Assembly: GCA_963804165.1 (NCBI GenBank)
Contig: CAWDPO010000006.1
Location: 64,001-128,000, forward strand
Direction of reading: 5' to 3'
Length of the DNA: 64,000 nucleotides
From: an uncultured delta proteobacterium
GTDB taxonomy: Bacteria > Desulfobacterota > Binatia > UBA9968
A program made the position numbers and the translations under genes. The notes below the pieces were generated by a model. It worked only from the letters and a program-made list of their open reading frames with translations. It ran no database searches and was not told the DNA's origin. The stretch's first letter is position 1. Every line of letters begins with the position of its first letter. Below, in pieces: positions 1-64,000 of this stretch.

Positions 1-8
1 GGGAAATT

Positions 9-1040
9 TTGACCCTGCTCGGCCCGAGTGGCTGCGGCAAGACCACCACACTGCGCATGGTCGCCGGCTTGGAGACGCCGGACGCCGGCGATATTTTTTT
101 CGGCGACCAAGCAGTGGTCATGACTTCGCGGCGCTTGAATCTGCCGCCGAACAAACGCAACGTCGGCATGGTGTTTCAATCCTACGCCATCTGGCCGCAC
201 ATGACCGTGGCGGAAAACGTTGCCTTTCCGCTAAAAGCACGGCGATTTCCAAAGCGTGAAATTAACGACCGCGTGCAGCATGCTCTCGATCTCGTCGATC
301 TGTCCGGCTTCGAAGACCGGCCCGGGCCGCTGCTCAGCGGCGGCCAGCAACAACGCGTCGCCTTCGCCCGCGCTCTCGTCACCGAGCCCCGCGTCTTGCT
401 GCTCGATGAACCGTTCAGCAACCTCGACGCCAAGCTGCGCGAGCAGATGCGCATCAGCGTCAAGCTATTACAAAAACGCCTGAACGTCGCCATGCTGTTC
501 GTCACCCACGATCAGATCGAAGCGCTGAGTTTGTCGAACCGCGTCGCGCTGATGAACTCCGGCGTCGTGCAGCAACAGGGCCATCCGCGCCTGCTTTACG
601 AAGAACCCGTAAATGAATTCGTCCGCGATTTCGTCGGCCGGACCCTCCTTTTCAAGGGCAAGGTGCAAACGAGCAACCCCTCGGGCCAGCTCGCAATCGC
701 GCTCGCCGGGGCGTGTGACTGCGTCGTGTTTGGCCGCAGCTACAACCCTGACGGCGTTAAGAACGATCAATCGGTATTTATCGGCGTCAGACCGGAAGAC
801 GTGGAAATCCATTCGGCGCGCGGCGCCGAAGCGCCCTCGGGGATGATCGGCGGCACGGCGCAGGCCGCGCTGTTTATCGGCGAGCGCATCGAATATCAGG
901 TCGCCGTCGACGGCCAGGGAACAATGCTGATCTACGGCGAGCGTCACAAACCCATCGACGAAGGCAGCAACGTCTGGCTTAAACTGCGACCGGACGGCCA
1001 CAGCGCGTGGCTTTCCGACTGGTCGCACAAAGAGGAATGA
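9..1040 (+). CDS. ABC transporter ATP-binding protein (Fe3+/spermidine-putrescine family), 5'-truncated by window edge
   Basis: Walker A GPSGCGKT, signature LSGGQQQR, Walker B LLLDEP, C-terminal TOBE-like region. Confidence 0.95.
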   Translation: MTLLGPSGCGKTTTLRMVAGLETPDAGDIFFGDQAVVMTSRRLNLPPNKRNVGMVFQSYAIWPHMTVAENVAFPLKARRFPKREINDRVQHALDLVDLSGFEDRPGPLLSGGQQQRVAFARALVTEPRVLLLDEPFSNLDAKLREQMRISVKLLQKRLNVAMLFVTHDQIEALSLSNRVALMNSGVVQQQGHPRLLYEEPVNEFVRDFVGRTLLFKGKVQTSNPSGQLAIALAGACDCVVFGRSYNPDGVKNDQSVFIGVRPEDVEIHSARGAEAPSGMIGGTAQAALFIGERIEYQVAVDGQGTMLIYGERHKPIDEGSNVWLKLRPDGHSAWLSDWSHKEE

Positions 1041-1046
1041 AAAACC

Positions 1047-1070
1047 AGGGCGTATGCAATACGCCCCTAC
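1047..1070 (-). repeat. GTAG-type REP palindrome
   Basis: AGGGCGTATGCAATACGCCCCTAC: GC stem ending in CTAC (GTAG on minus strand). Confidence 0.75.
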
Positions 1071-1098
1071 GACGATCGGGATTTCAGGAGGAATTCGT

Positions 1099-2325
1099 AT
1101 GGCGAACAATCGCAAGAAGAAAATAGTCGTGCGATGGCGCGAGCGACAAGCATGGTCCGGATTTCGCGTGGGGGCGTCTTGCTATACGCCCTTTCTTTTT
1201 GTGCTAATCGTAAATTCGTTTTTGGTTCATAGCGCCTTAGGCGCCGCTACTCCGTCAAACTTCGAGCAGGAATGGTCCAAGCTCATCGCCGCCGCAAAGC
1301 AAGAAGGCACGCTCGCCGTCGCTTCCGGTGGAGCGCCGTCGCGTCAATACCGACCCGTTGTCGACGCATTCAGCAAAAAATTTGGTGTCAAAGTGGAAGT
1401 CTCTACAGGCAACGCCACCGACACGGTCAATCGGGTGCTCGCGGAGCGAAAAGCCGGAAGATACATCATGGATGTCGCATTGATCAGTAGCCGCGAGAAC
1501 AACCAGAGGTTGGTGCCGTCGGAATCACTAGTGCCGTTTCCTCCCCTGCTCATCCATCCCGACGTGTTGGACACTTCCAATTGGTATCTCGGTCGCCATT
1601 GGTACGCTGACAAAGCATCCGCGTACGCGTTTATCTACCACGTAACCAAAGAGGATCAGTACGAGACTTGGTATAACACCGACAAGCTCAAAGAAGCCGA
1701 GGTCGCGACAATAAAGAAACAGACCGATTTTTTCGATCCGCGCTGGAAAGGGAAGATCCTCGGCCAGGGAATGGGCGACCCATCGGGCATACGGCAGATG
1801 ATCGACAGTTACTTCGAACCCGACCGAGGGCAGGAGTGGGTACGCACGTACCTGCTGAACGCCGGTGTGACGTTTTCGGATGACCGCAGGATCCTGGAGA
1901 CCTGGCTCGTGGGTGGAAGATTTTCGCTGCAAGCTGTCGCCACCGGCACCGAGGAACTCACGGGGCTGGCGAAAAAGGGGCTCCCTATCAAGCAGATCTT
2001 TCTGCCCAAGCAAGTAGGCATGGTTCGCGCGGGCGGGTCCGGCTGCTGCATATCGGTATTTTCAAATGCGCCGCATCCAAGCGCAACCAAACTCTTCGTG
2101 AACTGGTTCCTTTCGAAAGAAGGACAGACATTGACCCATACGCTAGTGCCGAACATCGACCGTTCTTCCTTGCGCAACGATATTCCCTTCGGTGAGGTAA
2201 CGCCGGATCAGCGACGCAAACCGGGTGTCGAGTACGCGTTCCCCGACGCCGACCCTAAATTCGGTCCGCGCCAGGAGGAAGCGCAAAAATGGATCTATAA
2301 AATCTGGGAGTCGAGGCAAAAATAA
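1099..2325 (+). CDS. ABC transporter extracellular solute-binding protein (Fe3+/thiamine-like)
   Basis: AGGAGG RBS before ATG 1099; hydrophobic signal; 'AAAKQEG' start of mature protein and 'APHPSATKLFVNWFLSKEGQ' C-terminal motif; between ATPase and permease. Confidence 0.9.
   Translation: MANNRKKKIVVRWRERQAWSGFRVGASCYTPFLFVLIVNSFLVHSALGAATPSNFEQEWSKLIAAAKQEGTLAVASGGAPSRQYRPVVDAFSKKFGVKVEVSTGNATDTVNRVLAERKAGRYIMDVALISSRENNQRLVPSESLVPFPPLLIHPDVLDTSNWYLGRHWYADKASAYAFIYHVTKEDQYETWYNTDKLKEAEVATIKKQTDFFDPRWKGKILGQGMGDPSGIRQMIDSYFEPDRGQEWVRTYLLNAGVTFSDDRRILETWLVGGRFSLQAVATGTEELTGLAKKGLPIKQIFLPKQVGMVRAGGSGCCISVFSNAPHPSATKLFVNWFLSKEGQTLTHTLVPNIDRSSLRNDIPFGEVTPDQRRKPGVEYAFPDADPKFGPRQEEAQKWIYKIWESRQK
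1168..1192 (+). repeat. Degenerate GTAG-type REP, inverted partner of 1047-1070
   Basis: GTGGGGGCGTCTTGCTATACGCCCT. Confidence 0.55.
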
Positions 2326-2335
2326 CCTGACGGCA

Positions 2336-2418
2336 GTTCCAAAAGTTCCAATCGTTTCAAAGTTCCAAGTCGTTTCGATCGAACCATGATCGAACCTAAC
2401 GATTGGAACACTTGAACG
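2336..2418. repeat. Inverted array of ~9-bp tandem repeats (GTTCCAATC / GATTGGAAC)
   Basis: gttccaaaa-gttccaatc-gtttcaaa-gttccaagtc facing aacgattggaacacttgaac; same unit at 25749, 55381, 58838. Confidence 0.75.
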
Positions 2419-2433
2419 TCCGAAAAGTCGCCC

Positions 2434-4212
2434 GTGGACCAATCCCCCGCCATAGATCAACTCGCCATCGCGCCGGGTGTGCCGACTGCGCGCCTGACCA
2501 AAGGCCATTTCATAATGGCGGTAGTGCTGATCGCACTCGGCTACTTGCTCATTTGGCCGGTGCTGCTGCTTCTGATCAATAGTTTTAACGCCGCCTCAGA
2601 CTGGTTTGTCGAGCCGCGCACCTGGGGAGTCAAGCACTGGGTGAATGCGTTTCAACGGCCCGGCCTGCTGACCTCTCTCGGTAACTCTCTGCTCATCTGG
2701 TCTCTGACCGTCAGCGTCAGCTTTCCCGTGGGCGTGGCGATCGCCTGGCTGCTCGCGCGCACTAAGATTCCTTTCAGCCATACCTTGGAATTTCTCTTTT
2801 GGGTTTCTTACATGGTTCCCGCTCTGCCGACGACCATCGCTTGGATCACTTTGCTCGATCCCGATATCGGCATGATCAACGTCGCGCTGAAAAATTTATT
2901 CCATCTCGACCAGGGGCCGTTCAATATTTTCAGCGTGCCAGGAATCGTTTGGGCGAACCTGATGGGCCACGGCATCTCGATCAAAGTCATGCTGTTGACA
3001 CCGGCGTTCCGCAATATGGATTCCACGCTCGAGGAGGCGGCTCGCGTCGGCGGCGCGAGCAATTTGCGAACGCTCTTTAAAGTCACCCTGCCGCTCATGA
3101 TCTCGCCGATGATGATGGTTTTCGCGCTCCAGCTTCTGCGCGTCTTCCAATCCTTCGAGACCGAATACCTGCTGGGCATGCCTTTCGGCTTTTTCGTGTA
3201 CTCGACCAAGATTTTCACCTTGATCAGAAATCAAATTCCCAATTACGGCGAAGCCACCGTTCTGGCGAGCCTCACTTTGCTGATGATCGCCTTGATCATC
3301 CCGCTGCAACGCTGGATTCTCGAGCGGCGCCGCTACACCACGATCACCGGGAGCTTTCGTCCCGGCCTGATCGATGTCGGTAAATGGAATTACGTCACCT
3401 TCGGCGGCATCGCTCTGCTGCTCGCGCTGTTAACCGTTGGACCGCTCGCCATCTTGGTGCTCGGCAGCTTCATGCAGCGCATCGGCTATTTCGTCTTGGG
3501 ATACACGCTCGATCATTGGCGCTTTGTGTTGGGCGACCCGGTCTTCGTCAAGGCGCTGCGCACCACCCTGATACTCGCCGTAACAGCGGCGGTTTGCAGT
3601 CCGTTCATCTTCTCCGTCCTTGCCTACATCCTGGTGCGCACGCGCTTGCCCGGGCGCGGCGCGTTGGATCTGATGATTTGGAGCGCCGGCGCAATTCCCG
3701 GCATTCTCGCCGGGCTCGGTTTGCTATGGGTTTTTATCGGCACGCCGGGGCTGAATTTTTTATTCGGCACCATCTGGGCTTTGATCATAGTCGTCATGCT
3801 CCAGGGAAAGACCACCGGCGTCAACATCATGAAAGGCGTGCTCGTGCAGGTCGGCGCCGACATGGAAGAGGCCGCGCGCGTCTCCGGCGCGGGTTGGATC
3901 AGAACTTACTTCCGCATTTGGCTGCCGCTGTTGATGCCGACGTTGATTCTCCTCGCGGTGATGAATTTCGTCAGCGCTGCCGGCGCCACCAGCAGTATTA
4001 TCTTGCTCGCATCGCGCGACACGATGACGCTATCGCTGATGGCTTTGGAGCTCTCGTCGGTCGCAGTCAGTAATCGCGAAGCGGCAAGCATCATCAGCAT
4101 CTTCATCGTTGGTTTCACGATGACGGGTGCGCTGCTTGTCCGATACTTGGGCCGCCGATTCGGCGTGCGCCACGATATGCACGCCGGCGAAGGTGCCCAC
4201 CGCCGACTTTAG
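2434..4212 (+). CDS. Iron(III)-type ABC transporter permease (two BPD_transp_1 domains)
   Basis: Many TM segments, two EAA motifs (LEEAARVGGA, MEEAARVSGA). Confidence 0.95.
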   Translation: MDQSPAIDQLAIAPGVPTARLTKGHFIMAVVLIALGYLLIWPVLLLLINSFNAASDWFVEPRTWGVKHWVNAFQRPGLLTSLGNSLLIWSLTVSVSFPVGVAIAWLLARTKIPFSHTLEFLFWVSYMVPALPTTIAWITLLDPDIGMINVALKNLFHLDQGPFNIFSVPGIVWANLMGHGISIKVMLLTPAFRNMDSTLEEAARVGGASNLRTLFKVTLPLMISPMMMVFALQLLRVFQSFETEYLLGMPFGFFVYSTKIFTLIRNQIPNYGEATVLASLTLLMIALIIPLQRWILERRRYTTITGSFRPGLIDVGKWNYVTFGGIALLLALLTVGPLAILVLGSFMQRIGYFVLGYTLDHWRFVLGDPVFVKALRTTLILAVTAAVCSPFIFSVLAYILVRTRLPGRGALDLMIWSAGAIPGILAGLGLLWVFIGTPGLNFLFGTIWALIIVVMLQGKTTGVNIMKGVLVQVGADMEEAARVSGAGWIRTYFRIWLPLLMPTLILLAVMNFVSAAGATSSIILLASRDTMTLSLMALELSSVAVSNREAASIISIFIVGFTMTGALLVRYLGRRFGVRHDMHAGEGAHRRL

Positions 4213-4296
4213 CGCGGGCACATTCGACTTGAAGCCTCCTCAATGACTTTGATAAAGTCTGTCAGCTTTGGGTCGAGCTAGTGAGGCGACGGAAGG

Positions 4297-4752
4297 ATGG
4301 CCATCAAATCGCTGCTGCAAATTGTGCTCGCCGCCGTCTGCGCAGCGCTTGCCGCCACCGGCGGACCGGGACACGCAGCAGAAATCGGCCAGATCAAAAA
4401 CACCGCGGGGCAGGTTTTTCTGCTGCGCAACAACAACCAGCAGCCGGCCAAGCCCGGTGATCTGATCGAGCAAGCCGATGTCATCGTCACCGGTTCCAAC
4501 GGCTCCGTCGGCGTCACGCTCATCGACAACTCGCGGCTATCCGCCGGCCCAAATAGTCGGGTCGAGTTCAAACAGTTTCGCTTCAATCCAACCACCCAGG
4601 AAGGCGAATCGCTCGCCCACTTGCACCGCGGCACCCTCGCCATCGTCTCGGGACAGATCGCCAAGCGTTCGGCGGACGCCATGAAGGTGCAGACGCCGAC
4701 GACGATTCTCGGCGTGCGCGGCACCAAATTCGCGGTCAAAGTGGAAGAATGA
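4297..4752 (+). CDS. Secreted FecR-domain protein
   Basis: Signal peptide; 'VQTPTTILGVRGTKF' FecR-type motif; GGAAGG RBS. Confidence 0.88.
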   Translation: MAIKSLLQIVLAAVCAALAATGGPGHAAEIGQIKNTAGQVFLLRNNNQQPAKPGDLIEQADVIVTGSNGSVGVTLIDNSRLSAGPNSRVEFKQFRFNPTTQEGESLAHLHRGTLAIVSGQIAKRSADAMKVQTPTTILGVRGTKFAVKVEE

Positions 4753-4765
4753 CCGCCGTCACAAT

Positions 4766-5369
4766 GTGAATTTCCTCAAGCCGTTCGTCATTCTGGTTTT
4801 GGCCGCGGCGCTTTTTGTTTCCGGCTGCGCTAGCGTCAATACCTTTGTCGTTTTGCTGCCAGAAGAAGGCGGCGCGCCCGGCGCGGTCACAGTCGGCGCG
4901 GGCAACCAAACGGCAAGACTCGATAGGCCCTACAGCGCCGCCGCCGTCGATGCCAAGAGCAACATCGAGACGAAAACCATCACCGCGGAAGATGCCAACC
5001 GCACTTTCGCCGACGCGCTCGCGGCTCAGCCGCCCCCGCCGATCAGTTTCACTCTCTATTTTGAAACCAATAGTGTCGAAGTCGCGGCCGCGTCACGGCC
5101 AACCCTCGATACGCTGCTCGCCGACGTGGCCAAACGACAAGCCGTGGAGGTCCAAGTGACCGGCCACACCGATCGGGTCGGCAGCATAGCGGACAATGAC
5201 CGATTGTCGCTGCAGCGCGCCGAAGCTGTACGCGCCATGCTGATACAACGCGGCATCAACTCGAGCGTTCCTGCGCACCGTGGGCCGCGGCGAGCGCGAG
5301 CCATTGGTGCCGACCGCCGACGAACAAGCCGAGCCACGTAACCGCCGGGTCGAAGTCATCGTGCGCTGA
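4766..5369 (+). CDS. OmpA-family lipoprotein (frameshift near 5268)
   Basis: Lipobox VSGC; VTGHTDRVG...NDRLSLQRAEAV; C-terminus GRGEREPLVPT...PRNRRVEVIVR* continues in a shifted frame to TGA 5367-5369. Confidence 0.88.
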
Positions 5370-5386
5370 TCGTGAAAGGGAAGAAA

Positions 5387-5455
5387 TGAGGAGTCAAAAG
5401 TGAGGAGTCAGGAGTCCACCGCGTATTCCCTTACTCCTAGCTCTTACTCCTTACT
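5387..5455. repeat. Inverted 7-bp tandem repeat array between convergent genes (possible bidirectional terminator)
   Basis: tgaggagtca...ggagtc facing ttactcctag-ctcttactcc-ttact; overlaps the stop of the PP2C gene. Confidence 0.6.
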
Positions 5456-7595
5456 GTTTTGAATGAAGCGTAGCGCGAGAATCGTAAGATCGTCCGACGG
5501 CGGCGCGCCCGCGGTGAATTTTTTCACGTCTGCGTGCAGCCGCGTGCAGGCCGCTGCCGCATCGGCGGCACGCTCTTCGGCGAAACATTGGATCGCGCGC
5601 GATGTGCCGTAGTGCGCTTGGTGTTCATTTTCCGCCTCGGTCACACCGTCGGTTATAAAAAGCAAACCATCGCCGGACGCGAGCTTCACCCGCTGGATCG
5701 TGTAAGAAAACTCTTCATCCACACAAAGCGGCGGTCCGTCGGCGCCGTCGAGTTGCAACGGCGACCCCGTCGATGGCAACAAAATCGGCGCATTGTGGCC
5801 GGCGTTGCATAGCTCCACGTCGCCGGAGCGCGCGTCGATGATACCGATGATCGCCGTCACAAACATCGCCGCCGGGTTTTCCCGAGAAATCTCGTCGTTG
5901 ACCAAACGCAGCAATTGCTCCAACGGCACGCGCTCCCGGCGCGCCAGACTCTTGGCCAGCGTCTTGGTCAGAGCCATAAAGAGCGACGCGGCAACCCCCT
6001 TACCGGAAACATCGCCAATCATGAAACACAAGCGGCAGCTCGTCGAGCATGAACGCATCATACAGGTCGCCGCCGACTTCTTGCGCCGGCTCCAACAGGG
6101 CGTAGAAATCAATGGTTCGAGGCAGGCCTTCGATGGCGCGGGGATTGGGCAGCATGCCCATCTGAATTTCGCGCGCCGCGCGCAGCTCCCCGTCCATGCG
6201 CAAACGCTCCATGCGTTGCTCTTCCAAGACCGCAGCGAGCTCGCGCCGTCGCCGCTCCGACGCGGCAAATCCGGCGAACAGTAGCAGCAAAATGACGAGC
6301 GTGTTTATCGCGAAGGGAAAAGTCGGATCGTAGAGAAAATGGTACTGCCTGAAGAGCATTAAACTGAGGATCGCCAGGACCACAGTGCCGCCAAACAATA
6401 TCGCCGCGGTATGGATCGGGCGAAGCTGCGGAAAGAAAAGAATCAGCGGCAGAGCAAGCGCGAACAATGACAGCAATTCCCACCAGCGCGCCGACGGCGG
6501 CCGCTGCAGGCGGCTGCCTTCAAGAATATTTTCCACGAATTGAGCTTGGATCTCGACGCCGTCCATGCGCGAGTTGGCCGGCGTCGCGGCCACGTCGCTG
6601 ACGCCCACGGCTGTGGCGCCGACGATCGCCACTTGACCCGCCAGAGCGCCGGATTTGACTTCGCCGTTGAGAATCTCTGCCGCGGAAATTCGCCGCGCAG
6701 CGTAGGCCGGCGAATAATAAAGCCGCATGCGGCCATCGCCGTCGGTCGGGATGAACGAGTCACCGATTTGCACGCCGACCACGCCGCTCTGGTCGCTGCG
6801 CACGCTGTATTGTTTCTCGCCGGTGGCGACACGCAGAATTTCCAGGGCCAGCGCCGGCGCCGGCGCGCCGTTGACCGCCATGATCAATGGCATGGCGCGC
6901 AACGTGCCATCGCTGTCGCGCGTATCGTTGACGTAGCCGCGCCCCGTTGCCGCCGCTTCGATCTCGGGAAGATTGGCAAGCTCCGCCGGGAACGAGCGCA
7001 AATGAGGCAGCGGCGATTCGCCGATGATGATCACCGGGGTTTGCGTGGCAACAGGGCTCGCCTTCGGTTTACCGTCAAGTGCGGCACGCGCAATCACCGA
7101 TGGAACCCGGCGCATTGTATTCGCCAAAACCGCGTCGTTGGAGGGCAGCTGCGCGAGCGCATCGCGCTGCGTTGGGGTCAGTTCGGACCGGCTCGCAAGG
7201 AGATAGCGTGGAGAAAGATCGTCCGCCTCCGGCATGATGATATCGATCCCAACCGCCAGTGCGCCAAGCTTGTGCGTCGCCTCGATCAACTGTGCCAGGC
7301 GCGTGCGCGGCCACGGCCAGCGGCCAAACGCAGCGAGACTGCGGTCGTCGATATCGATGATCACCGCGGGAAAGCGGGAAACCTGCCGCGGCATGAAGCG
7401 CTGGTAGGCGTCGAATACGAGATTGCGCGGCGGGCTCCAAACCCGATCGCCTACGGTAATGTGAAACAGAGCGGCGACAAGCAACAGCGCGACGGCAGCG
7501 CTTCGCCCTTCGCCGTGACACAGCCGGGTCAACAGCGGCGCGGACCACCAGCCGCCAGTCAAATTTTTGGCGAAGTCTCCGTCTGTGGTCGTCAA
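5444..7595 (-). CDS. CHASE2-domain membrane sensor fused to SpoIIE/PP2C phosphatase (frameshift near 6035)
   Basis: CHASE2 motifs IDIDDRSL..GRWPWPR and GVEIQA, three TM helices, then PP2C motifs VGGDLYD, GDVSGKG, NAGH, TDGVTEA, SDDLT split across ORFs 6000-7595 and 5444-6268. Confidence 0.9.
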
Positions 7596-7599
7596 GAGC

Positions 7600-8562
7600 T
7601 TACACGTCGATGACTAACCCGTCGTAGGCGGCGGAGACTTGGAGCGCCTGCCCGTCACCGGCGATCTCGGCATAACGGCGGGTCTCGCCGAGGATGGTAT
7701 GAATGGTCTCATCGCCGTGAGCAGGCTCGTGATGGAACATGCAGTAATGCTTGACGTGCGCCCGTAAGCAGAGATCGACGCCGACCACGTTGCTCGAATG
7801 CCCCCAGTCCTCTTTGGAGTTGATCATCTCGTTGAGGGAGTACATGGCATCGAGCACGACCAGATCCGCGTTGCGATAAAATTCCACGATGCCTTCCGTT
7901 TCCGGCTCTGATTGCAGTTTATGTTCGGTATCGGTGGAATAGACCAAAGCTTTGCCGTTCTGCTCGAAGCGGTAGCCGTAGGAATCCCCGGGATGCGGCT
8001 GCAACTTCGCCTTGACCCGCAGACCATCGATTTCGTACCAGAGATCCGCGTCCAAATGGACAAATTCGATGGTCGCGCCTAAGTGGTTCCATTTCACCGG
8101 AAAACAGGGAGCCGAGTGCTGACGGCGAAACGCTTCTTCGAGCACGGCGACGGGATGCCCGCCGTGAATGCGGATGGTATTGCCCGGGATGTAGGCGGGC
8201 GTAAAGAACGGGAAGCCCATGATGTGGTCCCAATGCACATGGGACATAAAAAAATTGTAGATTTGCGGCTGCCCCGTCCCGTGTTTTCTCATGACCCGTT
8301 GACCTAGACAACGCAGGCCTGACCCCATGTCGCAGCACGTGTAATGATCTCCGCCGATGATTTCCATGCAGGACGAGTTGCCACCGTAAGTGGAACGCAC
8401 TGGAAACTCCAATTCGGCGTCGATGAATTGTTCGGCAGCGCCTGCGTTGTCGAAACGCCTGCCGTTGGCTTTGAGCAAGGCCCGCCTGACTTTCTCCCGG
8501 ATCGCCACACCGTCCGGCGCCACGGGAAGCGAGCCGCGCGTGCCCCAAAAATATGCCTGCAT
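7600..8562 (-). CDS. MBL-fold metallo-hydrolase (RNase Z / cyclic nucleotide phosphodiesterase-like)
   Basis: WGTRGS, GGNSSC, SHVHWDHIMG, TDTEH, WGHS, FHHEP motifs. Confidence 0.9.
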   Translation of the reverse strand: MQAYFWGTRGSLPVAPDGVAIREKVRRALLKANGRRFDNAGAAEQFIDAELEFPVRSTYGGNSSCMEIIGGDHYTCCDMGSGLRCLGQRVMRKHGTGQPQIYNFFMSHVHWDHIMGFPFFTPAYIPGNTIRIHGGHPVAVLEEAFRRQHSAPCFPVKWNHLGATIEFVHLDADLWYEIDGLRVKAKLQPHPGDSYGYRFEQNGKALVYSTDTEHKLQSEPETEGIVEFYRNADLVVLDAMYSLNEMINSKEDWGHSSNVVGVDLCLRAHVKHYCMFHHEPAHGDETIHTILGETRRYAEIAGDGQALQVSAAYDGLVIDV

Positions 8563-8580
8563 CTTTCCTCCGGGATACCC

Positions 8581-9033
8581 TCAAGTCGCTGCCGGTTCAC
8601 CGCGCAGCCTGGGGGTCGCATGGACGATCACATACAACACATTGCGGATATCTTCACGCCGATAGCTTGCCTCGTCAATGAGAGCGCGCAACATCGGCAC
8701 GCCGATGCCGCCGACATCGCGCCGATCAAGATCCACCGAAAGATCCGGCGCCGACAGGGCCAGCATATTGAAGGCCCGGCCATAGTCGACAAACTCCAGC
8801 GCCAATTTCGCGCCGTCGAGCGGCTCGCAGCAAAGCTCTACGCTGCCGAGCTGATCGCCATAGCTGTGCCGGCAAATATTGGCGACTATCTCTTCGACCA
8901 CCAGCTCGATTTCGCGCACGCGGGCGAGGGGAAAGCCCGCTTCAAGCGCCCGCGCCGCGGCGAATTCCGTACAGCGCGCCACCGCGTCGATGGTGGGCGA
9001 CGACATCCAGCCGCTCGCTCCTGGCTCCGTCAT
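8581..9033 (-). CDS. Anti-sigma factor Ser/Thr kinase (RsbW/SpoIIAB-like HATPase)
   Basis: EEIVANICRHSY N-box, DYG G1 box, GGIG G2 box. Confidence 0.9.
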   Translation of the reverse strand: MTEPGASGWMSSPTIDAVARCTEFAAARALEAGFPLARVREIELVVEEIVANICRHSYGDQLGSVELCCEPLDGAKLALEFVDYGRAFNMLALSAPDLSVDLDRRDVGGIGVPMLRALIDEASYRREDIRNVLYVIVHATPRLRGEPAAT

Positions 9034-9038
9034 TGCCG

Positions 9039-9413
9039 CTATCCTTTGCCGTACAACGCCGCGGCTGCCGGAGAGATCGCCGCCAGCGCTTGGCGTACGG
9101 TGGGATAGATCTCCAGCACCTTGTCGAAGCGTCCGATCTTGAAAACTTCTTGAATGGTCGGCTTTAGGGCAGCGAGCACCATCTTGCCGCCCTGCTTGCG
9201 ACAGCCCTTCGCCGCGATCATCAATACCCGCAAGCCGGCGCTGCTCATGTAGTTGACCTTGCTGAGGTCGAGCAGCAATTTTTTGTCTTCACCGGCGCAT
9301 CCGTTGACGTGACGCAACAAGGAGCTGCCAAAAGCGGGTGCGGTTCCGTGGTCGATGCGTCCTGCGACTTCGATGAGCACGACGTTGGCGAGCTTTCGTT
9401 CTTTGCATTCCAT
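9039..9413 (-). CDS. STAS anti-sigma factor antagonist (RsbV/SpoIIAA-like)
   Basis: DLSKVNYMSSAGLRVL phospho-Ser motif. Confidence 0.92.
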   Translation of the reverse strand: MECKERKLANVVLIEVAGRIDHGTAPAFGSSLLRHVNGCAGEDKKLLLDLSKVNYMSSAGLRVLMIAAKGCRKQGGKMVLAALKPTIQEVFKIGRFDKVLEIYPTVRQALAAISPAAAALYGKG

Positions 9414-9654
9414 CTTCGCACCTCGCGGGCTTGCCGACTTTCGTTAACGGCGCCGGCTGCACGGCAACATCGATCCGAGGCGTGACGCAAACCATGACAA
9501 TGCCGTCAAGCTACAATTTACTCTGTGCAACACGAGAAACAAAGTCCCAAAAATAGCCCGCAGCTTAGCGCAACGGCCATCGCCGGACGTTCGTTATTGC
9601 TTTTTCTCCCCGCCTGAACTAATCAGACCTATCAGTTAGTCAGGAGGTTTTACA

Positions 9655-11280
9655 ATGGCTGAAACAAATGTGGCCGATACTTTGGTCGAATATCTTAGTT
9701 CCAGAGGCGTGCAAAATATTTTCGGCGTGCTGGCTCATACTTCGTTTGCGATCGGCGATGCCATTGCGAAACGCCCGCACATGAAATTTATCAATGCCCA
9801 GCACGAGGGCGGTGCAGGGAATATGGCGCTCGGCTACGCCCGCGCGACGAAAAAACCCGCTGTGTGTTTGGTTTCCGCCGGCGGCGGCGCGACCAACATC
9901 GTCACCGCCGTCGCGCAAGCTCACAAAGAATCCGTGCCACTGTTCGTCATCTCATCGGACATCGACACCGCCGCTTCAGCGAAAAGCCCTTATTCGTCGT
10001 TCCACGGGATGGAGCATGTGAGACTGTTTCAGCCGATCACCAAGCAGAGCGCAAAACTCGAACGCATCGAAGAACTAGGATCGCTGCTGGACACACTCTT
10101 CCGCCAGACCACGCGCGGTCGCCAAGGTCCGGTTTTTCTCATCGTCCCTGAAGATCTGCAGCATGAGAATCTTCCCGAGCCGTTGAGCTTCGCGCCCACG
10201 GCGGAGCCCGTCGCACCGGCGATGGACGCGGCCGCCACGCGTGTCGCCGTGGATCTGCTACTCCAGGCAAACACTCCGGTCGTACTCGCCGGCACCGGTG
10301 TCGACTGGGCAGGCGCGCGCGACGAAGTGCGCGAGCTTGCCGAGCTGTTATCGATGCCCGTTGCGGTGAGTTACACCGCCAAGGGCGTTTTTCCCGAGAA
10401 CCATCCGCTTGCGCTCGGTTGCCTCGGCTTCGGTAGCCGCCCTTATGCGCGTAAATTCTTTCAGGAGTCCGATTTGATTCTGGCTTTGGGCGCGACCTTC
10501 AGCGAAGGCACGACGATGCGCTTCGGCCACGAGATCATCCCCGCGAAGGCCAGGATCGTGCAGATCGACACCGATCCTGATGAGCTCGGCAGCAATTATC
10601 CGACCACGCTTTCGATTCAAGCCGACGCCAAGATCGCTCTTCGCGCGATCATCGATGAAGTCAAGAAACGCCAACCGAAGCCGGCAGCGACCGGTGCGAG
10701 AGCAGAATCGATCAAGCAAGCCAAAGAAGCTTGGAAGAACGACATCGAGCAAAAACCTGCCAACAACGGCTTGACCTACGAATCCGTGATGCGAGCGCTC
10801 AACGAGTTGCTCACGGGCAACGAAATTCTGACGACTTCGGGTATGACCGGCGACACGTTGCGCGGCATCGATGCCGTGAATCCGGTCATCCACGCCGGCG
10901 AGTTCCGCGCCATCGGCACCGCGCTTGCGACCGCAATGGGCGTCAAACTCGGCTGCCCCGATGCGCGCGTGATCTGCGTCACCGGCGACGGCTCGTTCAT
11001 GATGGAGCAGCAAGAGCTCGCGACTGCGACCTATCACAAAATCCCAATATTCGTCCTCATCCTGCGCAACAACGCCTACGGCGGTATGAAACGCGACCAG
11101 ATGAAAACCTACGGCGGCCGCGTCATCGGCACCGAGCTTTTCATCCCCGATCTACCCAAACTCGCCGAGCTTTACGGCGCCAAAGGTTTCGCCGTTACGC
11201 GCAAAGAAGAATTGAAACCGGTTTTCCAGCAAGCGCTGGCGTCGGATGATTTTGTCGTCGTGGATGTGAAGCTGGATTAA
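9655..11280 (+). CDS. Thiamine pyrophosphate-binding protein (acetolactate synthase-like)
   Basis: HEGGA catalytic Glu region, GDGSF...NN TPP-binding motif, AGGAGG RBS. Confidence 0.9.
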   Translation: MAETNVADTLVEYLSSRGVQNIFGVLAHTSFAIGDAIAKRPHMKFINAQHEGGAGNMALGYARATKKPAVCLVSAGGGATNIVTAVAQAHKESVPLFVISSDIDTAASAKSPYSSFHGMEHVRLFQPITKQSAKLERIEELGSLLDTLFRQTTRGRQGPVFLIVPEDLQHENLPEPLSFAPTAEPVAPAMDAAATRVAVDLLLQANTPVVLAGTGVDWAGARDEVRELAELLSMPVAVSYTAKGVFPENHPLALGCLGFGSRPYARKFFQESDLILALGATFSEGTTMRFGHEIIPAKARIVQIDTDPDELGSNYPTTLSIQADAKIALRAIIDEVKKRQPKPAATGARAESIKQAKEAWKNDIEQKPANNGLTYESVMRALNELLTGNEILTTSGMTGDTLRGIDAVNPVIHAGEFRAIGTALATAMGVKLGCPDARVICVTGDGSFMMEQQELATATYHKIPIFVLILRNNAYGGMKRDQMKTYGGRVIGTELFIPDLPKLAELYGAKGFAVTRKEELKPVFQQALASDDFVVVDVKLD

Positions 11281-11294
11281 TGCGATCCACGTGA

Positions 11295-11853
<559 letters not shown>

Positions 11854-11919
11854 CCTGCGAGTTGTATGCAGACTCTTACCGCTTTCGTCTAACTGACATC
11901 GACGCACCAAAATGAGCGC

Positions 11920-12216
11920 TTGCGACAAGGCGAACTCAAAGGCATTAAGGCAACGAAGAAGTTACAGTATTTAGTTCGTATTAACAAAGATCCCGACAGC
12001 GATTGGGGGGCTTCGGTGCCTGACCTACCAGGGTGTGTTGCAACTGGAAAAACGATCGATTCGGCTCTTCGACGCATTCAAAGCGCCATCGCGCTTCATC
12101 TTCGTGGACTGCGCGAGGATGGCATCAAACTACCCCTCTCTCGGCATCGCTCAGTTGCTCCAAAGCGCACACCGCGAGTAGTAGATTTTTACGCGACGGT
12201 CGAGGTTACCGCCTGA
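11920..12216 (+). CDS. hicB: HicB family antitoxin (no hicA adjacent)
   Basis: WGASVPDLPGCVATGKT...AIALHLRGLREDG. Confidence 0.85.
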   Translation: MRQGELKGIKATKKLQYLVRINKDPDSDWGASVPDLPGCVATGKTIDSALRRIQSAIALHLRGLREDGIKLPLSRHRSVAPKRTPRVVDFYATVEVTA

Positions 12217-12291
12217 CGACTCGCGTAAACTGTTTTAAAGATAGCCGCTGGTTTCCACTCCACTTCATCCGTGTTGCGAATCTACAATCTC

Positions 12292-12765
12292 TCAAATTAA
12301 GTGGTCGAGCAGGTCAGTTTTCGTCAGGATGATGTGACACCGTTGAACTTCGTTTAGTAAGTCGCTTCCTGTCATCCTAACATTGAAAAAGCTGTGGACA
12401 ATTGGCGGTTGGACCATCGTATCGAGTCTTGCGTCCCGATGAGGGTCTGGAATGAAGCAGATTCGCTTCTCCCCATCGACCCTGGGAGTAATGTCTCGCA
12501 ATCTCCCAGTATTGTCTTTCCAAACACAGTGGAACTCAGCCTCGCAAAACCGAGTCGTGTTGTTCTGCCATAAAATCCACCCGAAGATAAGTTCGCCACC
12601 GTGATATTTTTTCTGGATCATACAGTTGAGAACGCAGTGAAGCCTCTCCGGTGTGAAGCCGGCAACTCTTGTCAGTTTCATCCAAACTGCGGACGAGACA
12701 TCAAGTCCAATCTTGCTGATGAGACACGCCGCCTGAGCATTGATTTTCTTGGGTGTTGTCTCCAT
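12292..12765 (-). CDS. Hypothetical protein, possible Cys-His-Asp fold
   Basis: 157-aa ORF with C..N, GW, EAEFHCVW, DITP motifs. Confidence 0.6.
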   Translation of the reverse strand: METTPKKINAQAACLISKIGLDVSSAVWMKLTRVAGFTPERLHCVLNCMIQKKYHGGELIFGWILWQNNTTRFCEAEFHCVWKDNTGRLRDITPRVDGEKRICFIPDPHRDARLDTMVQPPIVHSFFNVRMTGSDLLNEVQRCHIILTKTDLLDHLI

Positions 12766-13243
12766 TGTTTGGCTTTAACCTATCTGGTTCCATCTCTGTC
12801 GTCTATCTGACACAATCACAGGTCTTGATTGTTTTCAGGCTTTGACGATAAAACGCAATACGTTAGTAGCTCAAGCATGAGGCATTGATCCTAAATAGTG
12901 CAAGCCAGATTTATTACTGCGCTTCGAGACATTGAAATTAAGGGCCAATTGGGCAAGGGATTCTGTTTGTCAAGCGGCCTGTTTCTCACGAACGATCAAA
13001 GCGTTGTCAGGGGACTCATTACAAAACCACTTGAAGCGTGCGCAGGGCGGCTTGAAATTGAAACTATCCAAAACGCTCCAGCCTCGGTATACAGCATCGA
13101 AAAGTTCGACACACTCGGCGATCGGGTAGAAGAAAGCAAGAGCCGGATTATTTCTCATCTCCGTTTCTTGCAGGCCTTTCTGATGGGAGCCTGACTCGTG
13201 CGGTATAACGCCGCCAATTCAGAGGCCGGTTTCTTTGAGTATC

Positions 13244-15233
13244 GATTCTGCTGAAGAACCCCTCATTTTGATTTGTGATCGACGTTAAGAATGGTGCTAC
13301 GACGAGGGTAATGTTGCCGAGCGAGAAATTTTGACCTGCTACGGCGCCACAAGCAAGAGAAGTGGCTCGCTCTTAGCCTTAGGCAGGGCTGAGAGCCGAT
13401 GTTCTCATCTGGAAGGCGAGCAGATTTAGATATCGTTTCACATTGCAAGCGGCTCCCATCAAATAATGCGATAGCCCGACTCGGCTCAGCCCCCGATATT
13501 TCGTCCGTCTCAGCCCGTGCCCGCGCACCAACTCGCTGTGGGTCCCCTCTATCCCGTTTCGCGGATGCATGCTCTTTGAGAACCCGCTCTGTTTCATTTC
13601 TCTGCGCCGCTGCTCGACCAGATCATGGCGCAGTCCCACGACCAAAGTTCTCCGTCCACTCTTGGAACGTGTACACTGATTTTGTACAGGACAACTATCA
13701 CATTGATTACCCCACTCGATGCGATAGTACTCGGTTCCCATGTAGCTATCTTTGATGCGGCTGCACTGCGTGCTGAGTTTGCCCTGGGGACAAACTGCCT
13801 GGCGTTTGTCGATATCAACATGGAACGCATCGCTATTGTACGCTCCCTTGTGCGGGTCGGGACACGTCGGGCCTAATAACTCGATGCCGTTTTGTTCAGC
13901 TTGCGTTAAGGTGTTCTCGGTGACGTAACCGGCATCGGTATACATCGCCTGGGGTGTGATCTCATGGTGCTGCTGTTCTCTTTTGAGCGTCTCGGTTAAA
14001 CCCGCCATCTCGTCCTGGGCCGCCTCGGTGGTCAGTATCTCGGTAATAAAATGCTCGGCGGGCTCGCCTTTTTTCTTGATGGGTTGTTGTGGATCGACGC
14101 TCTCCGCCACATGCACCTTGTAGCCGGTCCACTGCTTGGTCCTCTTATCGGCATAATGCGCATCGGGATCATGCGGGTTCTGTACCGCGCGGGGCGGCCG
14201 CTTGGTGGCGGGCTCAAGCTTTCCCTCGACCACCTCAAAGTGCTCCTCAAAGACCCGGCGCAAAAGTTTCACCGCCTCCCGTTCCCTGAGCTTAGAATCA
14301 TTTCTGTCTAGCCACTCCAAAAGCTCTCTCATGTGTTGCCCACACTGCCGATAGCGCCTATCGTGCTCGGTCTTGCTTAATCGCCAATCGAGTTTGCTCT
14401 GCACGTACAACTCCCATAGTCTGTCCCAAAACTCGGGCCGCTTTTTCTTCCCAACTTCATGTTCCAAATCCTCCACCGCCAAGCGCAGCGTCTCCATCGC
14501 GCACTCCAAGTAGCTCATCGCTTTCACGTATCCACGATATGGGTGCTATCGAGCCGCTGCTTGCCCTTTTTCTTCACCAATCCCAACTCCACCAGGAGCT
14601 TTAAGATCCCGTCAAAAATCATCCGCTCGGCTTTTTTCTTTTCCAGCCGGTCGCGAAAATAAACCAACACCGTGGAATGAAACCCGTCGTAGTCCAGTTC
14701 CAAATCCAGGGCGTACTTCCAACCCAAGTGATACACCACCTGCTCGGTGGCCGAGCGGTCGGCCGCTTTCTCCATGAACTGCAGCAGCGTCACCCCGCAT
14801 AACAGCACCGGATCGATAGCCGGTCGCCCGTTATCCTCGCAGTAAAGCGCATGAAGCTTAGCTGAAAGCTCTAAAAGCTTGGGCCAGATCTTTTTAAACA
14901 GCGGTAGCGGTTGGCGGACCGAAAAGATTTCAGCAAGATAGACGGTTGATAAAAGCTTCTCTGGGATCGGCAGTGCTTACTCATGGAAAATATGAAGGCA
15001 CATCTCGCTGTAACGTTATAATAACTAGAGTCGCAAATGAACTATCCCACTAAAGTCCAGGCATCCGCACAAAAGGCCGTCTCAGGTTGTGTAACTGCGC
15101 TGCCCTAGCTGCGGCATTGATATCGAACCAGGGGAGATGGTGCAGTGGAAAGTCGACACCCGTTACAAACTCTTCCTCATCCGCCAACGACCTAAGAAAA
15201 GAAAATAACCATGAGGGGTTTTTCAACAGAATC
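13244..15233 (-). mobile_element. IS1182-like insertion sequence (1990 bp)
   Basis: TIRs GATTCTGCTGAAGAACCCCTCAT / ATGAGGGGTTTTTCAACAGAATC (21/23 match), 6-bp TSD AGTATC at 13238-13243 and 15234-15239. Confidence 0.9.
13379..14984 (-). CDS. IS1182-family DDE transposase (frameshifted)
   Basis: GRPAIDPVLL N-terminus, RLDSTH, GYKVH, DAGY, CxxC, RNGIEGT...YRGL C-terminus split over several frames. Confidence 0.85.
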
Positions 15234-15977
15234 AGTATCCATACAAGGCCCTTGCTGCGCAGGTTTCGACTCACTCGCTAGCCATTCAGTTCAGTGACGC
15301 TAGGGGCACGTGCGATGTAAAAACCTTTGATGGACAAGATCTTACGAGCGCTCGGGATATTATTCAGACGGTGTTCGGTGCCGACGAGGAAACTTTTGAA
15401 TCTGTCAAGATTAACCCGACGATTCCGCACGAAATCGATCGGCTCGAACGTGCGTGGTATTTTGCGCAAGCAGCCAGGGCTACTTCAGACGTTGGTTTGA
15501 AGCTCTCAAACTACATGACCTGCCTAGAGTGTCTCTTCACAACGGATTCCCACGAATTGTCTCACAAATTGTCTGAACGAGTAGCTGCTTTTTTGGGTGC
15601 TAATCTGAACGAACGAAAAACGATCTATCGCCGAATAAAGGATTCATATAACGTACGATCGAAAGTTGTTCATGGTGATCGCTTAACACCGAAGCTTATC
15701 GGACGGTAAGGGAGTTGTCTGCAACCTGCGATGACTTGCTCCGACGCACACTCCTAAGAATCTTTCGCGATAAGAAGTTGGAGGAAATTTTCCGAGGCGA
15801 GAACAACCTGCTAGAAGAACACTTTCTCGATGCAACACTTGGTGACATAACTGGTGACAACCAGAAGCCGGAAATTTAGTGTTAGGCATTTGCGTTGATT
15901 GAACTTAATTTCCGCTCGCTCGCAATAACTGAGTACGCATACCGCACAAGTTTTCCGTTTCTAAGAGGAGAAATACA

Positions 15978-16454
15978 ATGCCACTTCAACTACGACGGAT
16001 AGTCACCGGACATGACTCCAACGGCCGTGCGGTCGTCAAGATCGATGAGGTTTCCAAAAATCTCGTCTCGAGTCGACCAGGATCGACGGCTTGTGTGGTG
16101 TGGACTTCGGAATCTTTTCCGGTCGACAACACAGGCGACACCGACGAGGGACTACGAAAGGTCGGAACGACGTTGAACAACGGCACGGTGTTTCGCGTCG
16201 TCGAGTTCGCGCCTGGGGTCGCACCGCGGGTTCATCGGACGGATTCCATCGATTACGCCGTCGTCATGTCGGGCGAGATCGACATGGAACTCGACGACTC
16301 TGTCGTCCATTTGAAAGCCGGCGACGTGCTCGTGCAGCGCGGCACGATCCACAATTGGGTCAATCGCGGTACCGAAGCTTGCGTGATCGCTTTCATCCTT
16401 ATCGACGCCAAGCCGGTAGAGGTTAGCGGTAAAGTTCTGCATGCCGAAGGATAG
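15978..16454 (+). CDS. Cupin domain protein
   Basis: RRIVTGHD, HRTDSIDY...GEI...GDVLVQRGTIHNW. Confidence 0.92.
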   Translation: MPLQLRRIVTGHDSNGRAVVKIDEVSKNLVSSRPGSTACVVWTSESFPVDNTGDTDEGLRKVGTTLNNGTVFRVVEFAPGVAPRVHRTDSIDYAVVMSGEIDMELDDSVVHLKAGDVLVQRGTIHNWVNRGTEACVIAFILIDAKPVEVSGKVLHAEG

Positions 16455-16458
16455 TTCG
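16242..16458 (+). repeat. 217-bp direct repeat copy 1 (cupin 3' end)
   Basis: Matches 21766-21982 with 18 mismatches by manual count. Confidence 0.9.
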
Positions 16459-16653
16459 GCGTAAGTCTGTAGATTCCTCCCGGTTCAAAAAATTTGACTT
16501 CGTTGAGCATCTTGCCAGCTGAAGCCAGTCTTTCAGACATGCTATACGCGCCTTCCTTGGTTGGTCTAAATCCCTAATTTCTCTGCCAATTAACAAAACT
16601 AATTGCCACGCATTGTCTCTTGAACACATGTTTAATACAATTGTTTGAAACAT

Positions 16654-17340
16654 ATGATTAAAAGACAATTAAAGCCGCTCCCTGAAGAAAGCTCGGATAC
16701 CGAAAAGCGACTTCTGGATGCCGCCGGCGAGGTGTTTGCCGAGTTCGGCTTTCGCACCGCCACGGTACGCCAGATCTGCAAAAAGGCCGGAGCGAATGTC
16801 GCAGCTGTTAACTATTATTTCCGGGACAAAGAAGGACTCTATTTGGCCGTGCTGCGTTCAGTCCCAGACGCGCACGCGGAAAAATATCCATCGCAAGTCG
16901 GCTTAACCTCCGACGCGACGCCGGAACAGCAATTGCGCGTTTACGTTCAATCGCTGATGCATCGCGTCTTCGACGCCGGCCGCCCCGGCTGGCACTCGAA
17001 AATAATCGCCCGAGAGATGGTGGAACCGACCCGCGCGCTCGATACCCTTCTCGAAGACGTTGCCCGGCCGCTGCACCGCGAACTGGCAAGTATCGTCCGC
17101 CGGTTGCTCGGCTCTGCCGCGACAGATGAAAATGTGCGGCTGGGTGCGCTTAGTGTCATGGGCCAGTGCGTCTACTATCACCACTCTCGCACAGTCCTGA
17201 AACGTCTCTATCCGGAGCAAATGTATGGCGCCGAAGATATCGCGCGCATGGTGGATCACATCACCGAATTCTCTCTGGCGGGACTGCAAGAATTTGCCCA
17301 CGGAAGGCAAGCAAACAGCCATGTTCATAGCAAAAACTAA
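16654..17340 (+). CDS. TetR/CecR-like transcriptional regulator
   Basis: TetR HTH ATVRQICKKAGANVAAVNYYFRDKEGLY; CerR-type C-terminal domain; first gene of RND operon. Confidence 0.9.
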   Translation: MIKRQLKPLPEESSDTEKRLLDAAGEVFAEFGFRTATVRQICKKAGANVAAVNYYFRDKEGLYLAVLRSVPDAHAEKYPSQVGLTSDATPEQQLRVYVQSLMHRVFDAGRPGWHSKIIAREMVEPTRALDTLLEDVARPLHRELASIVRRLLGSAATDENVRLGALSVMGQCVYYHHSRTVLKRLYPEQMYGAEDIARMVDHITEFSLAGLQEFAHGRQANSHVHSKN

Positions 17341-18544
17341 ATCGCTGATCACCCAACACGCGCTCGGGATGACGCCATACATCGCTCTGGTCGTCCTCGC
17401 CGCTTGCGGCGGCGATCGACCCGCCACCGCAGTGCCCGAGAGTCTGACACCGGCGCGTCAGGTGCGGGTGATTCAGGCCGCGGAAATAGAGACGGCGCGA
17501 TTGGTCAGCGCCAGCGGAACCTTGGCGGCGGAAGAGCAAATTATTTTAGGCACTAAAGTGATCGGCCGCCTGGGCGAGATCAGCGTCGACCTCGGCAGCC
17601 GCGTGCGCAAAGGCCAAGCGATCGCGCGTATAGACCAAAGCGACTATCGGCTGCGTGTCGATCAAGCGGAGGCGGCACTCCAACAAGCGCGTGTCCGCCT
17701 CGGCCTCGCGCCGACGGGAAACAGCGACAAAGTCGACATCGACCAGACGGCAACGGTGCGCCAGGCGGCGGCCGTGCTTAAAGAAGCCCATCTCAGCCAT
17801 GGCCGAATGGTGGAGCTCTGGGAGCGAAAATTTATCGCTCGCGCCGAGCTCGACACGGCAGTGTCACAACTGGCGGTGGCCGAGGGGCGCTATCAAGACG
17901 CCATCGAAGAAGTGCGCAACCGCCAGGCGGTAATGGTGCAACGCCGCTCTGAGCTCGAAATCGCACGACAGCAATTTGCCGATACGGTCATCACATCGCC
18001 TTTCGACGGCGCCGTCAGTGAACGCCAAGCTTCCGTCGGCCAGTATCTGCCCGCCGGCGCATCCGTCGTGACGCTCGTGCGCACCGATCCTTTGCGCTTG
18101 CGCCTGGCGGTCCCCGAACGAGAGGCCGGACTCGTGCGCATTGGGCAAAGCGTCGACCTAACCGTCGAGGGTGACCCAAACAAATATCAAGGCCGGGTCG
18201 CTCGGCTGTCGCCCGCCATCGCCGAAAACAATCGAACTCTCATGATCGAAGCAGAAGTGGCCAACAGGCAAGGCGCGCTTCGCCCGGGATCTTTTGCGAA
18301 AGCGGACATCGTCGTCGAGTCGGGACAGCGCATCGTCACGGTGCCCGCCGACTCCATTGTAACCTTCGCCGGCATCGAAAAGGTGCTCACCGTGGCGAAT
18401 AACGCCGCCGTCGAGAAACGAGTGCGCACGGGGCGGCGCATCGACAATCGAGTCGAGATCATCGACGGCATCCGCGCCGGTGAACAAGTCGTCATGCAGC
18501 CGGGCAATTTGATCAACGGCGAACCGGTGCAAGTGACTCACTAA
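17321..18544 (+). CDS. RND efflux periplasmic adaptor (MFP)
   Basis: Lipobox LAAC, lipoyl-like halves, coiled hairpin, SPFDG, LRPGSF. Confidence 0.93.
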   Translation: MFIAKTKSLITQHALGMTPYIALVVLAACGGDRPATAVPESLTPARQVRVIQAAEIETARLVSASGTLAAEEQIILGTKVIGRLGEISVDLGSRVRKGQAIARIDQSDYRLRVDQAEAALQQARVRLGLAPTGNSDKVDIDQTATVRQAAAVLKEAHLSHGRMVELWERKFIARAELDTAVSQLAVAEGRYQDAIEEVRNRQAVMVQRRSELEIARQQFADTVITSPFDGAVSERQASVGQYLPAGASVVTLVRTDPLRLRLAVPEREAGLVRIGQSVDLTVEGDPNKYQGRVARLSPAIAENNRTLMIEAEVANRQGALRPGSFAKADIVVESGQRIVTVPADSIVTFAGIEKVLTVANNAAVEKRVRTGRRIDNRVEIIDGIRAGEQVVMQPGNLINGEPVQVTH

Positions 18545-21500
18545 TGCAGAAGCTCGCTGAAGTTTGTATTCGCCGGCCGGTCTTCGCTTCGATGATCATC
18601 CTCGCCTTAGTGGTCGTCGGCGCGGCCAGTTATTTTCGCCTCGGCGTCGACCGTTTCCCATCGGTCGATCTGCCCAACGTTTCAGTTCGCACCAGTCTGC
18701 CTGGAGCTTCTCCCGAGGAAGTCGAAGCCGTGATCTCGCGGCCCATCGAAGAGGTGGTTAATACCGTCGAAGGCATTCAGGAGCTACGCTCCATCTCCGG
18801 ACAGGGCACTTCCTTCGTCATCGCCACGTTCAATCTGGATCGCGACATCGACACCGCCGCTCAAGATGTGCGCGACCGTGTCGCCACGGTGCTCAACCGG
18901 TTGCCGGATGACGCGACTCCTCCGGTGATATCGAAGTTCAACAACGAAAATACCCCGATCCTGACGATCGCCGTCTCCGGTAATCGTTCCCTGCGCGAGC
19001 TCACGGAATTTGCCGACAAGATCATCAAGGTGCAGCTCGAGCGCTCGGCCGGGGTCGGCGAAGTGCGCGTCGTCGGCGGCTTATCGCGGGCAATCAATAT
19101 TTGGATCGATGCCGACCGGCTGGCGGCCTATCAGATTCCCATCACCGCGGTGCGCAACGCCATCCAGCACCAGAACGCCGATATCCCCGGCGGCAACGTC
19201 ACCGGCGGCGCTCAGGAGGAAGTGCTGCGCACCATGGGGCGCATCGTTGCGCCGCGGGCGTTTAATGACTTGACCGTGGCGACGGTCAACGGCGCGCCGA
19301 TTCGCATCCGCGACATCGGATCGGCCGAGGACGGCACCAAAGAGCAGCGCTCGTTGTCACGGCTCAACGGCGTGCCGACGGTTCAGTTGCAGATATTGCG
19401 TCAATCCGGGGCCAACACTGTGGCGGTCATCGAAGCCGTCAAAGCGAACCTCGATCGGGTAAAACGTCAGGTGCCCTCAGACATAAAGTTGGAAATCATC
19501 CGCGACCAGTCGCGCTACATCTACGCAGCGCTGCACGAGATCAACCTGCACCTGGTCCTCGGCAGCATCCTCGCCTGCATCGTAGTACTCGCGTTTATGC
19601 GCAGCTGGCGCTCGACCGCGATCGCGGCGGTGGCGATACCCGCATCGGTGATCTCTACCTTCGGCATGATGTGGGCCCTCAATTTCACCCTCAACAGCGT
19701 GACTATGCTCGCCCTGGTGTTGATGGTCGGCATCGTCATCGATGACGCCATCGTCGTCTTGGAAAACATCTTCCGCTTCGTCGAAGAAAAACGCATGAGC
19801 GCTTTCGAGGCGGCGCGCGCTGCCACCGCAGAAATCGGTTTGGCGGTCATGGCGACAACATTCAGCCTGGTGGTCATCTTCGTCCCCGTCGCCTTCATGT
19901 CGAGCATCTCGGGGCGTTTTCTGTATCAATTCGGCATTACTTCCGCGGTCGCTGTGCTGGTGAGCCTGCTCGTCTCATTCACGCTTACGCCGATGATGAG
20001 CGCGCGCATGCTGCGCCACGAAGATGCCGCGGCGGGCGGCGACGATGCCCATTCACGACAGGGATTCTACGGCTGGCTCGACCGCCGCTATGAACGTATG
20101 CTCGCCTGGTCCATGGGACATCGCATGGCGGTGATGTCGCTCGCCGCCGCGGTGATCATCTCGTCGATCCCGCTCTACAGAATGGTGCGCCAGGAATATA
20201 TTCCCACCAACGTCGACGAAGCCGAGTTCGACGTCAACGTGACCGCCCCCGAAGGCATCAGCCTCGCCTCCATCGACAAGATCATGCAGATGGTCGAAAG
20301 CGAAATTCGCGCGTTGCCGATGGTGCGTCTGCTGCTCTGCGACGCCGGCGGCAGCTTCTTGGGCGGCGTAAATCAGGGAAGCTGCTATGTCCGGATCGCG
20401 CCCCACGACGAGCGCATTTTCTCGTTGGCACGTCTCTGGCGCGAAACACTGCGCGGCCAACCCTGGGTCGCCTTTACCGACATCACGTCGCAACGCGACG
20501 TGATGCAGCAAGTGCGCGCCCGGCTGGCCCGCTACACGGACTTGCGCACCTCGGTCCGCAACGCGCCGTCGTTCAACATCGGCAGCGGCAACTGGGACAT
20601 CGATTTCGTTCTGCGCGGACCGGATCTGAAAGCGCTGGCCGACTATGCCGATCAGTTGCGCATCCGTTCGAAGGATTTGGGTATCATCGATGCCGATACT
20701 ACCCTCAAGCTCAGCAATCCCGAGCTGCGCGTGATCATCGATCGCCAGCGCGCCGCCGACTTGAACGTGAACACCGAGGATATTGCCACGGCGTTGCGCC
20801 TGATGGTCGGCGGCGACACCGAGGCGTCGCGTTTTATCGACCCGAGCGTCAACGAAGAATACGACGTGCAGCTGCGCCTCGCGTTAAGCGATCGCGCCGA
20901 CATCGGCACGATTTCGCGACTCTACGTGCCGCGCACCGGCACGGGCGGTCTTATTCGCCTCGATAACCTGGTCAAAGTCGAAAACGTCAAAAGCGCATCG
21001 CGCATCGATCGTCTCGACCGCCAGCGCCAGGCGAGCCTGCGCGCTCAGATCGCGCCGGGCTACGCCCTCGCGGACCGCCTGGAAGCGCTCAATCAAGCCG
21101 TGCGCGAGATGAATTTACCGATCGAATATTCGACCATCGTGTCCGGCCGGGGCCGCGAGCTGGAGCGGACCTTCACCGAATTCCTATGGGCTTTTCTGCT
21201 GTCGATCATCTTCATGTACATGATCCTCGCCTCGCAGTACGAGAGCACGATCCATCCATTCACCATTTTGCTCTCATTGCCGCTCTCCATTCCATTTGCG
21301 TTGTTCTCGCTATGGGTGACCGGCAATACGCTGAATTTGTATTCGGCGCTGGGAATTTTGGTGCTGTTCGGCGTCGTCAAGAAGAATGCAATCTTGCAAA
21401 TCGATCATATGAACCGCCTGCGCGAGAAAGGCGTGGAGCGGCTTGCCGCGATTATGCGCGCAAATCGCGACCGGCTTCGCCCTATCCTCATGACCACCCT

Positions 21501-21729
21501 CGCGCTGGTCGCCGGCATGCTGCCGCTCGCTCTCGGCACCGGCCCCGGCGCCGAGGAGCGCAGAGCCATCGCCGTCGTCGTCATCGGCGGACAAACGTTA
21601 TGCTTGCTCTTGACGCTGCTCGTCACTCCGGTGGCTTATTCGATGTTCGAAGATTGGGCGAAAAGCATTGACGTAAAACGCCTCCGTCGAGCCAGTCGCC
21701 TGTTCGCGCAGCGACTTTCGAATCGGTAA
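18544..21729 (+). CDS. RND efflux permease (AcrB/MdtC-like)
   Basis: 1061 aa, IRRPVFA, GIVIDDAIVVLENI, RLRPILMTT. Confidence 0.96.
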   Translation: MQKLAEVCIRRPVFASMIILALVVVGAASYFRLGVDRFPSVDLPNVSVRTSLPGASPEEVEAVISRPIEEVVNTVEGIQELRSISGQGTSFVIATFNLDRDIDTAAQDVRDRVATVLNRLPDDATPPVISKFNNENTPILTIAVSGNRSLRELTEFADKIIKVQLERSAGVGEVRVVGGLSRAINIWIDADRLAAYQIPITAVRNAIQHQNADIPGGNVTGGAQEEVLRTMGRIVAPRAFNDLTVATVNGAPIRIRDIGSAEDGTKEQRSLSRLNGVPTVQLQILRQSGANTVAVIEAVKANLDRVKRQVPSDIKLEIIRDQSRYIYAALHEINLHLVLGSILACIVVLAFMRSWRSTAIAAVAIPASVISTFGMMWALNFTLNSVTMLALVLMVGIVIDDAIVVLENIFRFVEEKRMSAFEAARAATAEIGLAVMATTFSLVVIFVPVAFMSSISGRFLYQFGITSAVAVLVSLLVSFTLTPMMSARMLRHEDAAAGGDDAHSRQGFYGWLDRRYERMLAWSMGHRMAVMSLAAAVIISSIPLYRMVRQEYIPTNVDEAEFDVNVTAPEGISLASIDKIMQMVESEIRALPMVRLLLCDAGGSFLGGVNQGSCYVRIAPHDERIFSLARLWRETLRGQPWVAFTDITSQRDVMQQVRARLARYTDLRTSVRNAPSFNIGSGNWDIDFVLRGPDLKALADYADQLRIRSKDLGIIDADTTLKLSNPELRVIIDRQRAADLNVNTEDIATALRLMVGGDTEASRFIDPSVNEEYDVQLRLALSDRADIGTISRLYVPRTGTGGLIRLDNLVKVENVKSASRIDRLDRQRQASLRAQIAPGYALADRLEALNQAVREMNLPIEYSTIVSGRGRELERTFTEFLWAFLLSIIFMYMILASQYESTIHPFTILLSLPLSIPFALFSLWVTGNTLNLYSALGILVLFGVVKKNAILQIDHMNRLREKGVERLAAIMRANRDRLRPILMTTLALVAGMLPLALGTGPGAEERRAIAVVVIGGQTLCLLLTLLVTPVAYSMFEDWAKSIDVKRLRRASRLFAQRLSNR

Positions 21730-21765
21730 CAAGCACAACTCTCCGTCGAGTTTTCGATCGGAGTA

Positions 21766-21982
21766 GATTCCATCGATTACGCCGTCGTTATGTCGGGCGA
21801 GATCGACATGGAGCTCGATAACTCTGTCGTCCATTTGAAAGCCGGCGACGTGCTCGTGCAGCGCGGCACGATCCACAATTGGGTCAATCGCGGTACCGAA
21901 GCTTGCGTGATCGCGTTCATTCTTGTCGACGCTAGGCCAGTCGAGGTTAGAGGTAAGGTCTTGCACGCGGAAGGTTAGTTCG
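21766..21982 (+). pseudogene. Cupin 3'-end remnant (direct repeat copy 2)
   Basis: Lacks 5' half; about 92% identical to 16242-16458. Confidence 0.88.
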
Positions 21983-21986
21983 TCCG

Positions 21987-22015
21987 GTAGGGGCGGGTTT
22001 AAAACCCGCCCCTAC
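21987..22015. repeat. GTAG-type REP palindrome, possible terminator between convergent genes
   Basis: GTAGGGGCGGGTTT-A-AAACCCGCCCCTAC perfect inverted repeat. Confidence 0.85.
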
Positions 22016-22039
22016 GGTGTCATATCAGTGCCTCAGCCG

Positions 22040-22884
22040 TTATTTCGCAAACGTCCCCGCCTGAAGCTCGCGCAGCGTCTGCTCGATTTCCGCTTTGGTA
22101 TTCATCACAAACGGTCCATAACGCGCGATCGGCTCATTCAGGGGTTTGCCGGACACTAAAAGGAACCGGACTGCGCTCTCCTCCGTTCGTACTTCGACGC
22201 TATCGCCGTCATCCCAAACCACGAGTCGCGGAGTTGTGACGCTTCGTCCTTCAGGCCCGAACTTTCCCTCGCCTTCGAAGACATACGCGAACGCCGAATG
22301 ACCGCGCGGGATCGGCAGGTCGAACAAGCCTTGTGGCGCGATCGATACGTCCAGATACATCGGCTCCGCGGCGATGCCGCTGATCGGACCCACGACGCCG
22401 TCGACGGTTCTCGCAATCACGCGCACCGTTACGCCGCCGTCGCGCTCGATTGCGGTGATTTCGTTGGCGTGAATGTTCTGGTAGCGCGGCGGGATCATCT
22501 TCTGTTTCGCCGGCAAATTCACCCACAGCTGAAATCCCGCCACTCCCTCCGGTCGCACCTGCGGCATTTCTTCATGCATGATGCCGCGCCCCGCGGTCAT
22601 CCACTGCAGATCCCCCGGCCCGATCTCGCCGGCATTGCCCACCGAATCTCTATGGCGCACCGCTCCTGCGAGCAGGTACGTCACCGTTTCGATACCGCGA
22701 TGCGGATGCAGCGGAAAACCCGCACGATAATCGGCAGGATTTTTCGACTGGAAATGATCCAACAGCAAAAACGGATCGAGATAATCCAGCGTGCGCGTGC
22801 CGATACTGCGTTTAAGCCGAACGCCAGCGCCTTCGACAACTGCCTGCGGCTCGATGATTTCGGAAATTTTTCTCGTTGTCCCAT
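22040..22884 (-). CDS. Pirin family protein (1-nt frameshift just after start)
   Basis: EGAGVRLKR..DPFLLLDHF, GFPLHPHRGIETVTY, WMTAGRGIMHEE, YGPFVMN. Confidence 0.92.
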
Positions 22885-22936
22885 CTCATGTTCGGACCTC
22901 CTGATTCATTCACCCATGTCTCGTTGATATTATGCA

Positions 22937-23515
22937 CTAGCGCCCTGGGCGTTTTTTGCCTGTTGCAGACCGCGCGTCCAGACTCACCAGGTTGGCCAAT
23001 AGCTGGCGAATCAACTTTTTCGTTGTCTCGTTGGTCAGGTTTCCCTCTGCGTCGAAATTTTGCGCGGCGTTGCCGATCATCACTTCCGGCTGATTGACCG
23101 CGTGAATGTTCAAGAACACAAAGACCTGGCGCAGATGATATTGCGCCCGCGCTGCTTCCAAATGTTCCCACGGATGCGCCCATGATCGCCGCCGGTTTGT
23201 CGGTCCAAGCGCTATCGCCGTACGGCCGCGACGCCCAATCGATGGCGTTTTTCAATACGCCGGGAATGGAATAGTTGTATTCCGGCGTGACGAACAAAAT
23301 AGCGTCCGCTTCGCGAATGCGCTTTTTGAATTCCACAACTTTCGCCGGCGGTTGCCGCTCGTCGTCTTCGCTGAAGACGGGATACCGTCGAGCTCGAAAA
23401 CATCGAGTACCGCGTCTTGAGGAACGAGCTGTTGCGCCGCTCGCAGCGCGGCCCGGTTGTAGGACTTTCTCCGCAGGCTGCCGGCAATGCCGAGAATGCG
23501 GATTGGTTTGTTCAT
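22937..23515 (-). CDS. NAD(P)H-dependent FMN reductase (two frameshifts)
   Basis: GSLRRKSYN, TPEYNYSIPGVLKNAIDWASRP, ARAQYHLRQ across three ORF fragments. Confidence 0.88.
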
Positions 23516-23643
23516 GTTTCCAGTCTCCTTTGCATCGGAATGTTTGAAAACGCTCACCTGTCAGTCAGGTTATACATTCAAAGGCGCTTCGACTAGACGG
23601 CAAATCTTGGAAACATTGTTCCGCCTAATGTAAGATCGCGGAC

Positions 23644-24531
23644 ATGGATCTCGACGGCATCGAAGTTTTCGTTAAAGTCATCGAAGTAGGCAGCTTCAGC
23701 CAAGCGGCCAAGCTTCTCGGCATGCCCAATTCGACCGTGAGCGCCAAAGTATCGGCGTTGGAGAAGCGGCTGGGCGTTACCCTGCTGCAACGGTCGACGC
23801 GCAAATTGCGCGCAACCCCGGCGGGAGCGACTTACTTTCAGCAGTGCGTACAGGCTCTGGAACGATTGCAAGCGGCGGAAAGTGAGTTGACCAGCGCGCA
23901 ACGCGAACCGCAGGGGCTTCTCAGAGTAACGGCTCCCGCGGACATCGGCCACACCCTTCTTGCTACGCTGGTGCGCAGTTTTTTGCAGCAGTACCCAAAG
24001 ACCGAAGTCGAGCTCGTGGTCACCAACCGCGTGCTCGATCTTATCGCCGAGGGTGTCGATCTGGCGATCAGGGCCGGCGAGCTCGCCGACTCGCGGCTCA
24101 TCGCCAAGCGATTCACCGTCGGTCACGTCGGACTGTGGGCGAGTCCTGCTTATCTGAAGAAGCGCGGCATGCCTTCGCATCCGAGAGAACTGGCGCCACA
24201 CGAGTGCCTGCAATTCTCGCTATTCAAAAACAACCGATTGGAACTGACCCATGGTAAGGACAGCGCCCGAGTGGTTCCCGCGGGGCGGCTGCGCGCCGAT
24301 GATTTCGAAGCGCTCAAAGCGTTCGCGCTTCTCGGCGAAGGCATTGTCTATCTCCCGAGTTTTATGTGCGCCGAGGAAGCGAAGCAGAATCGCCTGCAAC
24401 GAGTATTACCCGATTGGCATGGCGCCGCGGCAACCTTCTCACTCGTCTACCCCGCGCAACGCTTCGTCTCGCCCAAGGTGCGCGCCTTTATCGCGGTGGC
24501 GGAAGAAGTGTTTAAGAAACAGAAAAGTTAA
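23644..24531 (+). CDS. LysR family regulator (CrgA/DmlR-like)
   Basis: GSFSQAAKLLG...LEKRLGVTLLQRSTR; DLIAEGVDLAIRAG; divergent from FMN reductase/pirin. Confidence 0.95.
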   Translation: MDLDGIEVFVKVIEVGSFSQAAKLLGMPNSTVSAKVSALEKRLGVTLLQRSTRKLRATPAGATYFQQCVQALERLQAAESELTSAQREPQGLLRVTAPADIGHTLLATLVRSFLQQYPKTEVELVVTNRVLDLIAEGVDLAIRAGELADSRLIAKRFTVGHVGLWASPAYLKKRGMPSHPRELAPHECLQFSLFKNNRLELTHGKDSARVVPAGRLRADDFEALKAFALLGEGIVYLPSFMCAEEAKQNRLQRVLPDWHGAAATFSLVYPAQRFVSPKVRAFIAVAEEVFKKQKS

Positions 24532-24698
24532 GTGGCCATCCCGGTTACTTTCCGCACCAAACGAAATAATCGTGAAGTTACCGCCTCGCCGTCGACTTCT
24601 TTCCTTCAGCCATTCTCGCGCACGCGGGAATGACGACTTTTACTGCCGTGGTGTGCGCGCGATCCTAAAGGCCTGCCCGATGGACGATTCGACGCGAA

Positions 24699-25664
24699 TC
24701 AATTTTTTCTTCGCCCTAATGCTTTCTCGACGAAGCTGAAATCGAACACTTGGCCCGGAGGAATCTCCTTCGTCACTGCCAAACTTTTCTTGGTGAAATC
24801 TATTGCGCCGCGCATCCAAGCGTCGTCCAAATAATTAAGCCCGCCGAGACGGCTTAGGTGAAGATCGTACACTTCTCCTGCCAGAGTAAGGTCTTTGACG
24901 CCGAGATATTTCGAGATGATATCAATGGACTCGGGCCGATGCTGCGAATAGTATTGTAGTCCTTTCAGGCTGGCTTTCACGAAAGCGAGAACTTCGGCGG
25001 GATTGTTTTTGATCTTTTCCTCCGTCGCGCCGACACCGCCCGACGGATAACTGGCGAGATAATCTCCCGAGTACGCGAGCCGGCTGAAACCTTCCCGGTA
25101 AAGAATCAACTGGCGCGGCGGGCTGAGCAGACAGGCGGCGATGAGCCCGGTTCTGAGCGCGGTAGCTAATTCTTCGGGCGTGCCGATCACGATCGAAGTT
25201 ACGTCTTTGTTCGGCGTTAGCCCATGCTTGGTGAGGATCAGCTGCGTCAAGAGATCGACTGCGCCCCCACGCGAGGAGATGCCGACGACTTTGCCTTTGA
25301 GCTGCTGCACGGATTTGATATCCGGCTGACCGACGAGGTCGAATTGCGGTTTGGAGTTGACGATCAGAACGAGTCTTACCGGAGCGCCGCGAACTGCGGC
25401 GGCGATGATCGAGCCGGCGGCCGACGCGTAGTCGACCGAGCCGCCGATCAATGCCTGCATCCCCACCGATCCGCGTATGAGAAGGGTCTCTAGATCGATG
25501 CCTTCCTCGCGATAAAAGCCTTTCATCTGCGCGATGCGGAATTGCATCTCGGTCACAGCGATGGAGCTCGTCGAGAAGCGAATCTTCTTGAGCTGCGCCG
25601 ATGCGGGCAGGCCAACAGTAATAGAAATAGTCAGCGTGACTATAAAGGTGGAAATTTTTCGCAT
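24699..25664 (-). CDS. NitT/TauT-type ABC substrate-binding protein
   Basis: Signal peptide; KGFYREEGID, LKGKVVGISSRG, FDFSF C-terminus. Confidence 0.88.
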   Translation of the reverse strand: MRKISTFIVTLTISITVGLPASAQLKKIRFSTSSIAVTEMQFRIAQMKGFYREEGIDLETLLIRGSVGMQALIGGSVDYASAAGSIIAAAVRGAPVRLVLIVNSKPQFDLVGQPDIKSVQQLKGKVVGISSRGGAVDLLTQLILTKHGLTPNKDVTSIVIGTPEELATALRTGLIAACLLSPPRQLILYREGFSRLAYSGDYLASYPSGGVGATEEKIKNNPAEVLAFVKASLKGLQYYSQHRPESIDIISKYLGVKDLTLAGEVYDLHLSRLGGLNYLDDAWMRGAIDFTKKSLAVTKEIPPGQVFDFSFVEKALGRRKN

Positions 25665-25748
25665 GTTTGGATTGCCTCCGTCGAATTGTTTCGAGGCCCA
25701 GCATACGCGCGGAGCCTAGCAAGGCGCCCAATTTCGGTCAATCCTCTT

Positions 25749-25789
25749 AAACGTTTGGAACGGTTTGAACGACTGGAACGTTTGGAACG
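25749..25789 (+). repeat. 9-bp tandem repeat array
   Basis: aacgtttgg-aacggtttg-aacgactgg-aacgtttgg-aacg. Confidence 0.8.
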
Positions 25790-25874
25790 CGTTCATTCTA
25801 TTTTAAGCCTTGACAACCTCGACGCGCCTAACCTAGAAGGAAGATAAATCAAAGATCGCGAAAGGAGCACTGCC

Positions 25875-26687
25875 ATGATCGCCAAAATCCGCCACGTCGC
25901 TACCCACACCGAACACTACGATAAAGAGTGCAAATTCTATCAAACGATTTTTGGCATGAAGCAGATCACCACCGGATTGGTCGACGAGAACGGCAAATCC
26001 AACCCGGACCGCGGCCATATCAGCGATGGCGTCATCGGCATGGCGCTTCTGGCAAAGCGGGCCGGAAGCCAGGCGGGCATTGACCACTTCGGTTTCGAGG
26101 TCGACGACGTCGGAGAAGCCGTGGACCGCTTGAACCGGCTATATCCGGAATTGTTGCACACGCGAGCGCTGACCTACGTGCCCTTCGCCGGAACTCGCGC
26201 GCAAGATCCGACGGGAACGCAATTCGATTTATCACAAAAGGGCCAGGAGAACGTCCGCGAAGGGTATCTCGCGGACGGCTGGGAGCAGCCGCGCTGGCTC
26301 AATCATATCGCGCTCCGCGCCAGAAAACCGAAGGAAGTCGCCGAATTCTACACCAAAGTCTTGGAGCTGAAAGGCGTTGAGGAAGCCGGCGAGGAGGGTT
26401 CGATCACGCTCACCGACGGCAAAGTCCGTCTGATCATCCGGCGCTGTCACAGCGGCTATTATCGCAGCTTGAAACAGGGCTTCGATCATATCGGCTTTCA
26501 AGTAGACAGCGTTGAAAAAACCAAGAAAGATTTGGACGAGATCGCCGCCAATCATCCTGAGTGCGCTCCGAAAAAAATCGGTGGTGGACCGCAGAGCGGC
26601 GGGCTAGTGAAAGACATGGACGCTTGTCCCATCGGTCAACACGCTTTCGCCGATCCCGACGGAATACTGCTGGACATCTCAGAGTAA
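25875..26687 (+). CDS. Two-domain VOC (glyoxalase/dioxygenase) protein
   Basis: IRHVA, IDHFGFEV, LNHIAL, FDHIGFQV, DPDG. Confidence 0.85.
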   Translation: MIAKIRHVATHTEHYDKECKFYQTIFGMKQITTGLVDENGKSNPDRGHISDGVIGMALLAKRAGSQAGIDHFGFEVDDVGEAVDRLNRLYPELLHTRALTYVPFAGTRAQDPTGTQFDLSQKGQENVREGYLADGWEQPRWLNHIALRARKPKEVAEFYTKVLELKGVEEAGEEGSITLTDGKVRLIIRRCHSGYYRSLKQGFDHIGFQVDSVEKTKKDLDEIAANHPECAPKKIGGGPQSGGLVKDMDACPIGQHAFADPDGILLDISE

Positions 26688-26729
26688 CTAGAGCAGAAGT
26701 TAGCGCCCTAATTCACAAGTTCGCTAGGG

Positions 26730-26936
26730 AAATCTCCCTTTTCCCCTCTTTGTTAAAGAGGGGTTACTCTCCTGCAAAGGCCCTGCCCGGGAGATTTGAG
26801 TTCAACTTCATCTGCGGCCGTCGTTTGGGAGTTAGCTTCTGAACCGTCACATTGGATGGTCAGCGGTTCCCGGACTATTTCGCGCCGTGCCGGCCTGACA
26901 TTCCTCCCTTTAGCAAAGGGAGCTTGGGAGGGATTT
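26730..26936. repeat. Paired CCCCTCTTT-N-AAAGAGGGG hairpin element
   Basis: aaatctccc..cccctctttgttaaagagggg and ctccctttagcaaagggag..gggattt; same family at 34121-34207. Confidence 0.65.
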
Positions 26937-26945
26937 TTAGAGCCG

Positions 26946-28013
26946 CTAGCGCTCCGCAGACGTGCGAAATGCCGGAATAACCTCGTCGGCAAATAAGCGC
27001 AAGGAATTCATCGCCTGCTCGCTGCTGAGATTGCCGAAGCAAAACGAGCCCACGAAGTAATTGCTACCGGTGATTTCGAGATGTTTTTTCACTTCTTCGC
27101 GGACCGTCTCCGGAGCGCCCGCAATGTAGAGCCCTTCGGCGCGACGCGCCTCGAAGTCGTTTAAGTATTCTTTTCTCCGGTTATCGCCAACTTTTGATTG
27201 CAGGTAGCCGGTGCGCTCGTTGAACTGCGCGAGCGCAGCCTTGGCCTCTGCCCAGGCTTGCGCGTCCGTCTTGGCAACGTAGACGTGGCGCGAGATGCCG
27301 TAGAGCGGATCGGTCACATGCCCATTGAGGCGATCACGATCGTCCGCATGCTCTCTCCAAACGCGCCGATAGAGATCGAAAAGGTCACGGATCACCGGCA
27401 TCGATTGATAGTGAACGACCGTGTGGAATCCCTCTTTGGCCAACCAGTTCATCGACTCGCTGCTATTCGTCGGATACCAAAGCGGCGGATACGGACGTTG
27501 AAACGGCTCGATCTGCAGCTCGACGTTCTTGAAGGAAAAATAGCGGCCTTGGTACGACAACTTACCGGTGGCAAGAGCCGAAGTCACCGCGTCCAGTGCT
27601 TCGCGGAACATGTCACGCGACTGTTGAACGTCGATGTTGAAGAAGGACATTTCGATGGGCGATATGCCCCGTCCCACGCCGACGTCGAGCCTGCCCCGGC
27701 TTAGGTTGTCGAGCATGCAGATCTCCTCAACCAGGCGCAGCGGATTGTAAGCCGGCAGCACGTAGACCAACGTGCCGAGACGAATGCGCTCGGTGCGCTG
27801 GGCGGCGGCCGCCAGAAAAATGCTCGGCGACGGTGTCATGTTCAGCGGCGAGCCATGATGCTCGGCGATGTGGTAGCAATAAAAGCCCTTCTCTTCGGCG
27901 CATTCGATCAACTTCAAGCGTTGCTGGTAAAGCTCAGGCAGCGCGAGCTGATTGCGATCGATCCAATCGAAGATACCGAACTTTATCGTTTGAAGCGCCG
28001 GCAAGTCCGTCAC
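26946..28013 (-). CDS. LLM-class flavin-dependent oxidoreductase
   Basis: AEHH, RTERIRLGT, LDNLSRGRLDVGVGRG, LRLFADEVIPAF. Confidence 0.93.
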   Translation of the reverse strand: MTDLPALQTIKFGIFDWIDRNQLALPELYQQRLKLIECAEEKGFYCYHIAEHHGSPLNMTPSPSIFLAAAAQRTERIRLGTLVYVLPAYNPLRLVEEICMLDNLSRGRLDVGVGRGISPIEMSFFNIDVQQSRDMFREALDAVTSALATGKLSYQGRYFSFKNVELQIEPFQRPYPPLWYPTNSSESMNWLAKEGFHTVVHYQSMPVIRDLFDLYRRVWREHADDRDRLNGHVTDPLYGISRHVYVAKTDAQAWAEAKAALAQFNERTGYLQSKVGDNRRKEYLNDFEARRAEGLYIAGAPETVREEVKKHLEITGSNYFVGSFCFGNLSSEQAMNSLRLFADEVIPAFRTSAER

Positions 28014-28066
28014 GTCATCCTCCGCATTGCGAATTTTCCGATCACACGGCGCATGTCATAAGCCGG

Positions 28067-29044
28067 CTACTTCAGTTCACTCGCCGCTCTGCGCGCGAAG
28101 CTGAAGTCGGCGATCTCGGCGAATGAAACGTCGCGTGACACTTTCAGCACCTCTTTAGAGGTCGCAATGAACTCTTGCATCGCCTCGTCCGACACCAGGC
28201 CGGTATCCGAATACAGCTTGACGATTTCTTCATGGATCAAGCCGGCCACGGCGGCATCCTGAACGCCCGATTCCTTGGCCAAGAGTTTAATAAACTCGCC
28301 CTTGTTTTCCTTCAAAAAGCGGTTGGCCGCGAGCGCTCCCTTGACGGTGCGGAGAATCAGATCGGCCTCGGCGCGGGTTTTTTGCAAGGTGGTGACCAAT
28401 CCGCCTTGAGGCGTTTTGATGATGTCCCGCAAGTGAACGAGCTCCCTGAAACCCATCTTCACCGCCATCTTGTTATACGGCATCGACATGATCGTGCCGT
28501 CGATCTGCCCGGCTTGTAGAGCGCTCAATCTCAACGGATGATTGCCGAACAAGGTTCGCAGTTTTACGTCAGTTTCGGGCGCCAAGCCGTATTTTTTTAG
28601 CACCAGCCGCGCGCCAACATCGGTGAACTCGCCCACTCCGGATGTCGCCAACGTTTTGCCCTTCAGATCTTCCATTCGCCGGATCTCGGGACGCACCACC
28701 AGCGAAAAATCTTGCCCTACTGTAAGTGCCATGACGATGCGCAGGGGCAGTCCGCTCACACTGGCGCGCGCCGCGGACGCGAGTGCGGTGGAATAGTCCA
28801 TATCCCCGGCCATCAAGGTTTGCAGCGACAAGCTCGGACGCATGACGATCAACTCCGCTTCCAATCCTTGCGCGCGAAAGAAACCGTAACGTTGGGCGGC
28901 CAGGAGCCCGAGATTGGGCACGCCGCGGTTGGGGATGCCGATGCGAATTCTCTTGAGCGCCGAGCCTTCCTGACACCAGGCGAAACGAGAGACAAGAACG
29001 AAGAGAATTATGAGGACATAGGTTGCGCAACGATTCGCACTCAT
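28067..29044 (-). CDS. NitT/TauT-type ABC substrate-binding protein
   Basis: Signal peptide; GFFRAQGLEAE, DLKGKTL, DFSF. Confidence 0.88.
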   Translation of the reverse strand: MSANRCATYVLIILFVLVSRFAWCQEGSALKRIRIGIPNRGVPNLGLLAAQRYGFFRAQGLEAELIVMRPSLSLQTLMAGDMDYSTALASAARASVSGLPLRIVMALTVGQDFSLVVRPEIRRMEDLKGKTLATSGVGEFTDVGARLVLKKYGLAPETDVKLRTLFGNHPLRLSALQAGQIDGTIMSMPYNKMAVKMGFRELVHLRDIIKTPQGGLVTTLQKTRAEADLILRTVKGALAANRFLKENKGEFIKLLAKESGVQDAAVAGLIHEEIVKLYSDTGLVSDEAMQEFIATSKEVLKVSRDVSFAEIADFSFARRAASELK

Positions 29045-29143
29045 GCTCGCCTCTTAACCCAAACGGCGGGATAATTCCATCACCTTTTGCGTTGACGTCG
29101 GCGGCGGCGCAATGCTAACGTTCCGCCCAGCAAGACTGAGTCA

Positions 29144-29234
29144 GGAATGTCATCCCGAGGTGAAACCGAAGGATCTCGTCTTTTGCATTATGGTTCGGTC
29201 GAGATTCTTCGCCTGCGGGTCAGAATGACATTCC
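29144..29234. repeat. TGTCAT...ATGACA palindromic element
   Basis: GGAATGTCATCCCGAG...GAAGGATCTC / GAGATTCTTC...CAGAATGACATTCC; partial relatives at 35329 and 36832. Confidence 0.7.
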
Positions 29235-29281
29235 CGATAACTTCGAGATTGGCACGCCTCTGAGTGAAAGGAGAAATGAAC

Positions 29282-30067
29282 ATGAATTCACAGATTCGTT
29301 ATCTCGCTATCGTCAGCGAGCGACCGGAAACCCTGGCGAACTTTTACTCCACCTATTTCAAGATGAGCGAGCTCGGCCGCTCCGACGACGGAGATATCGC
29401 GGTCACCGACGGTTTTTACAACATTTCAATACTCAAGCGGCGCCCCGGCGCCGACGAGCTGGGCATCAACCATTTTGGCGTCACCATCGACGACATCGGT
29501 CAAGTCGAAGCGCGGCTGAAAGAGTTTTCTCCCAATTCGGACATCCGCCAGGAAGAAGGCGGTCTTTTTCATGGCGACTTTCGCGTCACCGATCCGAGCG
29601 GTCAATCCGTGACTCTTTCCACTCATCAGTTCCATACGCCGAGCGTTGAGCGCACCTTTCCGTGCATTCGCCATCTCGCGGTGTGCGTGGCTAACAATGA
29701 CGACGTTCTTAATTTCTACGTCAATGTTTTTGGTTTTCGCGAATCAACGACCAGCAGACGGATCCGATCGGAGAACCGAGTCGTGCGCTGGGCCGCCGAT
29801 GGCGCAACAGCGATGGCGATCCTGCCGGATCGGACACGCCGCGACATGAATGAGAGAGAGAGCCCGCGGGACGGTCTAAATCACTTCGGCTGGCTGGTAA
29901 ACAACATCGAGCCATTTTTGAATTCGCTTCCCGAAGGCTGCGTCAGCCAGCGACCGAGCAGTCGTCCCATGGCCGAGTACCGCGGCTTCGACCCCGACCG
30001 CAATCCGTTCGACATCTCGCAAGACAAAGGTTACGAGATTGACGTCGACCGCTGGGTGCACGGATAG
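29282..30067 (+). CDS. Two-domain VOC protein
   Basis: IRYLAI, INHFGV, IRHLAV, LNHFGW, DPDRNPFDIS. Confidence 0.85.
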   Translation: MNSQIRYLAIVSERPETLANFYSTYFKMSELGRSDDGDIAVTDGFYNISILKRRPGADELGINHFGVTIDDIGQVEARLKEFSPNSDIRQEEGGLFHGDFRVTDPSGQSVTLSTHQFHTPSVERTFPCIRHLAVCVANNDDVLNFYVNVFGFRESTTSRRIRSENRVVRWAADGATAMAILPDRTRRDMNERESPRDGLNHFGWLVNNIEPFLNSLPEGCVSQRPSSRPMAEYRGFDPDRNPFDISQDKGYEIDVDRWVHG

Positions 30068-30298
30068 TTCAGAAACCCGGACGGTTTAAAACGTTCGAGC
30101 CATACAGCTGACCGAAGTCTACCGCGTCGGCGGTTTCAGCGTGACTCGGAACGAAACACTGACACCAGTCTAGACGGAAGCCTTCTCCAGTCACGATTTC
30201 GTCATCGCTGACGCGAAGCGGGAACAATGAGGGGAGAGATACCGCCACAGGTCAGCACCCAACCCCGAATCTAAGGAATTCCCGAAGTCCCAAAGTCC

Positions 30299-30334
30299 TA
30301 CGCAACTTGCGTATATACGTAACTTACGTATAAT
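30299..30334 (+). promoter_or_regulatory. Sigma70 promoter of TA operon overlapped by two palindromic operators
   Basis: TTGCGT (30307)-16 bp-TATAAT (30329); palindromes TACGCAACTTGCGTA (30299-30313) and TACGTAACTTACGTA (30316-30330). Confidence 0.8.
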
Positions 30335-30341
30335 TGTTTCT

Positions 30342-30686
30342 GTGAAGGCCATTTTCGTCGAGCTGCCAGCCTTCGAGCGTCACCGAGCGAATTATCTCGA
30401 TGACAATGGATGCCGGGCGTTTCAGAACCTCTTAATGAAACATCCCGAAGCTGGCGATCCGATTCCAGACACTGGTGGACTACGCAAATTGCGATTCAAG
30501 GAGTGCGACGCGGCAAGGGCAAACGCGGCGGATTGAGGGTGATCTATACATTGGTGGACGTCGGGGTATCAGTTCTGGCTTTTCACGCTGTACGACAAAG
30601 ATGAAATGGCCGACTTGTCGCCGAAACAGCGCGCAGCGCTCAAGGCGATGATCAAAACCGAGTTGGAAGCAAGGAGAAGAATATGA
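30342..30686 (+). CDS. higB: RelE/HigB-family toxin (two frameshifts)
   Basis: FVELPAF...PEAGDPIPDTGGLRKLRF, then GKGKRGGLRVIY, then FWLFTLYDKDEMADL in shifted frames; ATGA overlap with antitoxin. Confidence 0.85.
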
Positions 30687-31030
30687 AGACAATCGGCAAA
30701 ACCAAACGGACGCGTGATAGCAAGAGAAATCTTTTCCGGGAATTGCGCGAAGGCATGAGCGCGCTCGCCGACGCGCGGCAAGGCAAGCGAACTCTGCGTA
30801 CACACGTAGTCGAGTATAAGCCGGCGCCGAAGGTTACACCAACGGAGTTGATCCGCGTACGTGAGCAATTGAAGTTCTCCCGCGCCGTGTTTGCTGCCTA
30901 TCTTCGCACCAACGTTCGCACACTGGAGAATTGGGAACAGGGGCGGGCAAAACCAAACGCACAAGCCGTGCTGCTGATCAATCTCGTTAAGCAATACCCT
31001 GACACAGTGGAGCGCCTCGCCAACATCTGA
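30683..31030 (+). CDS. higA: HigA-like Xre HTH antitoxin
   Basis: SRAVFAAYLRTNVRTLENWEQGRAKP; downstream of toxin. Confidence 0.88.
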   Translation: MKTIGKTKRTRDSKRNLFRELREGMSALADARQGKRTLRTHVVEYKPAPKVTPTELIRVREQLKFSRAVFAAYLRTNVRTLENWEQGRAKPNAQAVLLINLVKQYPDTVERLANI

Positions 31031-31039
31031 CGCCGTTTG

Positions 31040-31507
31040 TTAAACCGGAGATCTCCTTGCACCGATGCGCTTAGCGACTTGCGCATGAGCAAGCACTACA
31101 CGCGGGTCTCGCTGTAGAGCCGCGACGTAGCGTTCGCCAAAGTCTCCGCCGCTCTCAGCCGGGATCAATAGAAACACGGATTGGGTCATCATCGCGTCGA
31201 CGCTCTGAGTTGTTATCGGCTCGTCTCCGTCCAGCGTTTCATCGATGGCGACGATCAGTTGTGAAATCGGCCGCAGCCAGGCAAACCACGGGTCGTTGGT
31301 CAGCAGTTGGAAAAAATGATTCGGCGAATGGATCGGGCCGATTTCCTTTTCATAAACCGCGCGTTCGGAATCGAGCAAAGCTTTGTGCAGGTGCAGCAGC
31401 GCGTCGCGGAGTTCCAGCAGGGGTCGGCGAATGGTTTCCTCTTCGGGACTGACTTGTGAAGTCGTTTTCCGAGTCATGACATTAACATACCACGGACTCG
31501 TCGGCAC
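31040..31507 (-). CDS. Conserved-looking hypothetical protein
   Basis: LLHLHKALLDSER...DPWFAWLRPISQLIVAIDE helical ORF; start may be slightly downstream. Confidence 0.75.
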   Translation of the reverse strand: MPTSPWYVNVMTRKTTSQVSPEEETIRRPLLELRDALLHLHKALLDSERAVYEKEIGPIHSPNHFFQLLTNDPWFAWLRPISQLIVAIDETLDGDEPITTQSVDAMMTQSVFLLIPAESGGDFGERYVAALQRDPRVVLAHAQVAKRIGARRSPV

Positions 31508-31592
31508 GGTCAGTGCCCGCGCGAATCTCGAGTCGAATAAATCGGATCACGCGTCATCCGAAGGCATGGCCGAATAGAGACGTGTTTCAGTC

Positions 31593-32636
31593 TCACCGCG
31601 CCGGTAGCGGATCGGCACCGGCGAGCTTGTTGAAAATCTCCACCACCGCGGCGTCGCGCGGCAGCTCGCGCACCACTTTTTCCAAAGCCTCGGGCATCAG
31701 CGGGGTCGGTGCTTCACCCGAAACTTTCTGATACTCCTTCAAAAACTCCGGATCGCTCAGCGTCTTGCGCATAGCCTCGCGAAGAATCTCCGCCCGTTCC
31801 TTCGACACACCGGGCGCCAAGAAGAAATTTTGCCCGGCGAGACGGAAGGCGCGAAACATTTGCAATATTTTTCGCTCTCGGTCCGATTTCGCGAACGTTT
31901 CCAGATCCGGCGCCTGGGCGAATTTCGGATGGCGCTCGCCCTTGGGAATCTCGATGCCGGCGTGAATGTCGATCAACCCCTTTTCGAGCCACTCGCGGTT
32001 GCGCCGCATCATCGAATCACCGGTATTGACCCGTGCGTCGGCTTCGCGCCGGTCGATTGCGATATCGATCTCCGGACCGGTGAAGCCCACGACGAATTTC
32101 GGATCCTTCAAACCGAGTATATAAGCGAAGAGCCGCCCGGTGATATAGACCGGATGGCCGACGGATTGGCCGCCGATCCGCACGCTCGGCGTGGAACGAA
32201 GTTTTTCCAGAGTGTCCAGGTTGGCGTGGCGGTGGGTAATGAACAGATAGTGCTGAGCGCTGTCGGGCGTGCCGAGATAAATCAGCTTGTCGATATCGTA
32301 CTGCACGCCCGTCGCGCCGAGCACGGCGTTGGTCACCAGCGCCGCACCCATGCTGCCGACGGTGAGCCCGTCGGGCTTGGCGACGCCGAAAACGTGATTG
32401 GCCGCCTGCCGTCCGCCGCCCGCGCCCATGTATTGCATAACGATGGTGGGATTGCCGGGAATATGTTTGCGCAAAATATTGATTACACCGCGCGTTCTCA
32501 AGTCCGCCGACCCCGCCGGCGGCCCGCCGAGAATCACGGTGATCGTTTTATCCTGGTAGAAGGGCGTCTGAGCGCGGCTGGAGTCACCGAAGAACAAACA
32601 CAGAATAGAAACAACAGTGACAAGAGTCATCTTCAT
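31593..32636 (-). CDS. TctC/Bug-like tripartite tricarboxylate transporter substrate-binding protein (orphan)
   Basis: FYQDKTITV, KHIPGNPTIV, GAGG, AKPDGLT. Confidence 0.88.
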   Translation of the reverse strand: MKMTLVTVVSILCLFFGDSSRAQTPFYQDKTITVILGGPPAGSADLRTRGVINILRKHIPGNPTIVMQYMGAGGGRQAANHVFGVAKPDGLTVGSMGAALVTNAVLGATGVQYDIDKLIYLGTPDSAQHYLFITHRHANLDTLEKLRSTPSVRIGGQSVGHPVYITGRLFAYILGLKDPKFVVGFTGPEIDIAIDRREADARVNTGDSMMRRNREWLEKGLIDIHAGIEIPKGERHPKFAQAPDLETFAKSDRERKILQMFRAFRLAGQNFFLAPGVSKERAEILREAMRKTLSDPEFLKEYQKVSGEAPTPLMPEALEKVVRELPRDAAVVEIFNKLAGADPLPAR

Positions 32637-32707
32637 GCGGTTCGCTCCTTCGCTGACATAAAGCTCTGAAATTCACGCAGCAGCCCTGTGAATTTAAGAG
32701 AGTATTT

Positions 32708-32814
32708 CCCGCAAAGACGCAAAGGGCGCAAAGTTCGGATCATACCGTCGAAAATCATTGGTAAGAGTCCTTATCTTTCCCCTTTAAACTTAGCGCCTTT
32801 GCGCCTTGGCGGGA
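32708..32814. repeat. Inverted 9-bp tandem repeat array (CGCAAAG / CTTTGCG)
   Basis: cccgcaaagacgcaaagggcgcaaag facing cttagcgcctttgcgccttggcggga. Confidence 0.75.
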
Positions 32815-32923
32815 GAAATTTCCGATTGGGCGAGCTTTCAGCTTCCAAATCATTCGCGTGAATTACTGCCGGCGTCTCGGCGGTGAATGTTTATTCTTTC
32901 AGCTGGCCCCATGCCGCACTGAG

Positions 32924-33898
32924 CTACTGCGGTCGCGCGCCCAACTCGCGTCGCGCCTTTTCAAGAAAACTGAAATCGCTGACCTGCGCGACAGTGAATG
33001 GCTGCGCGACCTTCGAATCCTCCCGCACCAGGTCGATCATGAGCTGAAGCCCTTCCGGCTTGATCGTCATGTCGCGCAAGACGCCGCGGTTGAGTTGGCG
33101 CAGCATCTCGCCCGCGAGCTTCCGATCGGTGAGCCGCCACTGCTTCATAATGATATTTACCACTTCGTCGCGGTTGCGCGGATCGAGGCTATAGTAGAAT
33201 CCGCGCAAAGTGGCCCGCACCATACCGTAAACTTCGTCGGGATTTTCTTGAATCTTTTTAACCGAAGCGCCGAAACCGTTCTGCGGAAAACTGAGCACAT
33301 CGCCCAAAAACAGCAGCTCGCCGTAACCTTTTTCGACGGCGATGATGTTTTCCGGCACGCCGAGAAGCGCCGCGTCCACCGCGCCCGATTCGAGAGCGGC
33401 CAGACGGTTGTCCCTAAGCGGCACCACAGTCACGTCGCGACCCGGCTCGAGACCGAAGTGCTTGAGCGCAGCGTCCGCCATCAAGGTCGCCGTGCCACCG
33501 GCGGTGCTACCGCCGACTTTTTTCCCTTTGAGATCGCGCGTTGTCCGAATGTCTTTTCTGACGATGAACGACTGCAGCGGCCGATCGACGGCGCAGGCGA
33601 GAATCTTGGCGGGCGCGCCGCGCACGATTCCCTGAATGATGCCGTTTACCGCCGCGCTGTAGTCGAGATCGCCGCGCACGAACGCCGCGTTCACGGCTTG
33701 GGTCGCCATGAAGATCATTTCGAGGTCGATCCCTTGATCCCGATAAAATCCCTTATGAAAGGCGGCGTGAAAAGGCAGAAAGCCGATGTTGGTGGATTGG
33801 ATACCCATCCTGATCTTCTTGGCGGGCGCCTGCGCAAGAACATTGGCGTCAGCAACGGCGAGCCAGAAAATCAGAAATGACAAAGCGCGGAGCATCAT
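32924..33898 (-). CDS. NitT/TauT-type ABC substrate-binding protein
   Basis: Signal peptide; KGFYRDQGIDLE, DLKGKKVG, DFSFLEKA. Confidence 0.88.
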   Translation of the reverse strand: MMLRALSFLIFWLAVADANVLAQAPAKKIRMGIQSTNIGFLPFHAAFHKGFYRDQGIDLEMIFMATQAVNAAFVRGDLDYSAAVNGIIQGIVRGAPAKILACAVDRPLQSFIVRKDIRTTRDLKGKKVGGSTAGGTATLMADAALKHFGLEPGRDVTVVPLRDNRLAALESGAVDAALLGVPENIIAVEKGYGELLFLGDVLSFPQNGFGASVKKIQENPDEVYGMVRATLRGFYYSLDPRNRDEVVNIIMKQWRLTDRKLAGEMLRQLNRGVLRDMTIKPEGLQLMIDLVREDSKVAQPFTVAQVSDFSFLEKARRELGARPQ

Positions 33899-34071
33899 CG
33901 TCCCACCTCGGAAGCGACGCCACTCTTATAACAAGCCAAGTTGGGCGGCAAGCCATTTCGGCGCATTGGTGAATCTCCATGTCCGCGCCCGCGCACATTT
34001 GATCTGGACATCCGTTTCTCGCTGGAGTATCAGGGCTGAGTCATCCGGGTGTCCGGCTTTAATCTATGTCT

Positions 34072-34271
34072 CTAGTGTGTGTATCTGATATTCGTCGAAT
34101 AATTGCTGCATCGCCGATCAAAATCTCCCCTTCCCCTCTTTTCGAAAGAGGGGTGAGAGTAATATCGGAGAAAATTCCCCCTTTGAAAAAGGGGACAAGG
34201 GGGATTTGAGCGTGATTTCAGCTACTGCCGTGTATTGCATTTGTTAAACGAACTTTAGTACAGGACACTGG
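34072..34271. mobile_element. Degenerate MITE (CTAGTGT...CAGGACACT) carrying hairpin cargo
   Basis: Ends resemble those of 48064-48238 (ctagtgt..ttcgtcgaataa; cgaactt..caggacact). Confidence 0.55.
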
Positions 34272-34308
34272 TTTGATGCCGGCAAAACATTCGTATGGAG
34301 CGCAAACG

Positions 34309-35301
34309 ATGAAAGTGTTTCAATCGCTGATAGCTCTGCTGGTTAATTTCTCATTCCTTGCGAATGCCCCGGCGCAAGAAAAGAAGCCCACCACCATCAA
34401 CCTCGGCTATTCTGCGATCAGCGGCAGTTTCGCGCCGCTCTGGGTTGGCTTCGACCAGGGCCTGTTCGCCAAGCACGGCATCGATCTCAAGATGGCCTAC
34501 ATCCAGGGCAACCGGGTAATGATGTCGGCATTGACCGCGGGCGAGATTCACATCTATCAAGGCGGCGCCGAAGGCTTGATCCGGCTCGTGTCGGGAGGCG
34601 GCGACGGCATTTTCATCGCCACGCAGTACAACTCCGTCAACCACTACGTTCTGATGACCGATCCGAGCATCACGCGCCTCGAAGATCTGCGCGGCAAGAG
34701 ACTCGCGCTCGATCCCACCAGCCCGACTTACGGCTACATGCTCAAAGTGCTCGAAACAGTGGGATTGAAAAAAGAAGATGTGAGCTTCGTGCAATTCGGC
34801 ACCGTCGGACAGCCGGAGCGTTCCATGGCGGTCATGCGCAAACAGGCCGCGGCAACCATTCTCACGGCGCCGAATACCTACGCCGCAGAGAAGCAGGGTT
34901 TAAGAAAATTTTCGATCATTCGCGAGCTCGGCATCCGCCAATTGATCACCGTCAGCGCGACCACCAAAAGATTTCTCCGTGAAAAACGTGAAGTTGCTGA
35001 CGCGTATCTGCGCGCCTACGTCGAAGCTCTCGCTTATGTAAAAGCCAATCGCGATATCACGATGAAAGTAATCGCCAAATACACCCGCCAGCGCGACCCG
35101 GAGGTGCTCGTTAAATTCTACGACGACCTGGTGCCTGACCTGCCGCGCATCCCCTACATCGACGAAGTCTCGGCGCGGGCCACCGTCGAGGCGATGCAGG
35201 CGCAGGGCCCGCCGCTACCGAAAGTGGATGTGAAAGCGCTATACGATAATAGTCTGTTGAAGACGATTGAAGCGGATCTAGAGCGCGATAGACGCCGCTA
35301 G
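34309..35301 (+). CDS. NitT/TauT-type ABC substrate-binding protein
   Basis: Signal peptide; GYSAISGSFAPLW, GLFAKHGID, DLRGKRL. Confidence 0.88.
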   Translation: MKVFQSLIALLVNFSFLANAPAQEKKPTTINLGYSAISGSFAPLWVGFDQGLFAKHGIDLKMAYIQGNRVMMSALTAGEIHIYQGGAEGLIRLVSGGGDGIFIATQYNSVNHYVLMTDPSITRLEDLRGKRLALDPTSPTYGYMLKVLETVGLKKEDVSFVQFGTVGQPERSMAVMRKQAAATILTAPNTYAAEKQGLRKFSIIRELGIRQLITVSATTKRFLREKREVADAYLRAYVEALAYVKANRDITMKVIAKYTRQRDPEVLVKFYDDLVPDLPRIPYIDEVSARATVEAMQAQGPPLPKVDVKALYDNSLLKTIEADLERDRRR

Positions 35302-35385
35302 CCCCACCGGAGTGACATATTGGCCACCTGTCATCTCGAACGAAGTGAGAGATCTTTCCGAACTGCCATGCAGATGCACGTAGAC

Positions 35386-35601
35386 TCATGAAGATTCCGC
35401 CTCCGCCCGCCGTTGCTCGATCGAGTAGCGCACCAATGCGGCATACCGGTAAACCACGTGGGCAAACTTTCCATAAGGCAATGTAATGAACAATCCCGCG
35501 ACCACGCCTAAATGGATCACCAGCAGCGTTCCCATCGCTGCTGTTTCCCGCAGCGCTAACAGTAACAATCCTGTGAAGCTCGTCATAAACAACAGTACGA
35601 G
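35386..35601 (-). pseudogene. tcuB: tcuB 3'-end remnant
   Basis: 63/71 aa identical to the TcuB C-terminus (36894-37109); homology stops at the RAYT repeat array. Confidence 0.88.
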
Positions 35602-35650
35602 GGTCAAGGGTCGGGGTCACAGGGTCGGGGTCACACAGGGTCGGGGTCAG
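35600..35650 (+). repeat. Irregular tandem array (AGGGTCGGGGTCAC)n at RAYT left end
   Basis: agggtca-agggtcggggtcac-agggtcggggtcac-ac-agggtcggggtcag. Confidence 0.85.
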
Positions 35651-36648
35651 GCCTGAGCCTGGATTTTACGCCTCAGCGCACCGGCCACAATCCGTTCTCG
35701 GCTATCGTCCCTTTTCTCTTCATAGTCTTTATACAAACGGCTGATCATCGACGGATCGCGTCCCAAACGCTTGCCCAACTCCTGCGTTGTCATTCCCTCC
35801 CATTCGCGTGCCAAATATACCAAAAATTTCCGCCCCTCGATCCAATCCCTCTGCCGCCCACTGCCGGTCAGCGCCTCTTTCGTTATGTGCCATTGTCTCG
35901 CTACCGCGTCTAGTAGTCGCTCGAAACCGACTTTCGGCCCCTTCGCGTCGAGGTCTCTTACCTTTGCCTGAGACGCAACCTTCTCCACAAATGTCTCATC
36001 GCCCAAAAACCGCTGGTCCGTTGCCTGATAATATTTCTCTTCGTGACCTCTGGCCAGGCCATCTTCCATAAACTTCACATAGCCGCGTCTCGCTTGTGCC
36101 ACCCCTTTGGCCATCTGCCCCAGCACCGCTTCCGTTTCGACTTTGACTTCACTCTCTTCTCCAAGATAGGACCGATGGCTGCTCCAGCGAAATTTCCATG
36201 GGTCTACCCAGTTTCTCATCCGACCCGGATTTAGGTGAATGTATCTTACCAGCTCAAGCAAATACGCGTCGCGATCGCAGAGAATCGCCTTGTAGCGCCC
36301 TTGAAATAAGTGGCCCACCGTGTGATGGCGACGGTTGTACGTCTGGGTATAGGTGAACTGTATCGCCTGCATGATTTTGGAAAGAAGTACCCTCCTCGTC
36401 TCCAGCAGCAAATGCACATGATTGGACATCAAAACGTATCCGTAGACTACGAAACCGCAGCGCTGGCGATAGTGTTCGAGACGCTCAAGGTACGCCGTCC
36501 GGTCCTCGTCATCACGAAAAACTATCCGGCGCTGATTGCCCCGCACGATGACATGATAGAAAGCCCCTTCAAACTCGACTCGTGACTTTCGTGCCATGGT
36601 TCATTCCTATCAGATCCCCCCTCTTAAGTACAGACTCAGGCCTGACCC
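35644..36648 (-). mobile_element. RAYT element bounded by 18-bp inverted repeats
   Basis: GGGTCAGGCCTGAGCCTG (35644-35661) vs CAGACTCAGGCCTGACCC (36631-36648), 17/18 match, each with core palindrome TCAGGCCTGA. Confidence 0.75.
35647..36597 (-). CDS. REP-associated tyrosine transposase (Y1/HUH) with C-terminal DnaA-like HTH
   Basis: YHVIVRGNQR, YVLMSNHVHLL (HUH), GHLFQGRY, RYIHLNP, WSS; C-terminal ELGKRLGRDPSMIS. Confidence 0.92.
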   Translation of the reverse strand: MARKSRVEFEGAFYHVIVRGNQRRIVFRDDEDRTAYLERLEHYRQRCGFVVYGYVLMSNHVHLLLETRRVLLSKIMQAIQFTYTQTYNRRHHTVGHLFQGRYKAILCDRDAYLLELVRYIHLNPGRMRNWVDPWKFRWSSHRSYLGEESEVKVETEAVLGQMAKGVAQARRGYVKFMEDGLARGHEEKYYQATDQRFLGDETFVEKVASQAKVRDLDAKGPKVGFERLLDAVARQWHITKEALTGSGRQRDWIEGRKFLVYLAREWEGMTTQELGKRLGRDPSMISRLYKDYEEKRDDSRERIVAGALRRKIQAQA

Positions 36649-36733
36649 TAAACTCTTCTAAATCTAAACTCTCCTTAAACTCTCCTCCTAAACTCTCCTA
36701 AACTCTTCTACCTAAAACTCTCTAAACTCTTCT
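36648..36733 (+). repeat. Irregular tandem array (CTAAACTCT)n at RAYT right end
   Basis: About 7-8 imperfect copies of ctaaactct with variable linkers. Confidence 0.85.
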
Positions 36734-36893
36734 GCACTCGCAGCCTATCTCCCCCACGGTTTGGTTGGCTGACGCCCAACCATTACAAACGATATCGCTG
36801 CCGCCTCGGTTCAAGAATTGTGATGCTGCTACGATCCCGAACGATGTGAGAGACCGTGCTTGAGTCGGCGTATCGATTGAACAACACGCGACT

Positions 36894-38006
36894 CTACGAA
36901 GAATGTGCCTCGGCCCTTCGCTGCTCGATGGAATAGCGCACCAAAGCTGCGTAGCGGTACACGACGTGGGCGAACTTACCGTAGGGCGCGGTGATGAAGA
37001 GACCGGCGACGAATCCTAAATGGATGACAAGGAGTATTCCCATAGCGGAAGTTTCACGGAACGCTAACAACAAAAGTCCGGTGAAGCTCGTCGAAAACAA
37101 CAATATAAGAAACGCCACGTCCATGGTGAGCATGGTGGAATCGGCGGGTGCGCGGTCGCTTTGCCATTTCAGATAAAGCAATCCGGCCGGGCCGATCAAC
37201 AAGCCGATGCCGCCGACCGTGCCGAGAACCACCGGTGCGCTGAAATAGGGATACGGCGCTTGCCAACCGAGAAAGTGATCGTAGAACGCGGCGATGCTCG
37301 TGGCCGCCAAGTCGAGTAGAAATCCATAAAATGTCAGATGGTGATACCACATGCGCGATCGCGAGAAGCTCTCGCCGGGATAATTGCAGCCGGCGCCGCC
37401 GCCTTTCATATAAGCGAGGCCGAACGCATCTTTGGTCGCGCGCCACAGCGCGGACGGATCGACGAGGGCGGCAACCGGTCCTTGGGTCTCGCGCCAGAAG
37501 CGCAGCGTGCCGGCAACGAAGATCGCGAAGCCATAGAGCGCGATGAGCGACGGCGCTACGGTCATCGCGACAAACGGCACGACGCGGTAAAACGTCCCTT
37601 CTCCGAGATGCGTGGCGAATAAAACATCAGGGCCTTGGAATATCAGCACAAGCCCAAGAATGATGACGATCGACGCCAAGGTGATTACGCTCACCGCCAG
37701 CGCGTTGCGGTTGAATAAAGCCGACAAAATCGCCGGCCAGGTAAACTCCCGATAAGTATCGGAGCGGAGCTCGGACATGAGTTTCGGAATATTGACGCCG
37801 AATTCGTGCGGCGGAGCGTATTGGCAAGCGTAATAGCAGTCGCGGCAATCGAAGCAAAGATTGGCAAGATAAGTCAGATCCGCTTTGGTAAAGACGCGGC
37901 GCTGCTCCATCGCCGGAAAAACCGCGCAGTAGCCTTCGCAGTACCGGCAAGCGTTGCAGATCGTCATCTGCCGCGCCCCGTCTTTAACAAGGTCAAAATC
38001 CGGCAC
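36894..38006 (-). CDS. tcuB: Tricarballylate utilization 4Fe-4S membrane protein TcuB
   Basis: ICNACRYCEGYCAVFPAME, LANLCFDCRDCYYACQYAPPHEF, PYGKFAH. Confidence 0.95.
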   Translation of the reverse strand: MPDFDLVKDGARQMTICNACRYCEGYCAVFPAMEQRRVFTKADLTYLANLCFDCRDCYYACQYAPPHEFGVNIPKLMSELRSDTYREFTWPAILSALFNRNALAVSVITLASIVIILGLVLIFQGPDVLFATHLGEGTFYRVVPFVAMTVAPSLIALYGFAIFVAGTLRFWRETQGPVAALVDPSALWRATKDAFGLAYMKGGGAGCNYPGESFSRSRMWYHHLTFYGFLLDLAATSIAAFYDHFLGWQAPYPYFSAPVVLGTVGGIGLLIGPAGLLYLKWQSDRAPADSTMLTMDVAFLILLFSTSFTGLLLLAFRETSAMGILLVIHLGFVAGLFITAPYGKFAHVVYRYAALVRYSIEQRRAEAHSS

Positions 38007-39393
38007 AGCGCGCCGCCTCCCGCCCGGCAATTCTCCCGAATACGGAACCGATGGTTAAGCCGAATCCCGCGAGATAACCTTTGCCGAGAATATTGCCCGC
38101 CATCACTTCACCCGCCGCGAAAACATTTTTCGCCGGCCGATCGTCTTGCATGATCACCTGCGCCTGCTCGTTCACGGTAACTCCTAGATAAGTAAACGTG
38201 ATCCCTGGCCGCAGCGGATAGCCGTAATACGGCGGCGTATCGATCAGCCTGGCCCAGTGGCTCTTCGGCGGATGAAGCCCCGTCGTAACACAATCGTCCA
38301 AACTGCCTGGATCGAACTTTCCACCGTGCACCGAGCGGTTGAATTCATCGACGACGGCCGAAAGCGCGCGCGGATCGATCTGCAACGCCGTGGCAAGCTC
38401 GGCGATGGAAGCTGCCTCAACCGGCGGAAACACCGACGGCATGAAGTGCGGCAACCCTTTGGCATCGACGACGGAATAAGCGATCTGGTCCGGCTGCTCG
38501 GCGATGAGCCGGCCCCAAATCGCATAGCGCTTCGGCCAAAAATCCTCGCCCTCGTCGTAGAAACGCTTCACGTCTTTATTGACGACGATACCGAACGGCA
38601 CGCTGTCCAGCCGGGTCACGATACCGCCGTCGAATTTCGGCGCGCGCGCGTCCAGCGCGACGGCGTGGCAGCCGCGCGGGTCGCCCTCCGGCTTGGCGCC
38701 GTGCCTGAGCAACTCTTTCAGCATGCCGCCTTTGTTGTGCGGCGTGCCGCGGATGATGAAATTGTCCGCCGCGTCGCCCCAGTATTCTTTCAGCCAGGGA
38801 ATATTCGCTTCGAAGCCGCCCGAAGCAACAACGAGAACTTTTGCATCGATCGTACGCAAGTCTCCGTCGTTGACGCACACCGCCGAAACAAATTGGCCGT
38901 CGCGCATTTCCAGTTCGCGCACTTCGGTTTGATAATAAATCTCCACGCCGAGCTTCGCCGCCGTAGCATAGTACGCGTTCATCATCGCCTTGCCGCCGCC
39001 CAGCATGAATAGATTGCTGCGCGTGAGATGGAGTGTGCCGCGCAGCGGCTTTTGCCAGCGCACGCCGTTGGCCGGCATCCAGTCGCCCAGCTCCTCGGAG
39101 TTACGAATCGTCAAACGCGCGAGCGCTTCGTTGGTTGCCCCGCCCGTGACACCTAGAAGATCCTGCCAAAATTCTTCTTCGCCGTAGGCGCCGGTGACGA
39201 ACTCCGTCGCCGCCTTGTGCATATAACGAATATCGCGTGTGTGGCGGCTATTGCCGCCGCGAAAATCTTTTGTCGCGCATTCGAGCACGACCACACTCGC
39301 CCCGGCGCGGCGCGCCGTGATCGCCGCGCACAACGCGGCGTTGCCGCCGCCGATGACGAGAACGTCGAACGTCGCGCGAGCGTTACTCATCAT
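37993..39393 (-). CDS. tcuA: FAD-dependent tricarballylate dehydrogenase TcuA
   Basis: GGGNAALCAA, RGGNSRHTR, DARAPKFDGGIVTRLD, GNILGKGYLAGFG. Confidence 0.95.
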   Translation of the reverse strand: MMSNARATFDVLVIGGGNAALCAAITARRAGASVVVLECATKDFRGGNSRHTRDIRYMHKAATEFVTGAYGEEEFWQDLLGVTGGATNEALARLTIRNSEELGDWMPANGVRWQKPLRGTLHLTRSNLFMLGGGKAMMNAYYATAAKLGVEIYYQTEVRELEMRDGQFVSAVCVNDGDLRTIDAKVLVVASGGFEANIPWLKEYWGDAADNFIIRGTPHNKGGMLKELLRHGAKPEGDPRGCHAVALDARAPKFDGGIVTRLDSVPFGIVVNKDVKRFYDEGEDFWPKRYAIWGRLIAEQPDQIAYSVVDAKGLPHFMPSVFPPVEAASIAELATALQIDPRALSAVVDEFNRSVHGGKFDPGSLDDCVTTGLHPPKSHWARLIDTPPYYGYPLRPGITFTYLGVTVNEQAQVIMQDDRPAKNVFAAGEVMAGNILGKGYLAGFGLTIGSVFGRIAGREAARCAGF

Positions 39394-41321
39394 CCGAGCA
39401 CAATGCCTTCCGGCCAGTATAGACCGAGCAGTCGGCTCATGAGCAGGGTCACACCGACCACAACACCGGTATAGATGAGGGCATGAAACCAGCGCATTTG
39501 GACCCAGCCGAAAAGAAAGCCGAAGGTAAAAACCGTGGTAGCGATGCCGAAGCCGAATAGCAAGATCAGCAACAGATACAAGACGAGTGAGAAAAAATAG
39601 CCCAGCGCCAATCTGGTTTTCTTTCTCGTTTCCGCTCCCGGCGCTTCCGTAGTCGCGCGCACTTCCAAGACGATCTGCGCCGCGGCCATGAAAATCGCCG
39701 GGATCGTCGCCGCCATCGGAAAGATGGCGCCCAGGTGGGGAAACTCTTGCGCCTCATAAAGCGCCGCCGCTGCGACCAGTAAAACAAGGACCGTAAATAG
39801 CACCGACGGTAGTTTTCCCAAGAGCACTGCGCCCTCGCCTGACTCCTCGGCCGCGATGTCGTTGCCTCTGCGTCTGTGGTGGACAATCCAGCCGATGGAA
39901 GCGATGAGCAGTAGACCCAGAGCTAAAACTCCGGGACGCCACAGCCAAGCAAAATCGTAACGGCTGATCGATAGCCACAGATACTGTTCTGTCGGTTTGG
40001 TCAAAACGAAGCCGACGAGAAAAGGCGCACGCGGCCATCCCAACTGTTTCATGAGCCAGCCGAGCAGGCCCAGGCCGAGCATGGCGTAGATATCGCCGAA
40101 CTGCTGGGAACTCTGAAAGGCGCCAAAGAAAATCGTGACGACGACGGCCGGAGCCAGTCGGTCGAAGGGAATCCAGGTGAGTCGCGCCAGCGCCGGGCTC
40201 AAAAAAAGACAGAGCGCGGCGCCGACAGTGTTGGCGATGGCGAAGCTCCAGATAATAGTAAAAATCAGATCGAGGTTTTCCTGCACCATGCGCGGGCCGG
40301 GCTGGATGCCGTAGAAAAACAGCGCGCCCAACAGGATCGCGGACGGAGCGCCGCCCGGAACGCTGAACAGCAGCGTGGGAATGAAATCGCCGGCCTCGAC
40401 GGAATTGTTGGCGCTTTCCGGGCCGATGACCCCGCGAATATCGCCCTTGCCGAATTTTTCACGGTCGCGGGCCATGGCGACCACGTGACCATAGGCCATC
40501 CACGAGCCCGCCGTAGCGCCGATGCCGGGAAGGATTCCCGCCCACACGCCGATGAGCGAACCGCGCACCACGATGCCCCAATGTTGCATCACGTCTCTGA
40601 CCCCGTGGAGCCAACCATGTCCTAACGGGATTCGCTCGGCGATCTTGCCGCCTTTGGCCAGCAGATCGATGATCTCCGCAATGCCGAAGATTCCCAAGGC
40701 GACTCCGACCAGGGGAATGCCGTCGAGCAGGTAAAGCTGGTCGAAGGTATAGCGATTGACGGCATCTGCGGGAGCGGAGCCCACGCTTCCCAACAACAGC
40801 CCCAGGCAAGCCGCCAGCCCGCCTTTAAGCGGCGCGCCGCCGGTGAGAAAGCCGGCAAAGGAGAGACCGAGAACGCAGAGCATCAACAACTCGGGAGAGC
40901 CGAAGAGCAAAACCAGAGGCCGCGCGATCGGCAGAGAAAGAGTCAAAAAAACCGCGCCGATCAGACCGCCGATCAACGACGACAAAAACGCCGCGCTCAA
41001 GGCTCTGGCGGCCTGGCCCTGCTTGGCCAGCGGATGACCATCCAGAATTGTCGCGGCGGCCGCGGCGGAACCAGGAGTGCCGATGAGCACCGAGGTGATG
41101 GTGTCGGAGGTATGGACCACCGCGAGCGATCCGACCAGCAGGATCATCGCCGAGTGCACGTCGAGCGTATAGATGAAAGGCAGCAGGATGGCGACGCACG
41201 CGATGCCGCCCAGGCCGGGCAGGATACCGATGACCGTACCGGCGAGCACGCCGGCCATCAGCATGCCCAGATGAAGAGGGTCGGCGAACCTCTCAAGCGC
41301 GATTAAGGCGGCATCCCACAT
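39390..41321 (-). CDS. tctA: Tripartite tricarboxylate transporter permease TctA with fused C-terminal TctB-like segment
   Basis: GTPGS..ATILDGHPLAKQG, GPESANN; extra ~4 TM helices ending LYWPEG. Confidence 0.9.
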   Translation of the reverse strand: MWDAALIALERFADPLHLGMLMAGVLAGTVIGILPGLGGIACVAILLPFIYTLDVHSAMILLVGSLAVVHTSDTITSVLIGTPGSAAAAATILDGHPLAKQGQAARALSAAFLSSLIGGLIGAVFLTLSLPIARPLVLLFGSPELLMLCVLGLSFAGFLTGGAPLKGGLAACLGLLLGSVGSAPADAVNRYTFDQLYLLDGIPLVGVALGIFGIAEIIDLLAKGGKIAERIPLGHGWLHGVRDVMQHWGIVVRGSLIGVWAGILPGIGATAGSWMAYGHVVAMARDREKFGKGDIRGVIGPESANNSVEAGDFIPTLLFSVPGGAPSAILLGALFFYGIQPGPRMVQENLDLIFTIIWSFAIANTVGAALCLFLSPALARLTWIPFDRLAPAVVVTIFFGAFQSSQQFGDIYAMLGLGLLGWLMKQLGWPRAPFLVGFVLTKPTEQYLWLSISRYDFAWLWRPGVLALGLLLIASIGWIVHHRRRGNDIAAEESGEGAVLLGKLPSVLFTVLVLLVAAAALYEAQEFPHLGAIFPMAATIPAIFMAAAQIVLEVRATTEAPGAETRKKTRLALGYFFSLVLYLLLILLFGFGIATTVFTFGFLFGWVQMRWFHALIYTGVVVGVTLLMSRLLGLYWPEGIVLG

Positions 41322-41339
41322 GGGAAGGGGGATTGGGGT

Positions 41340-41427
41340 AATTGGAATAATGGAGTGTTGGAGTATTCGGTTTTCACCAGCATCATTCCGTTATTCCACC
41401 ACTCCAATACTCCAATCCATACTCCTA
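41340..41427. repeat. Inverted 8-bp tandem repeat array (TGGAGTAT / ATACTCCA)
   Basis: ttggaataatggagtgttggagtatt facing ttattccaccactccaatactccaatccatactcc. Confidence 0.75.
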
Positions 41428-41439
41428 TCGATCATCCGG

Positions 41440-42543
41440 CTAGTCGAATTTCACGCGATACTTCTTGCCCACCCACTCTCTGACGAAGCGTTGGGTCTCG
41501 GCGTCGATCTGGAAAGCTTGTTGGATGGTTTTTTCCAGGCGATCGCCGCGCAGCAGCGGATAGCCGCCCAAGACCTTGTCGGTCTTGGTTAGAAACTCTT
41601 TATCTTTCTCGAGCCGGTCGGCCGCCGCGTAGAAAACCCGCAGCACCTCCGCCGGGGCATCCGCCTTGACCCAGAGAATTTTCTGCACGGCAAACGCCGA
41701 AGGCATAAAGATTTTGTAAGTCTCCCAGAATTTGCCCGAGGGCTTTTTGCCCTTGATCTTCTCGTAGACTTCGGGGACCGTTGGGAGATCGGGAACCGCC
41801 GGATCGCGGACGATGTTTCCGCTCTCGTCGAGCTGGCCGAAGCTCATCAGCGGTATGGCTTTGCCTTCCTTAATGAGCGGCACGACAGTGGCGTTGTAGG
41901 CGGGCGTTGTCTGGTAGTCGATGTTGGTTTCACCGCGTTCAAACGCAATCCGCGCCTCGCCTCTGCCCTTGAAACCAAGCACCCCTTTTGTATCCGTCTC
42001 TAAAAGCTCGAAACTGATCAGCGGGATGAGATCGAGCCCGATGGCGCTGATGCCGCCGTAAATGAGATCCTTGGTTTTAGCGAGATCCTCCACCCTTTTG
42101 ATGCCCGCGGCCGGAGAGGCGTACATCACGCCGCCCACCGGATTCACCAGTAGCGGCTTCCACTGGCGAAAATCGTACTTGGCCGCCTTGTCTCCCAAGC
42201 AGTACGGGAAAGTAATTGGTTGCCGAGCTGACCAAGAGTCATGAGGCCATCCGCTTTGGCTTTGAGGGCAAACTCCATCATGCCGGGGATGCCGCGACCG
42301 CCGCCGATATTACGGAAGTTGAATTTGGGGCTGCCGGGAATGTTTTTTTCAAGATACGGTGCGATCGTGCGGATCCAGATATCCGACCCGCCGGCGACGG
42401 GAAACGGAATGATGACTTCGATCGTCTTGCCCTCGTAGTACGGGGCTGCGCCCAGGGCATGGGTCGGCGAGTGCCACTGGTAAGGCAAAGACTGCGAACC
42501 AGCGGCCGAGCGCCAGATGAGTTTTGAAACGGAACTTTTCCAT
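41440..42543 (-). CDS. tctC: TctC-like substrate-binding protein (frameshifted)
   Basis: YYEGKTIEVIIPFPVAGGSD, ADGL, AFERGETNIDYQTT spread over ORFs 42349-42732, 42144-42488, 41440-42198. Confidence 0.85.
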
Positions 42544-42788
42544 AGTACCCCCCTTCAAAACAGGTTCTTCTCCCATACTGTCTCGGGTCTCTTCAGTCAA
42601 GAACGAAAACTCAGCACTCAATATCCGCGAAAGATCTAGACCTACGCGCCTGTTGCGCCCGCGAGAAACATGAAAGATAAGCATCTGTATGCGATTGGAT
42701 AATTGCGGGTGAGCACGTTTCAGTTGATCCAACTCGCTGCATGGTGACTAGGCCGCCAACCAAGCCATAAGCAAGCGGAGAGGACACG

Positions 42789-44200
42789 ATGGCGAGCGAA
42801 AAAACGACCGTGAAACCCTTGGCGCAGACGATGGCTGAATTTACCTTTGCGCTTCGCTACGATTCTATTCCAGCGGAAGTGAAGTCCGCGGCGCGACGCC
42901 ACTTGGCCGACACCATGGCGTGCGCTCTCGGCGCAAGCGACACAGCGTCTGTTCAGGCACTCAGGAAACATGCGATCGCGCAAGGCGGCCGCGCCGATGC
43001 GACGATCCTGGGCACGGCGGAAAAGGTCCCCGCCGGCCTGGCCGCGCTGGTGAACGGCACAATGGTTCGCTATCTAGACGCTAACGACATCTTCGTCTTG
43101 AGCCGCGGCGGGGCCTCGGGCCACTTCAGCGACGGTACGGCGGGATTCCTCGCTCTCGCCGAGCGCTATCGGCGCAGCGGGGAGGAATTGCTCACTTGCC
43201 TGGTGGCGTCCTACGAACTGCAAGGCGCCTTGGCTGAATCGCTTAATTTCTGGCAGCGTGGTCTCCATCCTTTGACCAACGTCGCGTGGGTCGTGCCGAT
43301 CGTCGCCGCTCGTCTCACCGGCGCGACGACTACGGAAGCTGTGCACGCGTGCGGCCTCTCCGTTGCGACCGGCACCGTGCTGAATATCTGGATCAGACCG
43401 GCAGAAACCATCCCGATGATCAAGAGCGTTGCGGTCGGGTTGGTTTTGCAGCGCACGCTAGAGGCGGCCGAGTTGGCTGCGTTGGGCGTGACTGCTACGG
43501 ACAATGCGTTGGAAACAGTCATTGAGAGTTTAGATTCTCAGCCGGGCTCTCGATTCGATCCGGCAGCAATCGAGAAACTTGGCCAACGCTGGAGCACGGC
43601 TCGGAACATGATCAAGCTCTATCCGGCGCAGATCAACACGCAGGCGGCCATCGAGGCTACCGTAAGCCTCCATCAAAGCGGCATCCGCGCCGAGCGAGTG
43701 CGAAAACTCATCCTCCACGGCCATCGCAATGTCTGCGGCGGAGTGCAGGGCTCGCCGCAAGCTTTTGCGCCGTCAAGTCCGGAGGCGGCGGACCACAGCA
43801 CGCCTTACGTGATGGCAATGGCTCTGCTGCGCGGCCGGATGACGCTCCACGAGTATAAAGATTCACCCTGGGAAACATTCGAGGTAAAGACTGTGATGGC
43901 GAAAATCGAGCTGGTGATCGATCCTGAAAGGGACAGGGCTTTCGACATCGAGGGTTGCTCGGCGTGCGGCTGGTGGCCGAACTGAACGATGGGCGAACCG
44001 AAGAAATCGTCGTGCGTCAACCGAGAGGTCATCCGGAGACGCCGTTGAGCGAGATGGAGCTGCTCGAAAAAATGACTTGGCTTCTGCAAGCTCCGGCGCC
44101 CGCGCTTAAGCCACAGCGATTACTCGACCTTTGTAACCGCCTCTCGACCGTCGAGGACATAGTGGAACTCATCGACTGCTGTCGCGTCGAGCAGACATGA
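42789..44200 (+). CDS. MmgE/PrpD family protein (frameshift near 43955)
   Basis: AALVNGTMVRYLDAND, GHFSD, KLYPAQ, ADHSTPY, PRGHPETPLS. Confidence 0.88.
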
Positions 44201-44371
44201 GCCTTCGCTTGCACCTCGTCCGCCATTGACGGGCACTGTGGCGCCGTATTATGGAGATCTCGTCCTAGGATCTAACAAACCCTTGATCTCGAACTGTGAC
44301 GAAACCGCGAAGAAACAGAGGACTCGGAGTACTCGTCTGCCAAATCATTGCGATGATAAGGGAGAAGACCC

Positions 44372-45490
44372 ATGATCCGCAAACATCGATGGCAACAATG
44401 CTTGCTGATGCTGGCGGTCGCCATTGGCATGTGCACGCACCCGGCACGCGCAGCCGACGCGCCGAGCGAATGGAGTAAAATTGTCGAGGCCGCCAAACGC
44501 GAAGGCAAAGTTGTTGTCGGCGGTCCCCCTACCAGCGTGCTCCGGCAAAAGTTCAAGGAAACTTTCGAGAAGCGGTTCGGTATCGAGTTGGAGCTCCTCT
44601 CCGCCCCCGGCCCGCAAAACGCGTCGCGGGCCATATCCGAATTCAAAGCCGGAGTGAAGTACTTCGATGTGCTGCACGGCGGCTCGGGCACGCTCGAACC
44701 GCTGGTGCGCGAAAATATGCTCGCGCCTTTCATGGACTTTGTCATTCTCCCCGACGTCAAAGACCCGCGCCAATGGTGGGGCGGCCACATGTGGGAAGAC
44801 AACATCAAGACCCATCGCTTCATCTATTCTTATTCCGCGGATTTCTCGACCCCGCCGTTTTACAATGCCGATTTGGTCAAACAGGACGAAGTGAAATCGT
44901 ACGACGATTTTTTGCTACCCAAGTGGAAAGGTAGGATCGGTTTCTTCGAACCGCGCATTCCCAGCGCCGGCCAGGGCCTTTGGGGATTTTTAATGAAGAT
45001 CAAGGGCAAGGAGTTTTTGCAGAAGCTCGCCAATCACGAATTATTCATCAGCCGTGACGGCAAACAGCTCGCCGACTCGATGTCCAAAGGAACCCTCGCC
45101 TTCAATCTCGGTCAATCGCAGCGTTTCATCGAGCCCTACATCAAGGCCGGTATTCCGATCAAGCCGTTGAACAACATCAAAGAAGGTCTGAGCGGCAGCA
45201 ACGGCTTCGGCACCGTGGCGATCATGAAGAACGCTGCGCAAGTGAACGCGGCAAAAGTCTATATCAATTGGTTGCTCGGCAAAGAAGGCCAGGATCTCTA
45301 CAGCCAGGCGCTCACCCAAGGCACGCGCCGCCTCGATGTTGACACCAAGTGGCTCGCAAAATTCGACTCAGCCGCGGCCAAGGATGTCATGACGCCGGAA
45401 GAGTTCGAGAAAGTCCGCTTCTATGGCGAAGACATCATCAAAAACTGGCGCGAGCCCGGCGGTGAATTCGCGCGCCAGATCCTCAAATAA
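44372..45490 (+). CDS. Extracellular solute-binding protein (orphan paralog of 1099-2325 type)
   Basis: Signal peptide; EAAKREGKVV, PKWKGRI, NAAKVYINWLLGKEGQ. Confidence 0.88.
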   Translation: MIRKHRWQQCLLMLAVAIGMCTHPARAADAPSEWSKIVEAAKREGKVVVGGPPTSVLRQKFKETFEKRFGIELELLSAPGPQNASRAISEFKAGVKYFDVLHGGSGTLEPLVRENMLAPFMDFVILPDVKDPRQWWGGHMWEDNIKTHRFIYSYSADFSTPPFYNADLVKQDEVKSYDDFLLPKWKGRIGFFEPRIPSAGQGLWGFLMKIKGKEFLQKLANHELFISRDGKQLADSMSKGTLAFNLGQSQRFIEPYIKAGIPIKPLNNIKEGLSGSNGFGTVAIMKNAAQVNAAKVYINWLLGKEGQDLYSQALTQGTRRLDVDTKWLAKFDSAAAKDVMTPEEFEKVRFYGEDIIKNWREPGGEFARQILK

Positions 45491-45546
45491 CCGCGATCGC
45501 CGCGGTTAATCGATTGATCGCGATGTACGCGTGATGCGTAACATGC

Positions 45547-45570
45547 GGACACGGCACGCCGTGCCCCTAC
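45547..45570 (-). repeat. GTAG-type REP
   Basis: GGACACGGCACGCCGTGCCCCTAC. Confidence 0.7.
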
Positions 45571-45622
45571 AACGATCCTTAGACTGCCTCGCTCATTATC
45601 CATTGCCTAAGAGGAGAATCGC

Positions 45623-46339
45623 ATGCGCTACGAACTGTACTATTGGCCGTCTATACAAGGCCGCGGCGAGTTTGTTCGTCTGGCGCTCGAAGATGCCGGT
45701 GCGGACTATGTCGATGTTGCGCGCAAGCCGAAAGGCATAGCGGAAATGATGCGGCTGATGGAGAACCGGTCCATCGAACGCCCGCCCTTTGCACCGCCGT
45801 TTCTAAAAGCGGGCAAGCTCCTCATCGCCCAGACCGCCAACATTCTTTTTTATCTCGGCCCGCGCCTGGACCTCGTGCCCAAGAGCGATCCGATCAGATT
45901 ATGGGCGCACCAGTTGCAACTCACCATCGCCGATTGGGTCGCCGAGGCGCACGACACCCATCATCCCATCGCGGGCAGTCTCTATTACGAGGATCAGAGA
46001 GACGAGGCTAAGCGGCGCGCCGCTGATTTTACCGCCGAGCGTATCCCAAAATATCTTGGCTACTTTGAGCAGATACTCAAGCGCAACTCGAAAGGCGACG
46101 GCTATCTTCTGGGCAGAAAAGTTTCTTACGTCGATCTCTCTTTGTTTCAAATGATCGAAGGTTTGCGCTACGCGTTTCCGCGCGCCATGGCGCGACTCGA
46201 ACGCAAACATTCGCTGTCGATCGCGCTGCACGATCGCGTCGCCGTGCGGCCGCGATTGGCCGCGTATCTCTCATCGGAACGCCGCATCCCTTTCAATCAA
46301 GAGGGCATCTTTCGCTCCTATCCCGAGCTCGATGGTTGA
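45623..46339 (+). CDS. Glutathione S-transferase
   Basis: YWPSIQGRGEFVRLALE, PFAPP, IAQTANIL, SYVDLSLFQ. Confidence 0.92.
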   Translation: MRYELYYWPSIQGRGEFVRLALEDAGADYVDVARKPKGIAEMMRLMENRSIERPPFAPPFLKAGKLLIAQTANILFYLGPRLDLVPKSDPIRLWAHQLQLTIADWVAEAHDTHHPIAGSLYYEDQRDEAKRRAADFTAERIPKYLGYFEQILKRNSKGDGYLLGRKVSYVDLSLFQMIEGLRYAFPRAMARLERKHSLSIALHDRVAVRPRLAAYLSSERRIPFNQEGIFRSYPELDG

Positions 46340-46395
46340 GCATTGCCAAAGCCACTGATTGGGTTAGATTGAAAACTAACCAAGGAGGTCCAATC

Positions 46396-47055
46396 ATGGC
46401 AATCGAACTTTATTGGGGCAGTGGCAGTCCCTTCGCGTGGCGCGTCATGCTCGCGCTCGAAGTGAAAACGCTGGCGTATGAATCGAAGCTCATGGAATTT
46501 TCCAAGGGCGAGCACAAGACGCCCGCCTATTTACAGCTCAATCCACGGGGCAAGGTACCGACCCTCAAAGATGGCGACTTTGCGGTCTACGAATCAATCG
46601 CGATCATGGCTTATCTAGATCGCAAATATCCCGAGCCGCCGCTCTTCGGCAAAACGCCGGAGGAAACGGGTTTAGTTTGGCAGACGATATCGGAATGCGA
46701 ATCCTATCTCGTCGGCGAAGGCAACAAGGTCGTCCGGCCGATCTTTTTCGGCAAGGGTTTGGACAAAGTCGAAGAGATTCAACAAGCGGCACAGACGATT
46801 CGCGAAGAGCTAAAATCTGTCGATGCGCGCCTCGCCGGATCGAATTGGCTGGTCGGCGGGCAGATCTCCGCGGCGGACATCACTGTTTTTCCCCTGGTGC
46901 AGTTGCTCTTACGCGCGGCATCGAAAGAGGCGGCGCAGCCGCTCAATCTCGGGTTGATGCCGCTATCGCAAACTTATCCGAACCTCGCCCGGTGGGTTCG
47001 GCAAATTGAAGCTCTACCCGGCTACGAGCGCACCTATCCACCGCACTGGCGATAA
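46396..47055 (+). CDS. Glutathione S-transferase family protein
   Basis: GSPFAWRV, LNPRGKVPTL, YESIAI, SAADI; AGGAGG RBS. Confidence 0.93.
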   Translation: MAIELYWGSGSPFAWRVMLALEVKTLAYESKLMEFSKGEHKTPAYLQLNPRGKVPTLKDGDFAVYESIAIMAYLDRKYPEPPLFGKTPEETGLVWQTISECESYLVGEGNKVVRPIFFGKGLDKVEEIQQAAQTIREELKSVDARLAGSNWLVGGQISAADITVFPLVQLLLRAASKEAAQPLNLGLMPLSQTYPNLARWVRQIEALPGYERTYPPHWR

Positions 47056-47092
47056 TAAATCCGATCGTCGATTCGGTGACAGCGGAGATCCC

Positions 47093-48067
47093 ATGCACCG
47101 TCAAGCGGAATTGTTCAAGCGCATCTTCCTCGTTTTCTTCGCATTACTTGCCGCGCAAGGCGACGCCGCGGAACGCGCCAAGCTCACTCTCGGTTATTCC
47201 AGCACCGGACCGACTGGCGTTGGATTGTGGGTGGCAAAGGACATCGGCGCTTTCGACAAATACGGCGTCGAACCCAATCTTGTTTTCATTTCTTCGGGCC
47301 CGGTGATGGTTCCCGCGTTGATCGGCGGCGACGTCCAGGCCGCCGTCGCCGGGGCGAACGCGGTGATCGCGGCGGTGCTCGGCGGCGCTCCGATCGTCGC
47401 GGTGGCGAGCCTTGCCAACCGTCCTTACCTTCGACTTTGGGTTCACCCTGAAGTCAATCGCGTCGAAGAGCTACGCGGCAAGACTTTCGGAGTGTCCCGC
47501 TTCGGCGCGACGACGGACAACCTCACGAGAATTCTTCTGCGCCGGGTCGGCCTGGAAAACGCGGTGACCATTCGCCAGCTCGGCGGCACCCTCGAAGTCG
47601 GACTCGCCTTTCGCCACCGCCAAATCGACGGCGCGGTTCTCGCTACTCTCCGCACCGATGCACCGCATCGAATTCTGATCGAGCTTGCCGAATCCGGCAT
47701 TCAATACTCCATGGGACAGCTTGTTGTCTCGCGCGATTTTCAACGCCGGTCGCCGGACACTTTGGAGAAGATCCTGCGTGCTTATATAGAGGGCGTCGCG
47801 GTGTTGCGCGATCCGAATCAGAGGGAGCGCGTCTTGAAGACTATCGCGCGCTACACACGGCTCAAGGAAACCAAGGCCATCGAAGAAATCTACAGCGACG
47901 CTTTCAAATACGTCGACCGCGTTCCGCGTGTCGACGCCGACGCGGTCTCTACAACGCTGGAGTTCATGGGCAAGAAAGGCCTGCCGATCGAAATCTTCGC
48001 GGACAATTCCATAATCGATCGGCTGGTGAAGGAAGGATTCATCGATCAGGTTTATAAAAAGCGCTAG
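47093..48067 (+). CDS. NitT/TauT-type ABC substrate-binding protein
   Basis: Signal peptide; FDKYGVE, LRGKTFGVSRFGATTD, DNSIIDRL. Confidence 0.88.
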   Translation: MHRQAELFKRIFLVFFALLAAQGDAAERAKLTLGYSSTGPTGVGLWVAKDIGAFDKYGVEPNLVFISSGPVMVPALIGGDVQAAVAGANAVIAAVLGGAPIVAVASLANRPYLRLWVHPEVNRVEELRGKTFGVSRFGATTDNLTRILLRRVGLENAVTIRQLGGTLEVGLAFRHRQIDGAVLATLRTDAPHRILIELAESGIQYSMGQLVVSRDFQRRSPDTLEKILRAYIEGVAVLRDPNQRERVLKTIARYTRLKETKAIEEIYSDAFKYVDRVPRVDADAVSTTLEFMGKKGLPIEIFADNSIIDRLVKEGFIDQVYKKR

Positions 48068-48238
48068 TGTCCTGCTCAGAAATCACAACATAAATCGATC
48101 GTCATTCCGGGCAACCCCGGCGAAGGTCGGGGGCGACCCGGAATCCAGGAATTTCAAAACATCTGGATACAGGCTTTCGCCGGTATGACGGCTAGGCGTG
48201 ATCAACTTATTCGTCGAACTTCTGGGTCAGGACACTAG
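48064..48238. mobile_element. 175-bp MITE with terminal inverted repeats and internal palindrome
   Basis: CTAGTGTCCTG...CAGGACACTAG; internal GTCATTCCGG...GGAATCCAG / CTGGAT...CCGGTATGAC; supplies the TAG stop of the upstream SBP gene. Confidence 0.75.
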
Positions 48239-48246
48239 CTCGGGTC

Positions 48247-49128
48247 CTAACAATTACAGCGCAGTGAAAATTCTTTTTCTTTGTCGAATAGCGATTCGCC
48301 GACAGCCTGGTGATCGGTGACGTGGCGTGCGACGGTGCTCAATCCATTGCGATACAAGTCTTTTACGATCTCCTCCCAGTCTCGACGGCCGTCGGCAAAC
48401 CATTGAAAAGGCAGCTCGACCATGCGCCAAATTTCATCGAACCGCGGTGCCGCTGTCAGCGCCGCGCGCAAGATTTCGCGCTGGAGCTCCGGCTCATTAG
48501 GTTTTCCTGCTGGGCAGCCGAGCGGAAAATCCAAAAACACCGCGCGCGGCGGTTTAAACGCCATGCTGACCTCCCACAGTGTGCTCATCGACAGTGTCGG
48601 CAACCCTCGCGCTTCTAAAGCTCTGGCGATCAGTCCGACGGACCGATGACAGGCAGGTCAGAAAGGAAAGAGAAAAACTAGATCGACGCCCTGGGTGTCA
48701 AATTCTTCTTTAATGGCGGGAACCGTGGTCTTGAGCAGTTCGGTAAACTTGGCGATCGATCCGACCATCGAAACCGCCCGGGGAGCGAGGCGGCCGATGA
48801 CACCTTCGGCTTCCAGCTCGATCAAGCGGTCACGCGGAAAAGCAACATTCAGATCTTCGAGCGCCCAGCTTCGAACCGGAGTCTGGTGCGCGACCGTCAG
48901 CGCCGAGTAAGGAGTCCCACGATCGATCAGCCGATAGGACAGATCGTTGGTTTCATTCAAACGAACGTCGTCGCGCAATTGAACGCCTGCGCTGGTGAAG
49001 ATGCCGATCGTCGATTGGGCAAGCGGCTTGCGTAACGGCGTGAGGCGAGGCGGCGTGAAATTGGGCTGCCGGGGATAAGGCTTGGGCGCCATCAGCTCGG
49101 TCATGAACTGCACGTAGCCGAACGGCAA
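48247..49128 (-). CDS. PrdB/GrdB-like selenoprotein (in-frame TGA at 48660-48658 read as Sec)
   Basis: ORFs 48658-49128 and 48247-48603 are in frame; read-through gives LFPF-U-PACHRSVGLIARALEARGLPT (UxxC); FTSAGV, DLNVAFP and FPLGCPAGKP motifs typical of selenoprotein B family. Confidence 0.88.
48629..48647 (-). promoter_or_regulatory. Candidate bacterial SECIS hairpin
   Basis: ATCGGTCC-GTC-GGACTGAT stem-loop starting at the 11th nt after the UGA, G first in loop. Confidence 0.7.
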
Positions 49129-49312
49129 AATGATCTCCTCGCGTCGGAATTTGCTATAACTAACCCCAATCGAAGGCGCAAGTAAATCAATTCTTGCGTT
49201 TACGTCTAACCGGTTTCTTTCTCCTTGACTCGCCGTTTACGTCTATCTTACTTTAAGCTAGAGTCGCGCGGGCGGGGTGAAGCCCGGCCGCGCGCAAGAC
49301 AAGGAGTAAAAT

Positions 49313-50449
49313 ATGACACAGACTGTGCTGCTCGACGCCGACTCGCATGTCAGCGAACCATTGAACCTTTGGCAAGAGCGCTTGCCGGCAAAATACCGGG
49401 ATATCGCGCCGCATATGGAGACCGAATACCAAGGCCGGCCCGGCGCCTGGTGGTTCATCGAACAGGATCGCGAACCACACAATGTGATCCTGGGTTTCGG
49501 CGCCAACAAGTCCCTCGAAGAACTGCAGCAATTATTGAAAGGCTTCTCCTACGCAGGAGCGCACCGCGGCGGCTGGGACCCGGCGCAGCGGGTCAAAGAC
49601 ATGGACCAAGACGGTGTTGCCGGCGACGTGCTCTACACCACGCTAGGCTTTCGTATGTTCTGGATCAAAGACGCCGGCTTTCAGCGCGCTTGTTTTCAAG
49701 TCTATAACGATTGGCTCGCAGAGTTCAGCGGCTATTCGCCCAAACGTCTCAAAGGGCTGGGGCTCATCTCCCTGTATGACCCCAAACAGGCCGCGGCAGA
49801 TTTAACGGACTGCGCGAAAAAAGGTTTGGCTGGAGCGATCGTATGGGCTTCGCCGCCGGAAGAGTTGCCGTTTTACTCGGAAATTTATGATCCCTTCTGG
49901 GCTGCGGCCCAGGAACTTTCGATGCCCCTCAGCCTGCACGAGTTCGCCGGCTTTCGCTGGGTGGATTGGGACTCCAGCGCGAAAAAACGGACGATCGCCG
50001 CAGGCATTAATTCGCACGAAGTCGAAAGCACTTTTTCCACGTTGATTATGTCAGGCGTGCTGGAGCGTTTCCCCGCTCTCAAAGTCGTCTCGGCGGAATT
50101 GAATTGCGGCTGGCTTCCCTATTTCCTGCGTCGCCTGGACGAACGCTTCGAGGCCCGCGGCGCGCGCGTTCATGGCAGCGCGTTTCCGACCAAGCTGAGG
50201 CTGAAACCGAGCGAATATTTTCGCCGCCAACTCTATGCGACTTTTATCGACGACCCTTTTGGCATCGCCCATCGGCACGATATCGGCGTTGACAATTTGC
50301 TCTGGTCGTCCGACTTCCCGCACAGCGCGACTTTCTGGCCCCATTCGCGCGAAAAGATCGCCAAAGATTTCGACGGCGTGGCTGAAACTGAAAAACAAAA
50401 GATCCTCTCGCGGAACACCGCGCGACTGTACGGTTTCAACGGCGATTAA
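49313..50449 (+). CDS. Amidohydrolase family 2 protein
   Basis: DADSHVSEP, DMDQDGV, YNDWL, GVLERFP, WSSDFPH. Confidence 0.92.
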   Translation: MTQTVLLDADSHVSEPLNLWQERLPAKYRDIAPHMETEYQGRPGAWWFIEQDREPHNVILGFGANKSLEELQQLLKGFSYAGAHRGGWDPAQRVKDMDQDGVAGDVLYTTLGFRMFWIKDAGFQRACFQVYNDWLAEFSGYSPKRLKGLGLISLYDPKQAAADLTDCAKKGLAGAIVWASPPEELPFYSEIYDPFWAAAQELSMPLSLHEFAGFRWVDWDSSAKKRTIAAGINSHEVESTFSTLIMSGVLERFPALKVVSAELNCGWLPYFLRRLDERFEARGARVHGSAFPTKLRLKPSEYFRRQLYATFIDDPFGIAHRHDIGVDNLLWSSDFPHSATFWPHSREKIAKDFDGVAETEKQKILSRNTARLYGFNGD

Positions 50450-50726
50450 CACCTAATAACGCCTGGCGGAGTTTCGGTCGCGCATTGAAATTCCGCACAG
50501 CGTAGCTCTTTCCGATCAAAACCTCGCGTTGAACACTCGAACGGCGGCGTCGATGGTTCGACGCGCCGTTCGAGCAAAATCTCAATTTCACAACCTTTCT
50601 TCCGCCGGCGTCCGCCATCGCCTATAATGTTTAAGGATTTCGACCGGTCGAAAGACGAGTGCTTCCATCGCCTCGGCTCGACAAAACCAGAGGACGATAT
50701 CGACTGGTCCCCGAAAGGCGGCTCAA

Positions 50727-51770
50727 GTGAAACCACAGGATAAGACTCCAGAAGATAAGACCTTGACAGAACTCACAGTACAAGTTGATCAGTGGCTGCG
50801 CGCCCAGAACGGCTCCGGCAACAACGATCAGCTCGCCGGGATCCTGCGCACAGTGCTCAAGCTGGCACAGGACAACGCCGATCGTGGCGATCTAAAGATC
50901 CTAAACCGCGCCATGCAGGAGCTGCGTCACGCTTTCAGGATCTTCGCGCCCTATCGGCACGTGCGCAAGGTCACCATTTTTGGCTCGACGCGGGTGCAGG
51001 ACGACGATCCCTATTATCACCTGGCGCGCGACGTCGCGCATCAGGTGGCGGAGGCAGGTTTCATGGTGATCACGGGTGCGGGCCCGGGTATCATGCAAGC
51101 CGGACATGAAGGCGCAGGACGAGAAAAGAGTTTCGGCGTCAACATCCGTCTGCCGTCGTTGCAAGCGGCGAACCCTTTCATCCGCAACGATCCCAAGCTC
51201 ATGAACTTCCACTTTTTTTTCACGCGCAAACTTTTATTTGTCAAAGAAGCGGACGCGGTGGTGATCTTCCCCGGCGGTTTCGGCACGCAGGACGAGCTGT
51301 TCGAGTCGATCACTCTAGCACAGACCGGCAAGGGTCGGCTCGTGCCGATCCTCTTGATGGACTTACCCGACGGCACCTATTGGCGGCGCTGGCGGGACTT
51401 TATCCGCGACGACATGATGAGCCGCGGCTATATCCTTGAGAGAGAGACGGCGTTGTTTAGAATCCTCACCAGCCCCGAGGCGGCTGTTGAGGAAATCACC
51501 GCTTTTTACCGCAACTTTCATTCCTACCGCTTCGTTAAGCAAAATTTGGTGATCCGTCTCAACCATCCGCCGACGCCCGCTTTGATCGACCGGCTCAATC
51601 GCGACTTCGCAGATATCCTGACCGGCAACAAGGTCCTGGAAACCGAGCCGCTGCCTGAGGAAGAAGACGATCCCGACACGCTGCAGTTGCCCCGCCTCCT
51701 GATGCGTTTCAACCGCGAGGACTTCGCTCGTCTCCGCCAGATGATCGACGAGATCAACGGCGTAGTGTGA
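50727..51770 (+). CDS. LOG-family (TIGR00730-like) nucleotide-binding protein
   Basis: IFGSTR, ITGAGPGIMQA, FFTRKLLF, FPGGFGTQDE. Confidence 0.92.
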   Translation: MKPQDKTPEDKTLTELTVQVDQWLRAQNGSGNNDQLAGILRTVLKLAQDNADRGDLKILNRAMQELRHAFRIFAPYRHVRKVTIFGSTRVQDDDPYYHLARDVAHQVAEAGFMVITGAGPGIMQAGHEGAGREKSFGVNIRLPSLQAANPFIRNDPKLMNFHFFFTRKLLFVKEADAVVIFPGGFGTQDELFESITLAQTGKGRLVPILLMDLPDGTYWRRWRDFIRDDMMSRGYILERETALFRILTSPEAAVEEITAFYRNFHSYRFVKQNLVIRLNHPPTPALIDRLNRDFADILTGNKVLETEPLPEEEDDPDTLQLPRLLMRFNREDFARLRQMIDEINGVV

Positions 51771-51980
51771 GCGGGAAACTTCTCGCCGCAATAGTGCACT
51801 CATCCGACTTTTCGTGATTCAAAAGTTTGCCCGGTTTGCGCAATTTCTCCCCGTTTGTCGGATAACATCGTGCCAGGTCTGTCTCGAGCAGAGTCGAAGG
51901 GACGCCAAGAAGGCATCGTCTTTTGACAATCACCGCAGCCGAGCATAAGAATCAAACCCATCAAACTACGGGAGACGCGA

Positions 51981-53035
51981 ATGCAAATCGGACTTTTCTC
52001 CAACGGTGAAAGACAAAATCAGATTGCCAAGACAACCTACGACGAAGATCTCGCCGAAGTGATCTTGGCCGATCAACTGGGCGTACAGGAAGCCTGGATC
52101 AGCGAGCACGGAACTTTCATCGGCTATCAAGCGCCGGATCAGCTTCCCAGCGCCGATCTTTTTATCTGCAAAGCGGCGGTGCTCACAAAGCAAATCCGCA
52201 TGGGCCCGGGCATCCGCCCGCTTCCCTACTTTCACCCGCTGCAAGTGGCCACCGATGCCGCCGTCTGCGACCACCTGACCAATGGCCGCTACATGGCCGG
52301 CTTCGGCGTCGGACTTCCCGGCAAGACGCCGTAGCGCGGCCCAATGCCCGGTGATAGACGCGCGATGACGCGGGAAGCGATCGATCTGATTCTTACGGCG
52401 TGGACCGCGCCGGAGCCCTTTGACTGGCACGGCGAGTTTTGGCAGGGCGAGAAACTGCTGATCATTCCGCAGCCGCTGACCAAGCCGCACATGGAGGTCG
52501 GCATCGCCTGCTCGCGCAGCGAAGGCACGCTCGAATTGACTGCGCAAAAAGGCTTCATCCCGCTCATGAGCTGGGCGCCGCAACCCAAACAGCTAAAGGA
52601 GATGATCGATATTTATCAGCGCGCCGGCGCTGAAGCCGGCAGCGCCGCGCCGCGCGGCCGGGTGCGCGTCGCGCGCATGATTTACGTCACCGACTCGGTC
52701 GAGCAGGCAAAGCGGGATCTCGGCGCAATCGACCTCGGCGCGGCAAAAGTGACGCGCCGACTCGATCAATATGTTCCCGCCGACGGCACACGCGACGATT
52801 TGACGATGAGATATATGATCGATCAAGGCGCGTTTTTCTGCGGTGATCCCGTACCGTCTATACTCGGATCAAAAATCTCTACGACGAGAGCGGCGGCTTC
52901 GGCGTATTGCTTTTACTCGCCGGCAAGGATTGGGGCACGCACGAACAGCGCGAGCGCTCGATGCGGCTCTTTATGGCCGAGGTCGCGCCGCGACTGGCAG
53001 GGCTGAATCCGGATGGCGCGCAATGCGCTACCTGA
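51981..53035 (+). pseudogene. LLM-class flavin-dependent oxidoreductase with in-frame TAG and a frameshift
   Basis: WISEHG, HPLQVA..DHLTNGRY; TAG at 52332-52334 in frame with ORF 52344; frameshift near 52851; end SMRLFMAEVAPRL. Confidence 0.75.
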
Positions 53036-53117
53036 CGAGTCCCCGTAATATTTGGCGGGCATGAGCCTACGTTCGCCCCGAAGGATAAAAATGGCGAATC
53101 TCAGCGCATCGTGCCGG

Positions 53118-53218
53118 ACCCTCCTTTCCCCTTGACGGGGAAAGGCCGGGATAGGGGTGCTCTAAACCGAAAAAACCCATCACCCCTACCTTACGCCTTC
53201 CCCGTCAAGGGGAAGGAA
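53118..53218. repeat. Paired hairpin element (TCCCCTTGACGGGGA)
   Basis: ccccttgacggggaaaggccgggataggggtg facing cacccctacc...ccccgtcaaggggaagg. Confidence 0.7.
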
Positions 53219-53295
53219 ATTACGCAGATTGAGACCGAAGACAATGGGTCATAAAATATTCATTCCTTCGTGCTCTTTCCTCCGGGTGTGACGAT

Positions 53296-53991
53296 GTGAT
53301 GCCAAGGGAAATAAAAATACTCAGCGCCGGCGCGGTTGCGCCGGGACTGTCGAAAGTAATCGAGGCCTTTCGCACCGAAACCACCCACGCGGTGAAAATC
53401 TCGTTCGCCACCGCGCCGGCGATCCTCAAGCGCTTTGACGCTGGCGAATCGGCAGATATCGTGATTGCGCCGACGAGCCTGCTCGACGAGCTGACCAACA
53501 AGGGGAAAGCTTCGGCGGCGACCCGCGTCACCGTGGGCCGAATCGGCGTCGGGGTTATGGTGCGCGACGGCGCGACAGTGCCGAAGATCGGCACCGTCGA
53601 GGAGTTCACGCAATCCCTGCGCAGCGCCGAGTCTCTCGTTTACAATCAGGCGTCGACCGGAATCTATCTTGATGCGTTGTTCGAGCGGCTCGGCGTCGGC
53701 GCAGAGCTGAAAGCGAAATCGACACGCTATCCCGACTTTGCCTCCGTTCGCGACCATGTGGCAAATGGCAAGGGCCGAGAAATCGGCCTCGGCGCCACCA
53801 CCGTCATCGTTGAAAACGCGGGCAAAGGAGTGAAATTCGCCGGCCCCCTGCCCGCAGAGATTCAGAATTACACGGCTTACGCTGCGACCATCTTGTCGAC
53901 CGGCAGCGCTGAAGTATCCGCGCGAGAATTCCTGCGCTACCTCACGTCTCCGGCGGGGAATTCGTTACTGGCTGACGCCGGGATCGAATAG
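53296..53991 (+). CDS. ModA-like (SBP_bac_11) protein lacking a signal peptide
   Basis: ILSAGAV, GESADIV, GIGVMVRDG, ASTGIY, GPLPAEIQNYT. Confidence 0.85.
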   Translation: MMPREIKILSAGAVAPGLSKVIEAFRTETTHAVKISFATAPAILKRFDAGESADIVIAPTSLLDELTNKGKASAATRVTVGRIGVGVMVRDGATVPKIGTVEEFTQSLRSAESLVYNQASTGIYLDALFERLGVGAELKAKSTRYPDFASVRDHVANGKGREIGLGATTVIVENAGKGVKFAGPLPAEIQNYTAYAATILSTGSAEVSAREFLRYLTSPAGNSLLADAGIE

Positions 53992-54151
53992 CGCGGTCAC
54001 AGATCCACGGGGTTCGGTTAATGTCTCTGCGTACATCGCGTCTCGGTAGAGTGAGTCTCGGAGTTTTTCCGCTGCTTGACAAATCACCGTGATTCGCCGG
54101 ATTATCATGACCGAACATTAAGTTTTGCGCTGAGGCGACACCAAAAGGAGA

Positions 54152-55294
54152 ATGAAAATGGCCGACACCATGATTTCCGCCGACGATCACATTGACTTAG
54201 GTTACTTGCCTAGAAACCTGTGGACCGAGCGATTGCCCAGTGCATTGAGCGAGCGCGCGCCGCACGTCGAAGACCGCGGCGAGAAGGGCGAGTACTGGGT
54301 ATGCGACGGCGAGACCTGGGCGGACTATCGTGGTGAGCGCTGGTTTGCGAGGACCAATCGAACCCGGCTGGCGCTCGATCGAGGCGGGGTCGGCGAGGCG
54401 CACCGGCCGACGACCCCGGCGAAACGGCTCATCGATATGGACCGCGACGGCGTCGCGGCGTCGCTCATGTTCCCACCGATCATTGCCATGCAAGTGGGCT
54501 CGCCCGAGCTGAGAAATGTCTGCGTGCAAGCCTATAACGACTGGGCCCTGGAATTCGGCAAGACCGCGCCGAAACGTTTTTTCCCGGTGGCGATGCTCTC
54601 CTCCGTCGACGCAGAGGCCGCTAGAGATGAAGTGATTCGGGTGGCGAAGTTGGGATTCCGCGAAGCGAATTTCCTGGTCAACGACGTCACGCTCGAAATG
54701 AACCTCAAGCCATGGGACGTGTTTTGGGACGCGGCCGAGGACGCCGGCATCGTCGTGTCGTATCACGTCGGCGGCAGCACCCAAACGGGAACAGTCAGGG
54801 CCACCATCGACGCGGTCAAGCCGGGAGAGCGCCAAGGCGTTTTCGATATGGGGCTCAGCAACGGCGCCACGTCATTTTTTAATCCGTTCGTGAACATGTT
54901 CAACTTCGGAACTTTGGAACGTCACCCGAAATTGAAATTCTGCCTGGCCGAGTCCGCCATCGGCTGGATCCCGTTCGTCGTGCAAGAGATGGATTACCGC
55001 TACAAGCGCCAGTTCGAGCGCAGAAAGTCCGCGGAAATTCCCCTGAAAGCGATGCCGAGCGAGATCTTCAAGCGCCAGGTCTGGGCGACGTTTCAAACAG
55101 ATTTAGTGGGACTACACCTGGTCCAATTTTTCGGCGAGGGCCATATCATGTGGGGTTCGGACTATCCGCACCCGGACAGTACCTGGCCATTTTCCCAGGA
55201 AATCATCGAGAAGGACTCGGCTCACCTCGATCCGCAGACGAAAAATAAAGTCTATCGCGAAAACGCCGCGGCGCTGTACGGACTTGAGAATTGA
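54152..55294 (+). CDS. Amidohydrolase family 2 protein
   Basis: ISADDH, DMDRDGV, YNDW, LERHPKL, WGSDYPH. Confidence 0.92.
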   Translation: MKMADTMISADDHIDLGYLPRNLWTERLPSALSERAPHVEDRGEKGEYWVCDGETWADYRGERWFARTNRTRLALDRGGVGEAHRPTTPAKRLIDMDRDGVAASLMFPPIIAMQVGSPELRNVCVQAYNDWALEFGKTAPKRFFPVAMLSSVDAEAARDEVIRVAKLGFREANFLVNDVTLEMNLKPWDVFWDAAEDAGIVVSYHVGGSTQTGTVRATIDAVKPGERQGVFDMGLSNGATSFFNPFVNMFNFGTLERHPKLKFCLAESAIGWIPFVVQEMDYRYKRQFERRKSAEIPLKAMPSEIFKRQVWATFQTDLVGLHLVQFFGEGHIMWGSDYPHPDSTWPFSQEIIEKDSAHLDPQTKNKVYRENAAALYGLEN

Positions 55295-55347
55295 ATCGTG
55301 CATCCACAAAAAGGTCGTGATTGGGTAGCCGCATCACTTGAGCCTGC

Positions 55348-55415
55348 GCTCCCCCCGGCCGACGCGGGGGTAAAAGTAGGGTTTGAACGATTGAAACGAT
55401 TGGAACGGTTGGAAC
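55348..55415 (+). repeat. GC hairpin fused to 9-bp tandem array
   Basis: ctccccccggccgacgcgggggt...ggggtttgaacgattgaaacgattggaacggttggaac. Confidence 0.7.
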
Positions 55416-55443
55416 TATCTTTCACCTAAAAATTACGGGAGGG

Positions 55444-56517
55444 TTGCTAATGAATAACGTTGAACCTAAAGGAGCCGTGCATTGGATCGATCACTATGTC
55501 GTCGGCACCAACAATTTGCCCGGCTGGAGTTACTGGGCGATGCATGCCACTGGGCTTCCGATAAGACCGATCAACGGGCTCACCACCAACATGCGCAAAA
55601 AGAATACGCCGATCTTTTGCTTTATGTGGTGGGACGATGAATCCTGCCGTATCGGCGCCTTCCTTCAGCCGGAAAACTACCCGGCGGCGAAAGAAATGGG
55701 CAAAGACATGCCGCGCTGCGGCTTTTATGTCAGACCCGAAGATATCGACCGTCACCTGCGGCGGCTCGATCAACATAAAATTCCACACACCGATCCGGTG
55801 AAGACCGCCGCCGACGGCGAAGAAGGCACGGTCGTCTGCTTCGCCGATCCGGACGGCAATCAATATGAATTTTGGGCGCCGGTCAATATGCCGGTAGGCG
55901 CGATGGAAGTGTGCACGTCGGAAAACGTCGGCCGCATCAGCCATTGCGTTTATGGTTCGCGAGACCTGGCGAGAACTGCGGCTTTCTTCGAAAAGTATTG
56001 CGGCATGGAGATCGAGCGCAAATCACAGACGGCCGAGGGGACTCTCGTCCTACGCATGCGGGCGGGCGCTCGGCTCGTGTACAAACTGGTTGATAAAGTC
56101 GATGAGCGCATCGCCGGCCATAGTCCGTGGTGGGACATGCACACCGCGTTCACGGTGCGTGACGAGGATTTTTTTCCCAACTACCAGCGCATGTGGGAGG
56201 GCCTTCCCGAAGAGGCGGGAGCGAAGGAGCATCTCAACGATTCCCGCGACAAGGAAGATAACTTTCCGGCGCGCACCGGTTTGCACCGCAGCCCGGTGGG
56301 CTACAAATGGAAAGAGATTCACCAACGAGGCGATGAGTTCTACGACTGGGATGGCCACGCCTTTCACTTTATCGGCGGCATACCGAAAAATGCCGACGGC
56401 TCCTTGGCGCTTTATACTCCCAAAGAACAGGATGAATACTTGCGCGAGCTCGCCGAGTCGTTAAACAAGACCGCCAAGCCGGATGATTGGATGACGGTTA
56501 CGAAACCGCTTCGATAG
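55444..56517 (+). CDS. Two-domain VOC family protein
   Basis: IDHYV, FADPDGNQYEF, GRISH, FYDWDGHAFH. Confidence 0.75.
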   Translation: MLMNNVEPKGAVHWIDHYVVGTNNLPGWSYWAMHATGLPIRPINGLTTNMRKKNTPIFCFMWWDDESCRIGAFLQPENYPAAKEMGKDMPRCGFYVRPEDIDRHLRRLDQHKIPHTDPVKTAADGEEGTVVCFADPDGNQYEFWAPVNMPVGAMEVCTSENVGRISHCVYGSRDLARTAAFFEKYCGMEIERKSQTAEGTLVLRMRAGARLVYKLVDKVDERIAGHSPWWDMHTAFTVRDEDFFPNYQRMWEGLPEEAGAKEHLNDSRDKEDNFPARTGLHRSPVGYKWKEIHQRGDEFYDWDGHAFHFIGGIPKNADGSLALYTPKEQDEYLRELAESLNKTAKPDDWMTVTKPLR

Positions 56518-56809
56518 ACGGTTGTTGGAGTTAGAAAAGAAATGTTCGTGCCCGGCGCGCCCGGGCGCGAACGGTGCCGCGCATCGGCATGAGATTTCGG
56601 CTCGCTGGTAAAGCTCAGCGAGCCGGAGGCGTTGGCATTCGTGTCCTTTACCCCGTCCTTGCTCTGTCTGATTCGGCAAAGTTATGGGACTCGCACCTCA
56701 GTGGAAGCCTCTAATCGGACGCTTCTCTTCAGCCCAGCTGTTGCCGCGCGCCAGTTACAACACCGCAATAAGACTAATGACGCCTTTTCCATAAGGACAG
56801 GAGACCGAC

Positions 56810-57613
56810 ATGGCTCTACGTATCAACGATTCGGAATTTTACGCGATCGACGCGCACTGTCATCTAGGACGCCGCAAGACACCGCTGGGACATGGCGTAG
56901 CGACCTTTCTTGGCGACGACCTGGTGCGGAATCTGGACGAAGCCGGCTTGGACTGCGCCGTGGCTTTTCCTTTGGGAGCGTCCTATACCGATTATTCCGA
57001 CGCGAACCAGATCATGGCCGAGGAGATGGCCAAGTACCCAAACCGGATCATCAGTTTTTGCCGCATCAATCCCAACTTCGGTCCGCAAGCGTCGGCGAAA
57101 TCTCTCGACCATTGTCTGGGGACACTGAAATTGAAAGGCATCAAGCTTCATCCGGAAATCGAATTCTTCGATCCCAACGAAGCCGAGCTGATGGAGCCGA
57201 TTTATGACGCGGCGCGGCGCTATCACGTCCCGATTATTTTTCACACAGGCATGTCCAGCAAAGCGTCGCCCGGAGTGATCGCCGAGCTTGCCGCGCGGTA
57301 CAAAGACGTGCCGGTCATTCTCGGCCACATGGGCGTGTCGGAGTACGTAAAACTTGCGGTGGCCGTCGCGCGTCAGAACGAGAACATATTCCTGGAAACG
57401 TCCGTGGTCGGTTGGATGCCGCTGCTACTCGAGGCCTTTCGCGGCGTCGGCACCAGCAAAATTCTCTTCGGCTCCGATCATCCCTATAATCCTCTGCCGA
57501 TGGAAGTCGAGAAGATTTCCAAACATGTGACCAAAGCGGCCAAGCTCAAGGCGGACGATTTGAAAAGAGTGTTCGCCGATAATTTTCTATCTATTATAAA
57601 ACACGAGAGATAA
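56810..57613 (+). CDS. Amidohydrolase family protein
   Basis: IDAHCH, GIKLHP, IFHTG, LGHMG, LFGSDHP. Confidence 0.92.
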   Translation: MALRINDSEFYAIDAHCHLGRRKTPLGHGVATFLGDDLVRNLDEAGLDCAVAFPLGASYTDYSDANQIMAEEMAKYPNRIISFCRINPNFGPQASAKSLDHCLGTLKLKGIKLHPEIEFFDPNEAELMEPIYDAARRYHVPIIFHTGMSSKASPGVIAELAARYKDVPVILGHMGVSEYVKLAVAVARQNENIFLETSVVGWMPLLLEAFRGVGTSKILFGSDHPYNPLPMEVEKISKHVTKAAKLKADDLKRVFADNFLSIIKHER

Positions 57614-57649
57614 TGCAATGCACTTACATCGTCCGCGCTTGGAGGCTGA

Positions 57650-58666
57650 ATGAAATCCCTTGTTAAATCGATTCGATCGACCGTACCGACGATCGCAAAC
57701 CTAGTCTCGCTCGCTTTCGCTCTCGTTCTGATCAGCGGTGTACCTGGCGTGCACGCGGGCGACGCTCCCTCGCTAAGAGCAAATTATGCGGCATTCAGCG
57801 GCGCCTTTGCCCCGCTCTGGATCGCGGCGGATAAAAACCTCTTCAGCAAATACGGTTTGAACGTCGACCTCCGCTACATCGCGCCCGCCACCGCCACTCA
57901 GGCGCTCATCGGCAAGAATCTCGACATCATCAATCCCGGCGGCGAGATCGTCGAAGCAGGATTGAATGGCGAACCGGTCGTCTACATCGCCGGCATCATG
58001 AATCGCGCCGTAATGTCGATCTATGCCAAGCCGGAAATCGGTTCGCTCGCTGATCTGAAGGGCAAGGTATTGGCTGTCACCGTGCCGGGCGCCACCACCG
58101 ATTTTGCTGCGCGCGTTCTGCTCCAACAGGTGCGCTTGACGCCGGGAAAAGACGTCAAATTAATCTACCTGAAAGGCATGGTGGAAATTCTTACCGGCAT
58201 CAACCAGGGCAACGCGGACGCCGGCATTTTCACTTCGCCGACGACTTTGAAGGCGCAGCATGCAGGCTTGAAGGAACTGGTGAACGTGACGGAGCAGAAT
58301 ATCCCGATGATTCACGCCGCGCTCGCCAGCACGAAGGAGTATGTCAAAACCAACCCCGACAACGTACGGCGGTTTCTGCAAGCTTATCTCGAAGGCATCA
58401 AGATCTCCCGCACGGATGGCGAATACGCCAAGCAGATCATCGGCAAATACACCAAAACCACCGATGTTAACGATCTGGAAAATTCCTATCAGACATTCCT
58501 ACCGGCGTGGGAAAGATTGCCGCTGGTGCCGGCCGCCGCCGTGCAAACGATGCTCAATTTCGCAACCCATCCGGGAGCAAAAGCAGCGAAGCCCGAAATT
58601 TTCATCGACAATTCCATCCTCGCCGAGATCGGCAAATCGGGATTTGTCGACAAGCTTTACAAGTAA
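57650..58666 (+). CDS. NitT/TauT-type ABC substrate-binding protein
   Basis: Signal peptide; SGAFAPLWIA, FSKYGL, DLKGK, FIDNS. Confidence 0.88.
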   Translation: MKSLVKSIRSTVPTIANLVSLAFALVLISGVPGVHAGDAPSLRANYAAFSGAFAPLWIAADKNLFSKYGLNVDLRYIAPATATQALIGKNLDIINPGGEIVEAGLNGEPVVYIAGIMNRAVMSIYAKPEIGSLADLKGKVLAVTVPGATTDFAARVLLQQVRLTPGKDVKLIYLKGMVEILTGINQGNADAGIFTSPTTLKAQHAGLKELVNVTEQNIPMIHAALASTKEYVKTNPDNVRRFLQAYLEGIKISRTDGEYAKQIIGKYTKTTDVNDLENSYQTFLPAWERLPLVPAAAVQTMLNFATHPGAKAAKPEIFIDNSILAEIGKSGFVDKLYK

Positions 58667-58800
58667 GCCCAAATCTCGATATGAGATTTACGAGTACGAA
58701 GCAGGCCGCGATTCAGCGCCAGTGAGGTGTGTAAAGCAGGAAAATTAACCCGAGACTCAAGACACGAGATCCGACACCGCGGTATTATCCCGCTCCCTTA

Positions 58801-58872
58801 TCCTCTCCCGCGACGCGGGGGAGGACAGAGGTGGGGGTTTGAACGACTTGAACAATTTGAGCGTCTTGAACG
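58801..58872 (+). repeat. GC hairpin fused to 9-bp tandem array
   Basis: cctctcccgcgacgcgggggagg...gggggtttgaacgacttgaacaatttgagcgtcttgaacg. Confidence 0.7.
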
Positions 58873-58897
58873 CATTTATATTCATAGAGGAGAAAAG

Positions 58898-59440
58898 ATG
58901 TCACGCTTGCCGGAAATAGATGCAACAAGACTTTCTCCCGAACAGCGGACGATTTACGACGATATCATGCGCGCGCGGGGTCATATGCGTGGTCCGTTCG
59001 CAGTATGGTTGCGAAATGCCGAGCTCTGCGAAAACACACTCAAGCTACAGGAGATGTTTGCTTCCCGAGTAAAACTCGAACGGCGCCTGCTCGAGCTGAT
59101 GATTCTCGTCGCCGCGCGCCAGGCCACCGCACAATATGCCTGGTTCATCCATGAGCCCCACGCGCTCAAGTTCGGTATTTCGCCCGAGATCGTCCAGGCG
59201 ATCCGCGAACGACGCACGCCGGAATTCACCCGCGACGATGAACGTCTGGTTTATGACATTACCACCGAGCTCGATACGACTCGCTCGCTTTCCGAGGCAA
59301 ACTACAAACGCGGGCTCGCGATGTTCGGCGAACAAGTGCTCGTCGAGCTGGTGAGCGCCATCGGCTTTTATTCGATGGTCGCAATGACGCTCAACGCGTT
59401 TGCCGTAGCGGTGCCCTGCGGTAAAGAAGTCCTGCCTTAA
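58898..59440 (+). CDS. Carboxymuconolactone decarboxylase (AhpD-like) family protein
   Basis: GPFAVWLR, ELMILVAAR, YAWFIH, VELVSAIGFY; GAGGAG RBS. Confidence 0.88.
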   Translation: MSRLPEIDATRLSPEQRTIYDDIMRARGHMRGPFAVWLRNAELCENTLKLQEMFASRVKLERRLLELMILVAARQATAQYAWFIHEPHALKFGISPEIVQAIRERRTPEFTRDDERLVYDITTELDTTRSLSEANYKRGLAMFGEQVLVELVSAIGFYSMVAMTLNAFAVAVPCGKEVLP

Positions 59441-59818
59441 GATAGTCGGTCGGCTCCGGGTGCAGCCTCCTGCGGCCTGTCATAGACCTGGACTTCCCTG
59501 TTTGCGCTTCAACGTTGACATTAGCGGACGCGACCCTGCCGCTGCACCTCGCTGAAATCATTGAAGAATCCCGAGCCGCGAAAACCGGCAAAGGTATGGG
59601 CGCCCGTCAGTCGTATTACTTTCGAGGCCGTTTGGGAAGTTAGAATCCAATCATCGGGCAGAGCAGCGTCACAAAAACTTGAGTTTTCCGTCTAAGGTTT
59701 GAGAACAAGATTTTATGAACGGAAACGTAAACACACAAAACCGGTTCCTAGAGGGGAATTGCTTAGCTCATCGTCCAGTCAATTTGGAGGGAAATCCCCT
59801 AAAAAGCTCGGAGGCCCA

Positions 59819-62245
59819 ATGTTGTCCTTTCTAAGGAACTCTAAACTCGCTGCGAAATTCACTCTCGTGATTTTCAGCTTTTCCCTCGTCGGCGCGATGC
59901 CATCGCCTTTACCAGCCCAGGAGAACTATCCCTCAGTGGGCAGGTTGTCGTTTATTTCCGGACCGGTTACGTACAGCCGCGGCGACGATCCCGACCAGTG
60001 GGATGATGCAGTAGAAAATTTGCCGCTGTCGATCGGCGATCGGATTTATGCGCCCGAAGACGGACGAGCCGAAGTGCAGCTTTCTTCGGGAAATTTCGTC
60101 CGGCTCGCGCCGCGTAGTTATCTGTCCGCCTTGAACCTAAGTGACGACGTCAAGCAATTTTATCTCGGCGAAGGCGCCGCTTCGTTCAACATTCGAAGAT
60201 TGCCATCGGATGAACTCTTCGAGATCGACACTCCCAATGTGTCCGTGACTTTTGAAGAAGCCGGTCGATATCGCGTGGCTGTGGATGACGATGGGAACAC
60301 CCGCGTCATCGTGCGCCGTGGCAGAGCCACACTCGCGGCGAGCGGCCGTCAAATCGCTGTTGAGAACAGTGAAGTTCGCGTCTATGGCATCGACTCCCCG
60401 AGATATGAAATTGTTGGATTGCCGCCAGTGGACGCTTTCGATCGTTGGGTCTCCGAGCGAGAAGATCGATTCGAGCGCGCCTATAGCGATGCCTACCGGC
60501 ATGCGAGTGATGACATTCTGGGCGTGGAAGATCTCGCCGAGTATGGCCGCTGGGAGGAAATTCCTGATTATGGTTATGCTTGGACACCGACCCGCGTGGC
60601 TGCGGGCTGGCTACCGTTCAGCAGCGGCCGGTGGTATTGGCAGGATCCATGGGGATGGACATGGATCAGCAACGATCGCTGGGGTTGGGCTACCTCGCAC
60701 TACGGCCGCTGGATGCCATACCGGTCGCGTTGGTACTGGGTGCCGGTGCGGCCGAGAACGCGCGTGCGCTACGCGCCCGCCTGCGTGGAGTTTGTCCGGG
60801 TCAGAGACCATGTCGGCTGGTTTCCGCTGCATCCGCGGGATCGTCACTTTCCGTGGTGGGAGCGCCGCGATCGCCGCTTCGATCGCAACGCGACCTATGT
60901 GAACCACACTTACGTCACGGTCGTAAATCGGAATACGTTCGTTACGGCGCGGCCCGTGAACAAGTATATCGTCCGCGATTCCGTGATTATTCGCGATGCC
61001 CGTTCGGCACGCTTCACAGAAGACCTGCCGATCCCGAACCGCTCTTCGCTTCGGATTATATCCGAGAACGGCGGAGGCCGGCGGCATAAACCGGCCGCCA
61101 ACATTCTCAGCAGGACGGCGGTGGTACGGACTGCAGTTCCCAATCCACCGCGCGCATTTCAAGAGAAATTGCCGGAAATCCAGAAAAGTCAAGGCAGACC
61201 GATAGAGCCTGCGCGGATGCTTGCATCCGCGAACAGCGATCGCGGGATGGCCCGTGTGCGTGTGCGGCCCGCAGTCGAGGCACGTGGCGGCGACTTCGCC
61301 CCGCGGAATTCTGCCAGCGGAGGACCCGCTCTCCAACCGGTGACGCAAGCGCGCGGGAAAAAGTTGGCGACACGGGAAACCACCGGGAACGATGCCTCTG
61401 AGAAAGCCGTGAGCGCGCAGAAAGTTCCTGCGGTACAAGCGCCTCAAAGCGAGCCGGGCACGGGAACCGCCGGCCGTTCCGAGCTACGCCGAGAGGAGAA
61501 CCGCGACCGTCAGCAAAACAAGCAGGCTGCCGATCGAGCGCTCCAAACTCAGGAACTCGAGCGCCAGAAGCAAGCGCAGCAGAAGGATGAAGAGGGGAAA
61601 GCGCAACTCCAAAAGCAACAGCAGGAGAAGGAGCGGCAGCAGGCACAGGAACGTCAGTCACGGGAGCAAAAGCAAAAGGCGATCGAAGCGCGCCAGCCGC
61701 AGCAAAAGGCCGCGGAGCACAATGCGCAGGCGCAGAAGCAACAAGCCCAGGAACGCCAGGAACAGCGCTCACGCGAACAGCGACGCCTGGAGGAACTGGA
61801 ACAGGCTCAGCAGCGGGAAGAGCAGCGCAAACTCCAAGCTCAGCAGAATCGACAGGAGCAGGAGCGGCGCGAGCAGCTCAGGCAGCAGCAAGAACGCCAG
61901 GCCCAACAACAGAAGCAACAAGAGCTCAACCGCCGGGAGGAGGCTCAACAGCAACAGGAGCAGCAGCTAAGACAGCAACAGGCGGCGCAGGAGCGCCAGG
62001 CGCGTGAGCAACAGCGGCAGCAAGAGCTCGAGCGAAGGCAGCAGCAACAACAGCGCGAACAGGAGCGGAACATCCAGTTACAGCCACGCCAGGAGCAGGT
62101 CCGGGAACAGCAACTTCGGCAGCAACGAGCCCAAGCACAGCGTGAAGCGCAAGAGGCACAGCGGCAGCAGGAACAAGAACGCCGCTCTCAACCTCGCCAA
62201 CCCCAGCTGCCAGACCGGTTCCTGCAACAACCACAAAAACAGTAG
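59819..62245 (+). CDS. Exported FecR-domain / Trp-rich (DUF6600-like) protein with long Gln/Glu/Arg-rich tail
   Basis: Signal peptide, VGRLS, EIDTPN, GRYRV, DLAEYGRW, WGWTW, WGWATSHYGRW, VGWFPL; ~250-aa Q/E/R low-complexity C-terminus. Confidence 0.85.
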   Translation: MLSFLRNSKLAAKFTLVIFSFSLVGAMPSPLPAQENYPSVGRLSFISGPVTYSRGDDPDQWDDAVENLPLSIGDRIYAPEDGRAEVQLSSGNFVRLAPRSYLSALNLSDDVKQFYLGEGAASFNIRRLPSDELFEIDTPNVSVTFEEAGRYRVAVDDDGNTRVIVRRGRATLAASGRQIAVENSEVRVYGIDSPRYEIVGLPPVDAFDRWVSEREDRFERAYSDAYRHASDDILGVEDLAEYGRWEEIPDYGYAWTPTRVAAGWLPFSSGRWYWQDPWGWTWISNDRWGWATSHYGRWMPYRSRWYWVPVRPRTRVRYAPACVEFVRVRDHVGWFPLHPRDRHFPWWERRDRRFDRNATYVNHTYVTVVNRNTFVTARPVNKYIVRDSVIIRDARSARFTEDLPIPNRSSLRIISENGGGRRHKPAANILSRTAVVRTAVPNPPRAFQEKLPEIQKSQGRPIEPARMLASANSDRGMARVRVRPAVEARGGDFAPRNSASGGPALQPVTQARGKKLATRETTGNDASEKAVSAQKVPAVQAPQSEPGTGTAGRSELRREENRDRQQNKQAADRALQTQELERQKQAQQKDEEGKAQLQKQQQEKERQQAQERQSREQKQKAIEARQPQQKAAEHNAQAQKQQAQERQEQRSREQRRLEELEQAQQREEQRKLQAQQNRQEQERREQLRQQQERQAQQQKQQELNRREEAQQQQEQQLRQQQAAQERQAREQQRQQELERRQQQQQREQERNIQLQPRQEQVREQQLRQQRAQAQREAQEAQRQQEQERRSQPRQPQLPDRFLQQPQKQ

Positions 62246-62375
62246 AGTTTCGATTCTCTACCTTCCAACGCAAGCGCAAGGGCTTCGTCGATTCGCGCCT
62301 TGAATCGTTTGCATTTGCCGCGTATCGCCCAATATGATCAGATGGCTTGCCAGCGTCGAAAGGAAGGGACTCTAC

Positions 62376-62576
62376 ATGGGCCAATTAGATAAAGACGGAA
62401 TCCTCACACTACAGGAGCTGATGATAACGGCGCTAGCCACGGCTGACCTCGTAGCCAAGCTCTTGATCGAGAAAGGCGTAATTACGAAAGAAGAGTTCGA
62501 CATGAAGCTCTTCGGTGAGCGCGCGAATTATCAGGGACTGTTGCAGCGGCTCGGAGAAACTCCCATCGACGCCTGA
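62376..62576 (+). CDS. Small hypothetical protein
   Basis: RBS-like GGAAGGG; amphipathic KLLIEKGVITKEEF segment. Confidence 0.65.
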   Translation: MGQLDKDGILTLQELMITALATADLVAKLLIEKGVITKEEFDMKLFGERANYQGLLQRLGETPIDA

Positions 62577-62770
62577 CGTAAGGCGACAAGATGAGGCCAG
62601 GTCTCCCCGCGCGTTCAGCCCTTTTACTCGATGACACCATTTGAAGTTTAGCGAAAACGCCCTGTCCTCAGTTGTCCGCAATTTCTATTTCCGGCGCGCG
62701 AAGTTCAAACGCCCTGGGCTGAACCAGATGTTGCATACATTGTCCGTAAGCGTGCCGGCGTAATTCCTCC

Positions 62771-63964
62771 ATGTCGTTTGCACAAGCAATCGCCTGCTCG
62801 CGCTGTGAGAAGCACTTCACTCTGTCTGAATTGTTGAACCTCTGCCCTTGCGGGTCGCCTCTGCTGGTTCGCTACGACCTTGAAGAGGCGAAATCAGCTT
62901 TCGCTAAGACTGCACTCGCGGGTCGAGTTGCTTCACTGTGGCGCTACCGCGAGCTCTTGCCGCTGCAAGATGACGCCAATCTGATTTCCCTGGGCGAGGG
63001 CTACACACCGCTTCTCGACGCGAAGAAACTCAGTGCCGAGCTTGACTTGCGGCGACTGTGGATCAAGGACGAAGCACAAAACCCGACCGGCTCGTTCAAG
63101 GACAGAGGGCTTTCGCTGGCGATCTCGCGGGCGAAAGAGCTCGGCGTAAAAAAAGCCGCGATTCCGTCGGCCGGCAACGCCGGCGGATCTTTCGCGGCCT
63201 ATGCGGCGCACGCAGGCATAGAAGCCCACGTGTTCATGCCGCGCGATACGCCCGCGGCCAATCAAATCGAAGTCGCGCAGTACGGTGCCAAGCTCACGCT
63301 CATCGACGGTCTTATTAACGACTGCGGCCGGATCATCGCCGAGAGGAAAGCTACGGAAGGTTGGTTCGATGTCTCGACGCTGAAAGAGCCCTATCGTGTC
63401 GAAGGCAAGAAGACGATGGGATACGAAATCGCCGAGCAGCTCAATTGGCATCTGCCGGATGTGATTATCTATCCCACCGGCGGCGGCACGGGGCTCATCG
63501 GCATGTGGAAAGCATTTGGCGAGCTCGAAGAGCTAGGCTGGATCGGCAGCGCGCGGCCGCGCATGGTTTCGGTTCAAGCCAGCGGTTGCGCGCCGATCGT
63601 CAAAGCGTTTAGCGATAACAAGGCAACCGCCGAGCCGTGGCTGAATGCGCAAACCGTCGCTTCCGGTCTGCGCGTGCCCCAGGCGGTTGCGGATTTCCTA
63701 ATGCTACAGATCCTCCGCGAGAGCGGCGGCACAGCGCTAAGTGTCAGCGACGATGAAATGTTGGCGGAGATTCCGCGAGTGGGAAAAGTCGAGGGGATTT
63801 TTTTCTGCCCCGAGGGCGCCGCGTGCGTAGCGGCGCTGCGCCGTCTGGTCGCCAACGGGTGGATCAAATCCGACGACGCGGTGATTATTTTCAACACCGC
63901 CAGCGGCCTCAAGTATCTGGACGTTATCCAAAGAAATGTTTCTAAGACGGATCTACCGAGATAG
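62771..63964 (+). CDS. thrC: Threonine synthase
   Basis: SLWRY, LGEGYTPL, NPTGSFKDRG (PLP Lys), SAGNAG, EGKKT, PTGGG. Confidence 0.92.
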   Translation: MSFAQAIACSRCEKHFTLSELLNLCPCGSPLLVRYDLEEAKSAFAKTALAGRVASLWRYRELLPLQDDANLISLGEGYTPLLDAKKLSAELDLRRLWIKDEAQNPTGSFKDRGLSLAISRAKELGVKKAAIPSAGNAGGSFAAYAAHAGIEAHVFMPRDTPAANQIEVAQYGAKLTLIDGLINDCGRIIAERKATEGWFDVSTLKEPYRVEGKKTMGYEIAEQLNWHLPDVIIYPTGGGTGLIGMWKAFGELEELGWIGSARPRMVSVQASGCAPIVKAFSDNKATAEPWLNAQTVASGLRVPQAVADFLMLQILRESGGTALSVSDDEMLAEIPRVGKVEGIFFCPEGAACVAALRRLVANGWIKSDDAVIIFNTASGLKYLDVIQRNVSKTDLPR

Positions 63965-64000
63965 CTCTGAGAAATGTCACGCTTTGCTGCGCCCGGATTT

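Follow-up and report, generated by a model that had tools for sequence, protein, structure and literature searches.

RAYT-like genes that are flanked by terminal inverted repeats (TIRs) were named TIRtrons, and the enzymes that they encode TIRYTs, by Di Nocera, De Gregorio, and Rocco (2013, PMC3733652). According to the accessible part of that report, the sequence GGGGWSAS is found in many TIRtron repeats, solo TIRs are low in copy number and scattered, and several divergent TIRYT genes can be present in one genome. In the work of Quentin, Siguier, Chandler, and Fichant (2018, PMC6006769), as far as its accessible text goes, 20 of the 26 described TIRYTs fall into TnpA_REP subclass 2.1, and subgroup 2.1.2, which its authors treat as equivalent to the TIRYTs, has a Bac_DnaA_C domain or a short HTH tail and no nearby REP. 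TIRYTs are widespread, with at least 580 relatives recovered in this study, yet we found no biochemistry for the family.

Here, we analyze an element in a stretch of 64,000 nt from an uncultured delta proteobacterium (assembly GCA_963804165.1, contig CAWDPO010000006.1, positions 64,001 to 128,000), the whole of which is referred to as the window. Judged by its gene and its ends, the element is almost certainly a TIRtron that encodes a TIRYT. The initial annotation had put it forward as the best candidate for a novel system, a view that has to be given up: TIRtrons and TIRYTs were named in 2013 and TnpA_REP subclass 2.1.2 was defined in 2018, so the system is already known and the window element is a further example of it. 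What is apparently undescribed is a family-wide footprint at the ends of these elements, namely, arrays of short re-copies directly outside the inverted repeats. We found no printed description of arrays at TIRtron or TIRYT ends in the literature that is searchable outside most subscription journals and in part at the abstract level; the accessible text of PMC3733652 contains no mention of duplications or direct repeats and that of PMC6006769 no mention of the word tandem.

RESULTS

Gene, inverted repeats, and arrays of the window element

The features of the locus are listed in Table 1. The initial annotation had recognized an HUH/Y1 transposase gene with a DnaA-like HTH, and this reading holds, with two Pfam matches that are both above their gathering scores: Y1_Tnp (PF01797; E value of 5.7e-15; 55.9 bits against a cutoff of 23) and Bac_DnaA_C (PF08299; E value of 1.6e-9; 38.1 bits against a cutoff of 31.5). 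When the window protein was aligned with six paralogues encoded by its own genome, H60 and H62 (HUH) and Y119 were invariant in all seven proteins, and the predicted catalytic residues of the window TIRYT are intact.

The two TIR arms (35644-35666 and 36626-36648) are 23 nt long and 87% complementary, with the core TCAGGCCTGA. Their tips read GGGGTCAG at 35643-35650 and GGGTCAGG on the other arm; both arms are tipped with GGG(G)TCAGG and agree with GGGGWSAS. The tight enclosure of the gene that had been noted earlier was found again, with the stop codon (35647-35649) located within the left TIR and its tip and 33 nt separating the ATG from the 18-nt core of the right TIR. The label RAYT, which had been used for the gene, turned out to be imprecise. 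The protein scores 60.3 bits with the NCBIfam model NF047646, below the cutoff of 80, and was rejected as a canonical RAYT. A high-copy REP family is also absent: the 7.5 Mb contain 8 copies of TCAGGCCTGA and 5 of GGGTCAGGCCTGA, too few for a REP/REPIN family.

Table 1. Features of the window element and its surroundings (positions in the window)
Feature	Position	Strand	Remarks
tcuB 3' remnant	35386..35601	-	216 nt, about the last 68 codons (TIGR02484); interrupted target
Left array	35602..35642	+	(AGGGTCGGGGTCA)x3, GGGTC(A) pieces, 1-3 nt fillers
TIR, gene's 3' side	35643..35666		tip GGGGTCA at 35643-35649 on + strand
TIRYT gene	35647..36597	-	316 aa; Y1/HUH residues 13-121, DnaA-domain-IV-like HTH residues 226-287
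TIR, gene's 5' side	36626..36648		tip GGGTCA at 36648-36643 on - strand
Right array	36649..36733	-	5 exact and about 3 degenerate AGAGTTTA re-copies, each with 0-2 tip G
Intact tcuB	36894..38030	-	TIGR02484, 415 bits; context only
tcuA	37993-39393		upstream of intact tcuB

An array lies directly outside each inverted repeat. TRF reported the left one at 35601-35649 with 3.4 copies and a score of 73, and the right one at 36647-36733 with a score of 110 and periods of 10-12 and 24, the latter being of higher order. The unit AGGGTCGGGGTCA, present three times in the left array, is absent from the rest of the 7.5-Mb genome, and the right array contains five exact copies of CTAAACTCT besides variants. 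Between the left and the right array, no shared word was found beyond what chance would give. Thus, TRF and the word comparison bear out the initial description of two mutually unrelated arrays. The absence of a target site duplication (TSD), which the initial annotation had named as a general property of Y1/HUH transposases, was verified at the window element.

No known RNA family was detected in 35000-37300 at E values up to 1, and no sigma-70-like promoter was found in the 5' TIR, in the right array, or beside it. As a side observation, TTGAC is repeated among some 5' arms of the family, where a -35 box is suspected. Public sequencing runs contributed little: at most 13% of the sampled words turned up in any one run, the four best runs assembled into short, low-depth contigs, none of which extends across 36611-36895 with the right array, and an exact 25-nt word of the element had no match among metagenome contigs.

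Insertion next to a tcuB remnant

The window element lies downstream of tcuAB and adjoins a truncated, foreign-type tcuB remnant. With 87% identity to the tcuB of a relative (G014) but only 76% to the intact copy at a distance of 1.3 kb, the remnant did not arise by local duplication. In a syntenic relative (G018), the NMT1-like gene and tcuB are 690 bp apart, the space between them being taken up by a small ORF of no relation, and neither the element nor a tcuB remnant is present at this position.

In none of the three orthologue comparisons described below did the remaining part of the disrupted sequence turn up beyond the far side of the element. From these three cases, an adjacent deletion or rearrangement may account for the missing half. 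Truncated genes beside TIRtrons may stem from the same end activity as the arrays.

Origin of the array units

The initial annotation had described the units as re-copies of the junction sequence. This, like a reading of the units as host flank plus TIR tip, was ruled out by comparisons with uninterrupted orthologues at three loci, all of them in the genome of the window, in relatives that are 74-96% identical. At the left end of the window element, the homology to tcuB ends with ...ACGAG at 35601, exactly where the array begins; past this position, the orthologues read AAACGCC and the window reads array (alignment of the intact window tcuB and five tcuB genes of the genus). Three relatives have an unbroken version of the GST-like gene at C17, and homology to it is regained immediately beyond the outer copy of a unit of 15 nt. 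The nine "flank" bases of this unit are missing from the orthologues, and 7 of 10 positions match the other end of the element. At C34:158457, the match to two relatives with flanks that are 95-96% identical (G043 and G024) begins again with CACTGG, just beyond two 12-nt units, and upstream of this point the relatives have a sequence of their own that is different.

In addition, the 7-11 nt outside GGGG are common to copies of one element at different sites. The shared outer words are AAGCTAT, AAGCTAT, and AAACTAT at 5' ends and GGAGAAATTAC-like at 3' ends, and two copies in G015 that are 94-98% identical have GAAATAG and GGAATAG outside GGGG. Across the family, the outer positions are A-rich, often with T beside the G-run. 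The orthologue breakpoints and the shared outer bases together place the true ends outside the published TIR, where they appear to lie about 7-14 nt beyond the conserved GGGGWSA tip.

On this comparative evidence, what the units repeat is the terminal 6-25 nt of the element itself, from the host boundary inward; the re-copied length, x, ranges from 6 to 25 nt among 32 perfect duplications. Each unit appears to consist of the terminal segment and 0-7 nt of the tip, and the stacks appear to have been built independently at each end.

Arrays throughout the family

The genome of the window yielded 17 tblastn matches to the TIRYT, 9 of which span at least 250 residues with 34-60% identity. End re-copies were seen at the paralogues C17:3246, C1:180086, C34:158457 (at both ends), both C46 copies, C24, and C17:167893. 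In a search of one genome per prokaryote species, at least 598 stretches matched, and 580 of them encode a relative. The best 80 of these 580, from Nitrospirota, Desulfobacterota, Acidobacteriota, Proteobacteria, and other groups, were kept and combined with 8 loci from the window's genome to give the 88 loci examined. Before counting, 31 of the 88 were dropped: 14 did not have an inverted repeat scoring at least 28, 6 had too little flank, 6 had a repeat without a recognizable tip motif, 3 had a short ORF, and 2 had an ORF that runs past the contig edge. Three of the six motif-less loci (L020, L075, and L078) visibly bear arrays. The counted set comprises 57 loci with a motif-tipped TIR, or 114 ends, with 6 of the 57 coming from the window's genome. 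Among the plasmid records searched, a relative is present in only 6, and two plasmid records of Rhodospirillum rubrum have an identical layout of features around a short relative.

End re-copies were scored with an 11-nt word made of 8 outer bases and 3 tip bases, which had to recur with at most one mismatch within 100 nt outside the end. Such a tip-spanning word is repeated outside 33 of the 111 testable ends, compared with 5 of 1,125 pseudo-ends located 200-800 nt further out and 5 of 1,254 positions inside the element; the check for locus-specific stutters at GGGTCA-type repeats of homologues, proposed in the initial annotation, thus gave a positive result. Positive ends were found at 24 of 57 loci, in 9 cases at both ends. 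The p-values for end re-copies assume independent ends and related loci are not fully independent, but the contrast of about 30% at ends with 0.4% in controls holds irrespective of p-values. A scan for perfect tandem duplications (period of 6-30) that was blind to the tip gave the same location: duplications cover 27-28% of ends at positions -15 to -1, 20% at 0 to 4, 9% at 5 to 9, and at most 0.4% beyond ±150 nt. Exact re-copies number 92 and are spread over 44 of the 114 ends.

Arrays occur beside both types of protein, those with the long DnaA-like tail and those with the short HTH only, and some are found in genomes of isolates and in assemblies at the chromosome level (L076, L082, L086, and L087). 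An assembly artifact at a repeat boundary could have been suspected from the source assembly, which consists of 46 contigs and is 81% complete; since dozens of assemblies made independently of one another, across many phyla, show the pattern, isolates and chromosome-level assemblies among them, this explanation is hardly credible. The arrays are very probably a real, family-wide by-product of the ends.

Another idea is that the arrays are functional repeats maintained by selection, serving, for example, as extra binding sites for the HTH or in promoter tuning. It would fit the location of the right array upstream of the gene, the somewhat higher proportion of positive 5' ends (20/55, versus 13/56 at 3' ends), and the ability of DnaA-type HTH domains to bind 9-bp repeats, as stated in the accessible text of PMC6006769. 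However, the difference between 5' and 3' ends is small and arrays are equally present downstream of the gene, the units vary between the two ends and among loci, under half of the ends have them, and the promoter search in and beside the right array was negative. We consider a selected function very improbable.

No TSD was found in 47 of the 57 loci, and the other 10 have 2-3 nt, the same as mismatched left/right pairs. A GTCA..TGAC hairpin, of the type on which IS200 and RAYT enzymes act, is present at 27 of 114 tips, versus 7.9% of control positions, and is weakly conserved, which counts against the nicking model proposed below.

Within the window's genome, GGGTCARRY occurs at 348 sites, versus about 555 expected from base composition, and so is not enriched. 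A re-copy is present at 8 of the 22 sites beside a TIRYT gene, compared with 7 of 326 elsewhere, and those of the 7 that were inspected are recognizable solo TIRs. The arrays probably depend on the transposase. A search within the genus for orthologous occupied sites with differing array lengths found none.

DISCUSSION

The data presented here point to the outermost bases of TIRtrons as the source of the arrays, and the best reading, toward which we lean slightly, is that the transposase nicks the DNA at the true ends, that the nick is briefly extended, and that the strand is then resealed. The initial annotation had proposed repeated nicking followed by templated repair. In its general form, this would still be the best explanation, but the nick would be placed at the true end, outside the inverted repeat, and not at the repeat itself. 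According to the accessible text of PMC8266576, HUH enzymes form a 5'-phosphotyrosine, and the 3'-OH left by them can serve as a primer for synthesis or in resolution of the link. Only bases of the element are duplicated, never those of the host; synthesis would therefore have to start from the 3'-OH on the host side, in the strand with the order 5'-host-terminal segment-GGGGTCA-3'. In the scheme that we envisage, the transposase would bind the GGGGTCA region, nick the G-rich strand at the boundary between host and element, and remain linked to the 5' end of the element. The host-side 3'-OH would be extended by a few bases by a host polymerase until it stalls at the protein on GGGGTCA, and the displaced 5' end would be resealed by the enzyme onto the extended 3' end. 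One such cycle would add one copy of the first x bases without microhomology, and repeated cycles would produce an array. Nicking, along with the strand and site at which it would occur, extension by a polymerase, and resealing are all inferences, and we rate this exact route as slightly less likely than not.

The main competing view is that the transposase plays no part and that the G-rich, protein-free ends stall the replication fork, so that slipped-strand mispairing duplicates the sequence. Slippage classically yields tandem repeats, the tips bear G-runs, and some arrays have higher-order periods, all of which would agree with it. The junctions themselves speak against slippage. Microhomology is 0 nt in 11, 1 nt in 9, 2 nt in 5, and 3 nt in 2 of the 32 perfect duplications, the other 5 being further copies, so that 20 of 32 have 0-1 nt. 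The inner edges of the 92 re-copies cluster at two positions: 56 fall within or at the G-run and 24 just past GGGGTC or GGGGTCA, the remaining 12 lying 1-23 nt deeper in the element. Moreover, the hotspot of duplication is one-sided and abuts the tip, and GGGTCARRY sites away from TIRYT genes rarely show a re-copy, as noted above. Taken together, the slight microhomology, the clustered inner edges, and the lack of a TSD would favor break-and-join over slippage, which we regard as unlikely.

Alternatively, the arrays might arise in transposition itself and not by later nicking in place, for example, by faulty rolling-circle-like initiation or termination or by cross-joining of two cleavage sites on sister strands. 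It is consistent with this that copies of one element with 94-98% identity bear different arrays at different sites and that, in the accessible text of PMC8266576, TnpA_REP is described as cleaving at multiple positions to both sides of its REP and as carrying out strand transfer. The multiunit, ragged, and nested arrays, however, would require several events per end, and solo TIRs bear arrays as well; an origin in the transposition event is, in our judgment, improbable, although the data set it only partly apart from nicking in place. Arrays at solo TIRs without a neighboring gene would also be expected from slippage, and for nicking, extension, and resealing they mean that the model needs action in trans or that these arrays are relics.

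Two further observations touch on the proposed cycle of nicking, extension, and resealing. Units can be set apart by fillers of 1-3 nt (C and CAC at the window element, CA at C17, and TT in L086), which clean resealing would not predict, and 70 of the 114 ends are without any exact re-copy, which counts against this route.

It is possible, and we suggest it with some reserve, that TIRYTs carry out an HUH/Y1 reaction not so far described and that the arrays are a cumulative log of cleavage. The arrays offer a handle on the family that needs only sequence, as they suggest the cut site, the cut strand, and the position of the enzyme; if the model is true, they mark the cleavage site at the boundary of host and element, the G-rich strand as the cleaved one, and the footprint of the enzyme family-wide. 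Mapping of cleavage sites and an in vivo expansion assay can be designed directly from them. For annotators, short tandem repeats beside GGGGTCA-tipped repeats are to be read as transposon ends and not as independent features.

Comparison with known systems

The closest described system is the TIRtron of PMC3733652, which, in the accessible text, likewise has a Y1 gene located within TIRs in place of REPs and a tip of the GGGGWSAS type. The tandem end re-copies and the ends beyond the TIR that are seen here are unmentioned in that text. The window protein resembles TnpA_REP subgroup 2.1.2 in having a Y1 core and a C-terminal Bac_DnaA_C domain, an assignment made by domain content; PMC6006769, in its accessible part, is a study of protein phylogenomics only, in which the anatomy of the ends is absent.

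REPtrons (Corneloup et al. 2021, PMC8266576, accessible text) share a related HUH/Y1 chemistry and a conserved tetranucleotide at the outer foot of the recognized sequence, which is GTAG in the REPtron and GGGG in the window. Their cleavage sites lie a few bases off the tetranucleotide, which we count as a further likeness to the TIRtron. In contrast, REPs are high-copy hairpins, whereas the TIR core of the window element has only 5-8 copies and its hairpin is not conserved.

The IS200/IS605 family, with IS608 as its example, has a Y1 transposase and no TSD, and its cleavage sites are offset from the recognized structure so that the true ends lie outside it, as is suggested here for the TIRtron (PMC8266576, accessible text). 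Unlike the window element with its TIRs, these elements have asymmetric ends, subterminal hairpins, and no TIRs, and they act on one strand. The symmetry of the TIRs implies that the enzyme would act on opposite strands at the two ends of the window element. We know of no end arrays in the IS200/IS605 family.

Finally, rolling-circle Rep proteins and relaxases resemble the proposed cycle in that the 3'-OH at a nick primes synthesis and a 3'-OH resolves the 5'-tyrosyl link (PMC8266576, accessible text). In those systems, however, a whole replicon is replicated or transferred, whereas the TIRtron, in our model, would copy a few bases before resealing.

TIRtron clustering and truncated sequences at element borders

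TIRtrons, that is, TIRYT transposase genes lying between terminal inverted repeats (TIRs), are clustered. Three copies are found inside 33 kb on contig C34 (130300-163688) of G000, the genome to which the window belongs, and in a relative, locus L103 (G015:C8:234000-244500) holds three full copies and one N-terminal fragment inside 6.5 kb. A truncated gene or sequence adjoins the TIRtron in three of three cases (see table), and its other half is absent beyond the opposite end of the element. This arrangement may stem from adjacent deletion, from rearrangement or from DNA that was carried along. In the window, the truncated sequence is the 3' remnant of a second tcuB. On sequence identity, this remnant derives from a tcuB lineage other than that of the intact neighbor, because it is 87% identical to tcuB of the relative G014 and only 76% identical to the intact window gene. 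The remainder of the interrupted second tcuB was not found anywhere in the assembly. At L092, a locus of another relative (G018:C13, locus positions ~900-1300), the syntenic stretch separating tcuB from the NMT1-like gene contains an unrelated small open reading frame and no TIRtron.

Coordinates of solo repeats, tcuB copies, truncated sequences and hairpin repeats
Feature	Location	Strand
Solo window-type repeat	G000 C17:2735-2760	
Solo window-type repeat	G000 C17:80255-80300	
Solo window-type repeat	G000 C43:381161-381185	
Truncated sequence abutting a TIRtron	G000 C17:4257-4699	
Truncated sequence abutting a TIRtron	G000 C34:159423-160273	
Second tcuB, 3' remnant (truncated, adjoins element)	window 35386-35601	-
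Intact tcuB	window 36894-38030	-
Hairpin-forming repeat	window 35323-35366	
Hairpin-forming repeat	window 36834-36853	

Repeat sequences and candidate promoter motif

In G000, the window-type repeat occurs as a solo copy at three sites, with a longer consensus (...GGGTCAGGCCTGAATCTGGATTCT), and one of these copies carries a 20-nt tandem re-copy. An irregular array of TTGAACG-like words extends for ~150 nt downstream of the stop codon of a C34 paralogue (130300-130929); no inverted repeat partner of this array was found. In many loci (e.g., L016, L019, L022 and L024), TTGAC(A) recurs ~11 to 13 nt inside the 5' TIR arm and is frequently missing from the 3' arm. This motif may be the -35 box of the transposase gene; no promoter-like match was found at the window's own TIRtron copy.

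A ~35-nt hairpin-forming repeat with the core ATCTC..GAGAT is located downstream of each of the two tcuB copies. Other genomes of the genus contain dozens of sites that match it at 89 to 100%, and metagenome contigs from soil and sediment carry it in unrelated contexts. The repeat appears to represent a REP-like or terminator-like family of this genus.
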